64,000 bases of DNA from Patescibacteria group bacterium (lineage in GTDB: Bacteria > Patescibacteriota > Microgenomatia > UBA8517), in the NCBI GenBank assembly GCA_022868165.1, contig JALHYA010000017.1:11634-75633 (forward strand), read 5' to 3'. The notes under the pieces are model-generated. The model was not told the DNA's origin. It ran no database searches and worked only from the letters and a program-made list of their open reading frames with translations. The position numbers were made by a program, and so were the translations under genes. Positions 1 through 64,000 of this stretch are shown piece after piece. Position 1 is the stretch's first letter, and each line of letters opens with the position of its first letter.

Positions 1-34
1 ATGAGAACTATTCTTCTCCAAAAGTCTGGGCTTG

Positions 35-1012
35 TCAATCCTTAAGCTCCCCTAGGTATTTGATGGCATCCATGGCCGCCATGCAGCCGAAGCCGGCTGC
101 CGTTACTGCTTGTTTATATTGATAGTCGTGCACATCTCCCGAAACAAATACGCCCTGCACGTTGGTTGCGGTTTTGTATCCGCCAATTTTCTCGTCCCAA
201 AATCTTTTGACATAACCTTTCTCGTCAAGCTCGATCTTTCCTCCAAAGATTTGTGTTGAAGGAACGTGTCCTATTGCTACAAAAAGTCCGTCGACAGGAA
301 ATTCGCTAGTTGAATTGTCATAATTGCTCTTGAGCTTCAATTTTTCCAATTTCTGCTCACCAATCACTTCTGTCACTTCCGTGTTCCATAAAATTTTAAT
401 CTTGGGATTTTCCTTCACTTTCTGCTGCATTGCGGCGCTAGCCCTAAATTCATCGCGCCTGTGGATAATCGTTACTTCAGTCGCGTATTTTGTAAGTGTC
501 ACTGCCTCTTCCATTGCCGAATCCCCTCCTCCAACAACAACCACTTTTTTATCTTTGAAGAAGGCCGCGTCGCAAGGGGCGCAAGAAGAAACCCCGCGAC
601 CGATAAGCTTTTTGAGTCCCGGAACATCCAACCATTTTGTCTCCGCACCTGTAGCAATAATTATTGATTTTCCCAGATAAACCTTTCCCGCTGCTATAAC
701 TTCAAAAGGTTTTTTGGAAAAATCAACGTCGGTTGCATTTTCCCCAAGAAATTCCGCCCCAAAACGCTCGGCCTGAGCCCGCATCTCCCCCATTAACTTG
801 GGTCCCAAAATTCCCTGAGGAAAACCGGGAAAGTTATCAACTGTTGTGGTCAGCATAAGCTGGCCTCCCCAGACTTCTCCGCCGATAATTAGCGTTGAAG
901 CGGCTCCTCTGGTTGTATAAATTGCGGAAGTAAGCGCTGCAGGACCCGAGCCTATGATTATTACATCCCAAGACTCGCCTTGTTGCGGCTTTTTTGCGAA
1001 GGTTTCTTTCAT
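35..1012 (-). CDS. trxB: thioredoxin-disulfide reductase
   Basis: 325-aa ORF. FAD motif IIIGSGPAALTSAIY, redox CxxC (SCAPCDAAFF), NADPH motif VVVVGGGDSAMEEA. Same operon as trxA. Confidence 0.9.
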   Translation of the reverse strand: MKETFAKKPQQGESWDVIIIGSGPAALTSAIYTTRGAASTLIIGGEVWGGQLMLTTTVDNFPGFPQGILGPKLMGEMRAQAERFGAEFLGENATDVDFSKKPFEVIAAGKVYLGKSIIIATGAETKWLDVPGLKKLIGRGVSSCAPCDAAFFKDKKVVVVGGGDSAMEEAVTLTKYATEVTIIHRRDEFRASAAMQQKVKENPKIKILWNTEVTEVIGEQKLEKLKLKSNYDNSTSEFPVDGLFVAIGHVPSTQIFGGKIELDEKGYVKRFWDEKIGGYKTATNVQGVFVSGDVHDYQYKQAVTAAGFGCMAAMDAIKYLGELKD

Positions 1013-1020
1013 GAACCTAT

Positions 1021-1263
1021 TTAAACTGTTCCCCCTGTACCACCAGTAGCTGGCGGTTCATTCACGGGTACTTGAGGCTCAGGAGCTCCTGCGGGAGGCG
1101 GTGTTGGTTCGCCAGGCGCCGGCGTAGGTTCCGGTGTTGTCGGTACTATTGGTTCCGGTGCCGGAGGCGGCGTTACTGGCGGCTCTGCCGGAGTAGGCAT
1201 GGGAGCCGGTGTGCCCATAGGCTGCGGCTGATCTGTTGGATTAGTCGGTTGTGTTGGTTCCAT
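1021..1263 (-). CDS. Pro/Thr-rich low-complexity protein (80 aa), function unknown
   Basis: ORF wedged between trxA and trxB. The trxA TGA is directly followed by its ATG (TGAATG), and its stop lies 8 nt before the trxB start. About 45% Pro, no signal peptide. It could be a compositional artefact of a GC-rich spacer. Confidence 0.45.
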   Translation of the reverse strand: MEPTQPTNPTDQPQPMGTPAPMPTPAEPPVTPPPAPEPIVPTTPEPTPAPGEPTPPPAGAPEPQVPVNEPPATGGTGGTV

Positions 1264-1602
1264 TCAAATCACCCCCTTTTTAATCAAATCTTCGAATGCT
1301 TGTTTTCCTGCAAATCCTACCTGCCTTCCCAACTCTTTTCCCTCTTTAAAAAGAATTGTTGTGGGAATGGACATAACGCCGAATTTTGTTGCCGTATTGG
1401 GATTCGCATCAACATCTAATTTTGCGATTCCCACTTTGTCATTATACTCACCGGATAGTTCTTCCAAAACCGGCTCGGCCATTTTGCACGGACCGCACCA
1501 TGAAGCCCAAAAATCAACCAAAACTGGAGTCTTTTTCTGAATAACCTTTGTCTCGAAATCCGAATCCGTTATATTAAATGTCGTCATGATTTGTCGTTTC
1601 AA
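1264..1602 (-). CDS. trxA: thioredoxin
   Basis: 112 aa with the canonical WASWCGPCK active site and thioredoxin-fold length. Confidence 0.92.
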   Translation of the reverse strand: MKRQIMTTFNITDSDFETKVIQKKTPVLVDFWASWCGPCKMAEPVLEELSGEYNDKVGIAKLDVDANPNTATKFGVMSIPTTILFKEGKELGRQVGFAGKQAFEDLIKKGVI

Positions 1603-1638
1603 TATACAGACTTAATATAGTTTAAGTCAACACTCTTT

Positions 1639-3615
1639 TCACAAACGCGTTCGCCTAAGGGTCAGTGCGTTGGCTACGACGATAAGCGATGAGGCACTCA
1701 TTAGGATGGCGCCGTATTCGGGGCGAAGCATTATACCCCAGGGGATAAATACTCCAGCTGCAGCCGGAATCGCCAATACGTTATATCCTGTTGCCCAAGC
1801 AAGATTTTGCTTCATCTTAGCATCTGTTTTTCGACTTAGAGCGATTACTTTGACAACATCCAGAGGGTTATTTTTTACTAATACTACTTCTGCGGACTCA
1901 ATGGCGACATCCGTTCCCGCTCCTATTGCGATACCAACATGGGCCTGCGTTAGACTTGGGGCATCGTTTACTCCATCCCCCACCATGCCGACGGTGTGGC
2001 CCATTGATTGAAGTTCTTTTACTTTATTTACCTTATCTTCTGGCAAAACCTCCGCAAAAACGGTATCTATTCCCAATCGTTCCCCCATCTCTTCTGCAAT
2101 CTCCTTTTTATCCCCCGTAAGCATCGCAATCTTTAATCCCATCCCATGAAGTCTATCAATTGCCTTTTTAGACTCCGGACGAACCTCATCTTCCAAAGTG
2201 ATATTGCCGATAAATTTTCCATCCTTCGTTACGGAAATATCTCTTCCTCCAACTTCTATCTTTGATTTTCCGACCATGCCTTCTATTCCCTTGCCTGGAT
2301 ACGATTTAAAATTTCTGACTTTTGGTATATCAATTCCTTTTTCCTTGGCTGCCATGACGATTGCCTTCGCAATCGGGTGCTGAGAATATATCTCAACCGC
2401 CGCGGCCAATCGCAAACACCCTTTGTTTGAAAACTTTGTTACTGCAAAATTTCCCGTTGTTAGCGTTCCGGTTTTGTCAAAAATTATGTAGTCCAGCTTT
2501 CTTGCAATTTCCAATCCCGCCATGTCGCGAATCAAAATCCCATTTCTGGCCGCCACAGCCGAAGTAATCGTTGTAACCGTCGGAATTGCCAATCCCAATG
2601 CGTGGGGACAGGTTATAACAATGACGGTGATGGCCAACGTTACTGCAAAAATCGCTCCGTGGGGATTGATAAAGAACCAATAAATAAAAGTTCCCGAGCC
2701 GACAACTATTGCGACAATTGTGAGTGCGTTTGCGGCTTTATCCGCAAGCTTTTGCACCGACGGCCTTGTTTCTTGAGCTTGACGAATAAGCTCCATTATT
2801 TGGGAGATAGCTGTTTCGCTTCCTGTTTTGGTTACTTTGACAGTCAAGGAGCCGTCATTATTAATAGTTCCGCCGATAACTTTATCGCCATTTTTCTTCC
2901 CTACGGGGCGGGATTCGCCGGTTATCATCCCCTCGTTTACCGAAGACTCTCCGTCTGTTACTACCCCATCGATAGGTATTTTCTCTCCGGGCCTTACCAG
3001 AACAGAATCCCCTACTTTGATTTCCCCGGTCGGGATGTCAACAACATCGCGACCGGACAATTTATGTGCCGCCGGAGGGATTAATTTAGCAAGTTCTCCG
3101 AGAGCATTGCCGGTCCCCAAAACAGCGCGCATCTCCATCCAATGCCCGAAAAGAAATGCCAAAACCAAAGTTGAAATTTCCCACCACAGCGATTCTCCCG
3201 TAAATAAAAATGTTGCGGCAACGGAAAAGAAATATCCCGAAATTACAGCGAGAGAAACCAGCGTCATCATGCCATAATTCTTGTTTCTTAATTCAACCAG
3301 CGCTTCTTTAAAGAATGGCCATCCGCCATAGAGGAAAATTATTGTTACAAGAAAAAATAATGATACATTATGATATGGAAGCGTCTTTTGAAATCCCAAC
3401 CATTGTTGGATTTTTGGAGAAAGAGCTAAAACGAGAATCGTTAGGGGCAGGGCAACAAAAAATCTTCTCTTAAAATCTTCCGCCATCATTGCGTGATGGT
3501 TCTCGTGACCCTTATGCTCCCCCACTTCTACAAGTGACATCCCGCATTTGGGACAAAAACCAGAAGCATCCTGTTTTACTTCAGGATGCATTGGACAAAG
3601 ATATTTATGTTCCAC
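1639..3615 (-). CDS. copper-translocating P1B-type ATPase (CPH motif) with N-terminal YxCPMHPEV...CPKCGM metal-binding module
   Basis: DKTGTLT phosphorylation motif, TGES-like [16 protein letters not shown] transmembrane metal site, GDGVNDAP hinge. The maximal ORF runs to 3723, but that would overlap the upstream gene by 119 nt. A GTG at 3615 ([11 protein letters not shown]) keeps the Cys motif and overlaps by only 11 nt. Confidence 0.9.
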
Positions 3616-4504
3616 AGCTTCCTCCGCCCACAGCGTTTTGAGGAAGCGGACCAACTTTCTTTGCAATACCAGAGGCTCCAGTGCCTGAAGAAAAATCTTT
3701 TCCCAGCATCTCTTTTGCGTCAACCTTATCCCAATCCAGATTCCTTGCGGTCTTCATGTAATAAGCATTTGTGATGTAAGTCTGGGAGAACCAAAAGGAA
3801 TTAAGCTCCAAAATATACTTGTAGATATCGTTTTCCGGAACGCCTTTTGAGACCAAAAGTTCAATCGCCGCCAAGGCTGCCATTCCGTGATTGCAGTCCG
3901 GAAACCAAGTGGGATTATCACAACAGGGTCTGTAAACCCCCTTGGCAATTCTGGCTACTTCATCCTGTTGCTCGACCGTGAGAGAAATCAAATCAAATTT
4001 ATTAAGATAATTTACTGCGTCCGACTTTGCCAAAGTCCAGCCTCCGGTTGAAGCAAAATTTCCTACCTCGGCCTTATAATCTGTGCCCAATGGTCCTTGG
4101 TCATAAACAATTGATTTTTGGGCAAGGCCCAAAGCCCAAAGAAAATCAACCACAAACTGGGAATTGGCAGCATCGATTTTTAGATTGTCGGATGAGCCTT
4201 CGGTTAATATCTTTCTTTGCTCCTCGGTCAGTTTAACGGCCTTTTCAAATTGGGCCATATCAATCACCCCGGCAGCAACGAGTTTGGGGCCGTAGTCGCC
4301 CCAGGAAACCGGCAAGGTAAAACCCTCTTTAGGAACAACTTTAGAGGAAATTTCGGCAATTGTTGCCAGTGCTTTAGCATCGCTCTTTGCTTTAACAATT
4401 ACTTGATACTTTTCTCTAAAAGTATTCATGTTCATTCCCAGGAGCAATCCCCCTACTCCCAAAACCAGGAAAGCGATTAGTATCAAAATATTTTTTCTAT
4501 TCAT
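3605..4504 (-). CDS. membrane-anchored Cys-cluster protein of unknown function (copper-locus accessory)
   Basis: 299 aa with an N-terminal TM helix. Carries the cluster [22 protein letters not shown] and a C-terminal GGGSCGT. 4-nt overlaps with both neighbours place it in the csoR-ATPase operon. Confidence 0.7.
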
Positions 4505-5067
4505 GCGAAGTTAAGCAATATAAACAAGATTATTGATGCTAGTAATATGCTTCCGAGGCTGAAAAATATCCTTTGATAAGGGAAGTAAACTTTTCCGTTT
4601 CTTTTAATAAGAAAGTTGTCCAAAATATCGACAAGATAAAAAATTGCTCCGCCCAAAACCAGTCCGAAGGTTAATCTATCCAACCCCATTATTTTGCTTA
4701 GATGGGTATTAATTAGGAAAAATTTCAGATTTAGAACCGCCCAGTTGTTAAAAGCATAAAAAGACCATATGGTTAACCCAAAAATCACAACGTAAATGGC
4801 AGGCTTTATAAACTTCCGGATTTGCCCGGAAATTTTGGCGTCGTATTTCCGAAGAATGAATGTGCCAAACCAAAAGGCTATCGCCCCCAAAAATGCCGCC
4901 ATCCAAAGACCTGTTATTGCATCATCAACTCCCAAAAATCTGGCAACGGAAAGCCCTACTACCGCTCCCCCGACACACAACGGACAATGGGCGGAAACCA
5001 CCGGGGGCAATATCAAATAGACACCTGGCAATAGAAGCAAAATTGTGATCTTTAAGGAATTTTTCAT
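4501..5067 (-). CDS. polytopic membrane protein with N-terminal CPxC motif (HCPLCVGG...RFLGVDD)
   Basis: 188 aa, signal-like N-terminus and about 5 TM helices. Paralogue of 5924-6442, sharing C-P-x-C-x(7)-GL-x(2)-R-x-LGVDD. Confidence 0.7.
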   Translation of the reverse strand: MKNSLKITILLLLPGVYLILPPVVSAHCPLCVGGAVVGLSVARFLGVDDAITGLWMAAFLGAIAFWFGTFILRKYDAKISGQIRKFIKPAIYVVIFGLTIWSFYAFNNWAVLNLKFFLINTHLSKIMGLDRLTFGLVLGGAIFYLVDILDNFLIKRNGKVYFPYQRIFFSLGSILLASIILFILLNFA

Positions 5068-5567
5068 TGGACCACATCCCCATTGAAGGTCAGTTCTTTC
5101 ATCCCACCGTCAAAATAAAGCCAAACGCTTCTCTGAACCTGTCCCAAACCTGCCAAACCATGGGCAGCCGGATCGAACCTTACGGTAACTTTGACAGTTT
5201 CGCCGTTTTTAACTGCCAAACTAAGGGTTGGGTTCGCCACACCGCTCATTTCCATTCCATAAAACGAAGATCCTTTCCCGCCGATGGTAACCGATGCTGT
5301 GGTACACATGCAGGATGTGGTGATTTTAAAAAGCTTAATATCCTTACCGGAAGCATTTTTTATCTCATACTCTTTGGTAACCAATCCCCCAGAATAAGGT
5401 ACGTTGCCCAAATCGTAATTTTGAGGATTTGACTCAATACCCTCGACCGGATTTGTAGAAATTGCAGCCTCGGTTTTTTGTTTTGTCGTAACTAAAAAGG
5501 TTAATCCGACAACCAACAAAATTGTTACAATAAAGGCTCCAATAATAAATTTACTTTCTCTGCTCAT
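5064..5567 (-). CDS. DUF1573-like protein with SCMC motif
   Basis: 167 aa with an N-terminal TM anchor, then a beta-rich domain (YDLGNVPYSGGLVTKEYEIKNASGKDIKLFKITTSCMCTTA) typical of DUF1573. Confidence 0.65.
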   Translation of the reverse strand: MSRESKFIIGAFIVTILLVVGLTFLVTTKQKTEAAISTNPVEGIESNPQNYDLGNVPYSGGLVTKEYEIKNASGKDIKLFKITTSCMCTTASVTIGGKGSSFYGMEMSGVANPTLSLAVKNGETVKVTVRFDPAAHGLAGLGQVQRSVWLYFDGGMKELTFNGDVVQ

Positions 5568-5833
5568 TTGCTTTTGCTAAATACTTCCACTATTTCTTTG
5601 ACTATTTTCTCTTTTTCGCCGGCTGGTTCGTGGATATCGTGAAGGACACAGGAGTGAAGATGGCCATGAAGAATAATTTCATCAACCTTTTTAAGAGCAG
5701 CCTGAACTGCCTGCGATTGATGTATAACATCTAAACAGTACGCATCTTCATCAAACATCTTGCGTACCCTTTTCAGATGCCCCTCGGCAATTGCCAACCT
5801 TCTTAATGTTTGTCTCTTAACGGAAGCGTCCAT
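5564..5833 (-). CDS. csoR: CsoR/RcnR-family metal-sensing repressor
   Basis: 89 aa, DUF156 pattern RLAIAEGHLKRV. C-H-C ligand set (AYCLDV ... HGHLHSC). First gene of the copper operon. Confidence 0.88.
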   Translation of the reverse strand: MDASVKRQTLRRLAIAEGHLKRVRKMFDEDAYCLDVIHQSQAVQAALKKVDEIILHGHLHSCVLHDIHEPAGEKEKIVKEIVEVFSKSK

Positions 5834-5842
5834 ATGAAGTAG

Positions 5843-5861
5843 TATCCCCCCGGGGGGGATA
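5843..5861. promoter_or_regulatory. candidate CsoR operator (TATCCCCCC GGGGGGGATA palindrome)
   Basis: G/C-tract pseudo-palindrome flanked by AT(A), the general shape of described CsoR operators. Lies 10 nt upstream of the csoR ATG, between the divergent csoR operon and the 5924 gene. Confidence 0.7.
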
Positions 5862-5923
5862 TGCTGTCAAGAAGGTATTTTGTCCGTTGCGCCGAGATAG
5901 ACTTTTCCCATAGAATTCAATGT

Positions 5924-6442
5924 ATGAAGAAATTTCTAAAAGTCCTTTCTGTTTTTTCCCTATACTCTGTCCTCTCTATACTCTTCCCTTCTGTTACCTA
6001 CGCCGTCTGCCCCGTTTGCACAGTCGCAGTCGTGGCCGGGTTAGGACTTTCTAGGTGGTTGGGTGTTGACGATACCGTTTCGGGAATATGGATAGGCGGC
6101 GTCATTCTTTCTACCTCTTTCTTGTTTGCGAGCTGGCTAAAAAAGAAAAACATAACATTTCCGTACTTAACCGTTATTTCGGCCGCGATTATGTATGCTA
6201 TTGTTCTTCTTCCCTTACAGTTTGCCAAAATAATCGGTCATCCGTTGAATACCCTCTGGGGCGTTGATAAGCTAATTTTAGGCACCTTAATTGGTTCGGT
6301 CGTCTTTCTGACGGCGGTTTTTGCCGATAGAAAGGTCAGGGAAATCAAAGGAAAACAGCTTTTTATCTTCCAGAGAGTCATTTTTCCTGTTGGCGCACTT
6401 GCAATTATGTCTTTGGTGTTTTACTTTGTAACCAGACACTAA
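5924..6442 (+). CDS. polytopic membrane protein with N-terminal CPxC motif (VCPVCTVA...RWLGVDD), paralogue of 4501-5067
   Basis: The ORF opens at 5861, but MKKFLKVLSVF at 5924 gives a signal-peptide-like start outside the operator. Same motif and TM layout as 4501-5067. Confidence 0.7.
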   Translation: MKKFLKVLSVFSLYSVLSILFPSVTYAVCPVCTVAVVAGLGLSRWLGVDDTVSGIWIGGVILSTSFLFASWLKKKNITFPYLTVISAAIMYAIVLLPLQFAKIIGHPLNTLWGVDKLILGTLIGSVVFLTAVFADRKVREIKGKQLFIFQRVIFPVGALAIMSLVFYFVTRH

Positions 6443-6443
6443 T

Positions 6444-6983
6444 ATGGCAGATAAAGCTGACGTAAAAAAACTATTGGATAAGGTCGAATCCGTCACGAAG
6501 GAGAAAAAACTCGACCTCTCCTCCGACGAAGACCTCTCTATAGGAATAATGAACCTCATTTCAATTGAGGAGCACCTTTTCTTCACTTCTCAAAAAACCG
6601 GCAAACAAATGTATCTGGATCTACTTAATGAGGTTCGGCTGATGCGAACCGAACTCATGAGAAAAATCATCAAGGACTACGAAGGAGAGGTCTGGTGCAT
6701 AAGCAAGCATTTACTTGCGGCTTCGATGAGAATGATGGAAGTCGGCACCAAAGAACTTAAAAAGGGCAATAAAAACGAGGCTTGGGAATTATTCGATAAA
6801 GGATACAAGCTCTATTCGATGTTCTGGGGCATCAATCTTGGAGTAATCAAGATGGACAGCATCAAAAGAGGAGATACAGAGGTTAACTTGGTAGACGAAA
6901 AATTTAACCTCAAGGGCAAGGTTTCCCTTTGGGATAAGCTTGGAGTAATTGTCAAAAAAGCCATCGACTGCTGCAAAGAATAA
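6444..6983 (+). CDS. hypothetical helical protein ending in DCCKE
   Basis: 179 aa. Starts 1 nt after the stop of 5924-6442, so probably co-transcribed. C-terminal vicinal Cys pair. No recognisable family. Confidence 0.6.
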   Translation: MADKADVKKLLDKVESVTKEKKLDLSSDEDLSIGIMNLISIEEHLFFTSQKTGKQMYLDLLNEVRLMRTELMRKIIKDYEGEVWCISKHLLAASMRMMEVGTKELKKGNKNEAWELFDKGYKLYSMFWGINLGVIKMDSIKRGDTEVNLVDEKFNLKGKVSLWDKLGVIVKKAIDCCKE

Positions 6984-7005
6984 ATCTCCAAGGACAGGGA
7001 CTGCC

Positions 7006-7557
7006 CTATTCTACTGGGGTCAAAAGAAATAGATGAATAAATACTGTTTCTTCCTTATAAAAAATCGTTTCCTCCCCAAGGGTTAACGAAATATCTTCTC
7101 TACGGTCCAAAACTCTGTAGGCATATCTCCATTCTCCATTGTCCCCATCGGTCTCGGTGGGCATACAGGTTCTATCAAGTCTAGTCATGCCTCCCAGCCC
7201 TCTGATTTTCCATTTAAGGTAACCGGCTACATCTTTCTTTGTAATCCCCAGTTTTTCAAGTTGTTCCGCTGGGGCTACTCCTCCCGCATAAAGCCGAGTG
7301 AATTTTTTGCCATCTACCTCGACTACTTCCTGGCCACCACCGGTAATCTGAGCCAACCACTCATCATGATATACTCCCTCGGCCCCTTCATAATGGCTTG
7401 ATTCAAAGGAAAACCCTCCGCGGTCAACGGGTGTTCTAAGGTTGCGACCTGCATAACCAGAAGTTAGCCCTCTGGTCAAAATTTCTTTAATTTCTTTACT
7501 TATCACGACACCCGTAATATAGCACTCCGTTATGGTTAAAACAATTTTGTCCGCCAC
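7006..7557 (-). CDS. hypothetical protein (DUF5680-like pattern)
   Basis: 183 aa. YHDEWLAQITGGGQEVVEVDGKKFTRLYAGGV resembles, from memory, the Y-D-x-GG-E-V-V core of DUF5680. The assignment is weak. Confidence 0.5.
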   Translation of the reverse strand: MADKIVLTITECYITGVVISKEIKEILTRGLTSGYAGRNLRTPVDRGGFSFESSHYEGAEGVYHDEWLAQITGGGQEVVEVDGKKFTRLYAGGVAPAEQLEKLGITKKDVAGYLKWKIRGLGGMTRLDRTCMPTETDGDNGEWRYAYRVLDRREDISLTLGEETIFYKEETVFIHLFLLTPVE

Positions 7558-7609
7558 GAAGCTGGATCAGTATAAGGGGATGTGCGAGAAAAGCGTGCCC
7601 AGATATAAA

Positions 7610-8143
7610 TTACAGCAAAAATCCAAAAAGGAGAAGAATCCCCGCGTTTGCCGCCAGATATAAATTTGCTTGATTTTTATTTAGAACAATCGGAGTCTGT
7701 CTAAACCAATTTATCAGACCATTTGTCTCCATCAAATCCACAACCTCATCAACTATCAAATGCAGCATAAAAGCCAGCACTATTCCTCTGCCGAATACGC
7801 TTCCCGACGAGGTTACCACCAAAAAGGCAAAAACCAGGAAAATTATCTGGAAAAGGGCGGTGTGGAAAATAAGCTTTGTCCGCTCGTTTCTGGTCTCGGC
7901 AAGCAAACTTAGGCTCCCCCATAAATCGCGTTGCCCAATCATGTGATTAAATCTTTGGGAAACGTATTCCTGCGGCCTAAGAAAAAAGACATAAAGAAGA
8001 TGGTCCAAGTCCGGAAGCATGGTTCCAACCAATCCCCCAACCCAAAACGGCCAATATGAGAGAGTCGTCCAGCCGCGCATTAAAGAAACAAAAACAAAGA
8101 AGGAAACTAAAAAGGAAAAATGGATAAAAATCTCTTTCTTCAC
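7610..8143 (-). CDS. integral membrane protein with PDLDH motif, function unknown
   Basis: 177 aa with 4-5 hydrophobic helices. MLPDLDHLLY is reminiscent of membrane-bound metal-dependent hydrolases (DUF457/YdjM-like). Low functional confidence. Confidence 0.55.
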   Translation of the reverse strand: MKKEIFIHFSFLVSFFVFVSLMRGWTTLSYWPFWVGGLVGTMLPDLDHLLYVFFLRPQEYVSQRFNHMIGQRDLWGSLSLLAETRNERTKLIFHTALFQIIFLVFAFLVVTSSGSVFGRGIVLAFMLHLIVDEVVDLMETNGLINWFRQTPIVLNKNQANLYLAANAGILLLFGFLL

Positions 8144-8180
8144 AAACTAATTATGACATATTTGGATTTGAAGAAATCCA

Positions 8181-9158
8181 TTAGTCCGTAAATACTTGTA
8201 CAAACATTTTTCCGTAGAAGCCGTTGTCAATAAGGCCAATTCCGACTTTATGAAATCTCGGTTCCAAAATATTCGCCCTGTGGCCTTCGGAATTTATTAG
8301 TCCCGTCATTGCGGTTTCAACAGTGGGCGCCAGAGCTAAATTTTCTCCAGCAAAACTAAAGCTAATATGGGCCGCCGTGAGCCTATCCCCGACATCCTGT
8401 CCTTCCGGTGAATAATGTGAGAAATATTGCCTAACCCACATATCTTTTGCGTGTGCTCGGGCAACTTCGGTAATCGCAGGAGACCATGTCAGAGCAGCAA
8501 CTCCCCGACTTGTTCTCTCTTTATTTACCATAGCAAACATTTGCTCCTCACTTTGGCTATCGACCGAAAGATTCTGACTTCCAACAGTTAAAGGCACGGA
8601 TTCTTTGCTTCCGGGTTTAATCGTAAAGTAGGTTAAAGATTCATTGACCGCTCCTCCAAAAATCTCGTTTATTTTCTTTTCTACCCCCGAAGTTTCTTTA
8701 ATAATTAAGCCTCCGATTTTGGACTTGGACTCCGCTTCTTTAAGCTGGGGATTTACCGGAAGACCCAGAATAAAAGTCAGAATAAAGGCTATTAAGATTA
8801 GCCCCTCACCCAGCGCGGGCAAAATTGCCAGGTATTTTGAGTATTTGCTGTTCCAATACTTCTCCGGAAGCTTGGTTATAAGGTGCGCAAAAACATAACC
8901 CAAAAGGGCTTCGCTAAGTATCGCCGTAAGTAGAAAACCCAACGCGTTCGCTATTGAATGGGAAAGAGAAAAGTTGCTTTCCAGAATCCCCGCGGCAAAT
9001 TTATATCCCCGAAGGGAAATCAATAAGGAACCCAAAAAGGCTGCAAAGTCTGCCAAAAGCACCCAAATTCCGTGACGCCAAGCCTCGCTGATGAAGTAAA
9101 TAAGAACAAGGATAATAACCAGGTCAACCCAATTTCCGTGCAGAGCAGGAATCTTCAT
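8181..9158 (-). CDS. CvpA-like membrane domain fused to a CAP/SCP (YkwD-like) domain
   Basis: 325 aa. N-terminal 4-TM CvpA-like region. C-terminal CAP-domain pattern (VNKERTSRGVAALTW...AHAKDM...YFSHYSPEG...GENLA...SEGHRANIL). Confidence 0.7.
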   Translation of the reverse strand: MKIPALHGNWVDLVIILVLIYFISEAWRHGIWVLLADFAAFLGSLLISLRGYKFAAGILESNFSLSHSIANALGFLLTAILSEALLGYVFAHLITKLPEKYWNSKYSKYLAILPALGEGLILIAFILTFILGLPVNPQLKEAESKSKIGGLIIKETSGVEKKINEIFGGAVNESLTYFTIKPGSKESVPLTVGSQNLSVDSQSEEQMFAMVNKERTSRGVAALTWSPAITEVARAHAKDMWVRQYFSHYSPEGQDVGDRLTAAHISFSFAGENLALAPTVETAMTGLINSEGHRANILEPRFHKVGIGLIDNGFYGKMFVQVFTD

Positions 9159-9451
9159 TTCCTTTTGCTTTTAGCCTCTTTCTTGAGTTGGGTCAATTTC
9201 CAGATGAATAAAGCGGCTCTGTTTTTAACATTATTGGCGTCTTTGACAAAATTTTTGGCCGTCTCCAAAAGCCCCCGCGGGGTTTCTTTGGCCAATTTAA
9301 TATATAACGATTTATTCTTTAAATCCCCCAACTCTTCGGCCAGCTCGTAACCGTATTTCTGGAATTCATAGGAAATAAATTTGTCCTCGTCGTTGTCAAA
9401 CTTTTTTAGAACGTCGGCAACCGTAGAAAATCCCTTAAGATTATTTGGCAT
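9155..9451 (-). CDS. hypothetical protein (98 aa, Lys-rich C-terminus)
   Basis: ORF overlaps neighbours by 4 and 11 nt in operon fashion. No recognisable motif. Confidence 0.5.
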   Translation of the reverse strand: MPNNLKGFSTVADVLKKFDNDEDKFISYEFQKYGYELAEELGDLKNKSLYIKLAKETPRGLLETAKNFVKDANNVKNRAALFIWKLTQLKKEAKSKRK

Positions 9452-9914
9452 TTAATAACTCGTCCGCAACTTTTTTTATTACCGGCCTTAAATTTTCCTT
9501 CTCCACTTCGCTAAAATCCTGCAAAACATACTCCTCTCCCGGAATTCTGTTGTCCGGACCGCGGTCATCGACACCGATTCTAACCCTCCAAAAATCATCG
9601 GTGCCCAACAGCCGCTCTATAGAATTTACTCCGTTATGAAGTTTTGGACCCTTACCTTTTTGGATTTTATAGCTTCCCAAAGGAATATCCAAATCATCAT
9701 GAATAACCCATAAATCTGACGGATTTATACGATATTGTTCAACTAATTTCTTCACATAAGCCCCCGACTCGTTCATAAAAGTTATTGTCTTTCTGACTAT
9801 TACTCCGGGAGGAAGAACTCTGGTAAGAAGTTCATCTACTACTATGTAACCAACGTTATGCCGATTATTTTTATATTTTTCTTCGGGATTTCCCAAACCA
9901 ATGATAAGTTTCAT
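9441..9914 (-). CDS. pth: peptidyl-tRNA hydrolase
   Basis: MKLIIGLGNPEEKYKNNRHNVGY is the canonical Pth N-terminus. The internal Met at 9914 avoids overlap with pcm; the maximal ORF runs to 9992. Confidence 0.88.
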   Translation of the reverse strand: MKLIIGLGNPEEKYKNNRHNVGYIVVDELLTRVLPPGVIVRKTITFMNESGAYVKKLVEQYRINPSDLWVIHDDLDIPLGSYKIQKGKGPKLHNGVNSIERLLGTDDFWRVRIGVDDRGPDNRIPGEEYVLQDFSEVEKENLRPVIKKVADELLNAK

Positions 9915-9930
9915 AATCCCAATTGTAACA

Positions 9931-10572
9931 TTAGTTACTTTCGACGAAGGGCACAAAGGAAAAGATTCCGTACTGCTTTTTTGTGACTCCAAATTTGCTT
10001 TTTTTGTACTTCGTCATAGATTTACTCTCTCCCTCTCCAACCGGAGCGACCAAAATCCCTCCAATCTTAAGCTGGTCAAAAAGACCTTTTGGGACTTGCT
10101 CCATACCCGCGGTAACAAGAATCGCGTCAAACGGCGCATGCGCCTTCCACCCGAATTCTCCCTGTCCCACGCTTACCTTTACATTTTTTATCTGAAGTTC
10201 TTTTAGTGCCTTTTCGGCACTTCTCGCTAGCTCCGGAATTCTCTCAAGTGAATAAACTTCTTTTGCAAGGCGGGAAAGAACGGCTGCTTGATATCCGGAG
10301 CCGGTGCCTATTTCCAATACCTTTTCTTTTCCTTTAAGTCCAAGAAGGTTAGTCATAAAAGCCACGGTGTAAGGCTGGGAAATTGTTTGGCCGAAACCTA
10401 TCGGAAGAGCGGCATCGGAATATGCCAAATATCTTCTACCTTTGGGAACGAAGAGCTCCCGAGGTATTTTAAGCATTGCCTTAAACACCTTGGGAGCATT
10501 CAGTCCATAAGCGGACCTGATTTCTTCTATCATCCCCTTTCGAGGATTCATAAGATTAAGCCTTCTTTGCAA
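9931..10572 (-). CDS. pcm: protein-L-isoaspartate O-methyltransferase
   Basis: SAM motif VLEIGTGSGYQAAVL, GQTISQPY substrate motif, about 210 aa. Confidence 0.88.
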   Translation of the reverse strand: MQRRLNLMNPRKGMIEEIRSAYGLNAPKVFKAMLKIPRELFVPKGRRYLAYSDAALPIGFGQTISQPYTVAFMTNLLGLKGKEKVLEIGTGSGYQAAVLSRLAKEVYSLERIPELARSAEKALKELQIKNVKVSVGQGEFGWKAHAPFDAILVTAGMEQVPKGLFDQLKIGGILVAPVGEGESKSMTKYKKSKFGVTKKQYGIFSFVPFVESN

Positions 10573-10882
10573 ATTTTCTAGCGAATTTGCCGAAGAAAGG
10601 CACTTCCCACTCTTCTCCCTGCCAGGCTTTATAAATAAGCACCAGCCAGAGAATGAAACTTAGAATTCCCACAATAGGAACCAGGGGCAAAAGAATTAGT
10701 GTAAGCCCCAATACCCACTGCAATATAAACAATCCTACAAAAACTACGATGGATTGCATCGCATGGAATTTAACGAATGGGTCCTTTTCGACAACCAAAA
10801 AGATTACACCCGTGATTGGTCCCAATACATAGGAAAGAGCACCTGCTGTTTCCTTTTTAAGTCCTGTTCCGTTTGCTGCCAT
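10556..10882 (-). CDS. DUF4870-like small membrane protein
   Basis: 108 aa. GALSYVLGPITGVIFLVVEKDPFVKFHAMQS matches the DUF4870 signature. 3 TM helices. Confidence 0.65.
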   Translation of the reverse strand: MAANGTGLKKETAGALSYVLGPITGVIFLVVEKDPFVKFHAMQSIVVFVGLFILQWVLGLTLILLPLVPIVGILSFILWLVLIYKAWQGEEWEVPFFGKFARKFAKKA

Positions 10883-10913
10883 AACTACTCACCTCCTTGC
10901 TCTATCTATCTTT

Positions 10914-12308
10914 TCAAAAAAGACTGCCCTGGTCAAGAGTCTGAGGCTCTTCTTCCTTATTTTCCTTCCAAATTTTCACTTTACCAAAGACGCCGTCATA
11001 ACCGGGTTCAATTGCTATATCCCCGTTTCTAACTAATGAGATTGCTTCCGAAATTCTCGGCCCGGCGATTGCACTTATTTCGTGAATATCCGTCTCGAGA
11101 AGAATTTTGAATTCATTTCCTAAAGAGTTAATCATCTGCTCATAACTAGCCTGAACTTTCTGGCTAGCAACGCCGGACTCCAAAGCTTCGGACAGAATTT
11201 CCAACAGAGGAACCATCATTACATAAGGCGTTCTCTTTTCCTCTTTATCTTTAATCCATCTCACTCCGAATTTATCGATTTCTCCCTTGGTTTCAATCTC
11301 AACCGAAGCCAGCTCCTCTACCCTGCTCATTACCCCAACCGTTAGCGGCTTTCCGCAAACGGGACAGGCGGTTCCAAGTTTTCTTGCATCGTTTGGCGAA
11401 TAAACAACCTTGCAGTTTCTATGACCGGTATAATGGTACTTCCCCTCTTCGGGATAAAACTCAATAGTGAAAGATATGTGAGGTTGGAGGCTAGAAACTC
11501 GAGTCGCTTCGCTCCGAAGTGAGAGTTTAGATTTCTCACTTCCAACTTCGATGTCCAGCTTCTCACCTCTATCTTCCCACTTCCCAACGATTGCCTTCCT
11601 TATATTCTCATAGCTAATTTCCGAAAGCTCAAAAGCAGTCGCTTCCCTCCCCATTTTTGCCGGAGAATGAGCATCCGAAAAAGAAACAATTCTTCGGCTG
11701 GATAGCTCCGCTATTCTCCAATTCATTGCCGGGTCACTGGAAAGTCCTGTTTCTATTGCGTAAATCTCCGGCGCGAGCTCCTCAAAACATTCATCAATCG
11801 AATCAAATCCCGAAATGCTTCCGAAAACCGAAAAGTACGGGGTCCAGGCGTGAGCGGGAATAATAAGACAGCGACTGTCAACTCCAAGTGCGACTTCGGC
11901 TACGTTTTTGGCAGTAAGTCCAATAATGGGCCTTCCGTCGGAAAGTAAATTTGCTCCCCTAAGTGTCAGTTCTTTATTTATTTTTTCGACCGTTTCAAAA
12001 TTCGGGGCAAAAACCAACGTGTGGATTCTTCGTCCCTTTCCTCCTTGAGAATAAATCGAGCTAATCTCCGTAGAAAGAAGAAACAAGGGCGAACCCTCTT
12101 CGGCGTCTTTTTGCTTGTAAACTCCTTCTCCGGCTTCAATCAAATTCGCACGAAGTTCCCTATACCAAATCGGGTGGGTCCAATCGCCGGTTGCAACCAA
12201 CTCTATTCCCTTTTTCTTCGCCCACTGGCTAATAACAGGAGGGGTCATTTGCTGAGAAACGGCACGGGAGAATCTGGAGTGAATTTGAAGATCGGCTATT
12301 ACCCTCAT
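10914..12308 (-). CDS. PHP-domain endonuclease Q-like protein (TIGR00375-like)
   Basis: N-terminal ADLQIHSRFSRAVS PHP motif. C-terminal zinc ribbon ACPVCGKPLTVGVMSRVEEL typical of EndoQ. The Met at 12308 (MRVIADLQIHS) is preferred over the maximal start at 12338. Confidence 0.72.
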   Translation of the reverse strand: MRVIADLQIHSRFSRAVSQQMTPPVISQWAKKKGIELVATGDWTHPIWYRELRANLIEAGEGVYKQKDAEEGSPLFLLSTEISSIYSQGGKGRRIHTLVFAPNFETVEKINKELTLRGANLLSDGRPIIGLTAKNVAEVALGVDSRCLIIPAHAWTPYFSVFGSISGFDSIDECFEELAPEIYAIETGLSSDPAMNWRIAELSSRRIVSFSDAHSPAKMGREATAFELSEISYENIRKAIVGKWEDRGEKLDIEVGSEKSKLSLRSEATRVSSLQPHISFTIEFYPEEGKYHYTGHRNCKVVYSPNDARKLGTACPVCGKPLTVGVMSRVEELASVEIETKGEIDKFGVRWIKDKEEKRTPYVMMVPLLEILSEALESGVASQKVQASYEQMINSLGNEFKILLETDIHEISAIAGPRISEAISLVRNGDIAIEPGYDGVFGKVKIWKENKEEEPQTLDQGSLF

Positions 12309-12352
12309 TGCATGCCGCGTTCTACACGGTGAGGGCATTGTAGCACAACTAA

Positions 12353-14086
12353 CTAAGAAGTAACTTTCTGCATCTCAAACAGTTTCTCGAGCTCAACAAA
12401 CGTTGTAACCTGGTCGGGGTTCTTCTCGTCCCTAAACCTGATAAGTCTTGGAAATCTTAAAGCAAGCCCAGCTGAGTGCAAGGGGCTTTTAGTAATTTCA
12501 TCGGCCAGAATTTCGACAACCAACGACGGCTTCGTCCAAATATCGGGAGTAAGATTTTTCGGAACTTCATATTCTTTAGGCTTCTGGGTAACTTCCAGTT
12601 TTCTGGCACGTTTGGCCAATTCTCTCCACTGTTCATCGGTTAGTCCCGTTCCGATTTTTGAAACCGTTTTAAACTCTCCTCCCGATTTTATTCCTACCAA
12701 AAATGCCCCGACGCCAAAGCCCGCCCTTTTTCCTCTCCCTTTATTTACTCCCATAACCAAGCAGTCTATTGTGTCGGCAACTCCTTCATCAGTATGTTTT
12801 TTGTATTTGACCCAATGATAACCTCTTGCACCGGCTTTATATGGCGCATCGATTTTTTTGATAACAGCTCCCTCAAGTCCCTCGGTAAGATATTTCTTAA
12901 TTAAATCGCGGATTTTATCGGGGTCGCTTACCAAATTCTGTCTGGTCAGCTCAACCACTCCGCCGTCTTTTGGCAAAGCATCTTCAAGGGTTTTTCTTCT
13001 TTGGTTAAAAGGCATATCTAAATAGCTTTTTCCGTCTTTAAATAAAATGTCAAAAAGATAAAGCCTTAATGGGAAATTCCTAGCCGCCTCCTCTATGCCG
13101 TGCTTTCTTTTTCTTTGAACGGTTTCTTGGAAAGGCAAAAATTTATCGGTTTTGGGATCATAACCGATTGCCTCTCCGTCAAAAATAGCGGAGGTAACTT
13201 TTATTTTTTTGGCCGCCTCGACTAAATCCGGAAACATGGCTGTTGTGTTTTCCAAATTTCTTGAAAAAATGCGTACCTTTTTCTCTTTTCCCTCATGCCA
13301 AATATGGACCTGGGCTCTAAACCCATCGTATTTAGGCTCAACATACACAGTCTTTCCAACCTTTTCCAAAATCTTTTCGGCTGAAGGAAGCCTTTCGCAG
13401 AGAGAAGCCCTTATCGGTGTTCCCGCTTCCGGTTCGACCTCAGATAAACCAACTAGACCCTTTTCTTTAACTCTTTTGGCAATTTTACCGATATCAACTG
13501 TGACATTGAAAGCGCTTTCGATTTCATGTCTGGCGCTCTTATCCCCTTTCGTCATGTACGAGAGGGCGTCTAGTATTGTCATGTCGGAAAAGCCAAGTCG
13601 AAGCTTGCCAACCGGGATTCTGGCTACGTATCGGGCGGATAATGGGGCAAGCTCGCCCAAAAGTTTTGCCATTTTGCTGACTTTTCTTTCCTGACTTCCC
13701 TCCCCGCCCTCGTCGGCAACTTCCATTAACTTTTCAAAAACTTCGCCGACGGCAAGGTTTATCCCACCGCTGGAGGCTAAATCGGAGGCAACGTTCCCCA
13801 AATCTCCCTCTTTTTTATATAAAAGTTTAATTTTATTAATATCCTCGTCGTAAGCTTGGGCGATAATTCTTAACATCATGCGCTCGGCAATATTAAGAAC
13901 AACGCCTTCGTAGTTGGGGGCAAGCTCGCCCAGTACCAAATAAACGATTTTATCTATTTCCCCGGCTGTGGATTTTTTAAATAAGTCCGCAAGAATCTGA
14001 GTAATTTCGTTTCTTGAAGAAGTTTTTTCCAGTTTTTGGAGATAAGCGGCAAGTTCCGAAAATTTCATACCCATATTATATCTCAT
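12353..14086 (-). CDS. ATP-dependent DNA ligase (archaeal/eukaryal Lig1-like, with DNA-binding domain)
   Basis: Adenylation motif I EPKYDGFRAQV. Later motifs FDGEAI, LYLFDIL and EGAVIK, plus an OB-fold C-terminus. The true start may be MKFSEL at 14068. Confidence 0.9.
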   Translation of the reverse strand: MRYNMGMKFSELAAYLQKLEKTSSRNEITQILADLFKKSTAGEIDKIVYLVLGELAPNYEGVVLNIAERMMLRIIAQAYDEDINKIKLLYKKEGDLGNVASDLASSGGINLAVGEVFEKLMEVADEGGEGSQERKVSKMAKLLGELAPLSARYVARIPVGKLRLGFSDMTILDALSYMTKGDKSARHEIESAFNVTVDIGKIAKRVKEKGLVGLSEVEPEAGTPIRASLCERLPSAEKILEKVGKTVYVEPKYDGFRAQVHIWHEGKEKKVRIFSRNLENTTAMFPDLVEAAKKIKVTSAIFDGEAIGYDPKTDKFLPFQETVQRKRKHGIEEAARNFPLRLYLFDILFKDGKSYLDMPFNQRRKTLEDALPKDGGVVELTRQNLVSDPDKIRDLIKKYLTEGLEGAVIKKIDAPYKAGARGYHWVKYKKHTDEGVADTIDCLVMGVNKGRGKRAGFGVGAFLVGIKSGGEFKTVSKIGTGLTDEQWRELAKRARKLEVTQKPKEYEVPKNLTPDIWTKPSLVVEILADEITKSPLHSAGLALRFPRLIRFRDEKNPDQVTTFVELEKLFEMQKVTS

Positions 14087-14099
14087 CGCGAGCGCAAGG

Positions 14100-14303
14100 C
14101 TATACTTTTTGGCTCAAGTAAGTGGAGAAGAAAAAGTAGGCAATAATTACGGCTCCCAGAAAAATTATTCCAAAAAAAATGCTTATAAAACCGGCCATCT
14201 CTTTGTGGACCACCTTATTAAGCCCTTCGCCAACAAGCACAAATCCGAATAAAACGGGAAGGACCAAAATCATATAAAGAAATTGCGGGTCGGAAGGTTT
14301 CAT
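14100..14303 (-). CDS. small two-TM membrane protein
   Basis: 67 aa, two hydrophobic helices. Its start abuts the fic stop (14303/14304). Confidence 0.45.
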   Translation of the reverse strand: MKPSDPQFLYMILVLPVLFGFVLVGEGLNKVVHKEMAGFISIFFGIIFLGAVIIAYFFFSTYLSQKV

Positions 14304-15368
14304 CTATTTATTGGCAATCACATACTTTGATGCTTTTGTGCTTCCTTCTTTTTTGATAATCCCCTTGTCCAAGGCGTCTTTTAAATCTCTCAAAATCGTA
14401 TCTTCCGAAACCATAGGCAAAACTTTTGTTAGCTCCTGCATATTGGCCGAGCCTTGGTCGGAAATGTATTCGATGAGCCTCATTTGTCTCTCGGTAAGTG
14501 CAATCTGCTGACCGAATTTAACCTTGAGTCTCGTATCAATAGACAATTTGCGGACTTTTTCCTTAACCTTACTAAGCTCCACGGCCACAACTTCGGTAAA
14601 GTACTCAAGCCATGGTGTTAAATCCCTTAGGGCTATGTTTTTGCTTTGCCTGTCCACCCTGGCAAAGGCTTCGTAGTAAGCTGCCGGGTTTTCGTCAAAA
14701 CTTTCCTCCATAGAAAAGAAGCGTTTTATGTCATAGCCTTCACGAATAAGAAGAAGGGTGGTAAAAGCCCTGGCCGTTCTTCCGTTTCCTTCTACAAACG
14801 GGTGGATTGCGACCAAGGTGTAGTGCGCAATTCCGGCGCGAAGAATTGGATGCACTTCCATTGCTTCCGGAGAGTTAAGCCAAGCAAAGAAGTCGTCTAT
14901 AAGGTATGGAACTTCCACAAAAGGAGGCGGCTGAAAAATAATTTGCCCTGTCTCTTCTTCCTTTACAACAACCTCTGTTGTGCGAAAAACACCCGCTTTT
15001 TCATCGGGAATAATCTTAAACACCGTTTCTTTATGAATTTCCTTGAGCATTTCGACATCATATCCTCCCCTTTTAACACCCATGTCGTCCAAAAGTGTGA
15101 CAACGTTTCTGTAATTAATAACTTCCTGAATATCGCGGGCGTGTGCGTAAACCTCCTGCCCTTCCAAGACCTTTTTTGTTTGGACAAGTGTTAGGTCGTT
15201 TCCTTCGATATGGGTTCCATGATAAATCGTTCTGACAATTGCGTCCGACTGGAACTGTTTTTCGAAAGAAGGAACCAATGGGGCGTTTTCAATAACTTCC
15301 TTTGAAGCCTCAACCGCACCGATACTTTTTAAGATTTTACCGGAGATTACGTATTTTGGAGCGTACAT
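14304..15368 (-). CDS. Fic family protein with C-terminal winged-helix domain
   Basis: Fic motif HPFVEGNGRTARAF. N-terminal inhibitory-helix-like HGTHIEGN. C-terminal wHTH-like region (ILRDLKDALDKGIIKK). Confidence 0.88.
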   Translation of the reverse strand: MYAPKYVISGKILKSIGAVEASKEVIENAPLVPSFEKQFQSDAIVRTIYHGTHIEGNDLTLVQTKKVLEGQEVYAHARDIQEVINYRNVVTLLDDMGVKRGGYDVEMLKEIHKETVFKIIPDEKAGVFRTTEVVVKEEETGQIIFQPPPFVEVPYLIDDFFAWLNSPEAMEVHPILRAGIAHYTLVAIHPFVEGNGRTARAFTTLLLIREGYDIKRFFSMEESFDENPAAYYEAFARVDRQSKNIALRDLTPWLEYFTEVVAVELSKVKEKVRKLSIDTRLKVKFGQQIALTERQMRLIEYISDQGSANMQELTKVLPMVSEDTILRDLKDALDKGIIKKEGSTKASKYVIANK

Positions 15369-15377
15369 TTCCCCATT

Positions 15378-16220
15378 TTACGCAACTTTTGCGGAAAATA
15401 CAACAGGAACCGTATTCGCCAAATCGTCGGCGTTGTAGTTTGTGCCGGCTTTTTTGAATAGCTCATCCGCTGCCGCCTTTGTGAGATAAGACGATGCACA
15501 GGCGACCAAAAATGGCTCGTTTTTTGCCAAAAGGCCAATGGCCAACCCTGCCTGAACGTCCCCCGTTCCCCCTTTTGTAAGGCCGGCATTGCCGTTTGAT
15601 ATCTCAACACATTTTTCCGGAGAGCAAACCATTGTTGTGGGCCCTTTGAGAACAATTATGCAGTCATATTTCCTGGCCGCTTCCATCGGTTCCGTTTTTC
15701 CAAAAAGTATTTCGAATTCTTTTTGGTTAGGCGTAAGAATCGCATTTTTGGGAATCCAATTGGGATCCATTGTCTGCAGGCTCCCGGCATCAATTACCCA
15801 TTTCTTGTTAGGAAATTTCTTGAGTAAACTTTCTGTAATCTCTCTGCTTTTTTTGCCTTCTTCGTGACCGAAGTGTTCTCTTTTATCTTCCAGTGTCTTT
15901 TCGCTGCCAAATCGCATAAATCCCGGTCCAATCAGCACCGCGTCAGACTTTTTAATATATGCCTCTAGGTCTGTCCAGGGAGCCCAGATAAAAGAAAGGA
16001 GCCTCGATTTTATCTGCTCCGCGGTTCTACCGACCGAAGGTTCCGGAGAGGAAAAGAAAACCATATCGACAATTTTTGAGGCTACCTTTAACGATAGAAG
16101 GGGTGCGCCGTGGAACAAATTAGAACCGCCAATAATTGTAACCTGCCCGTTATCTTCTCCCGAAGAATTCTTGGCAGGTTTATATAAACGATTAAGCTCG
16201 GCGGGGTCGAATTGATTCAT
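15378..16220 (-). CDS. nnrD: NAD(P)H-hydrate dehydratase (YjeF C-terminal domain type)
   Basis: 280 aa carbohydrate-kinase fold. GGTGDVQAGL and VLKGPTT motifs typical of YjeF_C. Confidence 0.78.
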   Translation of the reverse strand: MNQFDPAELNRLYKPAKNSSGEDNGQVTIIGGSNLFHGAPLLSLKVASKIVDMVFFSSPEPSVGRTAEQIKSRLLSFIWAPWTDLEAYIKKSDAVLIGPGFMRFGSEKTLEDKREHFGHEEGKKSREITESLLKKFPNKKWVIDAGSLQTMDPNWIPKNAILTPNQKEFEILFGKTEPMEAARKYDCIIVLKGPTTMVCSPEKCVEISNGNAGLTKGGTGDVQAGLAIGLLAKNEPFLVACASSYLTKAAADELFKKAGTNYNADDLANTVPVVFSAKVA

Positions 16221-16549
16221 TTCTCTTCCTCTATTTTTGGAGGTTGGTCTTGCTGATTATCAATTACTCCCTTCATCCTCTCTTCGGCTGCATCTTCCGG
16301 ACTAACCGCCCCTTGCCAAGACTGAACTCTTTCCTCGTTTGTAGGCTGCACCAACGGCGAAGGTCTTTCTACTACCTTAGGCACCCTTCTCCAACCCTGT
16401 ATTTGTTGTGGTTTGTCGGGATTTTCCCTTATGGCTACCCAAGTAAACGGTTTGCCTTGATAAATTCCGTCCCTAGGTCTTTTTTGCTGCCAAGTTACTA
16501 AAGGAATCTCCTTTTTTCTTCTTTCTCCGTGGCTTTCCGTTTCCGTCAT
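16217..16549 (-). CDS. hypothetical protein (110 aa, charged)
   Basis: 4-nt overlap with the nnrD start. No motif recognised. Confidence 0.5.
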   Translation of the reverse strand: MTETESHGERRKKEIPLVTWQQKRPRDGIYQGKPFTWVAIRENPDKPQQIQGWRRVPKVVERPSPLVQPTNEERVQSWQGAVSPEDAAEERMKGVIDNQQDQPPKIEEEK

Positions 16550-16593
16550 GGCAATATTTTACTATTTTTTATGCAAAAGGGTATAATTGCGCC

Positions 16594-17079
16594 ATGAAAG
16601 ATAGGCTTACAGAAACTCCTTTGCCTTGGCACGAAGTAAATGCCCAACAATTTGTGGCTGACATTCGGGAAGAACTTATGGCAGACTTTCGGGACATACA
16701 AATAGATTTCTACGATTGGTCCCAATTAAGGCGCAGGAATTTGGAAGGCATTAGTAAAAAAGCCAGGCAAAAAGGAGACGAAAATTTGGCTACTGTATTT
16801 GAAAAGTTGGCCCAGGAAGCAAAAGAGGAGCAATCTTCTTCGGTACTAATTGAAATCGTGGGTAACAGCCGAGTAAGAATAAACGAGGCCTTATTTTCGT
16901 TATCAGAAATCGCCAAAAGAAATTTTGGAGTTTTGGACACCGAAAAAAGCAAGTCTCTCTATGTAAACCCGCCATATAAAGCCCTCAAAGAGGCCGGAAT
17001 AGGAGAAATCTTGGCGCCACGCTGGAAGTGCGAAATGGCTTATAAATTCACGGAAGAGAAATCTTCTCGAGCTTCTTAA
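16594..17079 (+). CDS. hypothetical protein (161 aa)
   Basis: ORF preceded by TATAAT (16582-16587) 6 nt from the ATG. Its 3' end overlaps the convergent recF by 32 nt. Confidence 0.55.
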   Translation: MKDRLTETPLPWHEVNAQQFVADIREELMADFRDIQIDFYDWSQLRRRNLEGISKKARQKGDENLATVFEKLAQEAKEEQSSSVLIEIVGNSRVRINEALFSLSEIAKRNFGVLDTEKSKSLYVNPPYKALKEAGIGEILAPRWKCEMAYKFTEEKSSRAS

Positions 17080-18109
17080 GTTTCTCTGTAAAATGCGGGT
17101 CCGCGGTAGTAATAATTGTCTGCTGACTATTTGACGTCTTCATCACTACTTCCCTGTGTGCATCGTCCAGCTCGGAGAAAATATCGTCCAAAAGAAGAGT
17201 CGGCCTTTCTCCTGATATATGCTCAATATATTCCAACTCCGCAATTTTTAGCCACAAAGTTCCCATCCTTTGCTCTCCACGACTCCCGAATCTGGACAAA
17301 TCACGCTTTTTTTCCGTAAAGAAACAAAAATCGTCCCGATGCGGTCCAACCAAGGTTGTCGCTGCCGCAACTTCTTCTTCCGTGTACTGCTCAAGTCTGG
17401 CCTCACTGATTGCACTTTTGTCGTACTCGAGCTCAAACTTCTGGGTATTCAAACCCTGTGTTGCGTTGGCAAAATCAATAAACTCCTGCCTTTTTAGAGA
17501 GATATAGTCGCCGTTTTTGACAAGCAATTTGTTCCAAAAAAGAAGTTGGCTTCTGGAAATTCCTTCTTCCCGAATTCTCAAAAGGAGCCTGTTGCGTTGT
17601 CTTAAGCCTTTTTCATAAGAGAGGCTGGCACGGCGATACTCACGGTCAACCTGTGAAATAACCGTGTCCATAAATCTTCTTCTGAGAGTTGGCGATTCGG
17701 TTACCAAATCCAGATCCCAAGGTCCGAAAAGAGTCACTCTAAAATTCCCCGCAAAATCAATTAGGCGCTTCCCTACTCCGTTAACGAGAAGCCTCTTCTT
17801 TGCAATTTTTTCCGGAGCGCTCTTTCCAATATCCAAAAACCCTCTTGTCAGTACTGTTTCCAAATCAACGACTGCCCCATCGGTCTTAACTCTCCCTTTA
17901 ACCCTCGCAAGATCGGCATCATAATTAACCATTTCTTCCTCAACCCTGGCATGGAAACTTTTTCCGGTCGAAAGAAGAAAGAGACTTTCCAAAATATTGG
18001 TTTTTCCGGAAGCATTCGGGCCAATAATTACGGTTGTCTTGGGAGAAAACTCAAAGAGTTTGGTCTTAAAATTACGGAAGTCATTTAGCCTAACCTTTTG
18101 TATTAACAT
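17048..18109 (-). CDS. recF: DNA replication/repair protein RecF
   Basis: Walker A GPNASGKTNILE, signature GSRGEQRM, Walker B LLLDDIFSELD. Confidence 0.9.
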   Translation of the reverse strand: MLIQKVRLNDFRNFKTKLFEFSPKTTVIIGPNASGKTNILESLFLLSTGKSFHARVEEEMVNYDADLARVKGRVKTDGAVVDLETVLTRGFLDIGKSAPEKIAKKRLLVNGVGKRLIDFAGNFRVTLFGPWDLDLVTESPTLRRRFMDTVISQVDREYRRASLSYEKGLRQRNRLLLRIREEGISRSQLLFWNKLLVKNGDYISLKRQEFIDFANATQGLNTQKFELEYDKSAISEARLEQYTEEEVAAATTLVGPHRDDFCFFTEKKRDLSRFGSRGEQRMGTLWLKIAELEYIEHISGERPTLLLDDIFSELDDAHREVVMKTSNSQQTIITTADPHFTEKLKKLEKISLP

Positions 18110-18112
18110 CGA

Positions 18113-18967
18113 CTATTGTTTTTGGCAGATTGGGCAGAAGAAGGTTCCGCGACCGCTAAGATTAATTCTTTTAATTGTCCTTCCACATTTGGAGCATTTT
18201 TGGCCTTCCCGCTGATAAACCCGAAAATGTTTTTGATACTCCCCCGCCTCGCCGGTTGGCTTTATATAAGCCTCATCGGCAGCCGACGAGCCGCCATACT
18301 TGAGGCCATCTTCCAAAACTTTAATGATAGATTCTCTTAATTTCTTTATTTGGGTTTCACTTAATGCCTTCGCCGGCGAAGTCGGTGAAATACCCGCTTC
18401 AAATAAAGCATCATTAGCATAGATATTGCCAACCCCGGCAATCTTTTCCTGGTCCATTAAGACCACCTTCACCGGCTTGGCGGTCCTGGAAAAAATTTGC
18501 TTGAGGTATTCTTCGCTAAACTCTTTATCCAACGGCTCAGCCCCCAACTTTCCCACTTCCTTAACTACCCCAGCCTCATCAAGAACCTTAATCCAGCCGA
18601 ATTGTCGGAGGTCATTAAAGAAAAGTTGGCCTTCGTCGATATCAAAGATTATGTGGGTAGTTTTGGCAGGTAGATTACTTCCGGCAAACGGGACGGGGTG
18701 ACCCAAGGTTACTCTTTCCCCTTTTTTCGGAACCCAAACCAATTGGCCGGTAAGTTTAAAGTGGATAAGTAAATTCTTGCCATTGGAAAGAGAAATTTTT
18801 AAGATTTTTCCCTTTCTTTCTATCCCTTGTATGTTTGTGCCAACAACGTCCCTTTTTTCTCCCTGAAATTGTTTCGCCAAAATAACCTCAATCCCGATAA
18901 TTTTTTTACCAACGATGGATTTTTGCAGACTTCTTTTAATTGTTTCTACTTCTGGTAGTTCGGGCAT
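18113..18967 (-). CDS. mutM: formamidopyrimidine-DNA glycosylase
   Basis: MPELPEVETIKRSL catalytic N-terminus (Met at 18967; maximal ORF to 19003). C-terminal zinc finger CSKCG...FFCPICQ. Confidence 0.9.
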   Translation of the reverse strand: MPELPEVETIKRSLQKSIVGKKIIGIEVILAKQFQGEKRDVVGTNIQGIERKGKILKISLSNGKNLLIHFKLTGQLVWVPKKGERVTLGHPVPFAGSNLPAKTTHIIFDIDEGQLFFNDLRQFGWIKVLDEAGVVKEVGKLGAEPLDKEFSEEYLKQIFSRTAKPVKVVLMDQEKIAGVGNIYANDALFEAGISPTSPAKALSETQIKKLRESIIKVLEDGLKYGGSSAADEAYIKPTGEAGEYQKHFRVYQREGQKCSKCGRTIKRINLSGRGTFFCPICQKQ

Positions 18968-18974
18968 ATTGTTT

Positions 18975-19544
18975 TTACCAGATGGCTTCCTTTCTAACTC
19001 CAAAATACTTCCTCTGAAAAAGAGGAAAGCCTTTTTCTTTTAACCTTCTCGGCCAGTATATATGAAGCAGGATCTCGCGTATTTCTGAAGCAAGAAGAAG
19101 AAAAAGGAATATCCCAAACGGAAGTTGTATCCCCAAAAGAGGAAAAATAAACCACCACAAAAACGAGGCTTCAATAAAATTGGGAAAAAAGACAAATACG
19201 CTCTGTTTCTTCAAGTAAAGGAAGAGTCCCTGGCCGATTAGTCTGTAAAGAATAGGAATCAAAATCAGAATAAAGTTTTCGCTTTTGATGCTTACTATGA
19301 ATATGGATATATAACCCAGCCAATCTTGATATTTGTCAAAAACCTGGTAGGTCGGCCGCGGCATATCCACCAATCCTTCTACTTGTTCGAAAAGATATCC
19401 ATCCCAAAAGTCGAAGAATAAATACAAGAAAAATCCCCAAACCGGATTAAACAGAATATAGATTGCTGAGGCGATTCTAAGACATAGCGAGACCAATACA
19501 ACCGGGTTGCCGAGATAATCTCTTATTCTGTATGATTTCCTCAT
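18975..19544 (-). CDS. integral membrane protein, function unknown
   Basis: 189 aa, about 5 TM helices. 4-nt overlap with the upstream glycosyltransferase. Confidence 0.55.
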   Translation of the reverse strand: MRKSYRIRDYLGNPVVLVSLCLRIASAIYILFNPVWGFFLYLFFDFWDGYLFEQVEGLVDMPRPTYQVFDKYQDWLGYISIFIVSIKSENFILILIPILYRLIGQGLFLYLKKQSVFVFFPNFIEASFLWWFIFPLLGIQLPFGIFLFLLLASEIREILLHIYWPRRLKEKGFPLFQRKYFGVRKEAIW

Positions 19545-20656
19545 TTTGAAACCTTTGAATTAACAAAAGCTGAAATTTCTTTTTTGAATCTTTCTTTGGA
19601 AAACTTTTTGGCCTGGGCGATACAAGCTTCCGATGTAATACTTCGATGAATCGATTTATCGAAATGCCGGATGGCCGAGGATAGAGATTCCACGGTTGGT
19701 TCGTCGAAAAACACTCCGGTTTTACCTTCGATAACCGATTCTTTGACTCCGCCCGAGCGGAGCGCAATAACGGGAGTCCCAACCGCCATGGCCTCAACCG
19801 GAGTGATTCCGAAATCTTCAAATTCTGCCGGGAAAATAAAGGCCTTGGCTCCGGCCATAACCCTAAATTTCTCTTCATCGGAAATCTCTCCCAGAAATTC
19901 GACGGTCGGACCCGCCATTTTTCTAAGTTCTTCACCGTAGCCGGCAAATTCCTTCCCGAAAACTTTCAGGGGAAGATTAAGTTTGGTACAAACTTTAACC
20001 GCCAAATCGATTCTTTTTGGCCTCGCCAGCCTTCCCCCGGTTAGATAGTAATTTCTCGAGGTTGAATATTGGAGGTTAGAAGCTGGAAGTTCCACAGGAG
20101 GATAGATTACTGTAGAGTCTCTTCGGTAAAACTTCTCTATTCTGGCCACGACTTCTTTGGAATTAGCAATAAAATAATCGACATTTTGTGCCGATTCAAA
20201 GTCCGTCATTCTCAAAAAATGATTTGCAACCTCGCCCAAAACCCTAAAAACTACATTGTTTTTCCAATTTCTGGCTGTCGGATAACCATAAAGGTATCTG
20301 GGCGGAGTATGACAATAACAAACATGAACGGCTTTCCCCTTTTTGATTAAATTAGGAGTATAAGCCCCGGTTGCGGAAACGATGACCACGTCATATTTCG
20401 AGAAATCCATATTCTTGAAAATCGAAGGTGTAATAACACGAAACGGGCTTATCAGCTTTCCTTTCATTGGTATCCATTGAAGAAACGATGTCCTTATATC
20501 CCATTTGGAAAATCTTTCTTTATGGGGGCCCAAAAACCTTGGAAGATAAACAGTTGTATAAACGGGAGCTTTTGGCCATATCTCATGCAGGGTTTCCAAA
20601 ACCCTTTCCGCTCCCCCGTATTCCTTTATGTAGTCGTGGACTATTGCAACTTTCAT
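19541..20656 (-). CDS. glycosyltransferase family 4 (GT-B)
   Basis: 371 aa. C-terminal E-x7-E region PAEFEDFGITPVEAMAVGTPVIA. Confidence 0.82.
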   Translation of the reverse strand: MKVAIVHDYIKEYGGAERVLETLHEIWPKAPVYTTVYLPRFLGPHKERFSKWDIRTSFLQWIPMKGKLISPFRVITPSIFKNMDFSKYDVVIVSATGAYTPNLIKKGKAVHVCYCHTPPRYLYGYPTARNWKNNVVFRVLGEVANHFLRMTDFESAQNVDYFIANSKEVVARIEKFYRRDSTVIYPPVELPASNLQYSTSRNYYLTGGRLARPKRIDLAVKVCTKLNLPLKVFGKEFAGYGEELRKMAGPTVEFLGEISDEEKFRVMAGAKAFIFPAEFEDFGITPVEAMAVGTPVIALRSGGVKESVIEGKTGVFFDEPTVESLSSAIRHFDKSIHRSITSEACIAQAKKFSKERFKKEISAFVNSKVSK

Positions 20657-21543
20657 ATTAGGTGCATTTGTTTTTCTTCATCCATTTGCTTGCCTACCTT
20701 TTTAACTCTTTCCGTTAGGGTCTTAAATCCAAAGTCTGCAAAAACATCCAACACTTTTTTATTATCAACGTCCCATTTGCTTGCCGCTTCCTCGTCGAGT
20801 TCAACGGGTACATCTTTTACTATCGTAGCTAATTTATGCGATATCTCCGCCGACTTTTCCCCCTCCTTAAGTTTCTCGGAAAGTTTCGGCGGGATTTTCT
20901 TCAAGTTTTTATAAACTCCTGTAACAGAACCGAATTTGTTAAGTAAATTAATCGCAGTTTTCGGTCCGATTCCGGGAACGCCAGGATAATTGTCCGAAGG
21001 GTCTCCGACCAAAGCTTTATAATCCGGGATAAGTTCCGGAACAACTCCCATTTTCTCAACTACCTCATCCTTTCCCATCAATTTTCCCTCCGACATACCG
21101 GAGATGGGCATATAAACTTTTATCTTCTTATTAACCAGCTGCAAAATATCCCTATCTCCGGTTACAATTACTACATCTTCTTTTGACTGGTTTGCTAAGG
21201 TTCCAATGACATCGTCTGCTTCAAAACCCGGCTTTGAAAATATAGGAATTCCGAAGGCATCTATAACCCTGCGGGCCTTTTCGAACTGACCCGAAAGCTC
21301 GTTTGCCATAACCGGCCGCTGAGCCTGATATTCCTTGAATTGTTTGTGTCTGAATGTCGGCGCCTTTTCGTCAAAACAAATTGCAATTTCGGAAGGTTTT
21401 AAGTCTTGGATTACCTTAAGAAGCATGCTAATTAGACCATAAACCGCATTAATCGGCTCTCCCCGCCTGGTTGTCAATGGAGGAAGTGCGTGGTATGCCC
21501 TATGAAGAATGGCGTTTCCGTCGATAACTACTAGTTTGCCCAC
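20653..21543 (-). CDS. 5'-3' exonuclease (stand-alone Pol I N-terminal/FEN domain)
   Basis: VVIDGNAILHRAYHA, FEADDVIGTLA and an H3TH region GDPSDNYPGVPGIGPKTA. No polymerase domain follows. Confidence 0.88.
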   Translation of the reverse strand: MGKLVVIDGNAILHRAYHALPPLTTRRGEPINAVYGLISMLLKVIQDLKPSEIAICFDEKAPTFRHKQFKEYQAQRPVMANELSGQFEKARRVIDAFGIPIFSKPGFEADDVIGTLANQSKEDVVIVTGDRDILQLVNKKIKVYMPISGMSEGKLMGKDEVVEKMGVVPELIPDYKALVGDPSDNYPGVPGIGPKTAINLLNKFGSVTGVYKNLKKIPPKLSEKLKEGEKSAEISHKLATIVKDVPVELDEEAASKWDVDNKKVLDVFADFGFKTLTERVKKVGKQMDEEKQMHLI

Positions 21544-21557
21544 AAGATTATTCTAAC

Positions 21558-23423
21558 TTAATCCTTCCGTTTTACGCCAACAATCGCCTCGAAGTCATCT
21601 CTTTCCAATGTTTCTTTAACCAAAAGTTTTTTAACAATACTGTCTAGGGTCTTTCTTCTTTTCTTGACGATTTGAACAGCTTCCTTATAACAGGAGTCGA
21701 TAATTTTTTTAACTTCGTTGTCGATTTTTTCCTGCATTGCCGGAGAAACCTGCGCCGGTTCGTACATCTCCGGTGCTCCAAATTCGCTATATTCGGTTTG
21801 CGGGCCCAAATTAATCGGTCCAAGGTTGCTCATTCCGAAATCCACAACCATCGCTCTGGCAATCCTTGTTGCTTGGGCAATATCATTCGATGCGCCCGAT
21901 GTCATTTCGTTAAAAACCAACTCTTCGGCTGCTCTTCCCCCAAGCATCGCAGTAATTTCCTGAGTAAGATGGGTTTTGGTTTCATGCGACCTGTCTGCCG
22001 CGGGAGGAATTAGCGTGTGGCCCAAACTCATTCCCCTCGCAACAATGGAAATTCTGTGTACCGGGTCCATTTTTGGCAGAGTGTGGGTTACAATTGCATG
22101 GCCGGCTTCATGATAGGCCGTTATTTCTTTATCTTCTTTGCTTTGAAGTTTATTTTTGGCCGGACCAAGCTTAACTTTGGTGGCAGCCTCCTCGATATCT
22201 TCCATCTCCACCAATTCTTTTCCTTCGCGCGCTGCCAAAATGGCGGCTTCGTTAAGCATATTTTCCAAATCTGCTCCTGAAAATCCAACCGTTCTATCTG
22301 CTACTCTTTGCCATTTGACCCCGCGGGAAAATTTCTTCCCCCTGGCATGAATCTTCAAAATAGCCAGTCTTCCCTCCTTGTCCGGCATATCCAAAACTAC
22401 ACGCCTGTCAAATCTTCCCGGCCTTAATAGTGCGGGATCCAATAAGTCTCCCCTATTTGTTGCGGCAATAACCATTACGTTGTCGTTGGGAGTAAAGCCA
22501 TCCATTTCAACCAGAATTTGGTTCAGGGTTTGCTCACGCTCATCGTGGCCTCCAAAAAAACCTCTTCCTCTCGGGCGGCCGATAGCGTCTATCTCGTCAA
22601 TGAAAATAATCGAGGGAGCGGTGGCTTTGGCTTGAGCAAATAAGTCGCGGACGCGGGATGCCCCAACCCCAACGAGCATTTCCATAAATTCGCTTCCCGC
22701 CATGCTAAAAAACGGCACTCCGGCTTCTCCGGCAACGGCTCTTGCCAAGAGTGTCTTTCCGACCCCTGCCGGACCAAAAAGAAGTACACCTTTCGGAGTT
22801 CTGGCCCCAAGCTTACTGTACTTCGTGGGATTTTTTAGAAAGTCCACAACTTCCTCGAGCTCTTTTTTGGCATCATCAACTCCGGCAACGTCATTAAAAC
22901 TTACCTGCTGTCTGCCCTTGGCGAAAAGTTTTGCCCGGCTGCGGCCGAAAGAAAATATATCTTGTGCCCCTTTTGTTTGGGCCCGAATGATAAAAAAGAA
23001 GAAAACGCCCATTAGGGCGAGGGGTAAAACAATTCCCATAATATCTCCAAAAGTTTTGGATAAAGACTGGTCAACAACCTTATAGCTTATGCTTGAAGGG
23101 TTAACACCGGCCTTAGACAAAAGATCCGAAAAGCTGTCCTTATCCTCCTTTATTGAATACTTTACTGTCCCATCTTTATAGTCGAGGATTAAACGGTTAT
23201 CTTCTATTGTTACCTTGGAGAGTTTTCCTGCCTTGGCGTCCGAGACAACTTGGGATATATCTACATTAGTGTTGGTGTTTTTTAACTCAAATGCCGAAAG
23301 CAAAAGCGGTACCAGAAAAATTATCAAAAAGAGGCCAAAAAGAACCGACCAGAGATTAATCTTAATCTTAAACTGCAAGCCCTTTTTCCCTTTTTTGTCG
23401 CCAAAAATCTTTATTTTTCGCAT
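21558..23423 (-). CDS. ftsH: ATP-dependent zinc metalloprotease FtsH
   Basis: Walker A GPAGVGKT, Walker B IIFIDEID, SRH region, HEAGHAI zinc site, N-terminal TM pair. Met at 23423 (MRKIKIF); the ORF extends to 23468. Confidence 0.93.
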   Translation of the reverse strand: MRKIKIFGDKKGKKGLQFKIKINLWSVLFGLFLIIFLVPLLLSAFELKNTNTNVDISQVVSDAKAGKLSKVTIEDNRLILDYKDGTVKYSIKEDKDSFSDLLSKAGVNPSSISYKVVDQSLSKTFGDIMGIVLPLALMGVFFFFIIRAQTKGAQDIFSFGRSRAKLFAKGRQQVSFNDVAGVDDAKKELEEVVDFLKNPTKYSKLGARTPKGVLLFGPAGVGKTLLARAVAGEAGVPFFSMAGSEFMEMLVGVGASRVRDLFAQAKATAPSIIFIDEIDAIGRPRGRGFFGGHDEREQTLNQILVEMDGFTPNDNVMVIAATNRGDLLDPALLRPGRFDRRVVLDMPDKEGRLAILKIHARGKKFSRGVKWQRVADRTVGFSGADLENMLNEAAILAAREGKELVEMEDIEEAATKVKLGPAKNKLQSKEDKEITAYHEAGHAIVTHTLPKMDPVHRISIVARGMSLGHTLIPPAADRSHETKTHLTQEITAMLGGRAAEELVFNEMTSGASNDIAQATRIARAMVVDFGMSNLGPINLGPQTEYSEFGAPEMYEPAQVSPAMQEKIDNEVKKIIDSCYKEAVQIVKKRRKTLDSIVKKLLVKETLERDDFEAIVGVKRKD

Positions 23424-23489
23424 ACTTGCCTTAAGGCAGGCTATTTTACCACATTCAGCATGTGGCAAGCTTTGCTTACCACACTTTGC

Positions 23490-23828
23490 CTAGTGGATTT
23501 TGGACCCGGGCGCAATTTCGTCAATTGGAGCCAAAAGAATACACTCTTCGCCGTCATCGGTTTCTGCGGCCATTATCATCCCCTGCGACTCTTCTTCCAT
23601 CATCTTTTTGGGCTCTAAGTTGAAAACAAAAGCAAAAATTTTCCCTTTTAAATCTTTGGGCGTGTACCACTTTTTGATTCCGGAGAGAATTGTCCTTTTT
23701 CCTTCTTCGCCGAAGTCGACGGCAAGCCGCATTAAGGTTTCGGCGCCCTCAATGTTTTCGGCCTTGAGAACCTTCCCTACCCTGAAATCTATCTTTGAGA
23801 AGTCTTCAAAAGTAATTGTATCGCTCAT
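23490..23828 (-). CDS. tRNA-binding domain protein (CsaA/MetRS C-terminal-like)
   Basis: 112 aa OB-fold pattern FSKIDFRVGKVLKAENIEGAETLMRLAVDFGEE. 4-nt overlap with trpS. Confidence 0.8.
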   Translation of the reverse strand: MSDTITFEDFSKIDFRVGKVLKAENIEGAETLMRLAVDFGEEGKRTILSGIKKWYTPKDLKGKIFAFVFNLEPKKMMEEESQGMIMAAETDDGEECILLAPIDEIAPGSKIH

Positions 23829-24811
23829 ATCAAACCCATTGACTTTTTGACCTCATCCAAAGTCCCTCGCGCAACAGCCCTGGCCCTTTTTGCCCCGTCT
23901 TCGAGCACTCTTTCTACATAAGAAGGGTCTTTTTCAAGAACTGCCCGCCTTTTTTGAATAGGCTCAATTTCCTTATAAATTGCCTGGGCAAGCTTTTCTT
24001 TGAGCTCGGAATATCTAATTCCCTCGCCAAGATACATCTTTTCGTATTTTTCTCTCTCCGCCCCTCCTTCAAAAAGCTCAACAAGTTCCAATAGCGTCGC
24101 CACGCCACCTTTTTCGGGCACTTTCTCCCCACGTCCGGAATCTGTCGGAGTTTTGGCCAGCTTCTCTTTGATGGCTTCCAGGCTGTCGGTTAGGTAAATC
24201 GAGCTTCCCTCAACTGTTTTGGCCATCTTCCCCTCTCCTGTTAATGACGGCACATACTCGCCCTCGGTTACGAATCTTGTCGGTTCCGGAAAGGATAGTC
24301 CATACTTCTCATTCATTTTTCTGGCAATTTCTCTGGTTATCTCAAGATGCGGTTCTTGGTCTATTCCGGTCGGCACAAGCGGAGCTTTATAAGCCAAAAT
24401 GTCGGCCGCCATAAGGATTGGATAGTTGAGAAGGCCAACATTTACGTTCTGGGGGTACTGTTTAACCTTCTCTTTGTAAGTGGGAAGGTGCTGCATGCGG
24501 GCTATTGACACGGCTGTTGAGAAAAGATAGGCCAACTCAACATGCTCGGGAACGTAAGATTGGATAAAAATCGTCGATTTTTCGGGGTCAAGGCCCGCGG
24601 AAAGATAGTCCATTACAACCTCCCTGGTGTTATTTTTGAGCTCCCTGGGGCTATAAGGCGTGGTAAGGGTGTGTAAATCGGCAACCATATAGAAAGTTTC
24701 ATAATCCGGATTATCTTGTAGGACCAGCATGCCCTTGACCGCCCCCAGATAATTACCCAGGTGTAGCCTTCCTGTAGCCCTAATGCCCGATAAAACTCGC
24801 TTTTTGGCCAT
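23825..24811 (-). CDS. trpS: tryptophan--tRNA ligase
   Basis: Class I HIGH-like GRLHLGNYLG, KMSKS-like KMAKT, about 330 aa. The start is Met at 24811 or 24829. Confidence 0.9.
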   Translation of the reverse strand: MAKKRVLSGIRATGRLHLGNYLGAVKGMLVLQDNPDYETFYMVADLHTLTTPYSPRELKNNTREVVMDYLSAGLDPEKSTIFIQSYVPEHVELAYLFSTAVSIARMQHLPTYKEKVKQYPQNVNVGLLNYPILMAADILAYKAPLVPTGIDQEPHLEITREIARKMNEKYGLSFPEPTRFVTEGEYVPSLTGEGKMAKTVEGSSIYLTDSLEAIKEKLAKTPTDSGRGEKVPEKGGVATLLELVELFEGGAEREKYEKMYLGEGIRYSELKEKLAQAIYKEIEPIQKRRAVLEKDPSYVERVLEDGAKRARAVARGTLDEVKKSMGLI

Positions 24812-24857
24812 ATATACGGATTCTACCATTATTGAGGCTAAAGAGGAAATTTACTAG

Positions 24858-24936
24858 TGGCTACGAGAGGATTCGCCGTGCAAAACTTAACCTTGAGAAG
24901 CACTATCGAAACCTCGAGTGGCTACGAGAGGATTCG
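24858..24936. repeat. 18-nt perfect direct repeat of a tRNA 3' end (tggctacgagaggattcg at 24858-24875 and 24919-24936)
   Basis: Read directly. The second copy is the T-loop/acceptor 3' end of the interrupted tRNA-like gene. The first copy lies 61 nt downstream, with its T-loop broken by about 34 nt. Confidence 0.9.
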
Positions 24937-25156
24937 AACCTCTGATCTTGCGCTTATAAGCGTAGCTTGCAAACCCTTCGGGTTTATAAGCGAAGCTTGT
25001 GTCGCGAAATATTGGTGCCAGCGACAGGACTCGAACCTGTGACGGCTCGCTTATGAAACGAGTGCTCTACCGCTGAGCTACGCTGGCATATTTCGCGTCA
25101 TGAAATCCCGCTCTTAGGCGATAGCCGCACCTCTTGGTGCACTGAGCTACGTAGCC
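24919..25156 (-). tRNA. interrupted tRNA-like gene hosting tRNA-Met (complex, possibly degenerate)
   Basis: The minus strand starts GGCTACG TA GCTC AG... at 25156 and ends ...AGAGG TTCGAAT CCTCT CGTAGCC A at 24919, giving a 7/7 complementary acceptor stem. The D-loop region is expanded. A complete tRNA-Met flanked by a 12-bp inverted repeat sits in the anticodon region. I could not build a clean anticodon stem. Confidence 0.45.
25013..25087 (-). tRNA. tRNA-Met (anticodon CAT), CCA encoded
   Basis: GCCAGCG TA GCTC AGCGGTA GAGC A CTCGT TTCATAA GCGAG CCGTC ACAGG TTCGAGT CCTGT CGCTGGC A CCA. Full cloverleaf built by hand. Confidence 0.9.
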
Positions 25157-25263
25157 GCGTCAATGCTTAGCTCGCCTAATTCAATTCTGTCCCTTTCGGG
25201 ACACGAATCTTTACCGCTCGCTAGCCTTTCCTTTCAAAATTGCTAGGCAATTTTGGTGTTTAC

Positions 25264-25282
25264 AAAATCGCAATGCGATTTT
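25264..25282. terminator. palindromic hairpin AAAATCGCA-A-TGCGATTTT (bidirectional terminator-like)
   Basis: 9-nt arms with T-tracts on both strands. Lies about 80 nt downstream of the 25359-25428 tRNA on the minus strand. Confidence 0.4.
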
Positions 25283-25358
25283 GAGAGGAGGAGCCGACTT
25301 GAAATAGCTAAGTCCCGACTAAATCGGGACGAAGCGCAAAAGTCGAGCTCCGACGATG

Positions 25359-25428
25359 TTGCGGGGCTAGGAGTTGAACCTAGCCTGGAAGATTATGAGC
25401 CTTCCGTGCAGCCGTACACTACCCCGCA
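25359..25428 (-). tRNA. tRNA with CAT anticodon (Met or Ile2-type), small D-loop, no encoded CCA
   Basis: TGCGGGG TA GTGT ACGGCT GCAC G GAAGG CTCATAA TCTTC CAGG CTAGG TTCAACT CCTAG CCCCGCA A. U1-A72 pair. No GGG/CCC initiator signature in the anticodon stem. Confidence 0.72.
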
Positions 25429-25454
25429 CGTAGATGAACGGGCTCTATTATACC

Positions 25455-25817
25455 TCAAAGGAACAGTTTCAGCCACTTTCTCCAGGTTGGGTCAGGCAGT
25501 TTTTCTTCCTCTTCCGGTAGCCTCGGAGCCAACTCTTCTAGGATTTTTGTTTCCGGCAAAACTATCACTATTTCGCCCTTTTTAGCCAGCCCCAACTTAT
25601 CCCGTAGCTGTTTTTCAATATATTCCTCGCTCTGGGCTTCTTTAAGTCTAGCTTCCAAGTCGCTATTTTCTCCCTGAAGCTTAGTAATATTTTCCTTTAT
25701 CTTATCTGTCCCCCTTTTTGCTTCAAGTCCTTTGAATACATTTCTAACCAAGGAAATACTCAAAAGCACTGCAAGTCCTAAAAGTAATAAATTCGTATAT
25801 TTTGCTAACTTTTGCAT
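25455..25817 (-). CDS. septum formation initiator (FtsB/DivIC family)
   Basis: 120 aa with an N-terminal TM helix, then a coiled coil ...ENITKLQGENSDLEARLKEAQSEEYIEKQLRDKLGLAKKGEIVI. Confidence 0.8.
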   Translation of the reverse strand: MQKLAKYTNLLLLGLAVLLSISLVRNVFKGLEAKRGTDKIKENITKLQGENSDLEARLKEAQSEEYIEKQLRDKLGLAKKGEIVIVLPETKILEELAPRLPEEEEKLPDPTWRKWLKLFL

Positions 25818-25879
25818 TGTAGCTTATAAGCACAGCTTGTGAGACTTTACTTTAAAAAGTAAACGTCTCATAATATGCG

Positions 25880-25907
25880 TTGACTCAGCAGAAATATGTG
25901 CTAGAAT
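25880..25907 (+). promoter_or_regulatory. sigma70-like promoter TTGACT-N16-TAGAAT for the recombinase gene
   Basis: Hexamers read directly. The -10 is bracketed by an 8-bp inverted repeat, GCAGAAAT (25888-25895) and ATTTCTGC (25923-25930). Confidence 0.55.
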
Positions 25908-25948
25908 ATAGGTCCTGCGAAAATTTCTGCTCCTAAGTTTATCTGATT

Positions 25949-26815
25949 ATGGCACAAGATACTCTAAAAAACCTGCTACCCAAGTTTGTCGAAAGCTTGA
26001 AAACCAAAGGTCGCTCCCCGTCGACCGTTCTCGCCTATCGGGCAGACCTTGAACAGCTTGTACAGTTTCTATTAAGCAAGAATAAGCCCCTTTCGGACCA
26101 GGTTAGACCCAGCGATTTGGAGGGCTTCCGTGACACCCTTTTGGCCGAAAAATACACTCCCAAAAGCGTATCCCGCAAGCTAAACGCCGTCAAAACTTTC
26201 TTTAGATGGCTGATTGCCGAGAATATTCTTACATCCGATCCTTCGGCTTCCGTAGCCCATCCCAAGATAGAAAGTTCTCTTCCCAAGTTTCTTTCCCAGC
26301 TGGAATATAGGGCTCTTCGTGATGTCGTCCGCGGGGATGTCAGAATAGCCGCTATTGTGGAGCTTATCTTGCAAACCGGAATGAGAATTTCCGAGGTTGC
26401 AAACCTTAAAATCGAAAATGTCAAAGAGAATGAAGCAAAAATTGAGGCTTACGCTACCCAGCCCGAGCGCACCGTTCCTCTAAACAAGCCGGCCAAAGAC
26501 GCTCTAAATGCTTATTTGGCAATCAGACCCGACAAAAACGGCTCGCCGTATGTGTTTGTAAGCAAAACCGGTCATCCGTTGGCAGTAAGAAATATAAGGG
26601 CCGCAATAGACAGATATATGCAAAAGGCAGAAGTTCCCGCCTATTCGGTTAATGATTTGAGAACTACTTTTATAGTCGAAAATCTTAAGGCCGGAGTTGA
26701 TTTGGTTCTTCTTTCCCAAGTAACGGGCCACAAAAGACTTTCGACAACCGAGCGTTATTTGGAGTTAGCCCAAGTCACCGAGCCCGGCAAGCGCCAAATC
26801 CTTCAGGAGCTTTAA
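25949..26815 (+). CDS. tyrosine recombinase (XerC/XerD-like integrase family)
   Basis: 288 aa. N-terminal SAM-like core-binding domain. Catalytic residues in TGMRISEV ... TGHKRLSTTERYLEL (R..HxxR..Y). Confidence 0.88.
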   Translation: MAQDTLKNLLPKFVESLKTKGRSPSTVLAYRADLEQLVQFLLSKNKPLSDQVRPSDLEGFRDTLLAEKYTPKSVSRKLNAVKTFFRWLIAENILTSDPSASVAHPKIESSLPKFLSQLEYRALRDVVRGDVRIAAIVELILQTGMRISEVANLKIENVKENEAKIEAYATQPERTVPLNKPAKDALNAYLAIRPDKNGSPYVFVSKTGHPLAVRNIRAAIDRYMQKAEVPAYSVNDLRTTFIVENLKAGVDLVLLSQVTGHKRLSTTERYLELAQVTEPGKRQILQEL

Positions 26816-26820
26816 AAGTT

Positions 26821-27019
26821 TGGTGGAGCCGCTTGGGACCGAACCAAGTACCTGTTGTTTATGATAGAGCTTCACTCTGACATGTCAGCAAAACCTCTGT
26901 GGAACGGGATGGGATCGAACCATCGACCTCATGTTTATAAGACATGTGCTCTAACCACTGAGCTACCGTTCCATTATTGCTGTCATAAGACAACCGCTCT
27001 ACCAATGAGCTACGGCTCC
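26821..27019 (-). tRNA. tRNA gene split in the anticodon loop by a ~130-nt insert (anticodon CAT or TAT depending on junction), CCA encoded
   Basis: The 5' part (27019->26990) reads GGAGCCG TA GCTC ATTGGTA GAGC G GTTGT. The 3' part (26858->26821) reads ACAAC AGGTA CTTGG TTCGGTC CCAAG CGGCTCC A CCA. The acceptor (7/7) and anticodon (5/5) stems are perfectly complementary across the insert. Confidence 0.72.
26900..26972 (-). tRNA. tRNA-Ile (anticodon TAT), located inside the split tRNA
   Basis: GGAACGG TA GCTC AGTGGTTA GAGC A CATGT CTTATAA ACATG AGGTC GATGG TTCGATC CCATC CCGTTCC A. Canonical 73-nt cloverleaf. Confidence 0.9.
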
Positions 27020-27056
27020 ATCGAGGCTATATTATATCAGAAAGAGGCTATTGAAG

Positions 27057-27908
27057 TTACTTTTTCTTCTTTTTATGATTCACGGCTCCTTCAATCTCCT
27101 CCCAATCTCTTACTTTTCGAATCTTCAGATTCTTTTCCCACATGGCTTTTAAGGCGGACATATCCACACCCATATTTTTGGCAAAACCCAAAAGCGCGAC
27201 TGTATCCTTGGGAAAACATTTGCCACCAAAACCCCGAATTGTTGTAACACTAAGGTGGCTCAACCCAATTCTGGGGTCAGCGGCAACCAGTTCCTTTACC
27301 TCGTCATATTTAATACCAAGGGCGGTACACAAGTCGTACATTTCATTCGCAAAAATGACCTTAGAAGCCAAAAGGGCATTGCTCATATATTTAACCATCT
27401 CTGCCGTGGTTGTATCCGTAATAAAAATTTTTGCTTTTGGTCCCAATAGGTCCCTATAAAGAGCAACCAATCTTTCCGAAACAGACTGGGAAAGGGCCCC
27501 TATTATTGTTCTGTCTGGGTGTAAAAAATCCCAAGGGCCATTGGCTTCAGTTAAAAATTCGGGGTTCATCGCAAAAAGCGTTTCCGGATACTTCTTTTTG
27601 AACGATACCGTTGTTCCGGGAACCACGGTGGATTTTATTGTGAGAATTTTATCTGTTTTCACTATTTTGGGTGCGATTCTATCAACAACCTCTTTGATCA
27701 CCGATAAATCGATCCCGCTGTTGTCGGAAAACATTGGAGTAGGAACACAAACAAATATAAATTCCGACTCGGATATTACTTTTTGAAGCGAAGCAGGACC
27801 TTTTTTATACTTATCCCACCAGAAAATTTCGTTTTCTTTGTTTCTAGCAAAACCTTCTCCGACGGCTTTCCCTACTATCCCCCAGCCGATAATTCCGATT
27901 TTAGCCAT
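27057..27908 (-). CDS. UDP-glucose/GDP-mannose dehydrogenase family protein, short form lacking the C-terminal nucleotide-sugar domain
   Basis: N-terminal Rossmann MAKIGIIGWGIVGKAVG. Catalytic Cys region GFGGKCFPKD. Ends after 283 aa with a KKKKK tail. Confidence 0.75.
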   Translation of the reverse strand: MAKIGIIGWGIVGKAVGEGFARNKENEIFWWDKYKKGPASLQKVISESEFIFVCVPTPMFSDNSGIDLSVIKEVVDRIAPKIVKTDKILTIKSTVVPGTTVSFKKKYPETLFAMNPEFLTEANGPWDFLHPDRTIIGALSQSVSERLVALYRDLLGPKAKIFITDTTTAEMVKYMSNALLASKVIFANEMYDLCTALGIKYDEVKELVAADPRIGLSHLSVTTIRGFGGKCFPKDTVALLGFAKNMGVDMSALKAMWEKNLKIRKVRDWEEIEGAVNHKKKKK

Positions 27909-27922
27909 CGGGCTTTATACTA

Positions 27923-30256
27923 TCATAACTTTGCTCTTCTGATAATTTCGGCATCGACTAGTTTTAGGTCGCGGCCAAATTTGAGTCTGCTCATTTCTTT
28001 TATTATCTCCGACACTCTGGGATTTTCTTCCTCTTTGAGCTTATTCATATCGCGGGTCAAGTCCATAGAAAAAGGCGGAACAGGCTCATTATTAACGGTT
28101 GTCTTGGTGTAAACATGGAACCTGTCGATATTAAGAAGGTCGTCTTCTCCAAAGGTCGGAGTAAATTCGTGAGCCAAATAGCTAGCATCGGTTACTCCTA
28201 CCCTAAAGGCAAGTATGCTTCCGACGTTTCCGAAGACGGCGTTTTTAACCTCTTCTTCCACTTGGCCGATAAACTGGTTGGCAACCGTTAGATTAAGTCT
28301 ATATTTTCTCGCCTCGGAGAGAATTTGGGCAAAGTCGGGTGTCGCAAAATTTTGAAACTCGTCAACATAAAGATAGAAATCCCTGCGGGCATCCTCCGGA
28401 ACATCCTGTCTGCTCATGGCGGCCATTAGAATTCTCGGGACCAAAACAAGCCCCAAGAAGTTGGAGTTCTCCTCCCCTATCGCACCCTTTGCCAAGTTAA
28501 TCAAAAGAATTTTGCTTTCATCCATTACTGTTCTGAATGAGAAAGAGGACTGGGATTGGCCAATTATGTTTCTTATCATTTTATTTGTAACAAAGCGGCC
28601 GAATTTGGAAACGATATAATCCAAAACTTCGGATTTATGGAAGTCGGCTGTTTGGGCAATCTGGTCGGTCCAATATCGTCTGACAATGGGATCCTGAACC
28701 TTGGGTAAAATCTCTTGGACAAAACTTGCGTCCGTAAGAATTCTCATAACCTCTACAAAAGTGCTTCCCGGCTCGCTCATGGCCGTAAGCATTGCGTTTC
28801 TGACCGCGTGTTCAAAACGGGGGCCGACAATTCCGGTTTTATAAGGGTCGAAAAGCTTGTACATCATATTAATTACTGCGGTTGAGACAAAGTGTTTTTC
28901 GTCTTCCGTGTTTGCCTCAAGAAGATTAAGTCCCATTGGCCTCTCCGTGTCCGACGGATTAAAGTAGATAACATCCTCTGCACGTTCCGGCGGAATTAGT
29001 TTAAGCAAATCCTCGATTGCGTCTCCGTGCGGGTCCATAAAGCAAATTCCGCGTCCGGCTTTTATATCCTGCATAATAAGATCCTTAAGAAGTTCCGTCT
29101 TTCCGGTTCCGGTTTTGCCGATAATATACATGTGTCTGCGCCTATCGTCATTTGAGATATAAACTGCCCGTTTTATTCCCCGATAAGTACTTTGTCCCAA
29201 AAAAAGTCCCTCTGTGGGAATTTCTGCCGGTGCCGGGGCCGTCTTGGAATACAACCAATAGATATGCGGGGTTGTTACCTGCTTATTTGGAAAATGATAA
29301 ATAGTTGCCAACTCTTCGGAGTTTAGAATCGAAGGATGGTTTCCGAAAAGATGGAACATCGGCTGATAGCGATAGAGAAAATCTTCCATAAAGCTCCCTT
29401 TGCTTCGAATTTTGCGGCTTTTTATGTTGTTGTTTTCGCTCGCGAACTGGCTAAAGGAGGAGTTGATGTTGTCCAAAATCATTTTCGCTTTCTCGGCTGC
29501 CACGGAAACAACAACTATGCGAATTGAGGTTTCAAACCCGGGCTTGGAAATTTTATTCTCAACAGCCTCTAGGGTTTTCGCACTTGTCGAAAACTTGGCT
29601 TTCTCGGGATCGGACTCTTGTTTTTTGGTATCGGAAATAAACTTTCTTCCGTCTTTTTGCCAACTGCTTTCCACCGGAGACAACAATATTTGAATCGCTG
29701 CGGCTTCCCCAGGGCCCATTTTTGCCATTGCGGAGGAAAGTGAAGAAAGCGGGTCGGTAACCAAATCTTTGAATGTTTTTATGGGAAAGAAGTTTGACTT
29801 GGCAAGCTGCAAAGATTTGTAAGCAACTTTTCCGTTTTCGCTGAAAATATTGTATTCAGGAACTTCCAAAATTTCGGCATCCGAATATGCCCCATGAATT
29901 TGCTTTTCGATAAGGTCCTGCATTCTCTTTGGAGTCCAAACATAGAATCTGATATCTTCTTGTCTTGCTACCAACTCGAAGCTGATTGTGGGTTGAGTAG
30001 AAAATCTTTGCTTCCATCCTCCTTTTTTGATTGAGTAAAGAGATGCAAATAGCTGCTCCATTGCGTCGATTTTGATTTCATTTCCTCGAGGAACGGCAAC
30101 TTGAAGAAGAACCGAGTCTATGGAGCGCTCTTCTCTTCCCCTGAATTTAAAAAAAGTAAAAAAAATGTATGCCAAGGAAACAAGCAAGAGAAAGCTTAAC
30201 GAAATCAAAACGAGAACCAGAAAAATTGCGTTTACATCGATTGTTGCGGGGATCAT
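27923..30256 (-). CDS. TraD/VirD4-like (type IV coupling protein-like) FtsK/HerA-superfamily ATPase with N-terminal membrane anchor
   Basis: 777 aa with an N-terminal TM helix. Walker A IIGKTGTGKT, Walker B LYVDEFQNF, ARKYRLNLTVANQ arginine-finger-like region. Confidence 0.75.
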   Translation of the reverse strand: MIPATIDVNAIFLVLVLISLSFLLLVSLAYIFFTFFKFRGREERSIDSVLLQVAVPRGNEIKIDAMEQLFASLYSIKKGGWKQRFSTQPTISFELVARQEDIRFYVWTPKRMQDLIEKQIHGAYSDAEILEVPEYNIFSENGKVAYKSLQLAKSNFFPIKTFKDLVTDPLSSLSSAMAKMGPGEAAAIQILLSPVESSWQKDGRKFISDTKKQESDPEKAKFSTSAKTLEAVENKISKPGFETSIRIVVVSVAAEKAKMILDNINSSFSQFASENNNIKSRKIRSKGSFMEDFLYRYQPMFHLFGNHPSILNSEELATIYHFPNKQVTTPHIYWLYSKTAPAPAEIPTEGLFLGQSTYRGIKRAVYISNDDRRRHMYIIGKTGTGKTELLKDLIMQDIKAGRGICFMDPHGDAIEDLLKLIPPERAEDVIYFNPSDTERPMGLNLLEANTEDEKHFVSTAVINMMYKLFDPYKTGIVGPRFEHAVRNAMLTAMSEPGSTFVEVMRILTDASFVQEILPKVQDPIVRRYWTDQIAQTADFHKSEVLDYIVSKFGRFVTNKMIRNIIGQSQSSFSFRTVMDESKILLINLAKGAIGEENSNFLGLVLVPRILMAAMSRQDVPEDARRDFYLYVDEFQNFATPDFAQILSEARKYRLNLTVANQFIGQVEEEVKNAVFGNVGSILAFRVGVTDASYLAHEFTPTFGEDDLLNIDRFHVYTKTTVNNEPVPPFSMDLTRDMNKLKEEENPRVSEIIKEMSRLKFGRDLKLVDAEIIRRAKL

Positions 30257-30588
30257 TGTTTTCGTCCTCCTACTACCATCTGCCAGCCGAAATGAATTGC
30301 TTTCTTAATTATTCTAACCCAGAAAGCCGCAAACCAAGTCAGAGAATCATTTATGGAACCCTTTGCCACCGTTGTAAGTTGAGCCTGGTCCGCAGGAATT
30401 TGAACCGAAACGGCTCCAGAACCTGTCGGTTGGACCAACGGCTGACCTTTATCGTCGGTTACTTTGGCCTTAAACTGCGTAGGCGTCGGGGTAACGAACG
30501 ATTTGTTCTCAACTTCCATAGGAATTTCGGGAAATTCTTCCGGTCTTTCGACAACTGGAAGAGATTCCTTTTCGGGAAAAGGACTCAT
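30253..30588 (-). CDS. small protein with C-terminal membrane helix (partner of the ATPase)
   Basis: 111 aa. 4-nt overlap with the ATPase start. Hydrophobic segment WFAAFWVRIIKKAIHFGW near the C-terminus. Confidence 0.5.
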   Translation of the reverse strand: MSPFPEKESLPVVERPEEFPEIPMEVENKSFVTPTPTQFKAKVTDDKGQPLVQPTGSGAVSVQIPADQAQLTTVAKGSINDSLTWFAAFWVRIIKKAIHFGWQMVVGGRKQ

Positions 30589-30595
30589 ATAAAAT

Positions 30596-31144
30596 TCATT
30601 TTAACACCTTTGGGGGCCACGAAGTTTCGGCAGTTTTCTCCCTGGAGTTTGCTTCTCTCGCCAACATGAAGAGGAGGTCACTTAGGCGGTTAAGAAAAAC
30701 CAAAACCGAGGGATTCACTTTTTCCTCTTTCGAAAGCGTAACCACCATTCTCTCTGCCCTTCTTGACACAGACCGCGCCAGATGAAAATTTGCGGACAAA
30801 ATGCTTCCTCCCGGAAGAATAAAATGTCCCAAAACCGGAAGTTTTCCCTCCAAATAATCAATTTTCTTCTCCAGATATTTCACTTTTGAGGCCGAAAATC
30901 TTTTGTTGGCTCCCGCCAAAATTGCTCCGATTGTAAATAGGTCGCTCTGGATTTTTTGAATAAACTTTTTGCCGGAGCCGTCTTTTTCCAAAGAAGCGCA
31001 AATTCCCAAAACGCTATTAAGTTCATCGATGGAGCCGATTGAATGGACTGTCAAAGAGTCTTTTGAAATGCGGATTTTTTGAGAAGACTCTTTGTCGTAA
31101 AGAGAAGTTTCACCTTTATCCCCCCTCCTGGTATAAATAGCCAT
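30596..31144 (-). CDS. ATP:cob(I)alamin adenosyltransferase (PduO type)
   Basis: MAIYTRRGDKGETSL N-terminus and about 180-aa helical bundle length typical of PduO-type ATR. Confidence 0.85.
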   Translation of the reverse strand: MAIYTRRGDKGETSLYDKESSQKIRISKDSLTVHSIGSIDELNSVLGICASLEKDGSGKKFIQKIQSDLFTIGAILAGANKRFSASKVKYLEKKIDYLEGKLPVLGHFILPGGSILSANFHLARSVSRRAERMVVTLSKEEKVNPSVLVFLNRLSDLLFMLAREANSREKTAETSWPPKVLK

Positions 31145-31377
31145 TATTCTTTCTTCATAAAAACAAATCGAGGAACCTTCTGTCCGTTAATCTCCACCTC
31201 TTCAGTAAACATATTTTTGGGTCTAACCCAAAGCTTTGAATCGGGATTATCGTAAAGAGCCTCATAGACTACTAACTCTTCCGATGTTTCACTGTGTTTG
31301 GCCACACCGATAACTCTATAAAAATTTCCAGTTTTTGAATGTTTATAAATTCCCGGTTCTATATTCTCTTTCGACAT
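31144..31377 (-). CDS. DUF1653 domain protein
   Basis: 77 aa. GIYKHSKTGNFYRVIGVAKHSETSEELVVYEALY...LWVRP matches the DUF1653 signature. Confidence 0.75.
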   Translation of the reverse strand: MSKENIEPGIYKHSKTGNFYRVIGVAKHSETSEELVVYEALYDNPDSKLWVRPKNMFTEEVEINGQKVPRFVFMKKE

Positions 31378-31464
31378 CTCGCGCTATTTTAACCCGCGAG
31401 GCAACCTTTTTGAAGAAGCTGTTAAAGAGTTGCGAGCGCGAGGAAATTTTTCGACAAAGCTCGC

Positions 31465-33984
31465 CTAGCATTCACTGTGGCCACAGGAGTAGCATTTTGC
31501 GCAGCCTTCTTCATAAACCAGCGCACTGGCTCCGCATGAGGGGCAGATATCACCTATTGCCATGTGTGCCTCGGAAAAAGCGGAAGCTGGAGCCGGTATG
31601 GGGTCAGAAGTTTGACTCCGGACAGGAGTTTGGTGTCCCGTCCCATTTGGGGCGGGACCATTCGCCACCACAACAGCCCCAGCTTCTTCAATGTGAGTAA
31701 CGCTGTTCGTTGCCGCATCGCCATTTGTTGCAACTCCATTTCCTTCTACTAAAGCTGCGAAACCGTTAATTTTAAAGTCGTAGTGGATAGAAAGAGCCGC
31801 CGCAATTGCATCCGGAAGTGAGCGGATTTTGTTGGGCCCAAATCCTACCGAGCGTCTTCCTCCAATTCCCGAGAGCTGTCTAGCAATTTCTCTGGCCCGT
31901 TCTTTGGAATTTAGATGACCCCTAAAGCGAAGTGCGGTTGAAATTGTTCTACCCAAAGCCTCGGCCATTGCCGCAACATCGCTTCCGGCCTTGCCTACAT
32001 TGATAAAAACTTCCAAAGGCATGTTGTCGGTAGTTTCGTTGATTGTCACAAACGCGCTGCCTACCGGCGTTGCGAGTCTGTATGTTGCTCCCTTAGCAAC
32101 CATAGGTCTTTCAATCAGCGTTGTCGCGTTATCCATGATAACCGGCTGCGGCGTTTCTTTGGCTTCTTCTTTTTTCTGGGGGACCGTTTCCAAAACCCCG
32201 GGACGGGAACCGGCTCTCATAAAAGTTACTCCCTTACAACCCAACTCATATGCCAAGTTATAAAGCTTCTTTACGTCATCAACACTAAAGCTTGCCGGAG
32301 CGTTAACGGTCTTGGAAATAGAAGCATCAACATATTTTTGAATCGCCGCCTGAACTTTTACATGGTCTTCGGGAGTAAGATCCTGGGCTGTAACAAAATA
32401 TTGCGGAGGAGTTTCTTCGGGATGCTCATTCTTCCAAGAATCATAAAGCGAATGATAGATTCTATGCTCTCCAAGCCTGTCTCTTCTTATAAACGAAAAC
32501 TCATAAACCGGCTCAATCCCAGAAGTTACGCCGGCCATAAGCGAGGTCGATCCGGTAGGCGCCTGCATAAGGATTACAGAATTCCTGGTCCCGTTTTTCT
32601 TGACTTTCTTCAAAAGCTCTTGAGGCAATTGGCCCACAAAATAGCTTTTGGTATATTTTTCGGGGTCAAATTTCGGAAACGCGCCTTTTTCGTGTGCAAT
32701 ATCGCTTGATGCGCCGTAAGCCGTATCCCTTATTAATTTATAAATTTTCTCAATAACTTTTATGGACTCTTCGCTTCCATAGCGGATTTTCATCCGAATC
32801 AACGCATCTCCCAGACCCATCGTTCCCAATCCAATCCTTCTCTCCCCCTCAAGCTGTGTCTTTTTAATTCCGTCAAAAATATAGATATCGGAATCGATAA
32901 CATTATCCAAGAACCTCACGGCAATCCTGACATGCTCGGCCAAAGAGTTGTAGTCAAAACTGCCGTCTTCTTTAACAAAAGGAACCAAATTTAGGGAGCC
33001 CAGATTGCAAACTCCATAGGCAGGAAGGCCTTCCTCCCCGCAGGGGTTAACGCAGTTAATTTTATTGAAGTAATAATTGTTGTGCCATTTGTTGTATCTT
33101 TCCATAAATACAACGCCGGGTTCGGCGGATGTCCAAGCCGCCTGTGCAATCATGTCCCAGAGCTCCCTGGCCTTAATTGTTTTGTAAATTTTTATTTTTC
33201 CGCCGGCTTCAAGCCAATTTTCCAAAATGCCATCCCATTTTTCGTCGTATATCGGGTCATCCAAATCGGGGAAAATTAGCGGCCAGTCTTCGTTTTTCTT
33301 GACCGCTTCCATAAACCTGTCCGAAACGCAAACAGAAAGGTTGGCGCCATTAATTTTACTCAAGTCCTTCTTTATGGTGATTAACTCTTCAATATCGGGG
33401 TGCCAGTCCCAAAGCATAAGCATGAGTGCTCCCCGCCTGGTTCCCCCTTGCTGGATAATATCGTGGGTGGCAACCGAATAAAGTTCTGCCCAATTAAGAG
33501 GTCCCGAAGAAAATCCGTTGACTTTCTTGACCCTGGCGCCCTTTGGTCGCAGGGATGAAAGGTTTATTCCGACCCCACCCCCGCGACTCATAATTTCAAC
33601 CATCTCCTTGAGGTTATCCAAAATTCCGTCCCTTGAATCCTTTGGACTCGGAAGAACATAACAGTTGTAGTAAGTTACGGCAAAACCGGTGCCGGCACCG
33701 GAAAGAATTCTTCCTCCGGGAACAAATTTGAACTCATCCAAAGCTTTGTAGAATTTTTCTTCCCACTCTTTTTTCTTTTTGCCGGTTTTTTCAATCTGCG
33801 CGACTCCCCTGGCTACTCTTCTCCACATTTGCTCGGGATAATCTTCCAGTGGACTGCCGGCTTCGTCTTTGAGGGAATATCTGTCTATAAAAACTTCGCG
33901 CCTTATTCCTTCAAGCACTGTTCCGTTTTCGACAGGCTCCGGCATCACCCTGAGAAGTTTTTGTGTAGTATTTTTCTTTTGCAT
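31465..33984 (-). CDS. nrdJ: adenosylcobalamin-dependent ribonucleoside-triphosphate/diphosphate reductase (class II)
   Basis: 839 aa. Active-site region VNPCGEEGLPAYGVCNLGSLNL, thiyl-loop context. C-terminal Cys-rich zinc ribbon CPSCG...CAKCYSCGHSEC. Confidence 0.9.
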   Translation of the reverse strand: MQKKNTTQKLLRVMPEPVENGTVLEGIRREVFIDRYSLKDEAGSPLEDYPEQMWRRVARGVAQIEKTGKKKKEWEEKFYKALDEFKFVPGGRILSGAGTGFAVTYYNCYVLPSPKDSRDGILDNLKEMVEIMSRGGGVGINLSSLRPKGARVKKVNGFSSGPLNWAELYSVATHDIIQQGGTRRGALMLMLWDWHPDIEELITIKKDLSKINGANLSVCVSDRFMEAVKKNEDWPLIFPDLDDPIYDEKWDGILENWLEAGGKIKIYKTIKARELWDMIAQAAWTSAEPGVVFMERYNKWHNNYYFNKINCVNPCGEEGLPAYGVCNLGSLNLVPFVKEDGSFDYNSLAEHVRIAVRFLDNVIDSDIYIFDGIKKTQLEGERRIGLGTMGLGDALIRMKIRYGSEESIKVIEKIYKLIRDTAYGASSDIAHEKGAFPKFDPEKYTKSYFVGQLPQELLKKVKKNGTRNSVILMQAPTGSTSLMAGVTSGIEPVYEFSFIRRDRLGEHRIYHSLYDSWKNEHPEETPPQYFVTAQDLTPEDHVKVQAAIQKYVDASISKTVNAPASFSVDDVKKLYNLAYELGCKGVTFMRAGSRPGVLETVPQKKEEAKETPQPVIMDNATTLIERPMVAKGATYRLATPVGSAFVTINETTDNMPLEVFINVGKAGSDVAAMAEALGRTISTALRFRGHLNSKERAREIARQLSGIGGRRSVGFGPNKIRSLPDAIAAALSIHYDFKINGFAALVEGNGVATNGDAATNSVTHIEEAGAVVVANGPAPNGTGHQTPVRSQTSDPIPAPASAFSEAHMAIGDICPSCGASALVYEEGCAKCYSCGHSEC

Positions 33985-34431
33985 TTATTTTCTGTCTTCA
34001 ATTGCCTTTTCAAAATCGCTCAAGTCCTCAAATTCCAGGTAAACACTTGCAAATCTCAACCATGCCACCTTGTCAATCTTCCTTAAACGCTTAAGAACCG
34101 CATTTCCTATCATTCTTGAAGGAATTTCTTCCTTCTCACTTCTTAGCATTTCCCTCTCTACATCCCCCACCAAATCTTCTACTAAATCCAAAGAAACCGG
34201 CCTCTTTTCTATGGCTCTTAAAACTCCCCGTTTTATTTTTTCTCTGTCAAAAGGCTCTCGTCTGCCTTCTTTTTTAACCACCCATAAAACCGAACCTTTG
34301 ACTCTTTCGACCGTTGTAAATCTCTTCCCACATTTGGCACATTCCCTGCGTCTTCTTATCCCTTCGCCGTCATCCGTTACTCTTGACTCGAGAACCTGAG
34401 TATCACTGCCTCCGCAGAATGGACATTTCAT
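33985..34431 (-). CDS. nrdR: transcriptional repressor NrdR
   Basis: MKCPFCGGSDTQVLESR zinc ribbon plus ATP-cone. Its stop abuts the nrdJ start. The maximal ORF runs to 34443. Confidence 0.9.
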   Translation of the reverse strand: MKCPFCGGSDTQVLESRVTDDGEGIRRRRECAKCGKRFTTVERVKGSVLWVVKKEGRREPFDREKIKRGVLRAIEKRPVSLDLVEDLVGDVEREMLRSEKEEIPSRMIGNAVLKRLRKIDKVAWLRFASVYLEFEDLSDFEKAIEDRK

Positions 34432-34478
34432 ATATGAAAACAAAAAACGCTATCGGCAGTAACGAGGTCAATAATCTA

Positions 34479-34512
34479 ACACTAGATATAGCCAGTCAAC
34501 TAGTAAGTTGTA
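34479..34512. promoter_or_regulatory. candidate NrdR-box pair (ACACTAGATATAGCCA and CAACTAGTAAGTTGTA)
   Basis: Box 1 matches the remembered consensus acaCwAtATaTwGtgt at 12/16. Box 2 is an inverted repeat, CAAC-N6-GTTG. The centre spacing of about 18 bp is atypical. Confidence 0.3.
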
Positions 34513-34635
34513 TGTCAAAAAATATCATCTCACGCACGCCCCGTGACTGGAGTTTTCACTTTAACCGAAGATTTTCCGCATAACGAAAATGGTGTTAAAT
34601 ATTAATGGTGAAAATTTTTTCGTCGAAAGGTTGGC

Positions 34636-35271
34636 TTATGGTCGTTCGAATGGGTTTTCCGGAACAGGCACTCCCTTGGAATTTAGGGCGTCCCGGGCCT
34701 CTTTGAAAGCGTTTTTGGCATAATCCTCGGACTGAACAATTCCGGGTTTTGCATCTTCCGGAGCAATTTTTAATATCTCTTCCAACACTTCTCTATGTTT
34801 GAGAGCCGCATTGGCCAACTTCTGCCAGAACGGCACCGTATCCAAACCCTTCTTTGTATTCTCTTTCCCTTGGTTCACGGCCATTTCCAGATATTTTTCT
34901 CCTTTGCTTAAAGACGGAAATGCAACCGATGATTTGTTTCTTTCAAATAAAATCTTGCTCGAAGCCAGCCTTTTGTCGGCGAAAAGAAGCATCAAATCCG
35001 CTTTCTTCCCACTATCGGTAGTTATAAAAAGCCAAAGCCTGTCTCTTGCTGCTTTGAGAAGCCAGAAAGGGCTATCCGGGAGTATTGAACCGGGATAAGC
35101 GAGAGAATAATCGATTATGACTGGTTTTTCGTTGGATGGAGTACTTGTCGGTTGTGGAGATGCGGGGAGAGCAAATGCGTACTTAATTGATGCGGTTTTA
35201 AGAACAGAAATAAAAAGAATTAAGGACGCCACCGAAAACGCACAACAAATATATGCAATCCGCCTAAACAT
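34636..35271 (-). CDS. secreted/anchored helical protein (DUF5667-like)
   Basis: 211 aa with an N-terminal TM or signal. PDSPFWLLKAARDRLWLFITTDSGKKADLMLLFADKRL resembles DUF5667 proteins common in CPR genomes (from memory). Confidence 0.6.
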   Translation of the reverse strand: MFRRIAYICCAFSVASLILFISVLKTASIKYAFALPASPQPTSTPSNEKPVIIDYSLAYPGSILPDSPFWLLKAARDRLWLFITTDSGKKADLMLLFADKRLASSKILFERNKSSVAFPSLSKGEKYLEMAVNQGKENTKKGLDTVPFWQKLANAALKHREVLEEILKIAPEDAKPGIVQSEDYAKNAFKEARDALNSKGVPVPENPFERP

Positions 35272-35337
35272 TAGGGTAAGGATAATAGTACTTCTCTTTC
35301 AAAAGCTAGTCAAGCTCGAAGGTTGAGTTTCCAGTCT

Positions 35338-35410
35338 CCATTCCCAAAGGACATGAAGGAAGATAAGCAAAGCTTGCGACTTAGTCTAAAGCAAAGCTTG
35401 CTGCTTCGCA
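35338..35410 (-). pseudogene. remnant of a CPBP protease 3' end with a ~24-nt tandem duplication
   Basis: 35338-35364 is 26/27 identical to 35627-35653, the 3' end of the intact CPBP gene. The minus-strand reading gives ...TKSQALLIFLHVLWEW versus TKNVFSSIFLHVLWEW, preceded by a stop and a duplicated unit sharing AAGCAAAGCTTGC. Confidence 0.55.
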
Positions 35411-35605
35411 GTAAGAAGTATTTTAAGCTTAATCTTGATTCCGAGGGAACCATTTTTAAAAATGTGTCGAACCAGCCCCAAGAAAGACAAACGATTCTGG
35501 TAAAAGTTCTCTGGCTGGTGAGACGCAAGCGAGGAGCGGAGTCTACAAAATAAGCTCAATTATACTCGACGAGAGTTTTTTAAAAATGCGTTTCCGAAGG
35601 AATCT

Positions 35606-36247
35606 TTATCTAAACAAAATAATGGGCCATTCCCAAAGAACATGAAGGAAGATTGAAGAGAAAACATTCTTTGTCCGGGCAAAAACAAAAGCCGAACCCA
35701 ATCCAAAAAGAGCAGTGATAAGTAGATTTACCATTGTTGCCGAAGCGCCCAACTGCAGAACAAAAATGTAAATCGGAACGTGTATTAGAACCCAAACAAG
35801 AGTTGTTATTACATTGGCGAGCCATTCATTTTTCAGAGCAAGCCACAACCTGTTAAACATATATCCCCTAAACGCAATCTCCTCACTCACGGCTGTTGCA
35901 AACGATATTCCCAAAGCCATAGGAAGCGTCTTGTCTCCAATATTTGCCGCAAAACTTAGGCCGTTGTGCTTAATAAAATTGATAATCAGCGCCTCCATCA
36001 CAAAAAACGAACCCAGGGCCAGAGAAAAATAAACGGAGGGGAAGAGGTTTTTGACTGTTATCCCCAAAGAATCCAAACCCAAGCCCTCTTTTTTGATAAT
36101 TACAAAAACCGGTATCAACCAAATAATGGGTTTTACAACCAACTCCTCTACTTCATCGGGTAGTTGTATTAAAAACCTGTAAAGTCCCCAGACTATCAAA
36201 AGATATGTTGCGTAAACCGTCGCTGTTTTTAAATAATTTTCTTTCAT
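35606..36247 (-). CDS. CPBP family intramembrane glutamic endopeptidase (CAAX protease/Abi family)
   Basis: 213 aa polytopic. Motif 1 SEEIAFRGY, later HVPIY and HVLWE His motifs. Confidence 0.85.
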   Translation of the reverse strand: MKENYLKTATVYATYLLIVWGLYRFLIQLPDEVEELVVKPIIWLIPVFVIIKKEGLGLDSLGITVKNLFPSVYFSLALGSFFVMEALIINFIKHNGLSFAANIGDKTLPMALGISFATAVSEEIAFRGYMFNRLWLALKNEWLANVITTLVWVLIHVPIYIFVLQLGASATMVNLLITALFGLGSAFVFARTKNVFSSIFLHVLWEWPIILFR

Positions 36248-36729
36248 TGCCCTTTCATTTTACATTCTTTATATGCTAGGCCGATGGCTTTGATAACCAT
36301 ATCTACTCTTTCTTTCGCCTCGGTGACACTCAGAGCATTCTTTTCGTTGGGAAACCAATGGAAAACCAAATTTCTGCAATTTTTCCAAGTGTCCCAAAGG
36401 GTATCCGCAAGCATGTTTGTCCCGGTAAAAGCGACCAGTTTGTCGTAGACGCTCTCGCTCCTGAAACTTTTTTCCAGAGAAGGATTTAAAGCTTTCCCGA
36501 TCCTAAAATGCTTTCCGTAGTAATCCTGGGGGGTGATAAACTCCAAATCCAAAAACAATTTTTTCAAAAATCCTTCGTAGGCTTTGGCTGCAGGAAAAAC
36601 CACAAAAGCATAGTCATGGAAATCCTCCTTGCCGTAATATGTTTCGGACAACAAAACCGCCTCATTTAGAAGCTTCTGAAGATCTTCTCCCAGGTAATTC
36701 CACCAGACCTCTTTCGACAGCTCACCCAT
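36244..36729 (-). CDS. hypothetical cytoplasmic helical protein with Rx4H (HEPN-like) motif
   Basis: 161 aa. NCRNLVFHW fits R-N-x3-H at about three-quarters of the length, as in HEPN domains. ATGA and TAATG overlaps with both neighbours. The family assignment rests on this one motif. Confidence 0.55.
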   Translation of the reverse strand: MGELSKEVWWNYLGEDLQKLLNEAVLLSETYYGKEDFHDYAFVVFPAAKAYEGFLKKLFLDLEFITPQDYYGKHFRIGKALNPSLEKSFRSESVYDKLVAFTGTNMLADTLWDTWKNCRNLVFHWFPNEKNALSVTEAKERVDMVIKAIGLAYKECKMKGQ

Positions 36730-37397
36730 TATTTTATTCCCAAAGTAACCGAAATGGTCAATTTTCCGCTGCTTTCGGCAAGTCCAACAAATCCGCTCGT
36801 TTTGTCCTTCTCAAAAGAAATAGTCTGCATTGCCTCTTGAGCAAGCTCGTTGTCTATCTTCCAACCACCAGCCGTAAGTTTATCTTTATAGAATAATTTT
36901 ACTTGGGTCACCGAGTCCGTCGTTTCCCAAACGACAGAAATTCCCTTGCTGTCTTCTCCGGTGGTTGTCCAAGAGGATGTTAGTTTGGCTCCGGGATAAA
37001 TCGGAAAATCGCTTGGGAAACCATCCGGCAGTTTTCCTTCTGCCGAGTAGGAAAACTGTCCTCCCTTACCGTCGAAGCTAATCTTTTTGCCGTCATTCTC
37101 CACCTTGACGTTTTCTCCTGCTGTCTTGGAAAGGAAAAGTGAGAGAAATTTTGAACTGATTTTCCCCCCTAAGCTTCTCCACAAAACCCGGGCCGCAAAT
37201 CCAACCAAAACCAAAACGGCAAGAACCGATAAGAGAATAATCAGTAGCTTGTTAGACTTTTTCTTGGGCTCTTCCTTTTCTTCTTTTTTATCTTCCAGTT
37301 TATCTTCCAAAAGAAACTCACCTCCTACCAAAAAACAATAGTCCAATAATATTATCATGCGGGGTTTTAAGTCAAACCCCGAAAGCCTGTATGACAT
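36729..37397 (-). CDS. membrane-anchored extracytoplasmic protein, function unknown
   Basis: 222 aa. Charged KE-rich N-terminus, one TM helix (LLIILLSVLAVLVLVGFAA), and a beta-rich C-terminal domain (FPIYPGAKL...VKLFYKDKLTAGGWKI). Confidence 0.6.
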   Translation of the reverse strand: MSYRLSGFDLKPRMIILLDYCFLVGGEFLLEDKLEDKKEEKEEPKKKSNKLLIILLSVLAVLVLVGFAARVLWRSLGGKISSKFLSLFLSKTAGENVKVENDGKKISFDGKGGQFSYSAEGKLPDGFPSDFPIYPGAKLTSSWTTTGEDSKGISVVWETTDSVTQVKLFYKDKLTAGGWKIDNELAQEAMQTISFEKDKTSGFVGLAESSGKLTISVTLGIK

Positions 37398-37508
37398 CCT
37401 CCCCGCTTTGAAAAGCGGGGTTTCCTCTAAAGGAGAATGACATATCAGCGTTCAATTCATCCCCTCGACTACGCTCGGGGTTTTCTTGAATGCTGATATA
37501 ATTCTCAT
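37398..37508 (+). promoter_or_regulatory. conserved multi-hairpin element upstream of PBP gene 1 (copy 1)
   Basis: Hairpin CCCCGCTT-TGAA-AAGCGGGG (37401-37420). Box GTTCAATTCATCC (37450-37462). Variable hairpin. Box TCTTGAAT (37484-37491). TGaTATAAT (37494-37502) lies 6 nt from the ATG. A long helix pairs GAGAAT..ATATCAGCGTTCAA with TTGAATGCTGATAT.ATTCTC. Confidence 0.6.
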
Positions 37509-39728
37509 ATGAAAGAAAAACTGCGGCTTGTTTTTGGAAAACTAAGAAAATTTTTTGCGAACGGAAAAAGGATTAAGGCTCTACTTTATTGGGGAGTTGT
37601 AGCCGTGGTCTTGACATGGCTTTTCTGGGGAATACCGCTCCCGACCGCCCTTTCTTCCAAACAAATCCCGGTTTCAACCAAACTTTATGACAGAAACGGA
37701 AAACTGATTTATGAAATATACACCGACAAAAGAAGTACGCCGATTAAACTTTCGGATCTCCCGGCTTATGTCAAAGAGGCCACTATTTCTATAGAAGACA
37801 AAGATTTTTACAAGCATTACGGATTTTCTTTTACCGGCATTGCCCGCGCTGCTTTTAATATAGTTTTTAAAAGAAATCTTCAGGGCGGGTCAACCCTAAC
37901 TCAACAATTGGTCAAAAATGCCCTTCTGTCCCCCGAACGCACGGTCAAGAGAAAAATTCGGGAATTCGTTTTAACAATGTTTGTCGAATCTCTTTACTCA
38001 AAAGACCAAATTCTGGAGATGTATCTAAACCAAATCCCCTACGGTTCAACCGCATACGGAATTGAAGCCGCGAGCGAACTTTATTTCGGAAAACAGGCAA
38101 AGGATTTGACGTTAGCCGAGTCGGCTCTTTTGGCGGGACTACTTTCATCTCCCACGGCATACTCGCCTTTTGGGGCCCACCCGGAGCTTGCCAAGGAAAG
38201 GCAAATAGACGTGCTCAGAAGAATGGTCCAAGACAAATATATCACTCAAGCCCAGGCGGATGAGGCAAAAAATCAGGAATTAAAGTATGCAGAAATTACC
38301 CCTCCTGCCGCTCCCCATTTTGCCCTCTGGATAAAAGAGCAGCTTGCAGAAAAGTACGGAACAAACATTGTCGAACAGGGGGGTTTGAGGGTTACCACTA
38401 CTCTTGATTTGGATTTGCAGGATTTTGCCCAAAAAGCCGTTGCGACCGAGGTTGCTAAACTCAAAGCCCAAAAGGTGGGAAATGGGGCCGTGATTGTTAC
38501 AAGGCCAAAAACCGGAGAGATTTTGGCGATTGTAGGGTCGAAGGATTATTTCGCAACGGATGAGGACGGTAAAGTGAATGTCATCCTATCCAAAAGACAG
38601 CCTGGCTCTTCCATAAAACCCTTAAATTATGCCTTGGCTATAAAAGATAAAAAAATAAATGCAGCCACTCCGCTCGCGGACGTTCCCAGCTGTTTCGCTG
38701 TTATTGGACAACCCATCTATTGCCCCACCAACTACGACGAAAAATTCCATGGAGCGATACAAGCCCGCTTCGCCCTTGGAAATTCTTACAATATACCGGC
38801 CGTTCGTGTTCTTGCCTTAAACGGTCTGGATAATTTTGTCAACTTTGCCAAACAGATGGGAATTACAACCTTTACCGACCCCGCCAATTATGGTCTTTCT
38901 TTAACCCTTGGAGGCGGTGAGGTCCGCCCGTACGATATGGCCGTGGCCTTTGGAGTCTTTGCCAACCAAGGAATCAAACAGCCTCTTATTTCAATACTCC
39001 AAGTAACCGACTGGAGGGGAAAAATTTATGAGGAAACCAAACCTAAAGATGTTGAACTTACGGGCGAGCGTGTTCTTAATCCCGAAGTAACCTTTATTGT
39101 TTCCCACATTCTTTTGGATAATAATGCGCGTTCACAGGCATTTGGCGAAACTTCATATCTCAATGTTGCCGGCCATCCTGAGGTTTCGGTCAAAACCGGA
39201 ACTACCAATGACAGAAAGGATAATTGGACGATAGGATATACCGCGGACGCTGCAGTTGTAGCTTGGGTTGGCAACAACGACAACTCTTCAATGTCTGGGG
39301 CGGTTTCGGGAATTTCGGGTGCTTCTCCTATTTGGAACAGGATAATGAAAGCGGTTTTGGATTCGGCGGAAAAAGGAGCTTACGACAAAGAGGAGGAAGG
39401 ACACGCCTGGCCACACCAACCGTCCGATGTTGTGGGCGCAACAATATGTTCTACGGATGGACTTTTGCCTCCCGGGCCCAAAGACAACCCCGGCTGTCCC
39501 GCACGTTTTGAGTACTTCCTAGAAGGAACCTTGCCGACCCAAACCAGCGGCCAAAAAGCCGATATTCCGATAAACAAGGATGACCATACCGTCTCCGCTC
39601 CCGATACCCCGCCGGACAAGATTGAAACCCAAAACCATCCGGTTTTATATGACCCTCTAAAAACTTTGGTGTGCCTTGACTGTCCGATACCTACAAAAGA
39701 GGTAACAATCAGTTATCCTCTGAGGTAG
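37509..39728 (+). CDS. class A penicillin-binding protein (GT51 transglycosylase + transpeptidase)
   Basis: 739 aa with an N-terminal TM helix. GT51 motifs EDKDFYKHYG and GGSTLTQQLVKN. Transpeptidase motifs SSIK, SYN and KTGTT. Confidence 0.92.
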   Translation: MKEKLRLVFGKLRKFFANGKRIKALLYWGVVAVVLTWLFWGIPLPTALSSKQIPVSTKLYDRNGKLIYEIYTDKRSTPIKLSDLPAYVKEATISIEDKDFYKHYGFSFTGIARAAFNIVFKRNLQGGSTLTQQLVKNALLSPERTVKRKIREFVLTMFVESLYSKDQILEMYLNQIPYGSTAYGIEAASELYFGKQAKDLTLAESALLAGLLSSPTAYSPFGAHPELAKERQIDVLRRMVQDKYITQAQADEAKNQELKYAEITPPAAPHFALWIKEQLAEKYGTNIVEQGGLRVTTTLDLDLQDFAQKAVATEVAKLKAQKVGNGAVIVTRPKTGEILAIVGSKDYFATDEDGKVNVILSKRQPGSSIKPLNYALAIKDKKINAATPLADVPSCFAVIGQPIYCPTNYDEKFHGAIQARFALGNSYNIPAVRVLALNGLDNFVNFAKQMGITTFTDPANYGLSLTLGGGEVRPYDMAVAFGVFANQGIKQPLISILQVTDWRGKIYEETKPKDVELTGERVLNPEVTFIVSHILLDNNARSQAFGETSYLNVAGHPEVSVKTGTTNDRKDNWTIGYTADAAVVAWVGNNDNSSMSGAVSGISGASPIWNRIMKAVLDSAEKGAYDKEEEGHAWPHQPSDVVGATICSTDGLLPPGPKDNPGCPARFEYFLEGTLPTQTSGQKADIPINKDDHTVSAPDTPPDKIETQNHPVLYDPLKTLVCLDCPIPTKEVTISYPLR

Positions 39729-39740
39729 ATATGGTAAAAT

Positions 39741-39856
39741 CTTCCGCCGACTAAAGTCGGCGGCACCAGCCCCTAAGGGAAGATTATAGCCCTAGGTTCA
39801 ATTCATCCTCGCAATAAATTGCAAGGTCTTCTTGAATCTATGGTAAAATTGCCGCA
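39741..39856 (+). promoter_or_regulatory. conserved multi-hairpin element upstream of PBP gene 2 (copy 2)
   Basis: Hairpin CCGCCGACT-AA-AGTCGGCGG (39744-39763). Box GTTCAATTCATCC (39796-39808). A different variable hairpin. Box TCTTGAAT (39830-39837), at the identical 34-nt spacing. TGgTAAAAT (39841-39849) lies 7 nt from the GTG. Confidence 0.6.
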
Positions 39857-40840
39857 GTGAAAGGCAGGTCTCAAATTTTTACTGCCCTAAGTTTCTTCGC
39901 CAGCGCCCTTAAGTTTGTCGGCCGGCCTTTCTACCTAATCTTCTCTTACGGATTTATTGCTCTGATTTTGGCAATATCCGCCGTCGGTATTTTGATAAAA
40001 GCCATTCTCTCCTTTCCAATAAGGCTTCTCCCGAAAATCCCTCTGAAAATCAAGTTTAAGTTCCGTCCCAAATTATTAACGACGTCTGTTTTGGGGCTGG
40101 CAATAATTCTTTCGATTTGGTTCTTTGTTTTCCGCAACCTTCCCTCTCCCAAAGAGCTTGTTAGCCGCAATCTGGAAGTTTCCACAAAGATTTATGACCG
40201 AAACGGGATCCTTTTGTATAAAATCTACAAAAATAAAAATCGCACGGTTGTCCCTTTATATAGGATTCCTCAAAACGTAAGGCTGGCCACTTTGGCTGCC
40301 GAGGACGCCGAGTTTTATAGCCATCCAGGAATATCAATTCGCGGGATAATCCGCTCTATTGTTACAAACTTGAAGCAAGGAGAACTAACCGGAGGCTCAA
40401 CAATTACCCAGCAGCTTGTTAAAAATGCGCTTCTTTCGCCGGAAAAGACTTTTCGACGGAAACTTCGCGAAGTAATTCTTGCATTCGAAGTCGAACTTGT
40501 ATACTCAAAAGACCAAATTTTGGAAATGTATCTGAATGAAGTTTCCTATGGCGGAACCGCGTACGGAATTCAAGAAGCCGCCCAGCTTTATTTCGATAAA
40601 GATGTAGAAAATCTGGATTTGGCCGAAGCCGGGCTTCTGGCCGGACTTCCAATAAGTCCGACAAAATATTCTCCGTTCGGATCAGAACCCGACCTGGCAC
40701 TCGTTCGCCAGAAAGAAGTGCTGGAACTTATGCGCATCAACAAATACATTACCCAAAGGGAAATGGAGGAAGCCGAAAACGAACCCGTCAGCTTTGCCCC
40801 AAACAGAACGGATATCAAAGCTCCCCATTTTGTAATGTAA
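39857..40840 (+). CDS. class A PBP paralogue, N-terminal part (TM anchor + GT51 transglycosylase), ends at in-frame TAA
   Basis: EDAEFYSHPG and GGSTITQQLVKN motifs. Terminates at ...KAPHFVM-TAA where the paralogue reads APHFALW. Confidence 0.8.
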   Translation: MKGRSQIFTALSFFASALKFVGRPFYLIFSYGFIALILAISAVGILIKAILSFPIRLLPKIPLKIKFKFRPKLLTTSVLGLAIILSIWFFVFRNLPSPKELVSRNLEVSTKIYDRNGILLYKIYKNKNRTVVPLYRIPQNVRLATLAAEDAEFYSHPGISIRGIIRSIVTNLKQGELTGGSTITQQLVKNALLSPEKTFRRKLREVILAFEVELVYSKDQILEMYLNEVSYGGTAYGIQEAAQLYFDKDVENLDLAEAGLLAGLPISPTKYSPFGSEPDLALVRQKEVLELMRINKYITQREMEEAENEPVSFAPNRTDIKAPHFVM

Positions 40841-42103
40841 GTTAAAGAGCAATTGGTTGATAAATATGGTGAAGAAATGGTTCAGCAGGGAGGACTCAAT
40901 GTCATAACTACTCTTGATTATTCTATACAAAGATTGGCGGAAGATGCGGTAAAAAACGAAGTCGCCAGCCTTCAAGCGCTACATGTAGGAAACGGGGCGG
41001 CGTTGGTTTTAAACCCGAGAACAGGAGAGGTTCTTGCAATGGTAGGCTCCAAAAATTATTTTGATACCGAAGGAGGAGGAAACGTAAACGTAACCCTGCG
41101 CCCTCGCCAGCCCGGCTCTTCAATAAAAATCGTCAACTATGCCTATGCTCTTTCCACTAGTTACACCCCGTCATCGATTCTTTCGGATACTCCCGTCACT
41201 TTTTCAACCGGAGGACTTGCCCCTTACACCCCCAAAAACTATGACGGCAAATACCGGGGGAATCTTACCCTTAGAAGTGCTTTTGCGGAATCCAGAAACG
41301 TCCCTGCCGTAAAGGTTCTCGCATCTTACGGTGTAAGCCACATGATTGACCTTGGAACCAAAATGGGCATTACAACTTGGACCGAACCATCTAACTACGG
41401 ACTATCTCTCACTCTCGGTGGTGGTGAAGTGAAACTTTTGGATTTGGCACGGGTATTCGGGACAATTGCCGATTACGGCAAAAAACCTCCGATTTTTTCA
41501 ATTATTAAGGTAACCGACTATAAAGGAAAGGTTTTGGAAGAAAATAAGTGTTTAACCGAAGAGCCGTGCGAAGGTCCCGAAGTCGTTGACCCAAGGGTTG
41601 CGTTTCTCTTAACAGACATCCTCAAAGATAACAGTGCCAGAACCCCCGCTTTTGGTTCAAATTCCGCATTGGCTATTGCCGGCCATCCCGAAGTTGCAGT
41701 CAAGACCGGAACCAGCAATGATTTAAAGGACAATCTGACCCTCGGTTTTACCCAAAAATACCTTGTTGCAACTTGGGTAGGAAATAACGACTCAAGTCCC
41801 ATGTCAAAAATTGCCTCGGGCATAACAGGCGCGGCACCAATCTGGCATACAATTATGGCAAGCCTTCTTTCCAATGAAAAACCCGACCCCTGGCTGGTCC
41901 CGGACGGGGTTGCCAAGCTTTCGATTTGCACACTGACCGGAACTTTGGCCTGCGAAGAATGCAATTCTTATTCCGAATGGTTTCTGAAGGAAAAAGCCCC
42001 GACGAGGGCGTGTACAAAAGAAGCCATAACAAAGATTAAGGACGAGAAAAAGACCCAAGGCAAAATTCTAGAACCCGCAGCGAAAATTGAGGTTGTTAAC
42101 TAA
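40841..42103 (+). CDS. class A PBP paralogue, C-terminal part (linker + transpeptidase), same frame as 39857-40840
   Basis: Continues VKEQLVDKYGEEMVQQGGL in frame directly after the TAA. Has SSIK, SRN and KTGTS motifs. The first possible start is TTG at 40853. Confidence 0.75.
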   Translation, partial: VKEQLVDKYGEEMVQQGGLNVITTLDYSIQRLAEDAVKNEVASLQALHVGNGAALVLNPRTGEVLAMVGSKNYFDTEGGGNVNVTLRPRQPGSSIKIVNYAYALSTSYTPSSILSDTPVTFSTGGLAPYTPKNYDGKYRGNLTLRSAFAESRNVPAVKVLASYGVSHMIDLGTKMGITTWTEPSNYGLSLTLGGGEVKLLDLARVFGTIADYGKKPPIFSIIKVTDYKGKVLEENKCLTEEPCEGPEVVDPRVAFLLTDILKDNSARTPAFGSNSALAIAGHPEVAVKTGTSNDLKDNLTLGFTQKYLVATWVGNNDSSPMSKIASGITGAAPIWHTIMASLLSNEKPDPWLVPDGVAKLSICTLTGTLACEECNSYSEWFLKEKAPTRACTKEAITKIKDEKKTQGKILEPAAKIEVVN

Positions 42104-42761
42104 GCTCTTTGTAGAGAAGATAGAACGGAATCAGAAAAAATGGTCCCATAAAAATCGCAAAAACCGGTCCGACGTAAGGAATGTTGGCAAAAACCATCTG
42201 AATCAGAATGTAGATAAGTAAAAATACCGAGAATCTTCCCAATATCGGCCAAAATCTTCCTTTAGTCAGCGCCTTGCTTTTTGCCAAAGATTCCTTAACC
42301 GAAGTTCCTTTTGAAATTTGTATAAAAAGCGAAAAGGAAAACCAAATTCCGAAAATTATTCCTGGAATTATAAGAAGGACAAATCCTAAAGCCATAATCA
42401 GTCCTCTGGCCAAACTTACAAGAAAGAAGCACCAGGTCTTTTTCCATGAAGTTAAAAGAGTCTCCTTTACTACAAGGGTTCTGCCCTCAACAGCTCTGAT
42501 TACCGCTTCATAGGTAGCTGCTTGAAACCAAATACCGATGATGGCAAGCGGGATTGCCGAGGCCACCAAGGGCAATATAAAAGCAGGTTGTCTCGCAGCA
42601 TTCGAGCCGGTTCCTTTTGCAACCACAAAAAATATGCTCGTAGCAATTGATAAAACCAAAAACAGCAAACCGAGTTTTAGGAAATAAATCAAATTTTTCT
42701 TCTCAAAATAAATTTTGAATGCTTCCCTAATATATAAAACCGGTGACGAAAGTTTTTTCAT
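42096..42761 (-). CDS. polytopic membrane protein, function unknown
   Basis: 221 aa, about 6 TM helices. 4-nt overlap with the upstream serine hydrolase gene. Confidence 0.6.
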   Translation of the reverse strand: MKKLSSPVLYIREAFKIYFEKKNLIYFLKLGLLFLVLSIATSIFFVVAKGTGSNAARQPAFILPLVASAIPLAIIGIWFQAATYEAVIRAVEGRTLVVKETLLTSWKKTWCFFLVSLARGLIMALGFVLLIIPGIIFGIWFSFSLFIQISKGTSVKESLAKSKALTKGRFWPILGRFSVFLLIYILIQMVFANIPYVGPVFAIFMGPFFLIPFYLLYKELS

Positions 42762-43813
42762 TTTGTCATCCCGTCATAAACGACTTTTGAAATCTCCGAA
42801 ATTGCCGTTTGTGCTTCGCCCAAGTCCGCATCTTTGCTCATAATTACCAAAATATATGGCTTGTCGGCAAAGATAATTCCGGCGTCGTTTACTACCGAAT
42901 CAATCATACCGTATTTGTGGGAAACTCTTACCTGTTTGGGCACTCCTTGGGGAATTAAATCCTCGCGAACGGTGTTGGTAAGAAAATCCAATATCTCTGT
43001 CTTGTATTTTTCCGATACAATCTCATCCCGCCATAGTTTTTTGAAAAAAATCCCAACATCTTTCGGGGTCGTTTGGTTTTCGCTAAACGATGTATTTTCC
43101 ATGCCTATTTCTTTTGTGACTCTTTCAATCTTTTCCACCCCTCCGACTTCGTTTTGTGCTATATAAAGTGCGGTATTATCCGAACCGTTTCCCATTAAAC
43201 GGGCCAGTTCTTCGAGCGTTATAACGGTTCCCTCCGGCTTTTGGGAAAGCTCTCCTGCCCCACCTTGTTTGTCCGAATTAACCAAAGTGTGGGTAGTACT
43301 TAAATCCAAACTTCCATTTTCAACTTCCTTGAAAATCGTTGCCAAAACTTGAAGTTTGTTGAAAGATGCCGACTGAAAAATTTCGCCTTCTCTTTCGCCA
43401 AAGCCAAAGCCGTTTGATAAATCGATAACATAAAAACCGTAAGTTCCAGAAAGTTTGGAGATTTTCTCTTCGAAAGCCAATTTTATTTTGTCGGCTTTAT
43501 CTCTTTGTTCTTTTGTCCCTTCAATTGTGATGGTCCCGCTTCCCCACTCGGGTAGAGAGATTTTTGGAAATTTAGGCAAGGTAAAACCCTCGGAAGAAAT
43601 TGTGAGAAAAGCCGCAACAGAAGCGGTTACCAATAAAGTTGAAAGAACAATTATTCTTTCTTTTCTGCCCCACGGCTTAAGGGGTTCTTTTCTTTTCTTT
43701 TTGTTCTCCGGCCTTAAATCCTTAAAGGATTTCCTTGAAGAACTTTTTTCCTCCAACTCGTCTTCCTCTAAGTCTTCCTCTTCTTCGCTTTTTTTCCTTC
43801 TAAAAAATGGCAT
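42758..43813 (-). CDS. class A beta-lactamase-like serine hydrolase, membrane anchored
   Basis: SxxK (SASFNK), SDN (GSDNTA) and a KTG-like HKYG motif. Charged N-terminus plus a TM helix. Confidence 0.75.
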   Translation of the reverse strand: MPFFRRKKSEEEEDLEEDELEEKSSSRKSFKDLRPENKKKRKEPLKPWGRKERIIVLSTLLVTASVAAFLTISSEGFTLPKFPKISLPEWGSGTITIEGTKEQRDKADKIKLAFEEKISKLSGTYGFYVIDLSNGFGFGEREGEIFQSASFNKLQVLATIFKEVENGSLDLSTTHTLVNSDKQGGAGELSQKPEGTVITLEELARLMGNGSDNTALYIAQNEVGGVEKIERVTKEIGMENTSFSENQTTPKDVGIFFKKLWRDEIVSEKYKTEILDFLTNTVREDLIPQGVPKQVRVSHKYGMIDSVVNDAGIIFADKPYILVIMSKDADLGEAQTAISEISKVVYDGMTK

Positions 43814-43904
43814 AGGATTATTGTACTATCTTCGTATTATATTCGGACTCGTGAAAAACTCAACTTCCTTTGCTTGGCAGGGGATATTTTATGTTCGGAA
43901 GTGC

Positions 43905-44894
43905 TTATTTTCGCCTATTTTCCCACACTTCTTCATTGACTAGGTTTTCGGGCTTTTTGCCTCCTAATGAGTCGAGTATCGTCGAAACTGCCTGTTGACC
44001 CATCTTCTCTCTTGCTTCCAATGTGGCAGAGGCTATATGTGGGGTTGTAATAGTGTTGGGCATTCCAAGAAACTCAGGGTCTATGTTTGGTTCGTTGTCA
44101 TATACATCCAATGCTGCACCGCCTAAGTGTCCAGATTTTAAAGCCTCGATTAGGTCTCTTTCGTCGACTACTTGCCCCCTTGCCGTGTTTACAAGAAAGC
44201 TTCCTTTTTTCATCTTTGCCAAAGTCTCCTTATTAATCATGTGTCTCGTTTCCTCGGTTAAAGGAACATGCAATGACACAAAATCGCTTTTTGCCAAAAG
44301 CTCATCCAATGGAGCAAATTTTATACCAAGTTCCTTTTCTGCTTCCGGATCCGGTTCGTGTTTATTATATAAAACAGTCATGTTGTAACCCTTTGCCCTT
44401 CTTGCAACCATGGTTCCAATCCTCCCCAAACCGATAATTCCTAAGGTCTTACCAATTAAATTTGTCCCGATAAAAATATCCGGCTCCCACCCTTTATATC
44501 CTCCCCTTCTGGTTGCCTCATCTGCCTCAACTATTCTTCTGGCTATAGAAAGAATAAGAGCCCAAGTATGTTCCGCGACCGCTTCGTTTACTTCATCGGA
44601 AGGTGTGTTGCAAACCGGTATTTGCCTATCGCTGGCCGCCTTGATATCGACATTGTCAAATCCTACGGCATAATTGGAAATGATTTTAAGCTGGGGTCCC
44701 GCAGCATCCATTAAGTCCCCATCAATTCTGTCTGTCAGAAGACACAAGAGAGCATCCACCCCTTTTACCTTTTCCACTAATTCTTCTTGTGTAATTGGAC
44801 GGTTGAATTCGGAAATCTCAACCTCGTGTCCAGCTTTTTTAAGCTCTTCCAGGTGCTCTCCTGGAATTTTTCTGGTAACAAATATTTTTGCCAT
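43905..44894 (-). CDS. D-isomer-specific 2-hydroxyacid dehydrogenase (glyoxylate/hydroxypyruvate reductase-like)
   Basis: NAD motif GIIGLGRIGTMVARRA, catalytic R/E/H context (NTARG...TPHIASAT). Met at 44894 (MAKIFVTRK) avoids overlap with the upstream kinase; the maximal ORF runs to 45029. Confidence 0.85.
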   Translation of the reverse strand: MAKIFVTRKIPGEHLEELKKAGHEVEISEFNRPITQEELVEKVKGVDALLCLLTDRIDGDLMDAAGPQLKIISNYAVGFDNVDIKAASDRQIPVCNTPSDEVNEAVAEHTWALILSIARRIVEADEATRRGGYKGWEPDIFIGTNLIGKTLGIIGLGRIGTMVARRAKGYNMTVLYNKHEPDPEAEKELGIKFAPLDELLAKSDFVSLHVPLTEETRHMINKETLAKMKKGSFLVNTARGQVVDERDLIEALKSGHLGGAALDVYDNEPNIDPEFLGMPNTITTPHIASATLEAREKMGQQAVSTILDSLGGKKPENLVNEEVWENRRK

Positions 44895-44899
44895 TATCG

Positions 44900-45889
44900 T
44901 CAAAATTCTTCTACCTTTACTCCGCTTGAGCGTGCTCTCTCTAACCATTCTGGCATTTCTTCGGAGGTTAGCAAGCCCTTTTGCGAACCGGTATAGCCTA
45001 TCACCGAGGCGGAATTTACCGTTCCCCAAATTAGCGCCTCGCCGATATCTTTCCCTTTAATTACTGCGCTCAAAAACCCTGATCCGAAAGCATCTCCGGC
45101 CCCGGTTCTTTCGAAAGCATCGACCGGCAAAACTCCGACTTTCAACCCCTTTACCAAGTCGTAAGCAAAGGCTCCATTGCCCCCGTCGGTTATTACGCAA
45201 ATCTTGGGGCCCAGCTTATTAAGGGCCACACATAAATCTTTCTCTTTGCCGTGCGAAGGCCCAAAACCTGTTAGCTTTTCCGCTTCTTCCCTGTTCACAA
45301 AAATAATAAAAGTCATAGCCAATACGTCGGCAATTTCCTTTACTCCTCCTTTTAGCTGCCAGCTACCAGGGTTAAATACCAACTTGGTATTGGGATTTTT
45401 CCTCAGCCAGTCTAAGAAATGATTATAAAAAGGCCGGTAACTTTCTCCCATTGAAGTAAGATATGCCCAGGGAACATTCGGCAGCTGTACCGGAAATTCG
45501 TAAGAGCGCGGTGCATGAAAGGTAAAAATCGTTCTTTCCCCCGAATAATTGATTACAGTTGAATAGTTCGAAGCCGTGGAAGGCTGCTGAAAAACGTAAG
45601 TTAAATCGATTCCTTCTGCTTGGAGTTTCTCCACCAGCATTCCTCCTATGTAATCGTCGCCCAAAGTAAGAACAAGAGCATCTGTAACTCCTAACCTTTT
45701 TGCTCCAACGGCGTTGTTGGCGGCATTCCCGCCGACCGAAAACTGGAGATTTTTTACGGGAATTTTTTGGCCGTAGGAAAAAGCTATAAAGCACTCCTTT
45801 GTGTCAATCTGGCATAGCTGTTCGGACTCGGTCGGAGCCATAAAAACGTCTATCGACGCATCGCCTATGGACAGTAGGTCATAATTCAT
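44900..45889 (-). CDS. PfkB-family carbohydrate kinase
   Basis: 329 aa. N-terminal GG motif (SVGGNAANNA) and C-terminal TGAGDAFGSGF anion-hole motif. Confidence 0.85.
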   Translation of the reverse strand: MNYDLLSIGDASIDVFMAPTESEQLCQIDTKECFIAFSYGQKIPVKNLQFSVGGNAANNAVGAKRLGVTDALVLTLGDDYIGGMLVEKLQAEGIDLTYVFQQPSTASNYSTVINYSGERTIFTFHAPRSYEFPVQLPNVPWAYLTSMGESYRPFYNHFLDWLRKNPNTKLVFNPGSWQLKGGVKEIADVLAMTFIIFVNREEAEKLTGFGPSHGKEKDLCVALNKLGPKICVITDGGNGAFAYDLVKGLKVGVLPVDAFERTGAGDAFGSGFLSAVIKGKDIGEALIWGTVNSASVIGYTGSQKGLLTSEEMPEWLERARSSGVKVEEF

Positions 45890-46898
45890 TTTCCATCTCC
45901 TCCAAATACTGCCCCTGAGAAGCCAAACTATTTAGCTTAGCCCGTTTATATAAAGCAGACTGGACTGCTTTTCCGTTCTCCACCTCGTTTTTCCAAATCT
46001 CCATTGCTGGACCTTCAAGCCCGCGCTCGAATGAGAAACTTACTTTCCAAGGCAAATCTTTCGTTTTACAAATCTCATTTAGCCTTGCCGTTGCAAGGAT
46101 CACATCCTGACCTCCGGAAAGAAAAACAATACCAGGAACTTCTTTCGGAACCGTCTTAAGAAGGGTTCGAATTGTCATCTGGGCTACTTCTTCTAAACCA
46201 GCCTGGGTCTGACACTTGTATCCGGACAAAACCATATTGGGTTTAAGAATTATTCCTTCCAGAGCTACTTTTTGCTCTTTGAGTTGGGCAAAAACATTCA
46301 AAAGAACAGCGGTAGTGATTTCCTCTGACTTTTCAATTGTGTGTTCCCCATCCATCAAGACTTCGGGTTCAACTATTGGAACCAATCCCTGCTCCTGGCA
46401 AAATTTTGCATAACTGGCCAACCTCTGAGCATTTGGCTCGATACACCTCTGGGATGGTATTCCATCCCCGATGCTGATTACCGCTCTCCATTTGGCAAAT
46501 TTTGCTCCCATTTGTTTGTACTCGGCAAGCCTTTCACTCAAGCCTTCAAGTCCTTCTGTTACCTTTTCCTCCGGAGAGCCTTCAAGCTCCACAGTTCCTT
46601 TGTCGACTTTGATTCCGGGAACAATTCCCTGTTTTTGTAATAGATCGACAAAACCGATTCCCTCTGAAGTTCTTTGTCTGATGGTTTCGTCGTAAAGAAT
46701 TACCCCCGAAATAAATTCTCCCAAACCTGGGGTACTAATAAGAACTTCCCTAAACATCGTGCGCGTTTCAAGCGTTGGAGTAATTCCAGCCGCTGTCAAT
46801 CTCTTATCCATTGTTGGAGTTGAGGCATCGGTCGCCCAAATTCCCTTTCCGGGTGCCACCAATTCTTTGGCGGTAGATTCAAGATCATTCTCAGCCAT
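45879..46898 (-). CDS. fructose-bisphosphate aldolase, class I
   Basis: GKGIWATDASTPTMDKRL N-terminal motif and the Schiff-base lysine context ILKPNMV. About 340 aa. Confidence 0.85.
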   Translation of the reverse strand: MAENDLESTAKELVAPGKGIWATDASTPTMDKRLTAAGITPTLETRTMFREVLISTPGLGEFISGVILYDETIRQRTSEGIGFVDLLQKQGIVPGIKVDKGTVELEGSPEEKVTEGLEGLSERLAEYKQMGAKFAKWRAVISIGDGIPSQRCIEPNAQRLASYAKFCQEQGLVPIVEPEVLMDGEHTIEKSEEITTAVLLNVFAQLKEQKVALEGIILKPNMVLSGYKCQTQAGLEEVAQMTIRTLLKTVPKEVPGIVFLSGGQDVILATARLNEICKTKDLPWKVSFSFERGLEGPAMEIWKNEVENGKAVQSALYKRAKLNSLASQGQYLEEMENEL

Positions 46899-47913
46899 TT
46901 TTTTCCTTTTTAACTATTACTCTTTTGACCGCTTCAACAATACTTTTGGATTTCATTCCGTATTTTTCCAGAAGCTCGTCGGGCGCACCCGATTCGCCAA
47001 AATGGTCCGGCATTCCGACAAATTCCATTGGAGTCGGGTAATTTCTGGCCAATGTTTCTGCCACTGCGCCACCCAATCCGCCGGTAATTTGATGCTCTTC
47101 AACCGTAACGACCGCTCCGGTAGTTTTTGCTGCTCGGATTATTGCTTGCTCGTCTAAGGGTTTAAGCGTATGGGAATTGAGCACCAAAACATCGATTCCT
47201 TTCTTTTCCAGCTCTTTTGCCGCCAATAGGGCTTCATAAACTAAGGGTCCGCAGGCGACTATGGCGACTAACGGATCGCCATGTCGTCCTGAGATTGTCG
47301 AAGGACCCCATAGAACTTCTGCACGACCGATCTTAAAAGGAGTATCTTCGGTTGTAAAAACGGGGGATTTTTCGCGGGCAAAGCGAATATAAACAGGGTG
47401 TTCGGTTTTGGCCGCCGCCACGGTTGCCTTCTTGGCCTCGAGACTGTCGCAAGGAGCAATAACCGTCATGTTGGGCATTGCCCGCATCAAAGCCATATCC
47501 TCAAGCATCTGGTGTGTGGCTCCGTCGGGCCCGACGGATATGCCGGCATGTGCTCCGGCAATCTTTACCGGCACATCGTTTAAGGCAATTGTGGTTCTAA
47601 TTTGTTCCCAATTTCTTCCGGGAGAAAAAGCGGCGTAACTACTTATAAAAGGAATTTTGCCGTAATTTGCCATTCCCGCGGCAATTGTAGCGAGAGCTTG
47701 CTCGGCAACTCCAACCTCAATAAATCTCTCGGGGAAACGCTCCTTAAAAAGAATCGAGCGGGTACTCTCGGTCACGTCCGCGCACAAAACTACAACTCTT
47801 TCGTCCTTCTCCCCCACCGCCACCAACCCTTCCCCATATCCCTGCCGGGTGGGAATCATTTCTATATCCTTCTGGAAAATCTTTTTGGATAGTTTCGCTT
47901 CCTTATTAATCAT
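46891..47913 (-). CDS. transketolase, C-terminal (pyrimidine-binding) subunit
   Basis: PTRQGYGEGL ... FIEVGVAEQ ... typical of the split transketolase B subunit. Met at 47913 gives an 8-nt overlap with the N-terminal subunit gene. Confidence 0.88.
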   Translation of the reverse strand: MINKEAKLSKKIFQKDIEMIPTRQGYGEGLVAVGEKDERVVVLCADVTESTRSILFKERFPERFIEVGVAEQALATIAAGMANYGKIPFISSYAAFSPGRNWEQIRTTIALNDVPVKIAGAHAGISVGPDGATHQMLEDMALMRAMPNMTVIAPCDSLEAKKATVAAAKTEHPVYIRFAREKSPVFTTEDTPFKIGRAEVLWGPSTISGRHGDPLVAIVACGPLVYEALLAAKELEKKGIDVLVLNSHTLKPLDEQAIIRAAKTTGAVVTVEEHQITGGLGGAVAETLARNYPTPMEFVGMPDHFGESGAPDELLEKYGMKSKSIVEAVKRVIVKKEKNG

Positions 47914-48757
47914 TTTCGCTTTTGATTTTTCCTCCCAACGTTCTGAGCTCTCTAAGGGCAATCTTTGCCTCCTCGGCTGTGGGAGGCTTACCGTGCCATT
48001 CAGGAAGGTTTTCCATAAAAGAAACCCCTTTGCCCGGAATTGTGTGGGCGATAATTACGGTTGGATTCTCATAAACTGCGCGGGCTTGTTCGACCGCATC
48101 GATAATTTGCTCGATATTGTGACCGTCGACTTCTATCACTGTCCAATTAAACGCTCTATATTTATCAACCAGAGGCTCAAGCGGCATCACATCTTCGGTG
48201 TGGCCGTCTATTTGGATATTGTTTCTATCAACTATTACGGTGAGATTTGAAAGGTTATATTTACCGGCAAAAAATACGGCCTCCCAGTGGTTTCCTTCGT
48301 CGTGTTCCCCGTCGGAACAGATACAAAACACTCTGAATCTTTTTCCGTCCATACGCGCAGCGTATGCATAACCCGAGGCTTGAGCCAAACCGCTGCCCAA
48401 AGGACCGGAAGTTGTTTCGACCCCGGGAAGCCTTAGCCTTTCGGGATGTCCTTGAAGTCTGGTTCCAAGATGACGCAGAGTTTTGAGTTCTGAAATCGGA
48501 AAATATCCCGCATGCGCCATTGTGGCGTAGCGCACCGGACAAATATGCCCGTTTGAAAGAATTAATCTGTCTCTATCTTCCCAAAAAGGATTTTTGGGGT
48601 CATGGTTCATAATCGCGAAGTATAGGGCGGTGAAAATATCTGCCGTTCCCAAAGGCCCTGCGGAGTGGCCGCTTCCGGCGGCCACGAGCATTTTTATTAT
48701 GTCCTTGCGGATATCATTGGCCTTCTTTTGAAGCTTTTCGATTGTATATTTGGGCAT
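47906..48757 (-). CDS. transketolase, N-terminal (TPP-binding) subunit
   Basis: GSGHSAGPLG, GHPE and SDGEHDEGNHWEA (GDG-x-N-like TPP motif). Confidence 0.88.
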   Translation of the reverse strand: MPKYTIEKLQKKANDIRKDIIKMLVAAGSGHSAGPLGTADIFTALYFAIMNHDPKNPFWEDRDRLILSNGHICPVRYATMAHAGYFPISELKTLRHLGTRLQGHPERLRLPGVETTSGPLGSGLAQASGYAYAARMDGKRFRVFCICSDGEHDEGNHWEAVFFAGKYNLSNLTVIVDRNNIQIDGHTEDVMPLEPLVDKYRAFNWTVIEVDGHNIEQIIDAVEQARAVYENPTVIIAHTIPGKGVSFMENLPEWHGKPPTAEEAKIALRELRTLGGKIKSEND

Positions 48758-48771
48758 GACAGAAAAAAATT

Positions 48772-49374
48772 TTAAAGTTGGAATGCTTTTTCATTATCAT
48801 GGGCATGATTTTGCCCCCCCAAAGCTTGTTCAAAAGATTGTATTGCCTGGAAAGCCTCCTTGGGAGAGTTGACCACTCTATAAACTTTCAATTCCTCCGG
48901 TCTTATTCGCATATTATCTACAAAGGCTTTAACAATATTGTTCCAAAACTCGCCGTATAGAAGAAGCGGCTTGTGGTGTCCAAAATACAGCCTTGCCAAT
49001 CCCCAGGCCATTCCAAATTCCGAAATTGTTCCGGTACCTCCACGGAAAATTACATAAACGTCTCCCAACTCCAAAAGCTTTAGTGTCCTTTCCAGATAAT
49101 TATTCGTTTTAATCTCTTCGTCAATCGGATTTCCCGGGTCTTTTCCTTCAAAGTTTGTTATGTCTTTCGGGTAAAAAGTAACTCCGATGGCCTTTCCGCC
49201 CGCAGCTTTCGCTCCCTCCGACACGGCTTTCATCGTCCCCGGCCCGCCTCCGTTGATTGCAACATAGCCTTTCTCTGTCAGAAACTTTGCAACCTCAAAG
49301 GCCTCTTTATAAAGGGGGTCATTTACCGCCGCATCCGCAAATCCAAAGTATGATATTTGTTTGATCTTTTTCAC
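48772..49374 (-). CDS. LOG family / TIGR00730 protein (nucleotide 5'-monophosphate nucleosidase-like)
   Basis: INGGGPGTMKAVSEGA and FRGGTGTISEF (PGGxGTxxE) motifs. Confidence 0.82.
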   Translation of the reverse strand: MKKIKQISYFGFADAAVNDPLYKEAFEVAKFLTEKGYVAINGGGPGTMKAVSEGAKAAGGKAIGVTFYPKDITNFEGKDPGNPIDEEIKTNNYLERTLKLLELGDVYVIFRGGTGTISEFGMAWGLARLYFGHHKPLLLYGEFWNNIVKAFVDNMRIRPEELKVYRVVNSPKEAFQAIQSFEQALGGQNHAHDNEKAFQL

Positions 49375-50027
49375 TATTTTTTGTTATACGCTGCTCTAAT
49401 GTATCTGTCTATATTCTCCGCCAAGTTCCCATCGAAAAGTCTTCGGCCGATAACTATCTCGTCGGCACCGGCTATCCTCGTATCATCAATTGTATCAGGA
49501 GTTTCCCCTCCATCGACGCATATTTTAAACGGTGTTGCATCTCGGGACCTAATTTCATCTAGTTCTCTTATTTTGGTGAGTGCTTTTGACTCAAACTTTT
49601 GCCCACCAAACCCCGCCCTTACGGCCATAACAAGAACCACATCCAAATTGGTAAGAATTGTCGGGTCGAGAGCGGAAACCGGTGTGTCCAAATCGATAGC
49701 AAGTCCAACAGAAAGAGCAACTTCGGAAACTTTGCCGACAAAATCGACTTGGCTTGCCATTTTCTCAATTTGTCCGACTATTCTCTCTGCCCCGGCCCGA
49801 ACGCATCTTTCAACCCAATCTGTGGGTTCTTTTGTCATTAAATGGAAATCCAGCATCAAATCGGTATCAAAATTTTCCAAAACAGAAGGGTCTATTGTTT
49901 TACTTTGGGCAAATTGGCCATCGATTATGTCAACCTGCACCCTGTCAACAACATCCTCGGCTCGTTTTAACAGCGCCTCCACTTCTTGAGGATTTGACGA
50001 AAGTATTGCGGGGATTACTTTAAACAT
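49374..50027 (-). CDS. rpe: ribulose-phosphate 3-epimerase-like protein
   Basis: VDIIDGQFA, DFHLM, VLVMAVRAGFGGQKF and VDGG motifs parallel the Rpe signature H-DxMDG / D-HLM / M-V-PGFGGQ / VDGG. Divergent. Confidence 0.72.
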   Translation of the reverse strand: MFKVIPAILSSNPQEVEALLKRAEDVVDRVQVDIIDGQFAQSKTIDPSVLENFDTDLMLDFHLMTKEPTDWVERCVRAGAERIVGQIEKMASQVDFVGKVSEVALSVGLAIDLDTPVSALDPTILTNLDVVLVMAVRAGFGGQKFESKALTKIRELDEIRSRDATPFKICVDGGETPDTIDDTRIAGADEIVIGRRLFDGNLAENIDRYIRAAYNKK

Positions 50028-51133
50028 TACGGGCTTTGATGGAAAGACAAAGTAATTGCATCAGTCGGCGCTTTCTCGGAAGATAAGGTTCTCCCGACTC
50101 TTATTACCTGCTCAACTAGCCTATTTGCATAACCCCATTCATTATCATACCAAGCAAAAACCTTGACAAGATTTCCTCCGACTACCTGGGTAAGGCCCAG
50201 ATCAACAATCGCCGATTCGCTTCTACCGATTATGTCGGATGAAACCAGCGGCTCTTCGGTTGTTGCCAGTATTCCTTTATATAAAGGGTTTTTTTCTGCC
50301 TCCTTAAAAGCCTGGTTAACCTCTTCTAGAGTCACATTTTTCTTCAAAATGATCGCAAAATCGGTTATTGAACCGGTTAAAACCGGAATTCTTAGGGCTC
50401 TTCCGTCGAAAAGACCTTTAAGCTCCGGTATAGTCTCCGTTGTTGAAATTGCCGCACCGGTTGAAGTCGGAATAATATTTTGGGCTGCGGCGCGCGCCCT
50501 ACGAAGGTCTTTGTGCGAACCGTCCTGAATATTTTGATCGTCGGTATAGGCATGGGAAGTTGTCATTGCCGCTTTTTCTATCCCGAATTTTGCGTGAAGA
50601 ACGGCAGCAACCGGCGCAACACAGTTGGTTGTACAGGAAGAATTCGACAAAATTTCCGTCTCGCCTTTGTACTGGTTTACCCCAATTATGTAGGTGTTTA
50701 CATTTCCCCCCTTAACCGGAGCGGAAATAACTACTCGTTTTGCACCGCCGACAGCGTGCTTTTTGGCATCTTCTTCGCTGGTAAACTTACCGGTAGACTC
50801 GATAACAACATCTACCCCGTATTTTGCCCAAGGAATTTTTGAGGGGTCTTTCTGGGCCAAAACGGGAATTTTTTTGCCGTCGGCAATCAAATTCCCAATT
50901 TGCGGTTCTTCATCAGTAGCCTCCTCGGGCTTTTTTAGTTCTTCACTTTTAATTTCCTTCTCAAATTTTCTATAAGTCGTATCGTAATTAACAAGATGCG
51001 CCCAACCTGCAGTTTCCATGCTGCCGGAGGTATTTATTGCAGAGAATTCCAATTCCTGAGAGTGCTTAAGAAGCCCTATTCTGAAAGCTATTCTTCCTAT
51101 TCTTCCAAATCCATTAATGCCTACCTTCACCAT
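50027..51133 (-). CDS. gap: glyceraldehyde-3-phosphate dehydrogenase (type I) with insertion and C-terminal tail
   Basis: MVKVGINGFGRIGR start (Met at 51133; maximal ORF to 51202). Catalytic SCTTNC. About 20-aa acidic insert (KEIKSEELKKPEEATDEEPQ). Confidence 0.9.
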   Translation of the reverse strand: MVKVGINGFGRIGRIAFRIGLLKHSQELEFSAINTSGSMETAGWAHLVNYDTTYRKFEKEIKSEELKKPEEATDEEPQIGNLIADGKKIPVLAQKDPSKIPWAKYGVDVVIESTGKFTSEEDAKKHAVGGAKRVVISAPVKGGNVNTYIIGVNQYKGETEILSNSSCTTNCVAPVAAVLHAKFGIEKAAMTTSHAYTDDQNIQDGSHKDLRRARAAAQNIIPTSTGAAISTTETIPELKGLFDGRALRIPVLTGSITDFAIILKKNVTLEEVNQAFKEAEKNPLYKGILATTEEPLVSSDIIGRSESAIVDLGLTQVVGGNLVKVFAWYDNEWGYANRLVEQVIRVGRTLSSEKAPTDAITLSFHQSP

Positions 51134-51174
51134 GGCAGTTATAATTTTAAGTATATCGTATAATCCTAAGTTAT

Positions 51175-51861
51175 ATGAAGGTTTCTGTGGTAATTCCGGC
51201 ATTTAACGAAGAAAAATACATCAAAAAAAGTTTGGCGAGCGTAATGAACCAAAAAGTTGAGGCTGACGAAATAATTGTTGTAAACAATAATAGCCGCGAC
51301 AGAACCGAAGAAATTGCCATTGGTATGGGTGCAAAAGTGGTGCGCGAGCCCAAACAGGGAATGATTCCGGCAAGAAACAGAGGTTTCGACTCGGCTAAAT
51401 ACGAAATAATAGCCCGAATCGATGCCGATGTTATAGTTCCAACCGATTGGATAAAACAAATAAAAAAGAGCTTTGAAAAGAAAAATTATGATGCCTTTAC
51501 CGGTCCTGTCACATTCAACGATCTTTTTGCCAAGCCCACATCCACACTCCCTTCAAAAATATATCTGGAATCATTAAGCGTGCTCACGAGAGGAAATAGA
51601 TACCTAATGGGCCCCAACATGACTCTTAAGCGGGATATTTGGCTTAAAGTGCGCAGATTGGTAAATCTTGATGATTCAAAAGTACATGAAGACATTGATT
51701 TGTCACTCAACATCATTAAGGTTGGTGGAAAAATCGGGTTCGACCCCGACCTGGTAGTACAAATATCGGCTAGGAGAATTAAAAAACACCCCGAATCTTT
51801 TTTCCTGGAATACCCTGCGAGAATAGTAAAAACTTTCTTAATAAATAAGATTAAGAAATAA
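51175..51861 (+). CDS. glycosyltransferase family 2
   Basis: VSVVIPAFNEEKYI N-terminus, DxD-like RIDADV. 228 aa. Confidence 0.85.
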   Translation: MKVSVVIPAFNEEKYIKKSLASVMNQKVEADEIIVVNNNSRDRTEEIAIGMGAKVVREPKQGMIPARNRGFDSAKYEIIARIDADVIVPTDWIKQIKKSFEKKNYDAFTGPVTFNDLFAKPTSTLPSKIYLESLSVLTRGNRYLMGPNMTLKRDIWLKVRRLVNLDDSKVHEDIDLSLNIIKVGGKIGFDPDLVVQISARRIKKHPESFFLEYPARIVKTFLINKIKK

Positions 51862-51876
51862 TTCCCAGCACTCTGC

Positions 51877-52077
51877 TTACTTCTTTTTTGTAAGCATGGC
51901 GTAAGCTCCCCAAAGGCCTGCAACCCCGACTAATATGTAAACAACCTTAACTAACATTGGCCAGCTGCCCAATAGGCTTCCAATTAAGTCAAAATTCATG
52001 AAACCCATTAGTCCCACCTCTATAGCTCCAAGTACAACTAACCATTTGGAAACTGTCTTTAATTTCATTCTCCTCAC
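51877..52077 (-). CDS. DUF378 small membrane protein
   Basis: LVVLGAIEVGLMGFMNFDLIGSLLG...VYILVGVAGLWG matches the DUF378 pattern. Confidence 0.7.
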   Translation of the reverse strand: MRRMKLKTVSKWLVVLGAIEVGLMGFMNFDLIGSLLGSWPMLVKVVYILVGVAGLWGAYAMLTKKK

Positions 52078-52110
52078 CCTCTCTCTGCATTAACTTTAGC
52101 ACGTTTCGTT

Positions 52111-53076
52111 TTAGTACGACAAAGCTTCGATTCCCGGTAAAGTTTGTTTCGCCAAAAATTCAAGCATTGCTCCCCCGCCGACCGAAATCCAATCAAACTT
52201 ATCTTCAAGGTTATACATAGATACAACAACATTGCTGTCGCCGCCTCCGGTAATTTTATGGGCCGAGGAAGATGCAACTTTTTTGAATATTCTTTCCGTA
52301 CCCTGCCTGTGTCCCTTATCTTCATACTTTCCCATAGGCCCGGCAATAACGATTGTTTTGGCTTTCTCAATCTCGTTTTCAAAACGCTCGATTGAATTAA
52401 TTGTCATGTCCTCTTTATCCATAACAAGGTTGGCGGTAACAATCTTTTCATTCGGACCAATCGTGCGAATGCTACCCTCAAATCCCATATAATCCGGAAT
52501 TCTTCCGCCGATAAGTAATTTGTCCGCAATTTCAGCCAGCGGTTTAATCAAATCCAGTTTATCTTCTTTGGAGCCTCCAAGAATTACAACGATGGGCCTT
52601 TTGGGATTTTCAAAAATAACACTTAGTTTTTCAACCTCTTGACAAAATCTGAAGCCTGCCGCGTGGGGAAGAAGTTTCGGAAGTCCGACTATGGATGCGT
52701 GCACCCGATGACTTGCCGCAAAAGCTTCGTTAACGTAAAGTTCGCCATTCTCCGCCAGTTTTTTTGCAAAATCCGAGTCATTGGCCTCCTCCCCAGGGTC
52801 GAAGCGCAAATTTTCCAACACGGAAAACTCTACTTCCCTGACTATTTTTCTTAGCCGCTCCTCAATCGGTTTGAGACCCAGACTTTCTACCTTAACCCCA
52901 TTTGGTCTTCCCCTGTGACCAATGAGTGTAATCCCAGCCCCGTTGTCCGACAAAAATTTAAGCGTAGGAGCCAATGCCCTGAGGCGGAAGTCTTCTTCAT
53001 CGGGAACATCGAGATCGGCACGAACTAGCACCTTTTTGCCGCTAACCTCCAGGTTTTGGACAGAAGGAAGATTCAT
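52111..53076 (-). CDS. pgk: phosphoglycerate kinase (compact, 321 aa)
   Basis: GKKVLVRADLDVP, NEAFAASHRVHAS and GGGDS motifs. About 70 aa shorter than typical bacterial Pgk. Confidence 0.85.
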   Translation of the reverse strand: MNLPSVQNLEVSGKKVLVRADLDVPDEEDFRLRALAPTLKFLSDNGAGITLIGHRGRPNGVKVESLGLKPIEERLRKIVREVEFSVLENLRFDPGEEANDSDFAKKLAENGELYVNEAFAASHRVHASIVGLPKLLPHAAGFRFCQEVEKLSVIFENPKRPIVVILGGSKEDKLDLIKPLAEIADKLLIGGRIPDYMGFEGSIRTIGPNEKIVTANLVMDKEDMTINSIERFENEIEKAKTIVIAGPMGKYEDKGHRQGTERIFKKVASSSAHKITGGGDSNVVVSMYNLEDKFDWISVGGGAMLEFLAKQTLPGIEALSY

Positions 53077-53080
53077 TACA

Positions 53081-53530
53081 CTAATTATTGGCTTCTATTT
53101 TTTCTATGTCGGCAAGTCTTCTTACAGATCTCGCTTTCCCGGTAAATTCCGTTTCCAAAAAAGCCTTAACCATCTCTTTCGCTTCTTCTTCTTTTGTATA
53201 GTCTGCCGCGATAACCAAAATATTCATATCATCACCATTTCTCCCGGCTTTAACTTGCTCGGGACTCTTACCGATTGAGGCTCTCACTCCGTCGATTTTA
53301 TTGGCCGCAACGTCAACGCCGACCCCGGAGCCGCAAAGAAGGATCCCTATTCCTTGACCCGCGCCTACTATCGAACCAACTTTTTGAGCATAAAGGGGGT
53401 AATCGTCGTTTGGGTCATGCGCATATGCGCCTAAATCTTCCCACTGATAATTCCACCGGCTCAGCCAATCTTTAATTTTCTCTTTATATTCAAACCCCCG
53501 ATGGTCGGTTCCCAAAAACACCTTCATCAT
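53081..53530 (-). CDS. rpiB: ribose-5-phosphate isomerase B
   Basis: MKVFLGTDHRGFEYK and the catalytic Cys region LLCGSGVGVDVAANK. Confidence 0.88.
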   Translation of the reverse strand: MMKVFLGTDHRGFEYKEKIKDWLSRWNYQWEDLGAYAHDPNDDYPLYAQKVGSIVGAGQGIGILLCGSGVGVDVAANKIDGVRASIGKSPEQVKAGRNGDDMNILVIAADYTKEEEAKEMVKAFLETEFTGKARSVRRLADIEKIEANN

Positions 53531-54186
53531 TTGAATCCTTCCGTTAAATCCAAAAGCTGGGCTTTCGGGTCTTGAGCTTTGACAACGTCCGTTGCCACAG
53601 CAACTCCTGCGGCCCCAAGTTCCAAGCTTTTTCTAACATCTTCCTGCGAATGTATTCCTGCTCCAACTATCAAGGGAATCCCGGAAGCTTTTGCGTACTC
53701 GTATGCTTCTTTTACTATTTCCGGCTTGGCAGTAGATACGGAAGTCGTGGTACTGCCTACCAGTTCAGGAGGTTCATAAGCAAGATAGTCCGGCCTTAGG
53801 GTGAGAACCTGTTTAAGTTCGTTTATATCGGCCGCAAAGACTAAAGTCTTAAGAGACGCCTCCTTACATTTTTCGACCGCCAAAGATAAAGAGTTCCAAT
53901 CCGGAAATTTGTGTTCCGAATGGTTTAGAAAGACTCCGCGGACTCCGGACTTTGCAACCTCCTGGGGCAACACCCAACCCGTGTAGGGACCGTAAGAAAC
54001 CGGGTCAACGTGTTGAATCCAAACCTCAAGTTGAGTGGAGTTTATAACCGTCTCGGCATCGATTACCTGAACAACGGGAATAATTTTAATCTGGGTCGCA
54101 CGCGCTACTTCTTCCAAAATCTTTGTCAAGGCAAGCGCACGCTCGCCGCTTGCTTCCGCATAGGTTTTATAATTTACAAAAATCAT
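53527..54186 (-). CDS. tpiA: triosephosphate isomerase (short archaeal-type)
   Basis: 219 aa. MIFVNYKTY start, LNHSEH catalytic His context, YEPPELVG catalytic Glu context. Confidence 0.82.
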   Translation of the reverse strand: MIFVNYKTYAEASGERALALTKILEEVARATQIKIIPVVQVIDAETVINSTQLEVWIQHVDPVSYGPYTGWVLPQEVAKSGVRGVFLNHSEHKFPDWNSLSLAVEKCKEASLKTLVFAADINELKQVLTLRPDYLAYEPPELVGSTTTSVSTAKPEIVKEAYEYAKASGIPLIVGAGIHSQEDVRKSLELGAAGVAVATDVVKAQDPKAQLLDLTEGFK

Positions 54187-54437
54187 TCGCTAATTCCCAA
54201 AGTCTGGTTAAATTTTCCCTTGTCGAATCCAATTATCGATTCCTTGCTGCCGTCATCTTTAACAACAACACTAAACGGAACCCCCAAAAATCCTCCGGAA
54301 ACTGTTTCCATCTCTTTTTGCGCAGCCTCGTCCATATCCACCAGTTTCTCGGAAAATGTTTTTCCCTTCTGGGTAAGATAATCCTTAAGCATTTTGCAGT
54401 ACGGACAAGTTGTGGTTGAGTAAATCGTGATTTGCAT
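54183..54437 (-). CDS. glutaredoxin-like (NrdH/YruB-type) protein
   Basis: 84 aa. ITIYSTTTCPYCKMLKDYL CxxC thioredoxin fold. First gene of the carbon-metabolism cluster. Confidence 0.82.
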   Translation of the reverse strand: MQITIYSTTTCPYCKMLKDYLTQKGKTFSEKLVDMDEAAQKEMETVSGGFLGVPFSVVVKDDGSKESIIGFDKGKFNQTLGISE

Positions 54438-54509
54438 GCTCTCACCCCCTAATATCCTATCTTATACTATACAGCTTTATTTTCCGCATTTTTAACGCAC
54501 TATTTCCGC

Positions 54510-54538
54510 TTGACTATCCCGCAAAAAAATTCTAACCT
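54510..54538 (+). promoter_or_regulatory. sigma70-like promoter TTGACT-N17-TAACCT
   Basis: Hexamers and spacing read directly. Positioned just upstream of the riboswitch-like element. Confidence 0.5.
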
Positions 54539-54544
54539 CCCCTT

Positions 54545-54655
54545 AAGAGGTTGTGTTCAAGGAACCCTGTGAGATTCAGGGGCTGTGCCGCAACTGTAGA
54601 GCCAGAAAACTAGCAACCAGAAGGTCCCGAGTGTAATCGAGGGATCATTCCGAGC
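54545..54655 (+). ncRNA. cobalamin riboswitch-like leader (compact variant)
   Basis: Core AAGGAACCCTGTGAGATTCAGGGGCTGTGCCGCAACTGTAGAG parallels the remembered core GGGAA..GGUGAGAAUCC..GC.G.CCCGC.ACUGU. B12-box-like AGCCAGAAAACTAGCA matches AGCCAGGAGACCUGCC at 11/16. P1 candidate GGTTG/CAACC. Ends at the AGGA-N6-ATG of the next gene. Confidence 0.7.
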
Positions 54656-54663
54656 AGGAAAAA

Positions 54664-55443
54664 ATGTCTAGAGAAACAATTTATTCACAAGATGTAGAGT
54701 ATGAGGCTTCGGTTTCTCTTGAAACCAATAGAATCCCCGACCCATACCACTATTTTTTTAAGAATGGAAAACTCTACTCCCCCGTAACCAATGAGCCTGT
54801 CGAAAATTCAATAACCATATATCGTGCACTGAATGAAGACGAATCTTCAGCGTTTCAAAAAATCCAAAAATGGTTTGTTGAAAGCGAGGAGGGAATGGTT
54901 GTCTGGATAAGTCCTCCCCATCCTGAAAGGTCTCCCAATACAAAAATAATTTTTTCTGACATTGTTTACGAGCTAGGCTCGGGAAAGAAGCTTCGCAATA
55001 GAGCCGTCTGTATTGGTTTAACTCCTAACGGTTGTGTTGCCTTTGCAAGACGGCTGGGCTTTTCGGGCGCTATCTCGGCTGAAGAGCTGCGCGCTTCGCC
55101 GCTTTTTCTCGACAAAATATCTCCTGATGAATTTATCGATATTCTCGCAGAATATACACAAAAACAGGCTCGAATTATCAAAAGCGGCGAAGATTTTATT
55201 ATCAAAGAGAACCTTAAGGCCAGGATAGCACTTGGCTATCCAGCTCCTATCGGGCCTTATCCCTCAAGCTGCGGACCGGCTTTGCAATCTGCATTTAATG
55301 TGATGTTTGGAAATTCCCTGAATATAAGCGAGGCCTACTTTGACTGCCCAAAATGCCACAAGGCAATTCCCTCGGGGCGGGGTATAACCACCTGCCCGCA
55401 TTGCGGAGCCATAAAGGAGGATTACAATTCCGGCTGCGACTAG
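54664..55443 (+). CDS. hypothetical soluble protein with C-terminal zinc ribbon, downstream of cobalamin riboswitch-like leader
   Basis: 259 aa, no TM helix. C-terminus CPKCHKAIPSGRGITTCPHCG. No family recognised. Confidence 0.7.
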   Translation: MSRETIYSQDVEYEASVSLETNRIPDPYHYFFKNGKLYSPVTNEPVENSITIYRALNEDESSAFQKIQKWFVESEEGMVVWISPPHPERSPNTKIIFSDIVYELGSGKKLRNRAVCIGLTPNGCVAFARRLGFSGAISAEELRASPLFLDKISPDEFIDILAEYTQKQARIIKSGEDFIIKENLKARIALGYPAPIGPYPSSCGPALQSAFNVMFGNSLNISEAYFDCPKCHKAIPSGRGITTCPHCGAIKEDYNSGCD

Positions 55444-55458
55444 AGCAGTGAATATATC

Positions 55459-55483
55459 AAAGGGTCGGATGCAAATCCCTTTT
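55459..55483. terminator. hairpin AAAGGG-N11-CCCTTTT between convergent genes
   Basis: 6-bp GC-containing stem followed by a T-run on the plus strand. Located between the 55443 stop and the 55483 stop. Confidence 0.35.
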
Positions 55484-55689
55484 CATTTCGAACCTCCTAC
55501 CGACGGCTGACCCGAAGGAGTAACTACCTGCGATCCCCCCGTCTGTCCCGGACCTTGAAGATCATTTAAATCATTCATCCCCCTCCCAAGATTCGACCTT
55601 CCGAGGAAAAACCCTATTGTGCCTGCTACCAGAAGTCCAATCACCACCCAAGTAATAATTAAGGCTTTCTTAGCATCCATAAAAATCAC
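55483..55689 (-). CDS. small single-TM protein with Gly/Pro-rich tail
   Basis: 68 aa. TM helix ALIITWVVIGLLVAGTIGFFLG. Confidence 0.45.
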   Translation of the reverse strand: MIFMDAKKALIITWVVIGLLVAGTIGFFLGRSNLGRGMNDLNDLQGPGQTGGSQVVTPSGQPSVGGSK

Positions 55690-55872
55690 CGCCTCACAGA
55701 AGTCATTAAAATAAAGCTACATCATTTTTGTCTAAGGTTTCAAGGGGAACTAGTGGTTTGGCTTGAAAAACGCTTTTAATTATGAGTAATATTAGAATGC
55801 GAAAGCCTCTGGTTATGGCGGTAGCTTTTATTTTAGGCTCAATTTTTGTCTTCTTGAGAAAAAGGAGGCGCA

Positions 55873-57387
55873 TTGTTAACTAAGTGGGGAAAAAGATTAC
55901 TTGTCTCTCTCTTTTTGGTTTTTTTATCTTTCGCGATTTACCTTTACAAAGTTGAGGAAATAACCCCCGGTGCTTGGGGCGATGAGATTGTAATAGGACA
56001 AACCTCAGAAAAACTAGTCAAATCCCCCGGGTTTTCGGTATTCGTTGATGTTAACTATGGACACCCAACTCCTCTCCTTTATCTTACGGGGTCGGTAACA
56101 AATTTATTTGGCAAAAGTCTGACATCCCTTAGGCTGGTAAGCATAATGTTTGGGGCCTTGGGTGTCGGTTTAAGTTATCTGCTATTTACCCTGTTTTTCG
56201 ACGAACAAGTATCTTTTCTTGGGGCACTTGCGATGCTGACCTCATATCCACTAATTATTATTTCCCGCTTTGCTTACGAGGCAACTGCGGCCATATTCTT
56301 CGGAGTACTTTCGATTCTTTTTGGCATACAAATGGTAAAGACGAAAAAAGTATATTGGGCTTTACTGTTTGGGGTCGCTCTTGGAGCGGGAATATACACT
56401 TATCTGGGGTTTAGAACCATGGCCCCCTTAATATTTCTGGTTTTCTCCCTCATACTTTTTAAACAAGAGGCTCCAAGAAAAGCTCTTGTCAAAACCCTTC
56501 TCGTTATGTTTACCGTTGCTGTCATCTCCTCTCCCATTCTGATTTATGCATTCAGAAATCCTCAACAATTTTGGGCAAGAACTAAATCTGTCTCTATCTT
56601 TAACTACAACCTGTCTCCGAGTGGGATTCTAAAGGAATTTGGTGCGGGAACGGCCAGAACCATAGGAATGTTTTTCGTAACAGGAGATCCAAATCCGAGA
56701 CAAAACCCCTCCGGAACAACAATGTTTGATTTACTCACAACATGCCTGATGCTAGTGGGGGTCGTCTATTTATGGAGAAAAAATAAAGTTGTAGCATATG
56801 TATGTCTTTTTCTTGCTATCTCTCCCTTAATTAATGATATTTTCACCGTCGAATTTTTCCCGGAATTTCATTACTACGGTACAGGCCATCCGAACGTTCT
56901 TAGAGTTTCGGGAATAATACCCATTGTCTATTTTTTAGTTACCGCAGGACTAGCAAGTATAAAAAGCTTTCTCTCTACCCAGCTAGATAAGAAAAAGGTG
57001 GTCTGGGTACTCATTTTGATAGTGGGAATCGCTCTCTTAATTAATCTGGGGAGGTATTTTGGCCAAACCGTTAGCAGGTTTAACTATGTAATAAATGGTG
57101 CAGGGGAAATAAAAATAGCGAAATACATAAATAAATCACAAAAACACAAAATCGTGCTCTCGCCAAGTCTCTACAACGATATACGAATACAATACTTAGT
57201 TAATGATAAAACGCTGGAAAAGTCGGACACTATTCCAAGTGAAGAGCTGACAATAATCAAATCAACCGACAACCCCGAGGTGATTAAAAAGATATTGGCG
57301 GGAGGAGAAATCAAACCAGTGGAGGTTTTTGTAAACCCGTGGAGTGAAGTTGAAGCCGTCGCAGTCTATGAAGTTAATACCCAATAA
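55873..57387 (+). CDS. glycosyltransferase family 39 / ArnT-PMT-like membrane glycosyltransferase
   Basis: 504 aa, more than 10 TM helices. DE motif in the first extracytoplasmic loop (GAWGDEIVIG). AAGGAGG Shine-Dalgarno 6 nt before the TTG start. Confidence 0.7.
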   Translation: MLTKWGKRLLVSLFLVFLSFAIYLYKVEEITPGAWGDEIVIGQTSEKLVKSPGFSVFVDVNYGHPTPLLYLTGSVTNLFGKSLTSLRLVSIMFGALGVGLSYLLFTLFFDEQVSFLGALAMLTSYPLIIISRFAYEATAAIFFGVLSILFGIQMVKTKKVYWALLFGVALGAGIYTYLGFRTMAPLIFLVFSLILFKQEAPRKALVKTLLVMFTVAVISSPILIYAFRNPQQFWARTKSVSIFNYNLSPSGILKEFGAGTARTIGMFFVTGDPNPRQNPSGTTMFDLLTTCLMLVGVVYLWRKNKVVAYVCLFLAISPLINDIFTVEFFPEFHYYGTGHPNVLRVSGIIPIVYFLVTAGLASIKSFLSTQLDKKKVVWVLILIVGIALLINLGRYFGQTVSRFNYVINGAGEIKIAKYINKSQKHKIVLSPSLYNDIRIQYLVNDKTLEKSDTIPSEELTIIKSTDNPEVIKKILAGGEIKPVEVFVNPWSEVEAVAVYEVNTQ

Positions 57388-57401
57388 ACCTTGCAAGATA
57401 A

Positions 57402-58172
57402 TTATTCTCTCCAAGCATAAATATAGCCATAGGGAGAGCCATCGGAAGTTAGACGCGTTTTAAATCCCAGCCTTTGAAATCTTTTGTTTAAATCTTCGTG
57501 TTTAACCGGCGACATATCGTCGTGATATTCCAGGGAAACCTTGCGGATTTTCTTCCAAACATAAGCCGGAGTCGAAAGAATAATTTTACCTTCGCTTCCT
57601 TCGGCATCAATCTTGAGAAAATCGACTTTCTTGAGATGGTATTTAGAGATAATAGATCTCAAAGTGAGCGTGGGAACCTCAATATTTTTTCTAAACCCTT
57701 CTTTCAGCAGAGAGCCGTGTGGATCGGATTTACCCAGATAAAACCTGGCCAGGCCGGTTTTGTCGGCCACAGCGGCTTGGACAACAACCGGCTCGGGAAG
57801 ATTATTTTCCTTAAAATTTCGATATATTAATCCGGCATTCTCGGGCAAAGGCTCGAAGGCGTAAATTTTGCCCGCATCCTTGGACGCGGCAAAAAGGCTA
57901 AAAACGCCAACGTTTGCTCCGATATCAACAACTACATCTCCGGATTCTATGGGCAAAAACTTAGGGGTATAGCCCTTACGAAAAAATATTTCGTCGACAA
58001 CGTCTAACAACAAACTCTTTCTGTTTCCCCGAATAACCAATCCATTTTTAAGTCTCAGCTGGGTAATCGGCTTGCAAAGGAGTCTCTGTTTTATAAGAAT
58101 TGCCAAGCCATCGGGATAATAAGACAAAAGGTGAGAGATATAGCGGTATTTTCCCGATAAATTTAATGCCAT
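57402..58172 (-). CDS. FkbM family methyltransferase
   Basis: VVDIGANVGVFSLFAA SAM motif and the FLKIDAEGSE signature. Confidence 0.82.
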   Translation of the reverse strand: MALNLSGKYRYISHLLSYYPDGLAILIKQRLLCKPITQLRLKNGLVIRGNRKSLLLDVVDEIFFRKGYTPKFLPIESGDVVVDIGANVGVFSLFAASKDAGKIYAFEPLPENAGLIYRNFKENNLPEPVVVQAAVADKTGLARFYLGKSDPHGSLLKEGFRKNIEVPTLTLRSIISKYHLKKVDFLKIDAEGSEGKIILSTPAYVWKKIRKVSLEYHDDMSPVKHEDLNKRFQRLGFKTRLTSDGSPYGYIYAWRE

Positions 58173-58234
58173 CTGAGTATTTGTTGGACAATTTTAGAAT
58201 AACGCAGGCGCTAGAAACAGTTGTAAAATGAAAC

Positions 58235-58399
58235 GTGTCATCAAAGACCACTTTTTATATAGCTGCCTTAATTGGTTCAGTAATCGGGGCTTACATACCG
58301 GCGCTCTGGGGAGCGGGTTTATTTTCGTTTTCCTCAGTTATTTTTAGTGCCATTGGAGGAATAGCCGGAATCGTAATCGTTTGGAAATTTTTTAAATAA
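58235..58399 (+). CDS. unlisted 54-aa Gly-rich two-TM peptide (GTG start)
   Basis: Hand translation gives (M)SSKTTFYIAALIGSVIGAYIPALWGAGLFSFSSVIFSAIGGIAGIVIVWKFFK*. Below the 60-aa ORF-track cutoff. More protein-like than the antisense ORF 58291-58473. Confidence 0.45.
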   Translation: MSSKTTFYIAALIGSVIGAYIPALWGAGLFSFSSVIFSAIGGIAGIVIVWKFFK

Positions 58400-58417
58400 A
58401 ACTTTTCCGCAAGGGAT

Positions 58418-58633
58418 TCATGAAAGAAGTAGGTTAAGGATAAAGGCGGCAGTAAAAAAAACCGCTCCGCCAAAACAAGGTGTCAGAAACGGATTGGGGG
58501 CCTTAATAGAACAACGACCGCTTCGGCATTTTATTTTCCCCTTTTTCCAATTAAGTAGCTCCGAGCCAAAATTAAACCAAGCAAAAAGAGTGCCCCCAAG
58601 AAGTACCCAGAATTGAATCCAAAGAATATCCAT
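58418..58633 (-). CDS. small membrane protein with Cys-rich loop
   Basis: 71 aa, two hydrophobic helices flanking KCRSGRCSIK...PC. Confidence 0.4.
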   Translation of the reverse strand: MDILWIQFWVLLGGTLFAWFNFGSELLNWKKGKIKCRSGRCSIKAPNPFLTPCFGGAVFFTAAFILNLLLS

Positions 58634-58733
58634 ACTTCATTCTAAACAATTTTTGAAGAAAAATCTCAATGGAAATAATCTGCTCCACCTGGTAGATCGT
58701 AGATGGTGAGGCAATCGAACCACGACTTTGGAC

Positions 58734-59327
58734 CTATTTCTCTGTAAATCCGAGCTTCTCTCCAACTGTAAACTGAATAAGGCTGAAGATAATAAAGTTA
58801 ACAATAAGGAGGTAAATTATGAAACTAGAATTGGCAAAGGTTAATTCTGTTAGCGTTAATAAAGTGAGCACAACCCCTATTGAAGTAGCTAACCAAGGCC
58901 AAGCAATTTCTGTATCAGGATATTTATATGCCTTGACGATTGTCGGTACTGCTGCCAAACCATCTGCCAAAATACTAAAAACTATCGCTATATTCCCCAC
59001 TTTTGTTATTAACCATAGAATTAACCCCATGACAGATAAGAGTCCGCAAGACAAATCAAATCGTGTCAATTTCCATTCTGCTTTTTTATTTACAAATGAC
59101 GCAATGAGAATCGTAAATGGAAGAAACCCTGCGCTAAAGGTCATCAGTGCTTCCAAACCAACCCCTTGTTTAATTTGTGCGGCAAAAGCTATAAATGGCG
59201 CAATAGACCAAAGTAAAAAAGAAACCCTATTAGGCTTCACCTTACCCCTCAAAGTGCTTATTAAATAGACAAGCGAGCCAATTGCACTTATAAGAGTTCC
59301 AACAATTACAAAATTTGGATGTAACAT
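58734..59327 (-). CDS. polytopic membrane protein, function unknown
   Basis: 197 aa, about 6 TM helices. Confidence 0.6.
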   Translation of the reverse strand: MLHPNFVIVGTLISAIGSLVYLISTLRGKVKPNRVSFLLWSIAPFIAFAAQIKQGVGLEALMTFSAGFLPFTILIASFVNKKAEWKLTRFDLSCGLLSVMGLILWLITKVGNIAIVFSILADGLAAVPTIVKAYKYPDTEIAWPWLATSIGVVLTLLTLTELTFANSSFIIYLLIVNFIIFSLIQFTVGEKLGFTEK

Positions 59328-59486
59328 CTTTTGAGTATATCAAAAGTTCTAATGCCGACTGAGGTATTGAAAAATTGAGGCTAAAATAAAATTTGAAAAC
59401 TCGTATAGGATATAAACATTCCCGGGAAGGTGGCGGAAAAAATTGTCAATTTTGAAGTAAAACCTACCCTTATATACAGATTATCT

Positions 59487-59729
59487 TTATTTAAATTTCG
59501 GGAAGATCTTTTTGATAAGATAGGCAATAAGTGTCAGTACTAGATAGAAAACGATAAAGAAGATGATAAAGTTAAGCACATAGTCGAGAATCTGTCTTGA
59601 AAGACTACGGGTGGCGATAATGTTGATATTTCTGGGGACAAAATTAAAAGCGTAAAACACAACAAGTAAGGAAGCGATTGCCGACACTAAAGCCCTTTTT
59701 TTAGAGATAAATATCTTCTTTCCCTTCAT
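59487..59729 (-). CDS. small two-TM membrane protein
   Basis: 80 aa hydrophobic ORF in the AT-rich block. Confidence 0.4.
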   Translation of the reverse strand: MKGKKIFISKKRALVSAIASLLVVFYAFNFVPRNINIIATRSLSRQILDYVLNFIIFFIVFYLVLTLIAYLIKKIFPKFK

Positions 59730-59750
59730 ATAAAGATTATATAATAAAAA

Positions 59751-60386
59751 ATGATGAAAAGATTTATTACCTTATTAGTATTTATAACAGCAATCCTCAT
59801 TTGTTTTTTTGTGTATCAAACATATCAGTATAATCGTCCCGTACCCAATGGAGCGGTGGCGTTAGAATTTCCTCTGAAAAATGGAGGTTTTATAGCCGTT
59901 CAAAGCGGCAGGTTTGGAAATATACATACCACCCCAGTTGAAAAATATGCTTTGGATATTGTAAGATCTCCCAGTTTAGCTTCATTTTTCAAATTTCGGC
60001 AGGCAGGTTTGGAGTCAGATGCTACGTATGGCACTCCGGTTTATAGTCCGTGTTTGGGTCGTGTAAAAAAAGTGAGAGATGGTATTTCCGACCAGCCGAT
60101 TGGAATAAAAAACCGTGCAGCCGGAAGCGGAAATACTGTAATTATTGGCTGTTTTGGCTTTGATGTCATGATGGCTCATTTTAAAATTAACTCAATCAAG
60201 GTAAAAGAGGGTGACCAAATTCAGATCGGAGAAGATATTGGTCAGATTGGTAATAGTGGGAACACCGACGGGCCTCATTTGCACATTGTGGCTTATCTTT
60301 CCAACGACTCAACCGGGGGAAAAATACCCTTGCCAATAACGTTTGCCGGAAAATATCTGCGTCGGGGTGACAATTTTACAAACTAA
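59751..60386 (+). CDS. M23 family metallopeptidase
   Basis: N-terminal TM or signal. GNSGNTDGPHLHI zinc-ligand motif. Confidence 0.82.
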   Translation: MMKRFITLLVFITAILICFFVYQTYQYNRPVPNGAVALEFPLKNGGFIAVQSGRFGNIHTTPVEKYALDIVRSPSLASFFKFRQAGLESDATYGTPVYSPCLGRVKKVRDGISDQPIGIKNRAAGSGNTVIIGCFGFDVMMAHFKINSIKVKEGDQIQIGEDIGQIGNSGNTDGPHLHIVAYLSNDSTGGKIPLPITFAGKYLRRGDNFTN

Positions 60387-60617
60387 GTTTTAGTAAAATG
60401 AAATATTGTGGAGTCTCAACCTTCTGTGTTGAACAGCTTTGAACACGGAAAAAATTAAGGTATATTAAGTGCCAACTGGCTCCTCGGGCAGGATTCCCTT
60501 CGGTAAACTCAGGGTAAATTTGTCGAATGAGCTTCACCCGACGGAGAATATTGGTAATATTAATACTTATTCCGGTGAAATTGATTTCGTTTAAGTTCTT
60601 ATCCATAATGCCTCTAT

Positions 60618-61070
60618 ATGTTGGAAAGAGAAACCTGTGCGTTGGCATCCGAAGAAGCATTGACAAGATCCTTGGAAAGTGCACGGTCATGGAGTAAAAA
60701 CGAGCTTGGTAGATATGTCCGAGGTGTTGTTTGTAAATTTAATTACGACATTTTCAGGTTTATCATTGATAATGAGCAAATGTCTGATATGTGTCTTGAT
60801 CCCAAAGAGGAAGGCTTGATTCGAGTTTCTCAAAAACAGCTGGATTTCATAAAACGACGACAAGAGGCTTTCAGCGGGATGATAGGGGCGGCTGAGGTTG
60901 ACCCTGAATCGATTTTTGTACACGAAATCACAGAGTTTATTGTGGACATTGATACCTCGGTATACCTACAAAATTGTGTACCCTTAACGAGATTTCCTCA
61001 TGATGTTGCCTGTATTGTAGAAAACGCCAACAGGAAAGAAAGAGGACTAAAACCCTGGTTTCACTACTAA
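60618..61070 (+). CDS. hypothetical protein (150 aa)
   Basis: Longest ORF in this interval, with a non-ATG start in the track. No motif recognised. Confidence 0.4.
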   Translation: MLERETCALASEEALTRSLESARSWSKNELGRYVRGVVCKFNYDIFRFIIDNEQMSDMCLDPKEEGLIRVSQKQLDFIKRRQEAFSGMIGAAEVDPESIFVHEITEFIVDIDTSVYLQNCVPLTRFPHDVACIVENANRKERGLKPWFHY

Positions 61071-61177
61071 AAATAGGATCCTCCCAAGGAGCTTCTTGTG
61101 CAATTGAAAACTGGTAGCTCAAATCAGAGAGGAAATAGAAAAAGTAAAACCCAATCTTATTGCGCTTACTCCACGCA

Positions 61178-61468
61178 CTACTTCTTTTTAATGATTTGCT
61201 GTAAAAGCTTTGATCCTCCGAAAACGACTAAAGATACGACAAAGTAAATAATCAGGATAAACATTGCCATAACTAACAGAAGGTGAGGCTGTTGGAAATG
61301 TTGAAAGTAATCAATGATAACAGTTATTGGTCTATAGTGAGTAACGTATTGTCCGTTATTATATTGCTCTCTTAATATGGGTAAACACAAAACAAGGAAG
61401 GTAAGTAAAATATTAAGTAGCCGAGGCTTTAAAAAGTGGAGGCTTTTATACACTTTCATTACCATCAT
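61178..61468 (-). CDS. small membrane protein
   Basis: 96 aa with two or three hydrophobic helices. Confidence 0.4.
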   Translation of the reverse strand: MMVMKVYKSLHFLKPRLLNILLTFLVLCLPILREQYNNGQYVTHYRPITVIIDYFQHFQQPHLLLVMAMFILIIYFVVSLVVFGGSKLLQQIIKKK

Positions 61469-61537
61469 TTTAACATAGCCTGCAATTCGTATTTTAAATG
61501 CAATCTTGCTCTATCTAATGGACAACATCAGAACCTA

Positions 61538-61873
61538 TTACTCTAGGAAGACGATATAGCCACCATTAGTTTTGGGTGTGTAATATCCTTCTACTTCATT
61601 TGAATTATTAGGTGTCCAACATTTCTTAGCTATTCTCCCTCGGAAGTTCCAATCTTCACCTGATGAATGTCCTTCGTCATTGAGGTTTAATTCTTCAATG
61701 AATAGCCACAGTGGTGTTGTTAATCGGGGTAGGGATTTTCTATTTGCTACAACAAATACATTACCTATCCAAAATTCTACGAACGAACGATTTTCGCCTT
61801 CTAATGGAACGAGTGAATTTCTCATTTCTACAATGCTGGGGCCCATTTCAATCCGATGTTCGAACTCTGCCAT
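61538..61873 (-). CDS. hypothetical protein (111 aa)
   Basis: ORF with balanced composition. No motif recognised. Confidence 0.45.
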   Translation of the reverse strand: MAEFEHRIEMGPSIVEMRNSLVPLEGENRSFVEFWIGNVFVVANRKSLPRLTTPLWLFIEELNLNDEGHSSGEDWNFRGRIAKKCWTPNNSNEVEGYYTPKTNGGYIVFLE

Positions 61874-62053
61874 AGAAATTATTGGTTGGAGTATATAACA
61901 AATATTCTAGTTTCGTCTAATTAGCCCCCGCTAAAGGACTTATTCATTAACCAAAAGATACAGTTTGATTATAACTTAGACGAGCTTAAACTCTTTATCA
62001 ACCAAATTGAAGGTCTAAATTCTTCGTTCTCTTTCGCATAATTGGTGTAAGAT

Positions 62054-62677
62054 TTACTTTTTAATCCCCTTGATTGTTTCCCATTTCTCTCTTGGACATT
62101 TCCTTGGCCAAGTTCTCCAGGCTTCCTTGTCTCTATACTGAGGAAACTCACCATCTTCTACCCAATGAAGTTTATTATCATCTTTTATGTGAGTTACAAA
62201 CTCTTTTCCGTTTAAGTGGTCAATCTCATGTTGAAAAATCCTGGCAACATAACCTGTATACTTTTCTTCAACTTTTTCTCCATCTTTTGTATATGCTTTT
62301 ATCTCGATAGATTTTGGTCTTGAAACAATGCCACAAACCCTATCTGTAGAAAAACAACCTTCATACCATTTTTCTTTTGTTTTTGATTTCCAAACAATTT
62401 CTGGATTTATAAAAACTCTCAGGTCTGAAACTTTTCCATGCCCGTCAGCGCCAACATCAACCAGAATTATTCTTTTTTGAATTTTAACTTGAGGAGCAGC
62501 AAGCCCAACTAAAACTGGCTTTTTTCTGTCACTCTGCTCTGGATACGCAAATTTAAGCATTTTCTCAATTATCTTTTGGGTCTTGGATGAAGTAATTTCT
62601 TTAACAGAGATTTTTTTAGCAGTCTTAACTAAAATTGGGTCATTTGGATAAGCGAAGCCTTTTCTGTGGACCGCCAT
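62054..62677 (-). CDS. def: peptide deformylase
   Basis: GLAAPQV, EGCFS and HEIDHLNG motifs. TATAAT lies 6 nt upstream of the ATG. Confidence 0.9.
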   Translation of the reverse strand: MAVHRKGFAYPNDPILVKTAKKISVKEITSSKTQKIIEKMLKFAYPEQSDRKKPVLVGLAAPQVKIQKRIILVDVGADGHGKVSDLRVFINPEIVWKSKTKEKWYEGCFSTDRVCGIVSRPKSIEIKAYTKDGEKVEEKYTGYVARIFQHEIDHLNGKEFVTHIKDDNKLHWVEDGEFPQYRDKEAWRTWPRKCPREKWETIKGIKK

Positions 62678-62894
62678 ATCGGGATTATACTACAAGTTCG
62701 AATCCTGCTTGGGATTGTCCAGTTTGATATGGTTTTCTGAGGCTAAAGACCGTGGCTAAGCGGGAAAGTGTCCTACGCTGGCGACAGCAAGGTGCAGAAT
62801 TGTACATTGCTCCCTAGCCCTGAAATTATCCTCCTTCGCGCAAGGCTTCGGCGGGACAAGTAATACAAGTTACAAATAGGATTGTTAAGGCGTT

Positions 62895-63902
62895 TCAGGA
62901 ATCCTTAATCAAGCTCCATGTGGCATATTCTTGGGGAGTTAATCTCAACTTTTTTGATGATTTTCTGCCGTATGACCTTGCAAAATGCGGAACCAAAATG
63001 TGCCTTTCATAGGACGAAATAATTACAGGGTGAATATAATACTTTCTGCATACTCTTTTGGTGTTGCCCAGGTGAACTGAGACCACGGCAACCACTTCAG
63101 AAATATTATTCTTAAGTTCGTTTTTGTCTTTGGCGTTTCCCTTCTTGTAAAGTGAATCCCCCGCCATAACGCTTCCGCCCCAAGTCCGAAAATCTTTTGC
63201 AGAAAAGTCCGCCCCCGTATGGGTTTTCAGATAATCATTTACATCCCCAGAATCCACCACTTGTGTGTTTTTGTCGCTATCGAAATATTGAAAAATCTCA
63301 TATCCGGGAATATCAAGACAGTCTTTCATGGTTTTTGCAACTCTCGAATTTGTCACATCAAGCTCATGGAAAACTCCGCTTTTTCCTTCAAAATTAAAGG
63401 TCAAAGTGTTACCTCTAACTTCTATATGTTTATCGCGCATGGTTGTAAGTCCGTATGACTGGTTTTCCTCGGCATACTCTTTGCTCCCCACCCTTATGAA
63501 AGTGTGTTCCAAAAGCCAAATTACAGTAGCAATGACACGGTCTTTCGTCAGCCTGCGTTCATTCATGTGGGCTTTTACTGTTTTCCTTAAAGTTGGGAGT
63601 CTTTCACCAAAGATTATCATTTGGTCAAATTTATGCTCCTGATTACGCTTTATCCACTCGGGATGATAAATGTACTGCTTGCGACCGCGGTCATCCACTC
63701 CGATTGCCTGAATATAATCCCAAGGATCGGCACTTATGACAACCTCGTGCCATGCGGGAGGGATTGCCAAGCCTAAAACCCGTGCTTTTGCAATTTTGGA
63801 AATGCGTTTTCCTTTTTCATTGATGAAGCCAAAACCCTTATCCTTTTTTATGCGACGCCAGGGAAGATTAGTATCTTTACGATAATGAACCTGAGACACC
63901 AT
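62895..63902 (-). CDS. DNA topoisomerase IB (poxvirus/bacterial TopIB type)
   Basis: LAIPPAW, GRKQYIYHPEW, QSYGLTTMR, FEGKSGV and SAKDFRTWGGS motifs match the bacterial TopIB pattern. The catalytic Tyr region lies near the C-terminus. Confidence 0.82.
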   Translation of the reverse strand: MVSQVHYRKDTNLPWRRIKKDKGFGFINEKGKRISKIAKARVLGLAIPPAWHEVVISADPWDYIQAIGVDDRGRKQYIYHPEWIKRNQEHKFDQMIIFGERLPTLRKTVKAHMNERRLTKDRVIATVIWLLEHTFIRVGSKEYAEENQSYGLTTMRDKHIEVRGNTLTFNFEGKSGVFHELDVTNSRVAKTMKDCLDIPGYEIFQYFDSDKNTQVVDSGDVNDYLKTHTGADFSAKDFRTWGGSVMAGDSLYKKGNAKDKNELKNNISEVVAVVSVHLGNTKRVCRKYYIHPVIISSYERHILVPHFARSYGRKSSKKLRLTPQEYATWSLIKDS

Positions 63903-64000
63903 TACAGTGTATCAGTTTTGCTTTAGAGGAAAATCACGGGTACTTTGCTCCGTGTTCCTAGTTTCGCTCTGACCACTGCTTTATCCCGTGTTCTCAAGGC

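Follow-up and report, generated by a model that had tools for sequence, protein, structure and literature searches.

The window, the whole 64-kb stretch of DNA that was analysed, encodes a cytoplasmic protein of 259 aa whose family is unannotated, and the leader of the gene carries a compact cobalamin riboswitch. The gene is real and conserved, it belongs to a large family found mainly in Patescibacteria, and this family is a constant member of a B12 regulon. We consider it fairly probable that a functional class-II B12 riboswitch represses the gene and that the protein acts on the side of B12 acquisition.

The leader aptamer

The earlier note on this DNA had read the leader as a cobalamin riboswitch and had named RF00174 as its type. 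Membership of the cobalamin clan was upheld by comparative evidence, whereas the type was found to be class II (RF01689). No cobalamin match at gathering threshold was returned by an Rfam scan of the whole window, in which RF00174 reached its gathering score (31.5 bits) nowhere, and permissive and comparative searches were therefore needed. In the permissive Rfam scan, in which lower-scoring clan matches were suppressed, the best clan member was RF01689 (AdoCbl-II), with 33.5 bits for the window copy against a gathering score of 36.5 (cmscan) and an E-value of 2e-6 on the leader alone, or 4.8e-4 on the whole window with both strands. The shortfall arises because the inner helix of the model (positions 14-18/71-75) aligns as a deletion in the window copy. 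A 97% relative (L013) scored 36.3 bits, and many orthologous leaders pass the gathering score, at 36.5-57.6 bits. A leave-out covariance model, R1, built from 10 orthologous leaders with the window copy and its 97% twin excluded, gave a single match in the 64-kb window, at 54546-54621, with 87 bits and an E-value of 1.8e-20. The conserved core, AAGGAACCCTGTGAGATTCAGGGGCTGTGCCGCAACTGTAGAGCCAGAAAACTAGCAACC, spans 54559-54618; the aptamer is 72-76 nt in length, and both the P2 arm and the long P6 extension are absent. The promoter and aptamer features are as follows.

54510 to 54515, + strand: -35 box TTGACT, read from the sequence; most leaders of homologues have a conserved cTTGACt at a similar distance from P1, on its upstream side
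54533 to 54538, + strand: -10-like hexamer TAACCT, weak (3/6 to TATAAT), with a 17-nt spacer from the -35 box
54546 to 54621, + strand: cobalamin riboswitch aptamer of class-II / AdoCbl-II type (RF01689, 33.5 bits; leave-out model, 87 bits)
54549 to 54553, + strand: P1 5' strand GGUUG, paired with CAACC at 54614-54618; 6/7 pairs change on both sides (12 leaders)
54555 to 54557, + strand: candidate shortened P3, GUU with AAC at 54608-54610; invariant in 12/12 leaders of the subtype
54565 to 54581, + strand: P4 hairpin CCCUG/CAGGG with the 7-nt L4 loop UGAGAUU; 5/5 pairs change on both sides, 97.5% of cells paired
54584 to 54592, + strand: P5 with loop L5 (UGCCG, 54586-54590, the kissing-loop partner); GUGCCGC nearly invariant
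54594 to 54605, + strand: P6 (CUG/CAG) closed by a plain 6-nt loop and lacking a P6 extension; the middle pair alternates among U-A, C-G and G-C

The helices were found to covary. Changes on both sides were seen in 13 of 18 pairs over 16 aligned leaders, in which 97.6% of cells are paired, compared with 33-48% in slid controls, and none of 500 shuffles reached the observed value. Across both alignments (16 and 12 leaders), paired cells amount to 96.7-97.6%, and slid controls reach at most 55%. The pairing GGTTG/CAACC, proposed earlier as a P1 candidate, is among the covarying helices. In P6, one or two of the three pairs change on both sides; P5 is pairable in every leader and nearly invariant, with one of its two pairs changing on both sides in one leader. 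The 5-bp P3 of the Rfam model is a deletion in the cmscan alignment of the window copy, and the P3 proposed here is an invariant 3-bp candidate, so that the four-way junction is not fully verified. The architecture, including the short P3, is conserved across many lineages, with protein identities of only 30-60%. The single-sequence fold of the leader is no more stable than that of shuffles (z = -0.41), and the minimum-free-energy structure pairs GGAA with UUCC of P13 and does not display the aptamer.

On this comparative sequence evidence, the element is a real, compact class-II (RF01689-type) cobalamin riboswitch. A score below the gathering threshold had been named beforehand as grounds for abandoning the riboswitch reading, and the score does lie below it (33.5 vs 36.5), but the orthologous leaders that pass and the covarying helices outweigh this.

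The promoter TTGACT-N17-TAACCT, also proposed in the earlier note, is partly borne out: the strings are in place, with -35 and -10-like boxes at a conserved offset from P1 in most leaders of homologues, but a consensus scan did not call it, because the -10 matches at only 3/6 positions. At the matching offset, -15 to -10 from P1, the hexamer of homologous leaders is CATAAT, GATAAT or TAAGTT. Regulation of the divergent glutaredoxin gene by the element was ruled out, as the element lies on the + strand, after a conserved + strand promoter, and ends in the ribosome-binding site (RBS) of the + strand ORF.

Kissing loop and expression platform

Downstream of the aptamer, three further elements precede the start codon.

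54623 to 54646, + strand: hairpin inside the J1/13 linker, GGUCCC...GGGAUC, predicted in the minimum-free-energy fold
54648 to 54659, + strand: P13/L13 platform with stem UUC/GGA and loop CGAGCA (54651-54656); 3/3 P13 pairs change on both sides
54656 to 54659, + strand: RBS AGGA, overlapping the end of the L13 loop and the P13 3' strand

The aptamer had been thought to run straight into the RBS. This is not so, since a 29-nt linker with a hairpin, and then the P13/L13 hairpin, intervene. Hairpins occupy the same linker position in several other leaders (L015, L025/L028, L045 and L051), and the linker hairpin would keep the effective linker short. L5 (UGCCG) and L13 (CGAGCA) form a kissing loop of 5 bp with one bulged A, which is pairable in 16/16 leaders. 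In one leader (L030), L5 reads UCUCG with a matching change in L13 (to CGAAGA), altering two kissing-loop pairs on both sides (G-C to C-G and C-G to U-A); the covariation of the kissing loop comes from one lineage (L030/L031).

A terminator scan found no terminator-like site or intrinsic terminator after the aptamer on the + strand. The AGGA RBS is overlapped by L13/P13, and B12 should therefore turn translation off. In the published env8 class-II mechanism, the RBS lies in L13 and unpaired nucleotides lie within the kissing loop (PMC5028336, PMC7367189), and the architecture of the window leader agrees with this mechanism. A few bases ahead of P1, transcription would start from the TTGACT/TAACCT promoter. 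Binding of cobalamin at the P3-P6 junction would then bring L5 (54586-54590) to kiss L13 (54651-54656), locking P13, a small hairpin in which the AGGA RBS is made up of the 3' strand and the end of the loop, and plentiful B12 would shut off translation of the 259-aa gene.

The regulated family and its gene context

The earlier description of the ORF, with AGGA at 54656-54659, an ATG at 54664 (4 nt after AGGA), 259 codons and a product ending in CPKCH...CPHCG, proved correct in all its parts.

54664 to 55443, + strand: regulated gene; the ORF encodes a cytoplasmic protein of 259 aa from an unannotated family (NCBI MCJ7805813.1, 'hypothetical protein', Patescibacteria)
54688 to 55233, + strand: alpha/beta domain at the N terminus (residues about 9-190), PAS-like in topology in a structure model
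55270 to 55272, + strand: Cys203 in an S-C-P/G motif of a flexible linker, invariant among 120 diverse members
55345 to 55404, + strand: C-terminal zinc ribbon CPKC...CPHC, residues 228-247; C228, C244 and C247 invariant, C231 nearly so

No Pfam or NCBIfam family was matched at threshold by the 259-aa protein or by eight longer relatives, in agreement with the earlier failure to recognise a family. Zinc-ribbon Pfam models (Zn_Ribbon_1, DUF7129, Prok-RING_1) gave 16.6-18.7 bits, below their cut-offs of 25-30, yet the four-Cys CPxC...CPxC pattern is kept family-wide. The tail after the ribbon ends in Cys258, which is conserved in 90% or more of close members. Among 120 diverse members, E20, R143, C203 and the zinc-ribbon cysteines are invariant; within the N-terminal domain, S16, E20, D26, E60, W81, S83, K94 and R143 are invariant or near-invariant. 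Judged from the structure model, the N-terminal domain appears to be PAS-like, a fold type used for heme, bilin and flavin binding. Homology to CblC, CblD, BtuM, PduO or PduS was not detected in Pfam/NCBIfam scans, a PDB profile search or fold searches, and the family is without a solved relative. It comprises 38 close clusters and, at profile level, at least 481 representative sequence clusters. N-terminal extensions in some deep-search matches were rejected as domain fusions, appearing by eye to be riboswitch read-through or low-complexity sequence.

The earlier note had suggested looking for cobalamin riboswitches at the homologues too, and the answer is strongly positive. Homologue loci were gathered with the alignment of the closer homologue set; of 53, one proved to be a non-member and eight lacked upstream DNA. 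At all 44 that were left, a cobalamin-clan element is present on the gene strand. These elements reach Rfam gathering scores at 36/44 loci, over three models (RF01689, RF01482 and RF00174), and the other eight were identified by a near-threshold score, by model R1 or by inspection. The searched literature gave nothing relevant on cobalamin riboswitches with Patescibacteria or with the family's domains or neighbours, and the family is unmentioned in it.

The B12-related genes and the conserved neighbour in the window are the following.

30596 to 31144, - strand: PduO-type adenosyltransferase (Pfam)
31465 to 33984, - strand: class II ribonucleotide reductase, nrdJ-like (Pfam)
33985 to 34443, - strand: NrdR (Pfam)
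54183 to 54437, - strand: divergent glutaredoxin-like gene (PF00462, 1.8e-13), a conserved neighbour

Pfam matches confirmed the nrdJ and PduO genes that had been placed at 30.6-34.0 kb and taken to mean that the organism uses AdoCbl; they do not tell which form the class-II aptamer senses. The 64-kb window holds no recognisable B12 transporter, as had been noted before. A weak DUF4430/DUF6580 match at 12.5-13.0 kb was dismissed as spurious, being antisense to a 577-aa ORF (12353-14086, - strand). A TIM-Grx synteny lies beside the family gene in most homologue loci. At four loci (L009/L038/L039/L052), nrdR-nrdJ-pduO lies directly upstream, followed on the same strand by the riboswitch and the family gene. 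At another four (L001/L024/L030/L031), a separate riboswitch controls DUF4430 and DUF6580 genes immediately upstream of the family locus, and at L044 the order, in one direction, is riboswitch, family gene, DUF6580. Transcobalamin-type B12 binders have DUF4430 as their C-terminal domain (PMC4350170). The DUF4430-DUF6580 genes are a putative B12 uptake pair; no sequence relatives of these neighbour proteins were found in the PDB.

A B12 switch lies before the relatives' genes in nearly every case, which makes the protein a strong candidate for a step that is still missing from the acquisition or handling of B12 by Patescibacteria. The new cobalamin-related function suggested in the earlier note is strengthened by the gene neighbourhoods, and it stays conditional. 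Our best guess is a cytoplasmic role in B12 capture or processing, in which the protein would capture or process cobalamin entering via DUF4430/DUF6580-type uptake and then deliver it to NrdJ and the PduO adenosyltransferase. More tentatively, and by analogy, the family may represent an unrecognised cytoplasmic cobalamin handler, a cysteine-dependent trap or processing chaperone with a PAS-like domain and a zinc ribbon, CblC/BtuM-like in function, that would complete a minimal salvage route in Patescibacteria from the DUF4430 binder through the DUF6580 carrier, this protein and PduO to NrdJ.

Alternatively, the riboswitch could be real and the protein a B12-independent backup, made when B12 is lacking and NrdJ is idle, with a part in deoxynucleotide supply, sparing or growth arrest. 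B12 riboswitches classically repress B12-independent isozymes besides transport genes; NrdJ is the only recognisable B12 enzyme nearby, the gene follows nrdR-nrdJ-pduO at L009, and the conserved cysteines and neighbouring glutaredoxin would suit thiol redox chemistry tied to nucleotide reduction. However, its length of 259 aa and its PAS-like fold exclude a ribonucleotide reductase, it matches no nucleotide-salvage family, and three independent contexts, one an apparent operon, adjoin the putative DUF4430/DUF6580 uptake genes, which fits acquisition better; we regard a backup as unlikely. Still less likely, in our judgement, is a small regulator or sensor acting under B12 limitation, in which a PAS-like domain would sense a ligand and the zinc ribbon would bind nucleic acid or a partner, although every fold match of the model is a sensor PAS, LOV or GAF domain, zinc ribbons commonly serve as modules that bind nucleic acids or proteins, and NrdR of the same genome has such a design. 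A leader that resembles a cobalamin riboswitch through decay or chance and no longer senses B12 would agree with the sub-threshold score, the deleted inner helix, the lack of a proper P3 and the unexceptional folding stability, but is very improbable given the architecture conserved in diverged lineages, the compensatory changes in P1, P4, P6, P13 and the kissing loop, the threshold-passing orthologous leaders and the leave-out score.

Riboswitch-guided gene discovery has been a repeated source of missing parts of vitamin metabolism, and here a B12 switch marks an unannotated family that comprises several hundred sequence clusters and occurs in bacteria whose genomes are very small. The only B12 enzyme recognisable in such Patescibacteria is the ribonucleotide reductase on which DNA synthesis depends, and the B12 for it has to be scavenged. 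The protein's function, once found, would help to explain how they obtain and activate a cofactor that they cannot make, and would offer a way into a poorly understood stage of bacterial B12 metabolism, the one that links the import of cobalamin to its adenosylation. The element itself would be a small, naturally occurring translational switch that responds to B12 and is native to Patescibacteria, a group that as yet lacks tools for inducible expression (PMC11665869).

Comparison with known systems

CblC/MMACHC is a cobalamin trafficking and processing protein, and BtuM is a Cys-dependent decyanase-transporter. Their likeness to the 259-aa protein is one of functional analogy only: incoming cobalamin as the proposed substrate, an essential-looking cysteine, and adjoining uptake and adenosylation genes. 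PDB searches detected no similarity in sequence or fold, and the layout of a PAS-like domain with a zinc ribbon is unrelated.

The classic RF00174 riboswitches (btuB, Thermoanaerobacter) share with the window element the clan (CL00101), the core junction and the L5-L13 regulatory principle, whereas the window element is without their class-defining P2 arm and long P6-P11 extension. Several homologues of the regulated gene are nevertheless under RF00174- or RF01482-type elements.

The closest likeness is to class II (RF01689 / 'AdoCbl-variant'; env8HyCbl, PDB 4FRN), for which the kissing-loop/RBS definition is taken from PMC5028336 and the class definitions on P2 and P6 from PMC7367189. The window element differs from it in that P3 is a 3-bp invariant candidate rather than 5 bp, J1/3 is about 1 nt rather than 7, the J1/13 linker contains a hairpin, and the score falls just below the curated threshold. 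The kissing loop, UGCCG:CG(A)GCA, has one bulged A, whereas env8 has two purines at a different position. The shortened P3, the UGCCG:CGAGCA kissing loop and the hairpin-interrupted leaders are the reason why curated models miss elements of this family. In its short J1/3 the element is like Cbl-IIb, and in its loop-only P6 it is like Cbl-IIa; because these traits are combined, the ligand form preferred (HOCbl/MeCbl or AdoCbl) cannot be read from the aptamer sequence. Like the class-II riboswitch, the window element is without a P2 arm and a P6 extension, and the two share GGAA in J3/4, a 7-nt L4 loop, the GCCGCAAC segment, a P6 hairpin, an L5-L13 kissing loop with an unpaired nucleotide, and an RBS in P13/L13.

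The leader RNA and its riboswitch class

The leader strings quoted in the earlier note were all recovered from the sequence at their positions, and its promoter, TTGACT-N17-TAACCT, is present. The following elements were read from the sequence:

54510-15, + strand: -35 box TTGACT
54533-38, + strand: -10-like hexamer TAACCT, with a 17-nt spacer from TTGACT
54549-53 and 54614-18, + strand: P1 strands GGUUG and CAACC, paired with each other

A consensus promoter scan did not call this promoter, because the -10 hexamer matches TATAAT at three positions only. However, most homologous leaders carry cTTGACt and, as a -10-like hexamer, CATAAT, GATAAT, or TAAGTT at the same offsets from P1, and the window promoter is therefore supported by conservation. 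The palindrome AACCTCCCCTTAAGAGGTT (54534-54552) shares bases with the -10 hexamer and with the start of P1; read on the minus strand, it precedes a T-run and was scored as terminator-like. It may halt antisense transcription before this enters the glutaredoxin promoter region, or be incidental.

The P1 strands enclose the conserved core ...AAGGAA-CCCUG-UGAGAUU-CAGGG-GCUGUGCCGCAAC-UGUAGAGCCAG-AAAACUAG.... An Rfam scan of the whole window at gathering thresholds returned two tRNAs only, and no cobalamin match. With permissive filters, the leader matched the full length (model positions 1-81) of RF01689, the class-II aptamer model AdoCbl-II or 'AdoCbl-variant', with E-values of 2e-6 for the leader alone and 4.8e-4 for the whole window. 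This was the sole cobalamin-like match across the 64 kb, and it is to a class-II model rather than to RF00174, which the earlier note had named. The note had also named a cmsearch score below the gathering threshold as refuting, and the window copy scored 33.5 bits where the gathering score is 36.5, a deficit that arises because the inner helix of the model (P3) aligns as a deletion. The permissive scan alone also returned a third tRNA (25359-25428, - strand; 47.8 bits, gathering score 29) and a weak HgcC-like match (37381-37483, - strand; 28.2 bits, gathering score 50, E 0.016), the latter probably by chance.

A covariance model of the subtype, trained on ten orthologous leaders that did not include the window copy or its 97% twin, gave exactly one match in the window (54546-54621, 87 bits, E 1.8e-20). 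In an alignment of 16 leaders (aptamer and P13 region, variable linker trimmed), the proposed structure was 97.6% paired, compared to 33-48% with slid partners; 13 of 18 pairs vary on both sides, and 0 of 500 shuffles attained the observed values. All five P4 pairs covary, and the middle pair of P6 alternates between U-A, C-G, and G-C. P13 is a short stem around the invariant loop CGAGCA, and its three pairs all covary (UCC/GGA, UUC/GAA, GUC/GAC, GUU/AAC, UUU/AAA, CCC/GGG). Among the 12 leaders of the window's subtype, six of seven P1 pairs covary, and the sole P3 candidate, GUU/AAC, is invariant. These comparative data decide the riboswitch question despite the sub-threshold score of the window copy, and a dead RNA or a chance resemblance is very improbable. 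By sequence comparison, the leader is identified as a cobalamin riboswitch of class-II type, whose expression platform is a kissing loop. It is classed as a lineage-specific variant of the known class, set apart by an apparently short P3 and a distinct kissing-loop sequence, and often missed by curated models.

Riboswitches and neighbours of the homologous genes

The window protein has 38 close homologue clusters, and a profile search yielded 481 representatives at 50% identity (316 at E <= 1e-10). Fifty-three loci encoding relatives (L handles), most from Patescibacteria, were fetched from GTDB genomes and metagenomes. The archaeal locus L012 was rejected as a family member, its match being confined to the zinc ribbon, and eight loci came without upstream DNA. 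A cobalamin-clan element lies directly upstream, on the gene strand, in 44/44 remaining loci, although many are duplicated between two collections and the distinct loci number an estimated three dozen. This answers in the affirmative the earlier note's question of whether homologues carry such riboswitches. Gathering scores were reached in 36 of the 44, over three models (RF01689, RF01482, RF00174); the other eight were near-threshold (L013, 36.3 bits; L026, 36.4 bits), matched the subtype model, or were hairpin-interrupted and recognised by inspection. Judged by this association, the family belongs consistently to the B12 regulon.

Several homologous leaders are broken by tandem pairs of perfect ~22-nt hairpins, which defeat the Rfam model (L015, 2725-2772 and 2797-2840; L022, 2802-2845 and inside L4, ~2865-2882; L023, ~2756-2870; L025, 2765-2815 and 2885-2927). 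The unit is ~44 nt, and each hairpin has CC at its 5′ end and GG at its 3′ end, the first hairpin being roughly CCnnnTACCAnnnGGTAnnnGG and the second roughly CCnGGTnCAGAnTTGTAnnnGG. Insert sites vary: J1/3, L4, J4/5, and the P6 loop are all used, and L025 has an insert in loop L13, with CGA on one side and GCA on the other; L028 is its uninterrupted relative. Within interrupted loci such hairpins are confined to the leader. They might be expansion segments that the RNA tolerates, or a very small mobile insert of two hairpins. Public gene calls of six homologues (P0011, P0012, P0017, P0020, P0024, P0071) start upstream and read in frame through the riboswitch (for example, MFKEPCEIQGLCRNCKARKLA...); these N-terminal extensions are spurious annotation artefacts, which also hide the leader.

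The adenosyltransferase and nrdJ genes placed by the earlier note at 30.6-34.0 kb were found there:

30596-31144, - strand: PduO-type cobalamin adenosyltransferase
31465-33984, - strand: class II ribonucleotide reductase with TSCPD domain
33985-34443, - strand: NrdR

Recurrent B12 linkages of the family gene were of three kinds. In L009/L038/L039/L052, nrdR-nrdJ-pduO precede the family gene on the same strand. L001/L024 and L030/L031 have, directly before the family gene and its riboswitch, a gene pair controlled by a riboswitch of its own; the pair encodes a secreted protein with DUF4430 and a membrane protein with DUF6580. In L044, DUF6580 follows the family gene on the same strand.

L001 1982-3064: riboswitch-controlled DUF4430 and DUF6580 unit (also L024)
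L030 1737-2872: riboswitch-controlled DUF4430 and DUF6580 unit (also L031)

B12 binders of the transcobalamin type have DUF4430 as their C-terminal domain (PMC4350170), and in Patescibacteria the unit is a candidate for a minimal system of B12 uptake. Sequence relatives of these two neighbour proteins were not found in the PDB, and neither gene was recognisable within the window. In most other loci, the window included, a TIM-glutaredoxin block is transcribed divergently, and cupredoxin and ZIP genes sometimes lie between. In the window this comprises PGK, RpiB, TIM, and glutaredoxin (52111-54437, - strand); the block is kept in L003-L008, L013-L015, L019, L021-L023, and L027, some with cupredoxin and a ZIP transporter. 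This gene order, of Patescibacteria type, also occurs in two GTDB bins assigned to 'Gammaproteobacteria' (L004, L006); a third such bin (L010) lacks the block but has a cobalamin riboswitch followed by the family gene. All three may be mislabelled.

In several lineages, the family gene is closely followed by a tRNA-Asn(GTT) gene:

L005 6946-7022: tRNA-Asn(GTT)
L030 3903-3977: tRNA-Asn(GTT)
L023 4210-4282: tRNA-Asn(GTT)
L029 2556-2629: tRNA-Asn(GTT)
L041 1476-1548: tRNA-Asn(GTT)

L001/L024/L035 have at this position a tRNA-like gene that a group I intron interrupts (L001 4118-4370; intron 4142-4328, RF00028, 67.8 bits); ARAGORN did not call this gene. L003 holds a further group I intron (11628-11809, - strand).

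The 259-residue protein

The regulated reading frame described in the earlier note was confirmed (54664-55443, 259 aa, ending CPKC...CPHC); it is MCJ7805813.1 in NCBI, 'hypothetical protein, Patescibacteria group bacterium'. The note had recognised no family, and Pfam and NCBIfam likewise gave none at threshold, with weak zinc-ribbon matches only, both for this protein and for eight longer relatives (319-423 aa). The family is unannotated. The longer relatives share the landmarks xSPP, NDFLRxP, GSCG, and FxCPxC...GITTCPHCG, and also lie downstream of cobalamin riboswitches. Two AlphaFold models (pLDDT 83 and 89.6) were concordant in layout:

residues ~9-190: alpha/beta domain
between this domain and the zinc ribbon: flexible segment with Cys203
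residues 228-247: zinc ribbon
C-terminus: short helix, last residue Cys258

Across 120 diverse members, E20, R143, C203, C228, C244, and C247 are invariant, and S16, D26, E60, W81, S83, K94, G197, and C231 nearly so. The protein is presumably cytoplasmic, since its N-terminus has no hydrophobic signal-like stretch.

We infer that the protein takes part in acquiring or handling B12. In the version that we tentatively prefer, it would be a cytoplasmic cobalamin trap or processing chaperone, using Cys203 and feeding PduO and NrdJ. A B12-independent compensatory function is rather unlikely, and a PAS-plus-zinc-ribbon regulator is more doubtful still. The literature searched held nothing linking Patescibacteria, cobalamin, and riboswitches, nor any mention of these features. 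Overall, the riboswitch provides a solid lead to a new B12-related protein, interesting rather than paradigm-changing.

The proposed switch and known class-II riboswitches

The elements of the expression platform in the window are:

54651-56, + strand: loop L13
54656-59, + strand: ribosome-binding site AGGA, in the P13 3′ strand and loop end, with the ATG 4 nt on

L5 (UGCCG) and L13 (CG-A-GCA) can form five base pairs with one bulged A, and are pairable in 16/16 leaders; in L030, they read UCUCG and CGAAGA, two simultaneous compensatory changes. No terminator-like site was found on the + strand 3′ of the aptamer. Together with the kissing-loop match and the ribosome-binding site inside P13/L13, this points to a translational OFF switch, in which B12 would repress translation. 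The 29-nt linker in the window holds a hairpin (54623-46), and hairpins occupy the same place in other lineages. Linker-length dependence has been reported for a class-II riboswitch (PMC5028336), and by analogy these hairpins may keep the effective linker short.

In the published class-II mechanism, cobalamin stabilises an L5-L13 kissing loop with unpaired nucleotides, and the ribosome-binding site is in L13 (PMC5028336; PMC7367189); the predicted pairing with its bulged A agrees with this mechanism. The loop-only P6 of the window element resembles that of Cbl-IIa (HOCbl/MeCbl), whereas its very short J1/3 resembles that of Cbl-IIb (AdoCbl) (PMC7367189).
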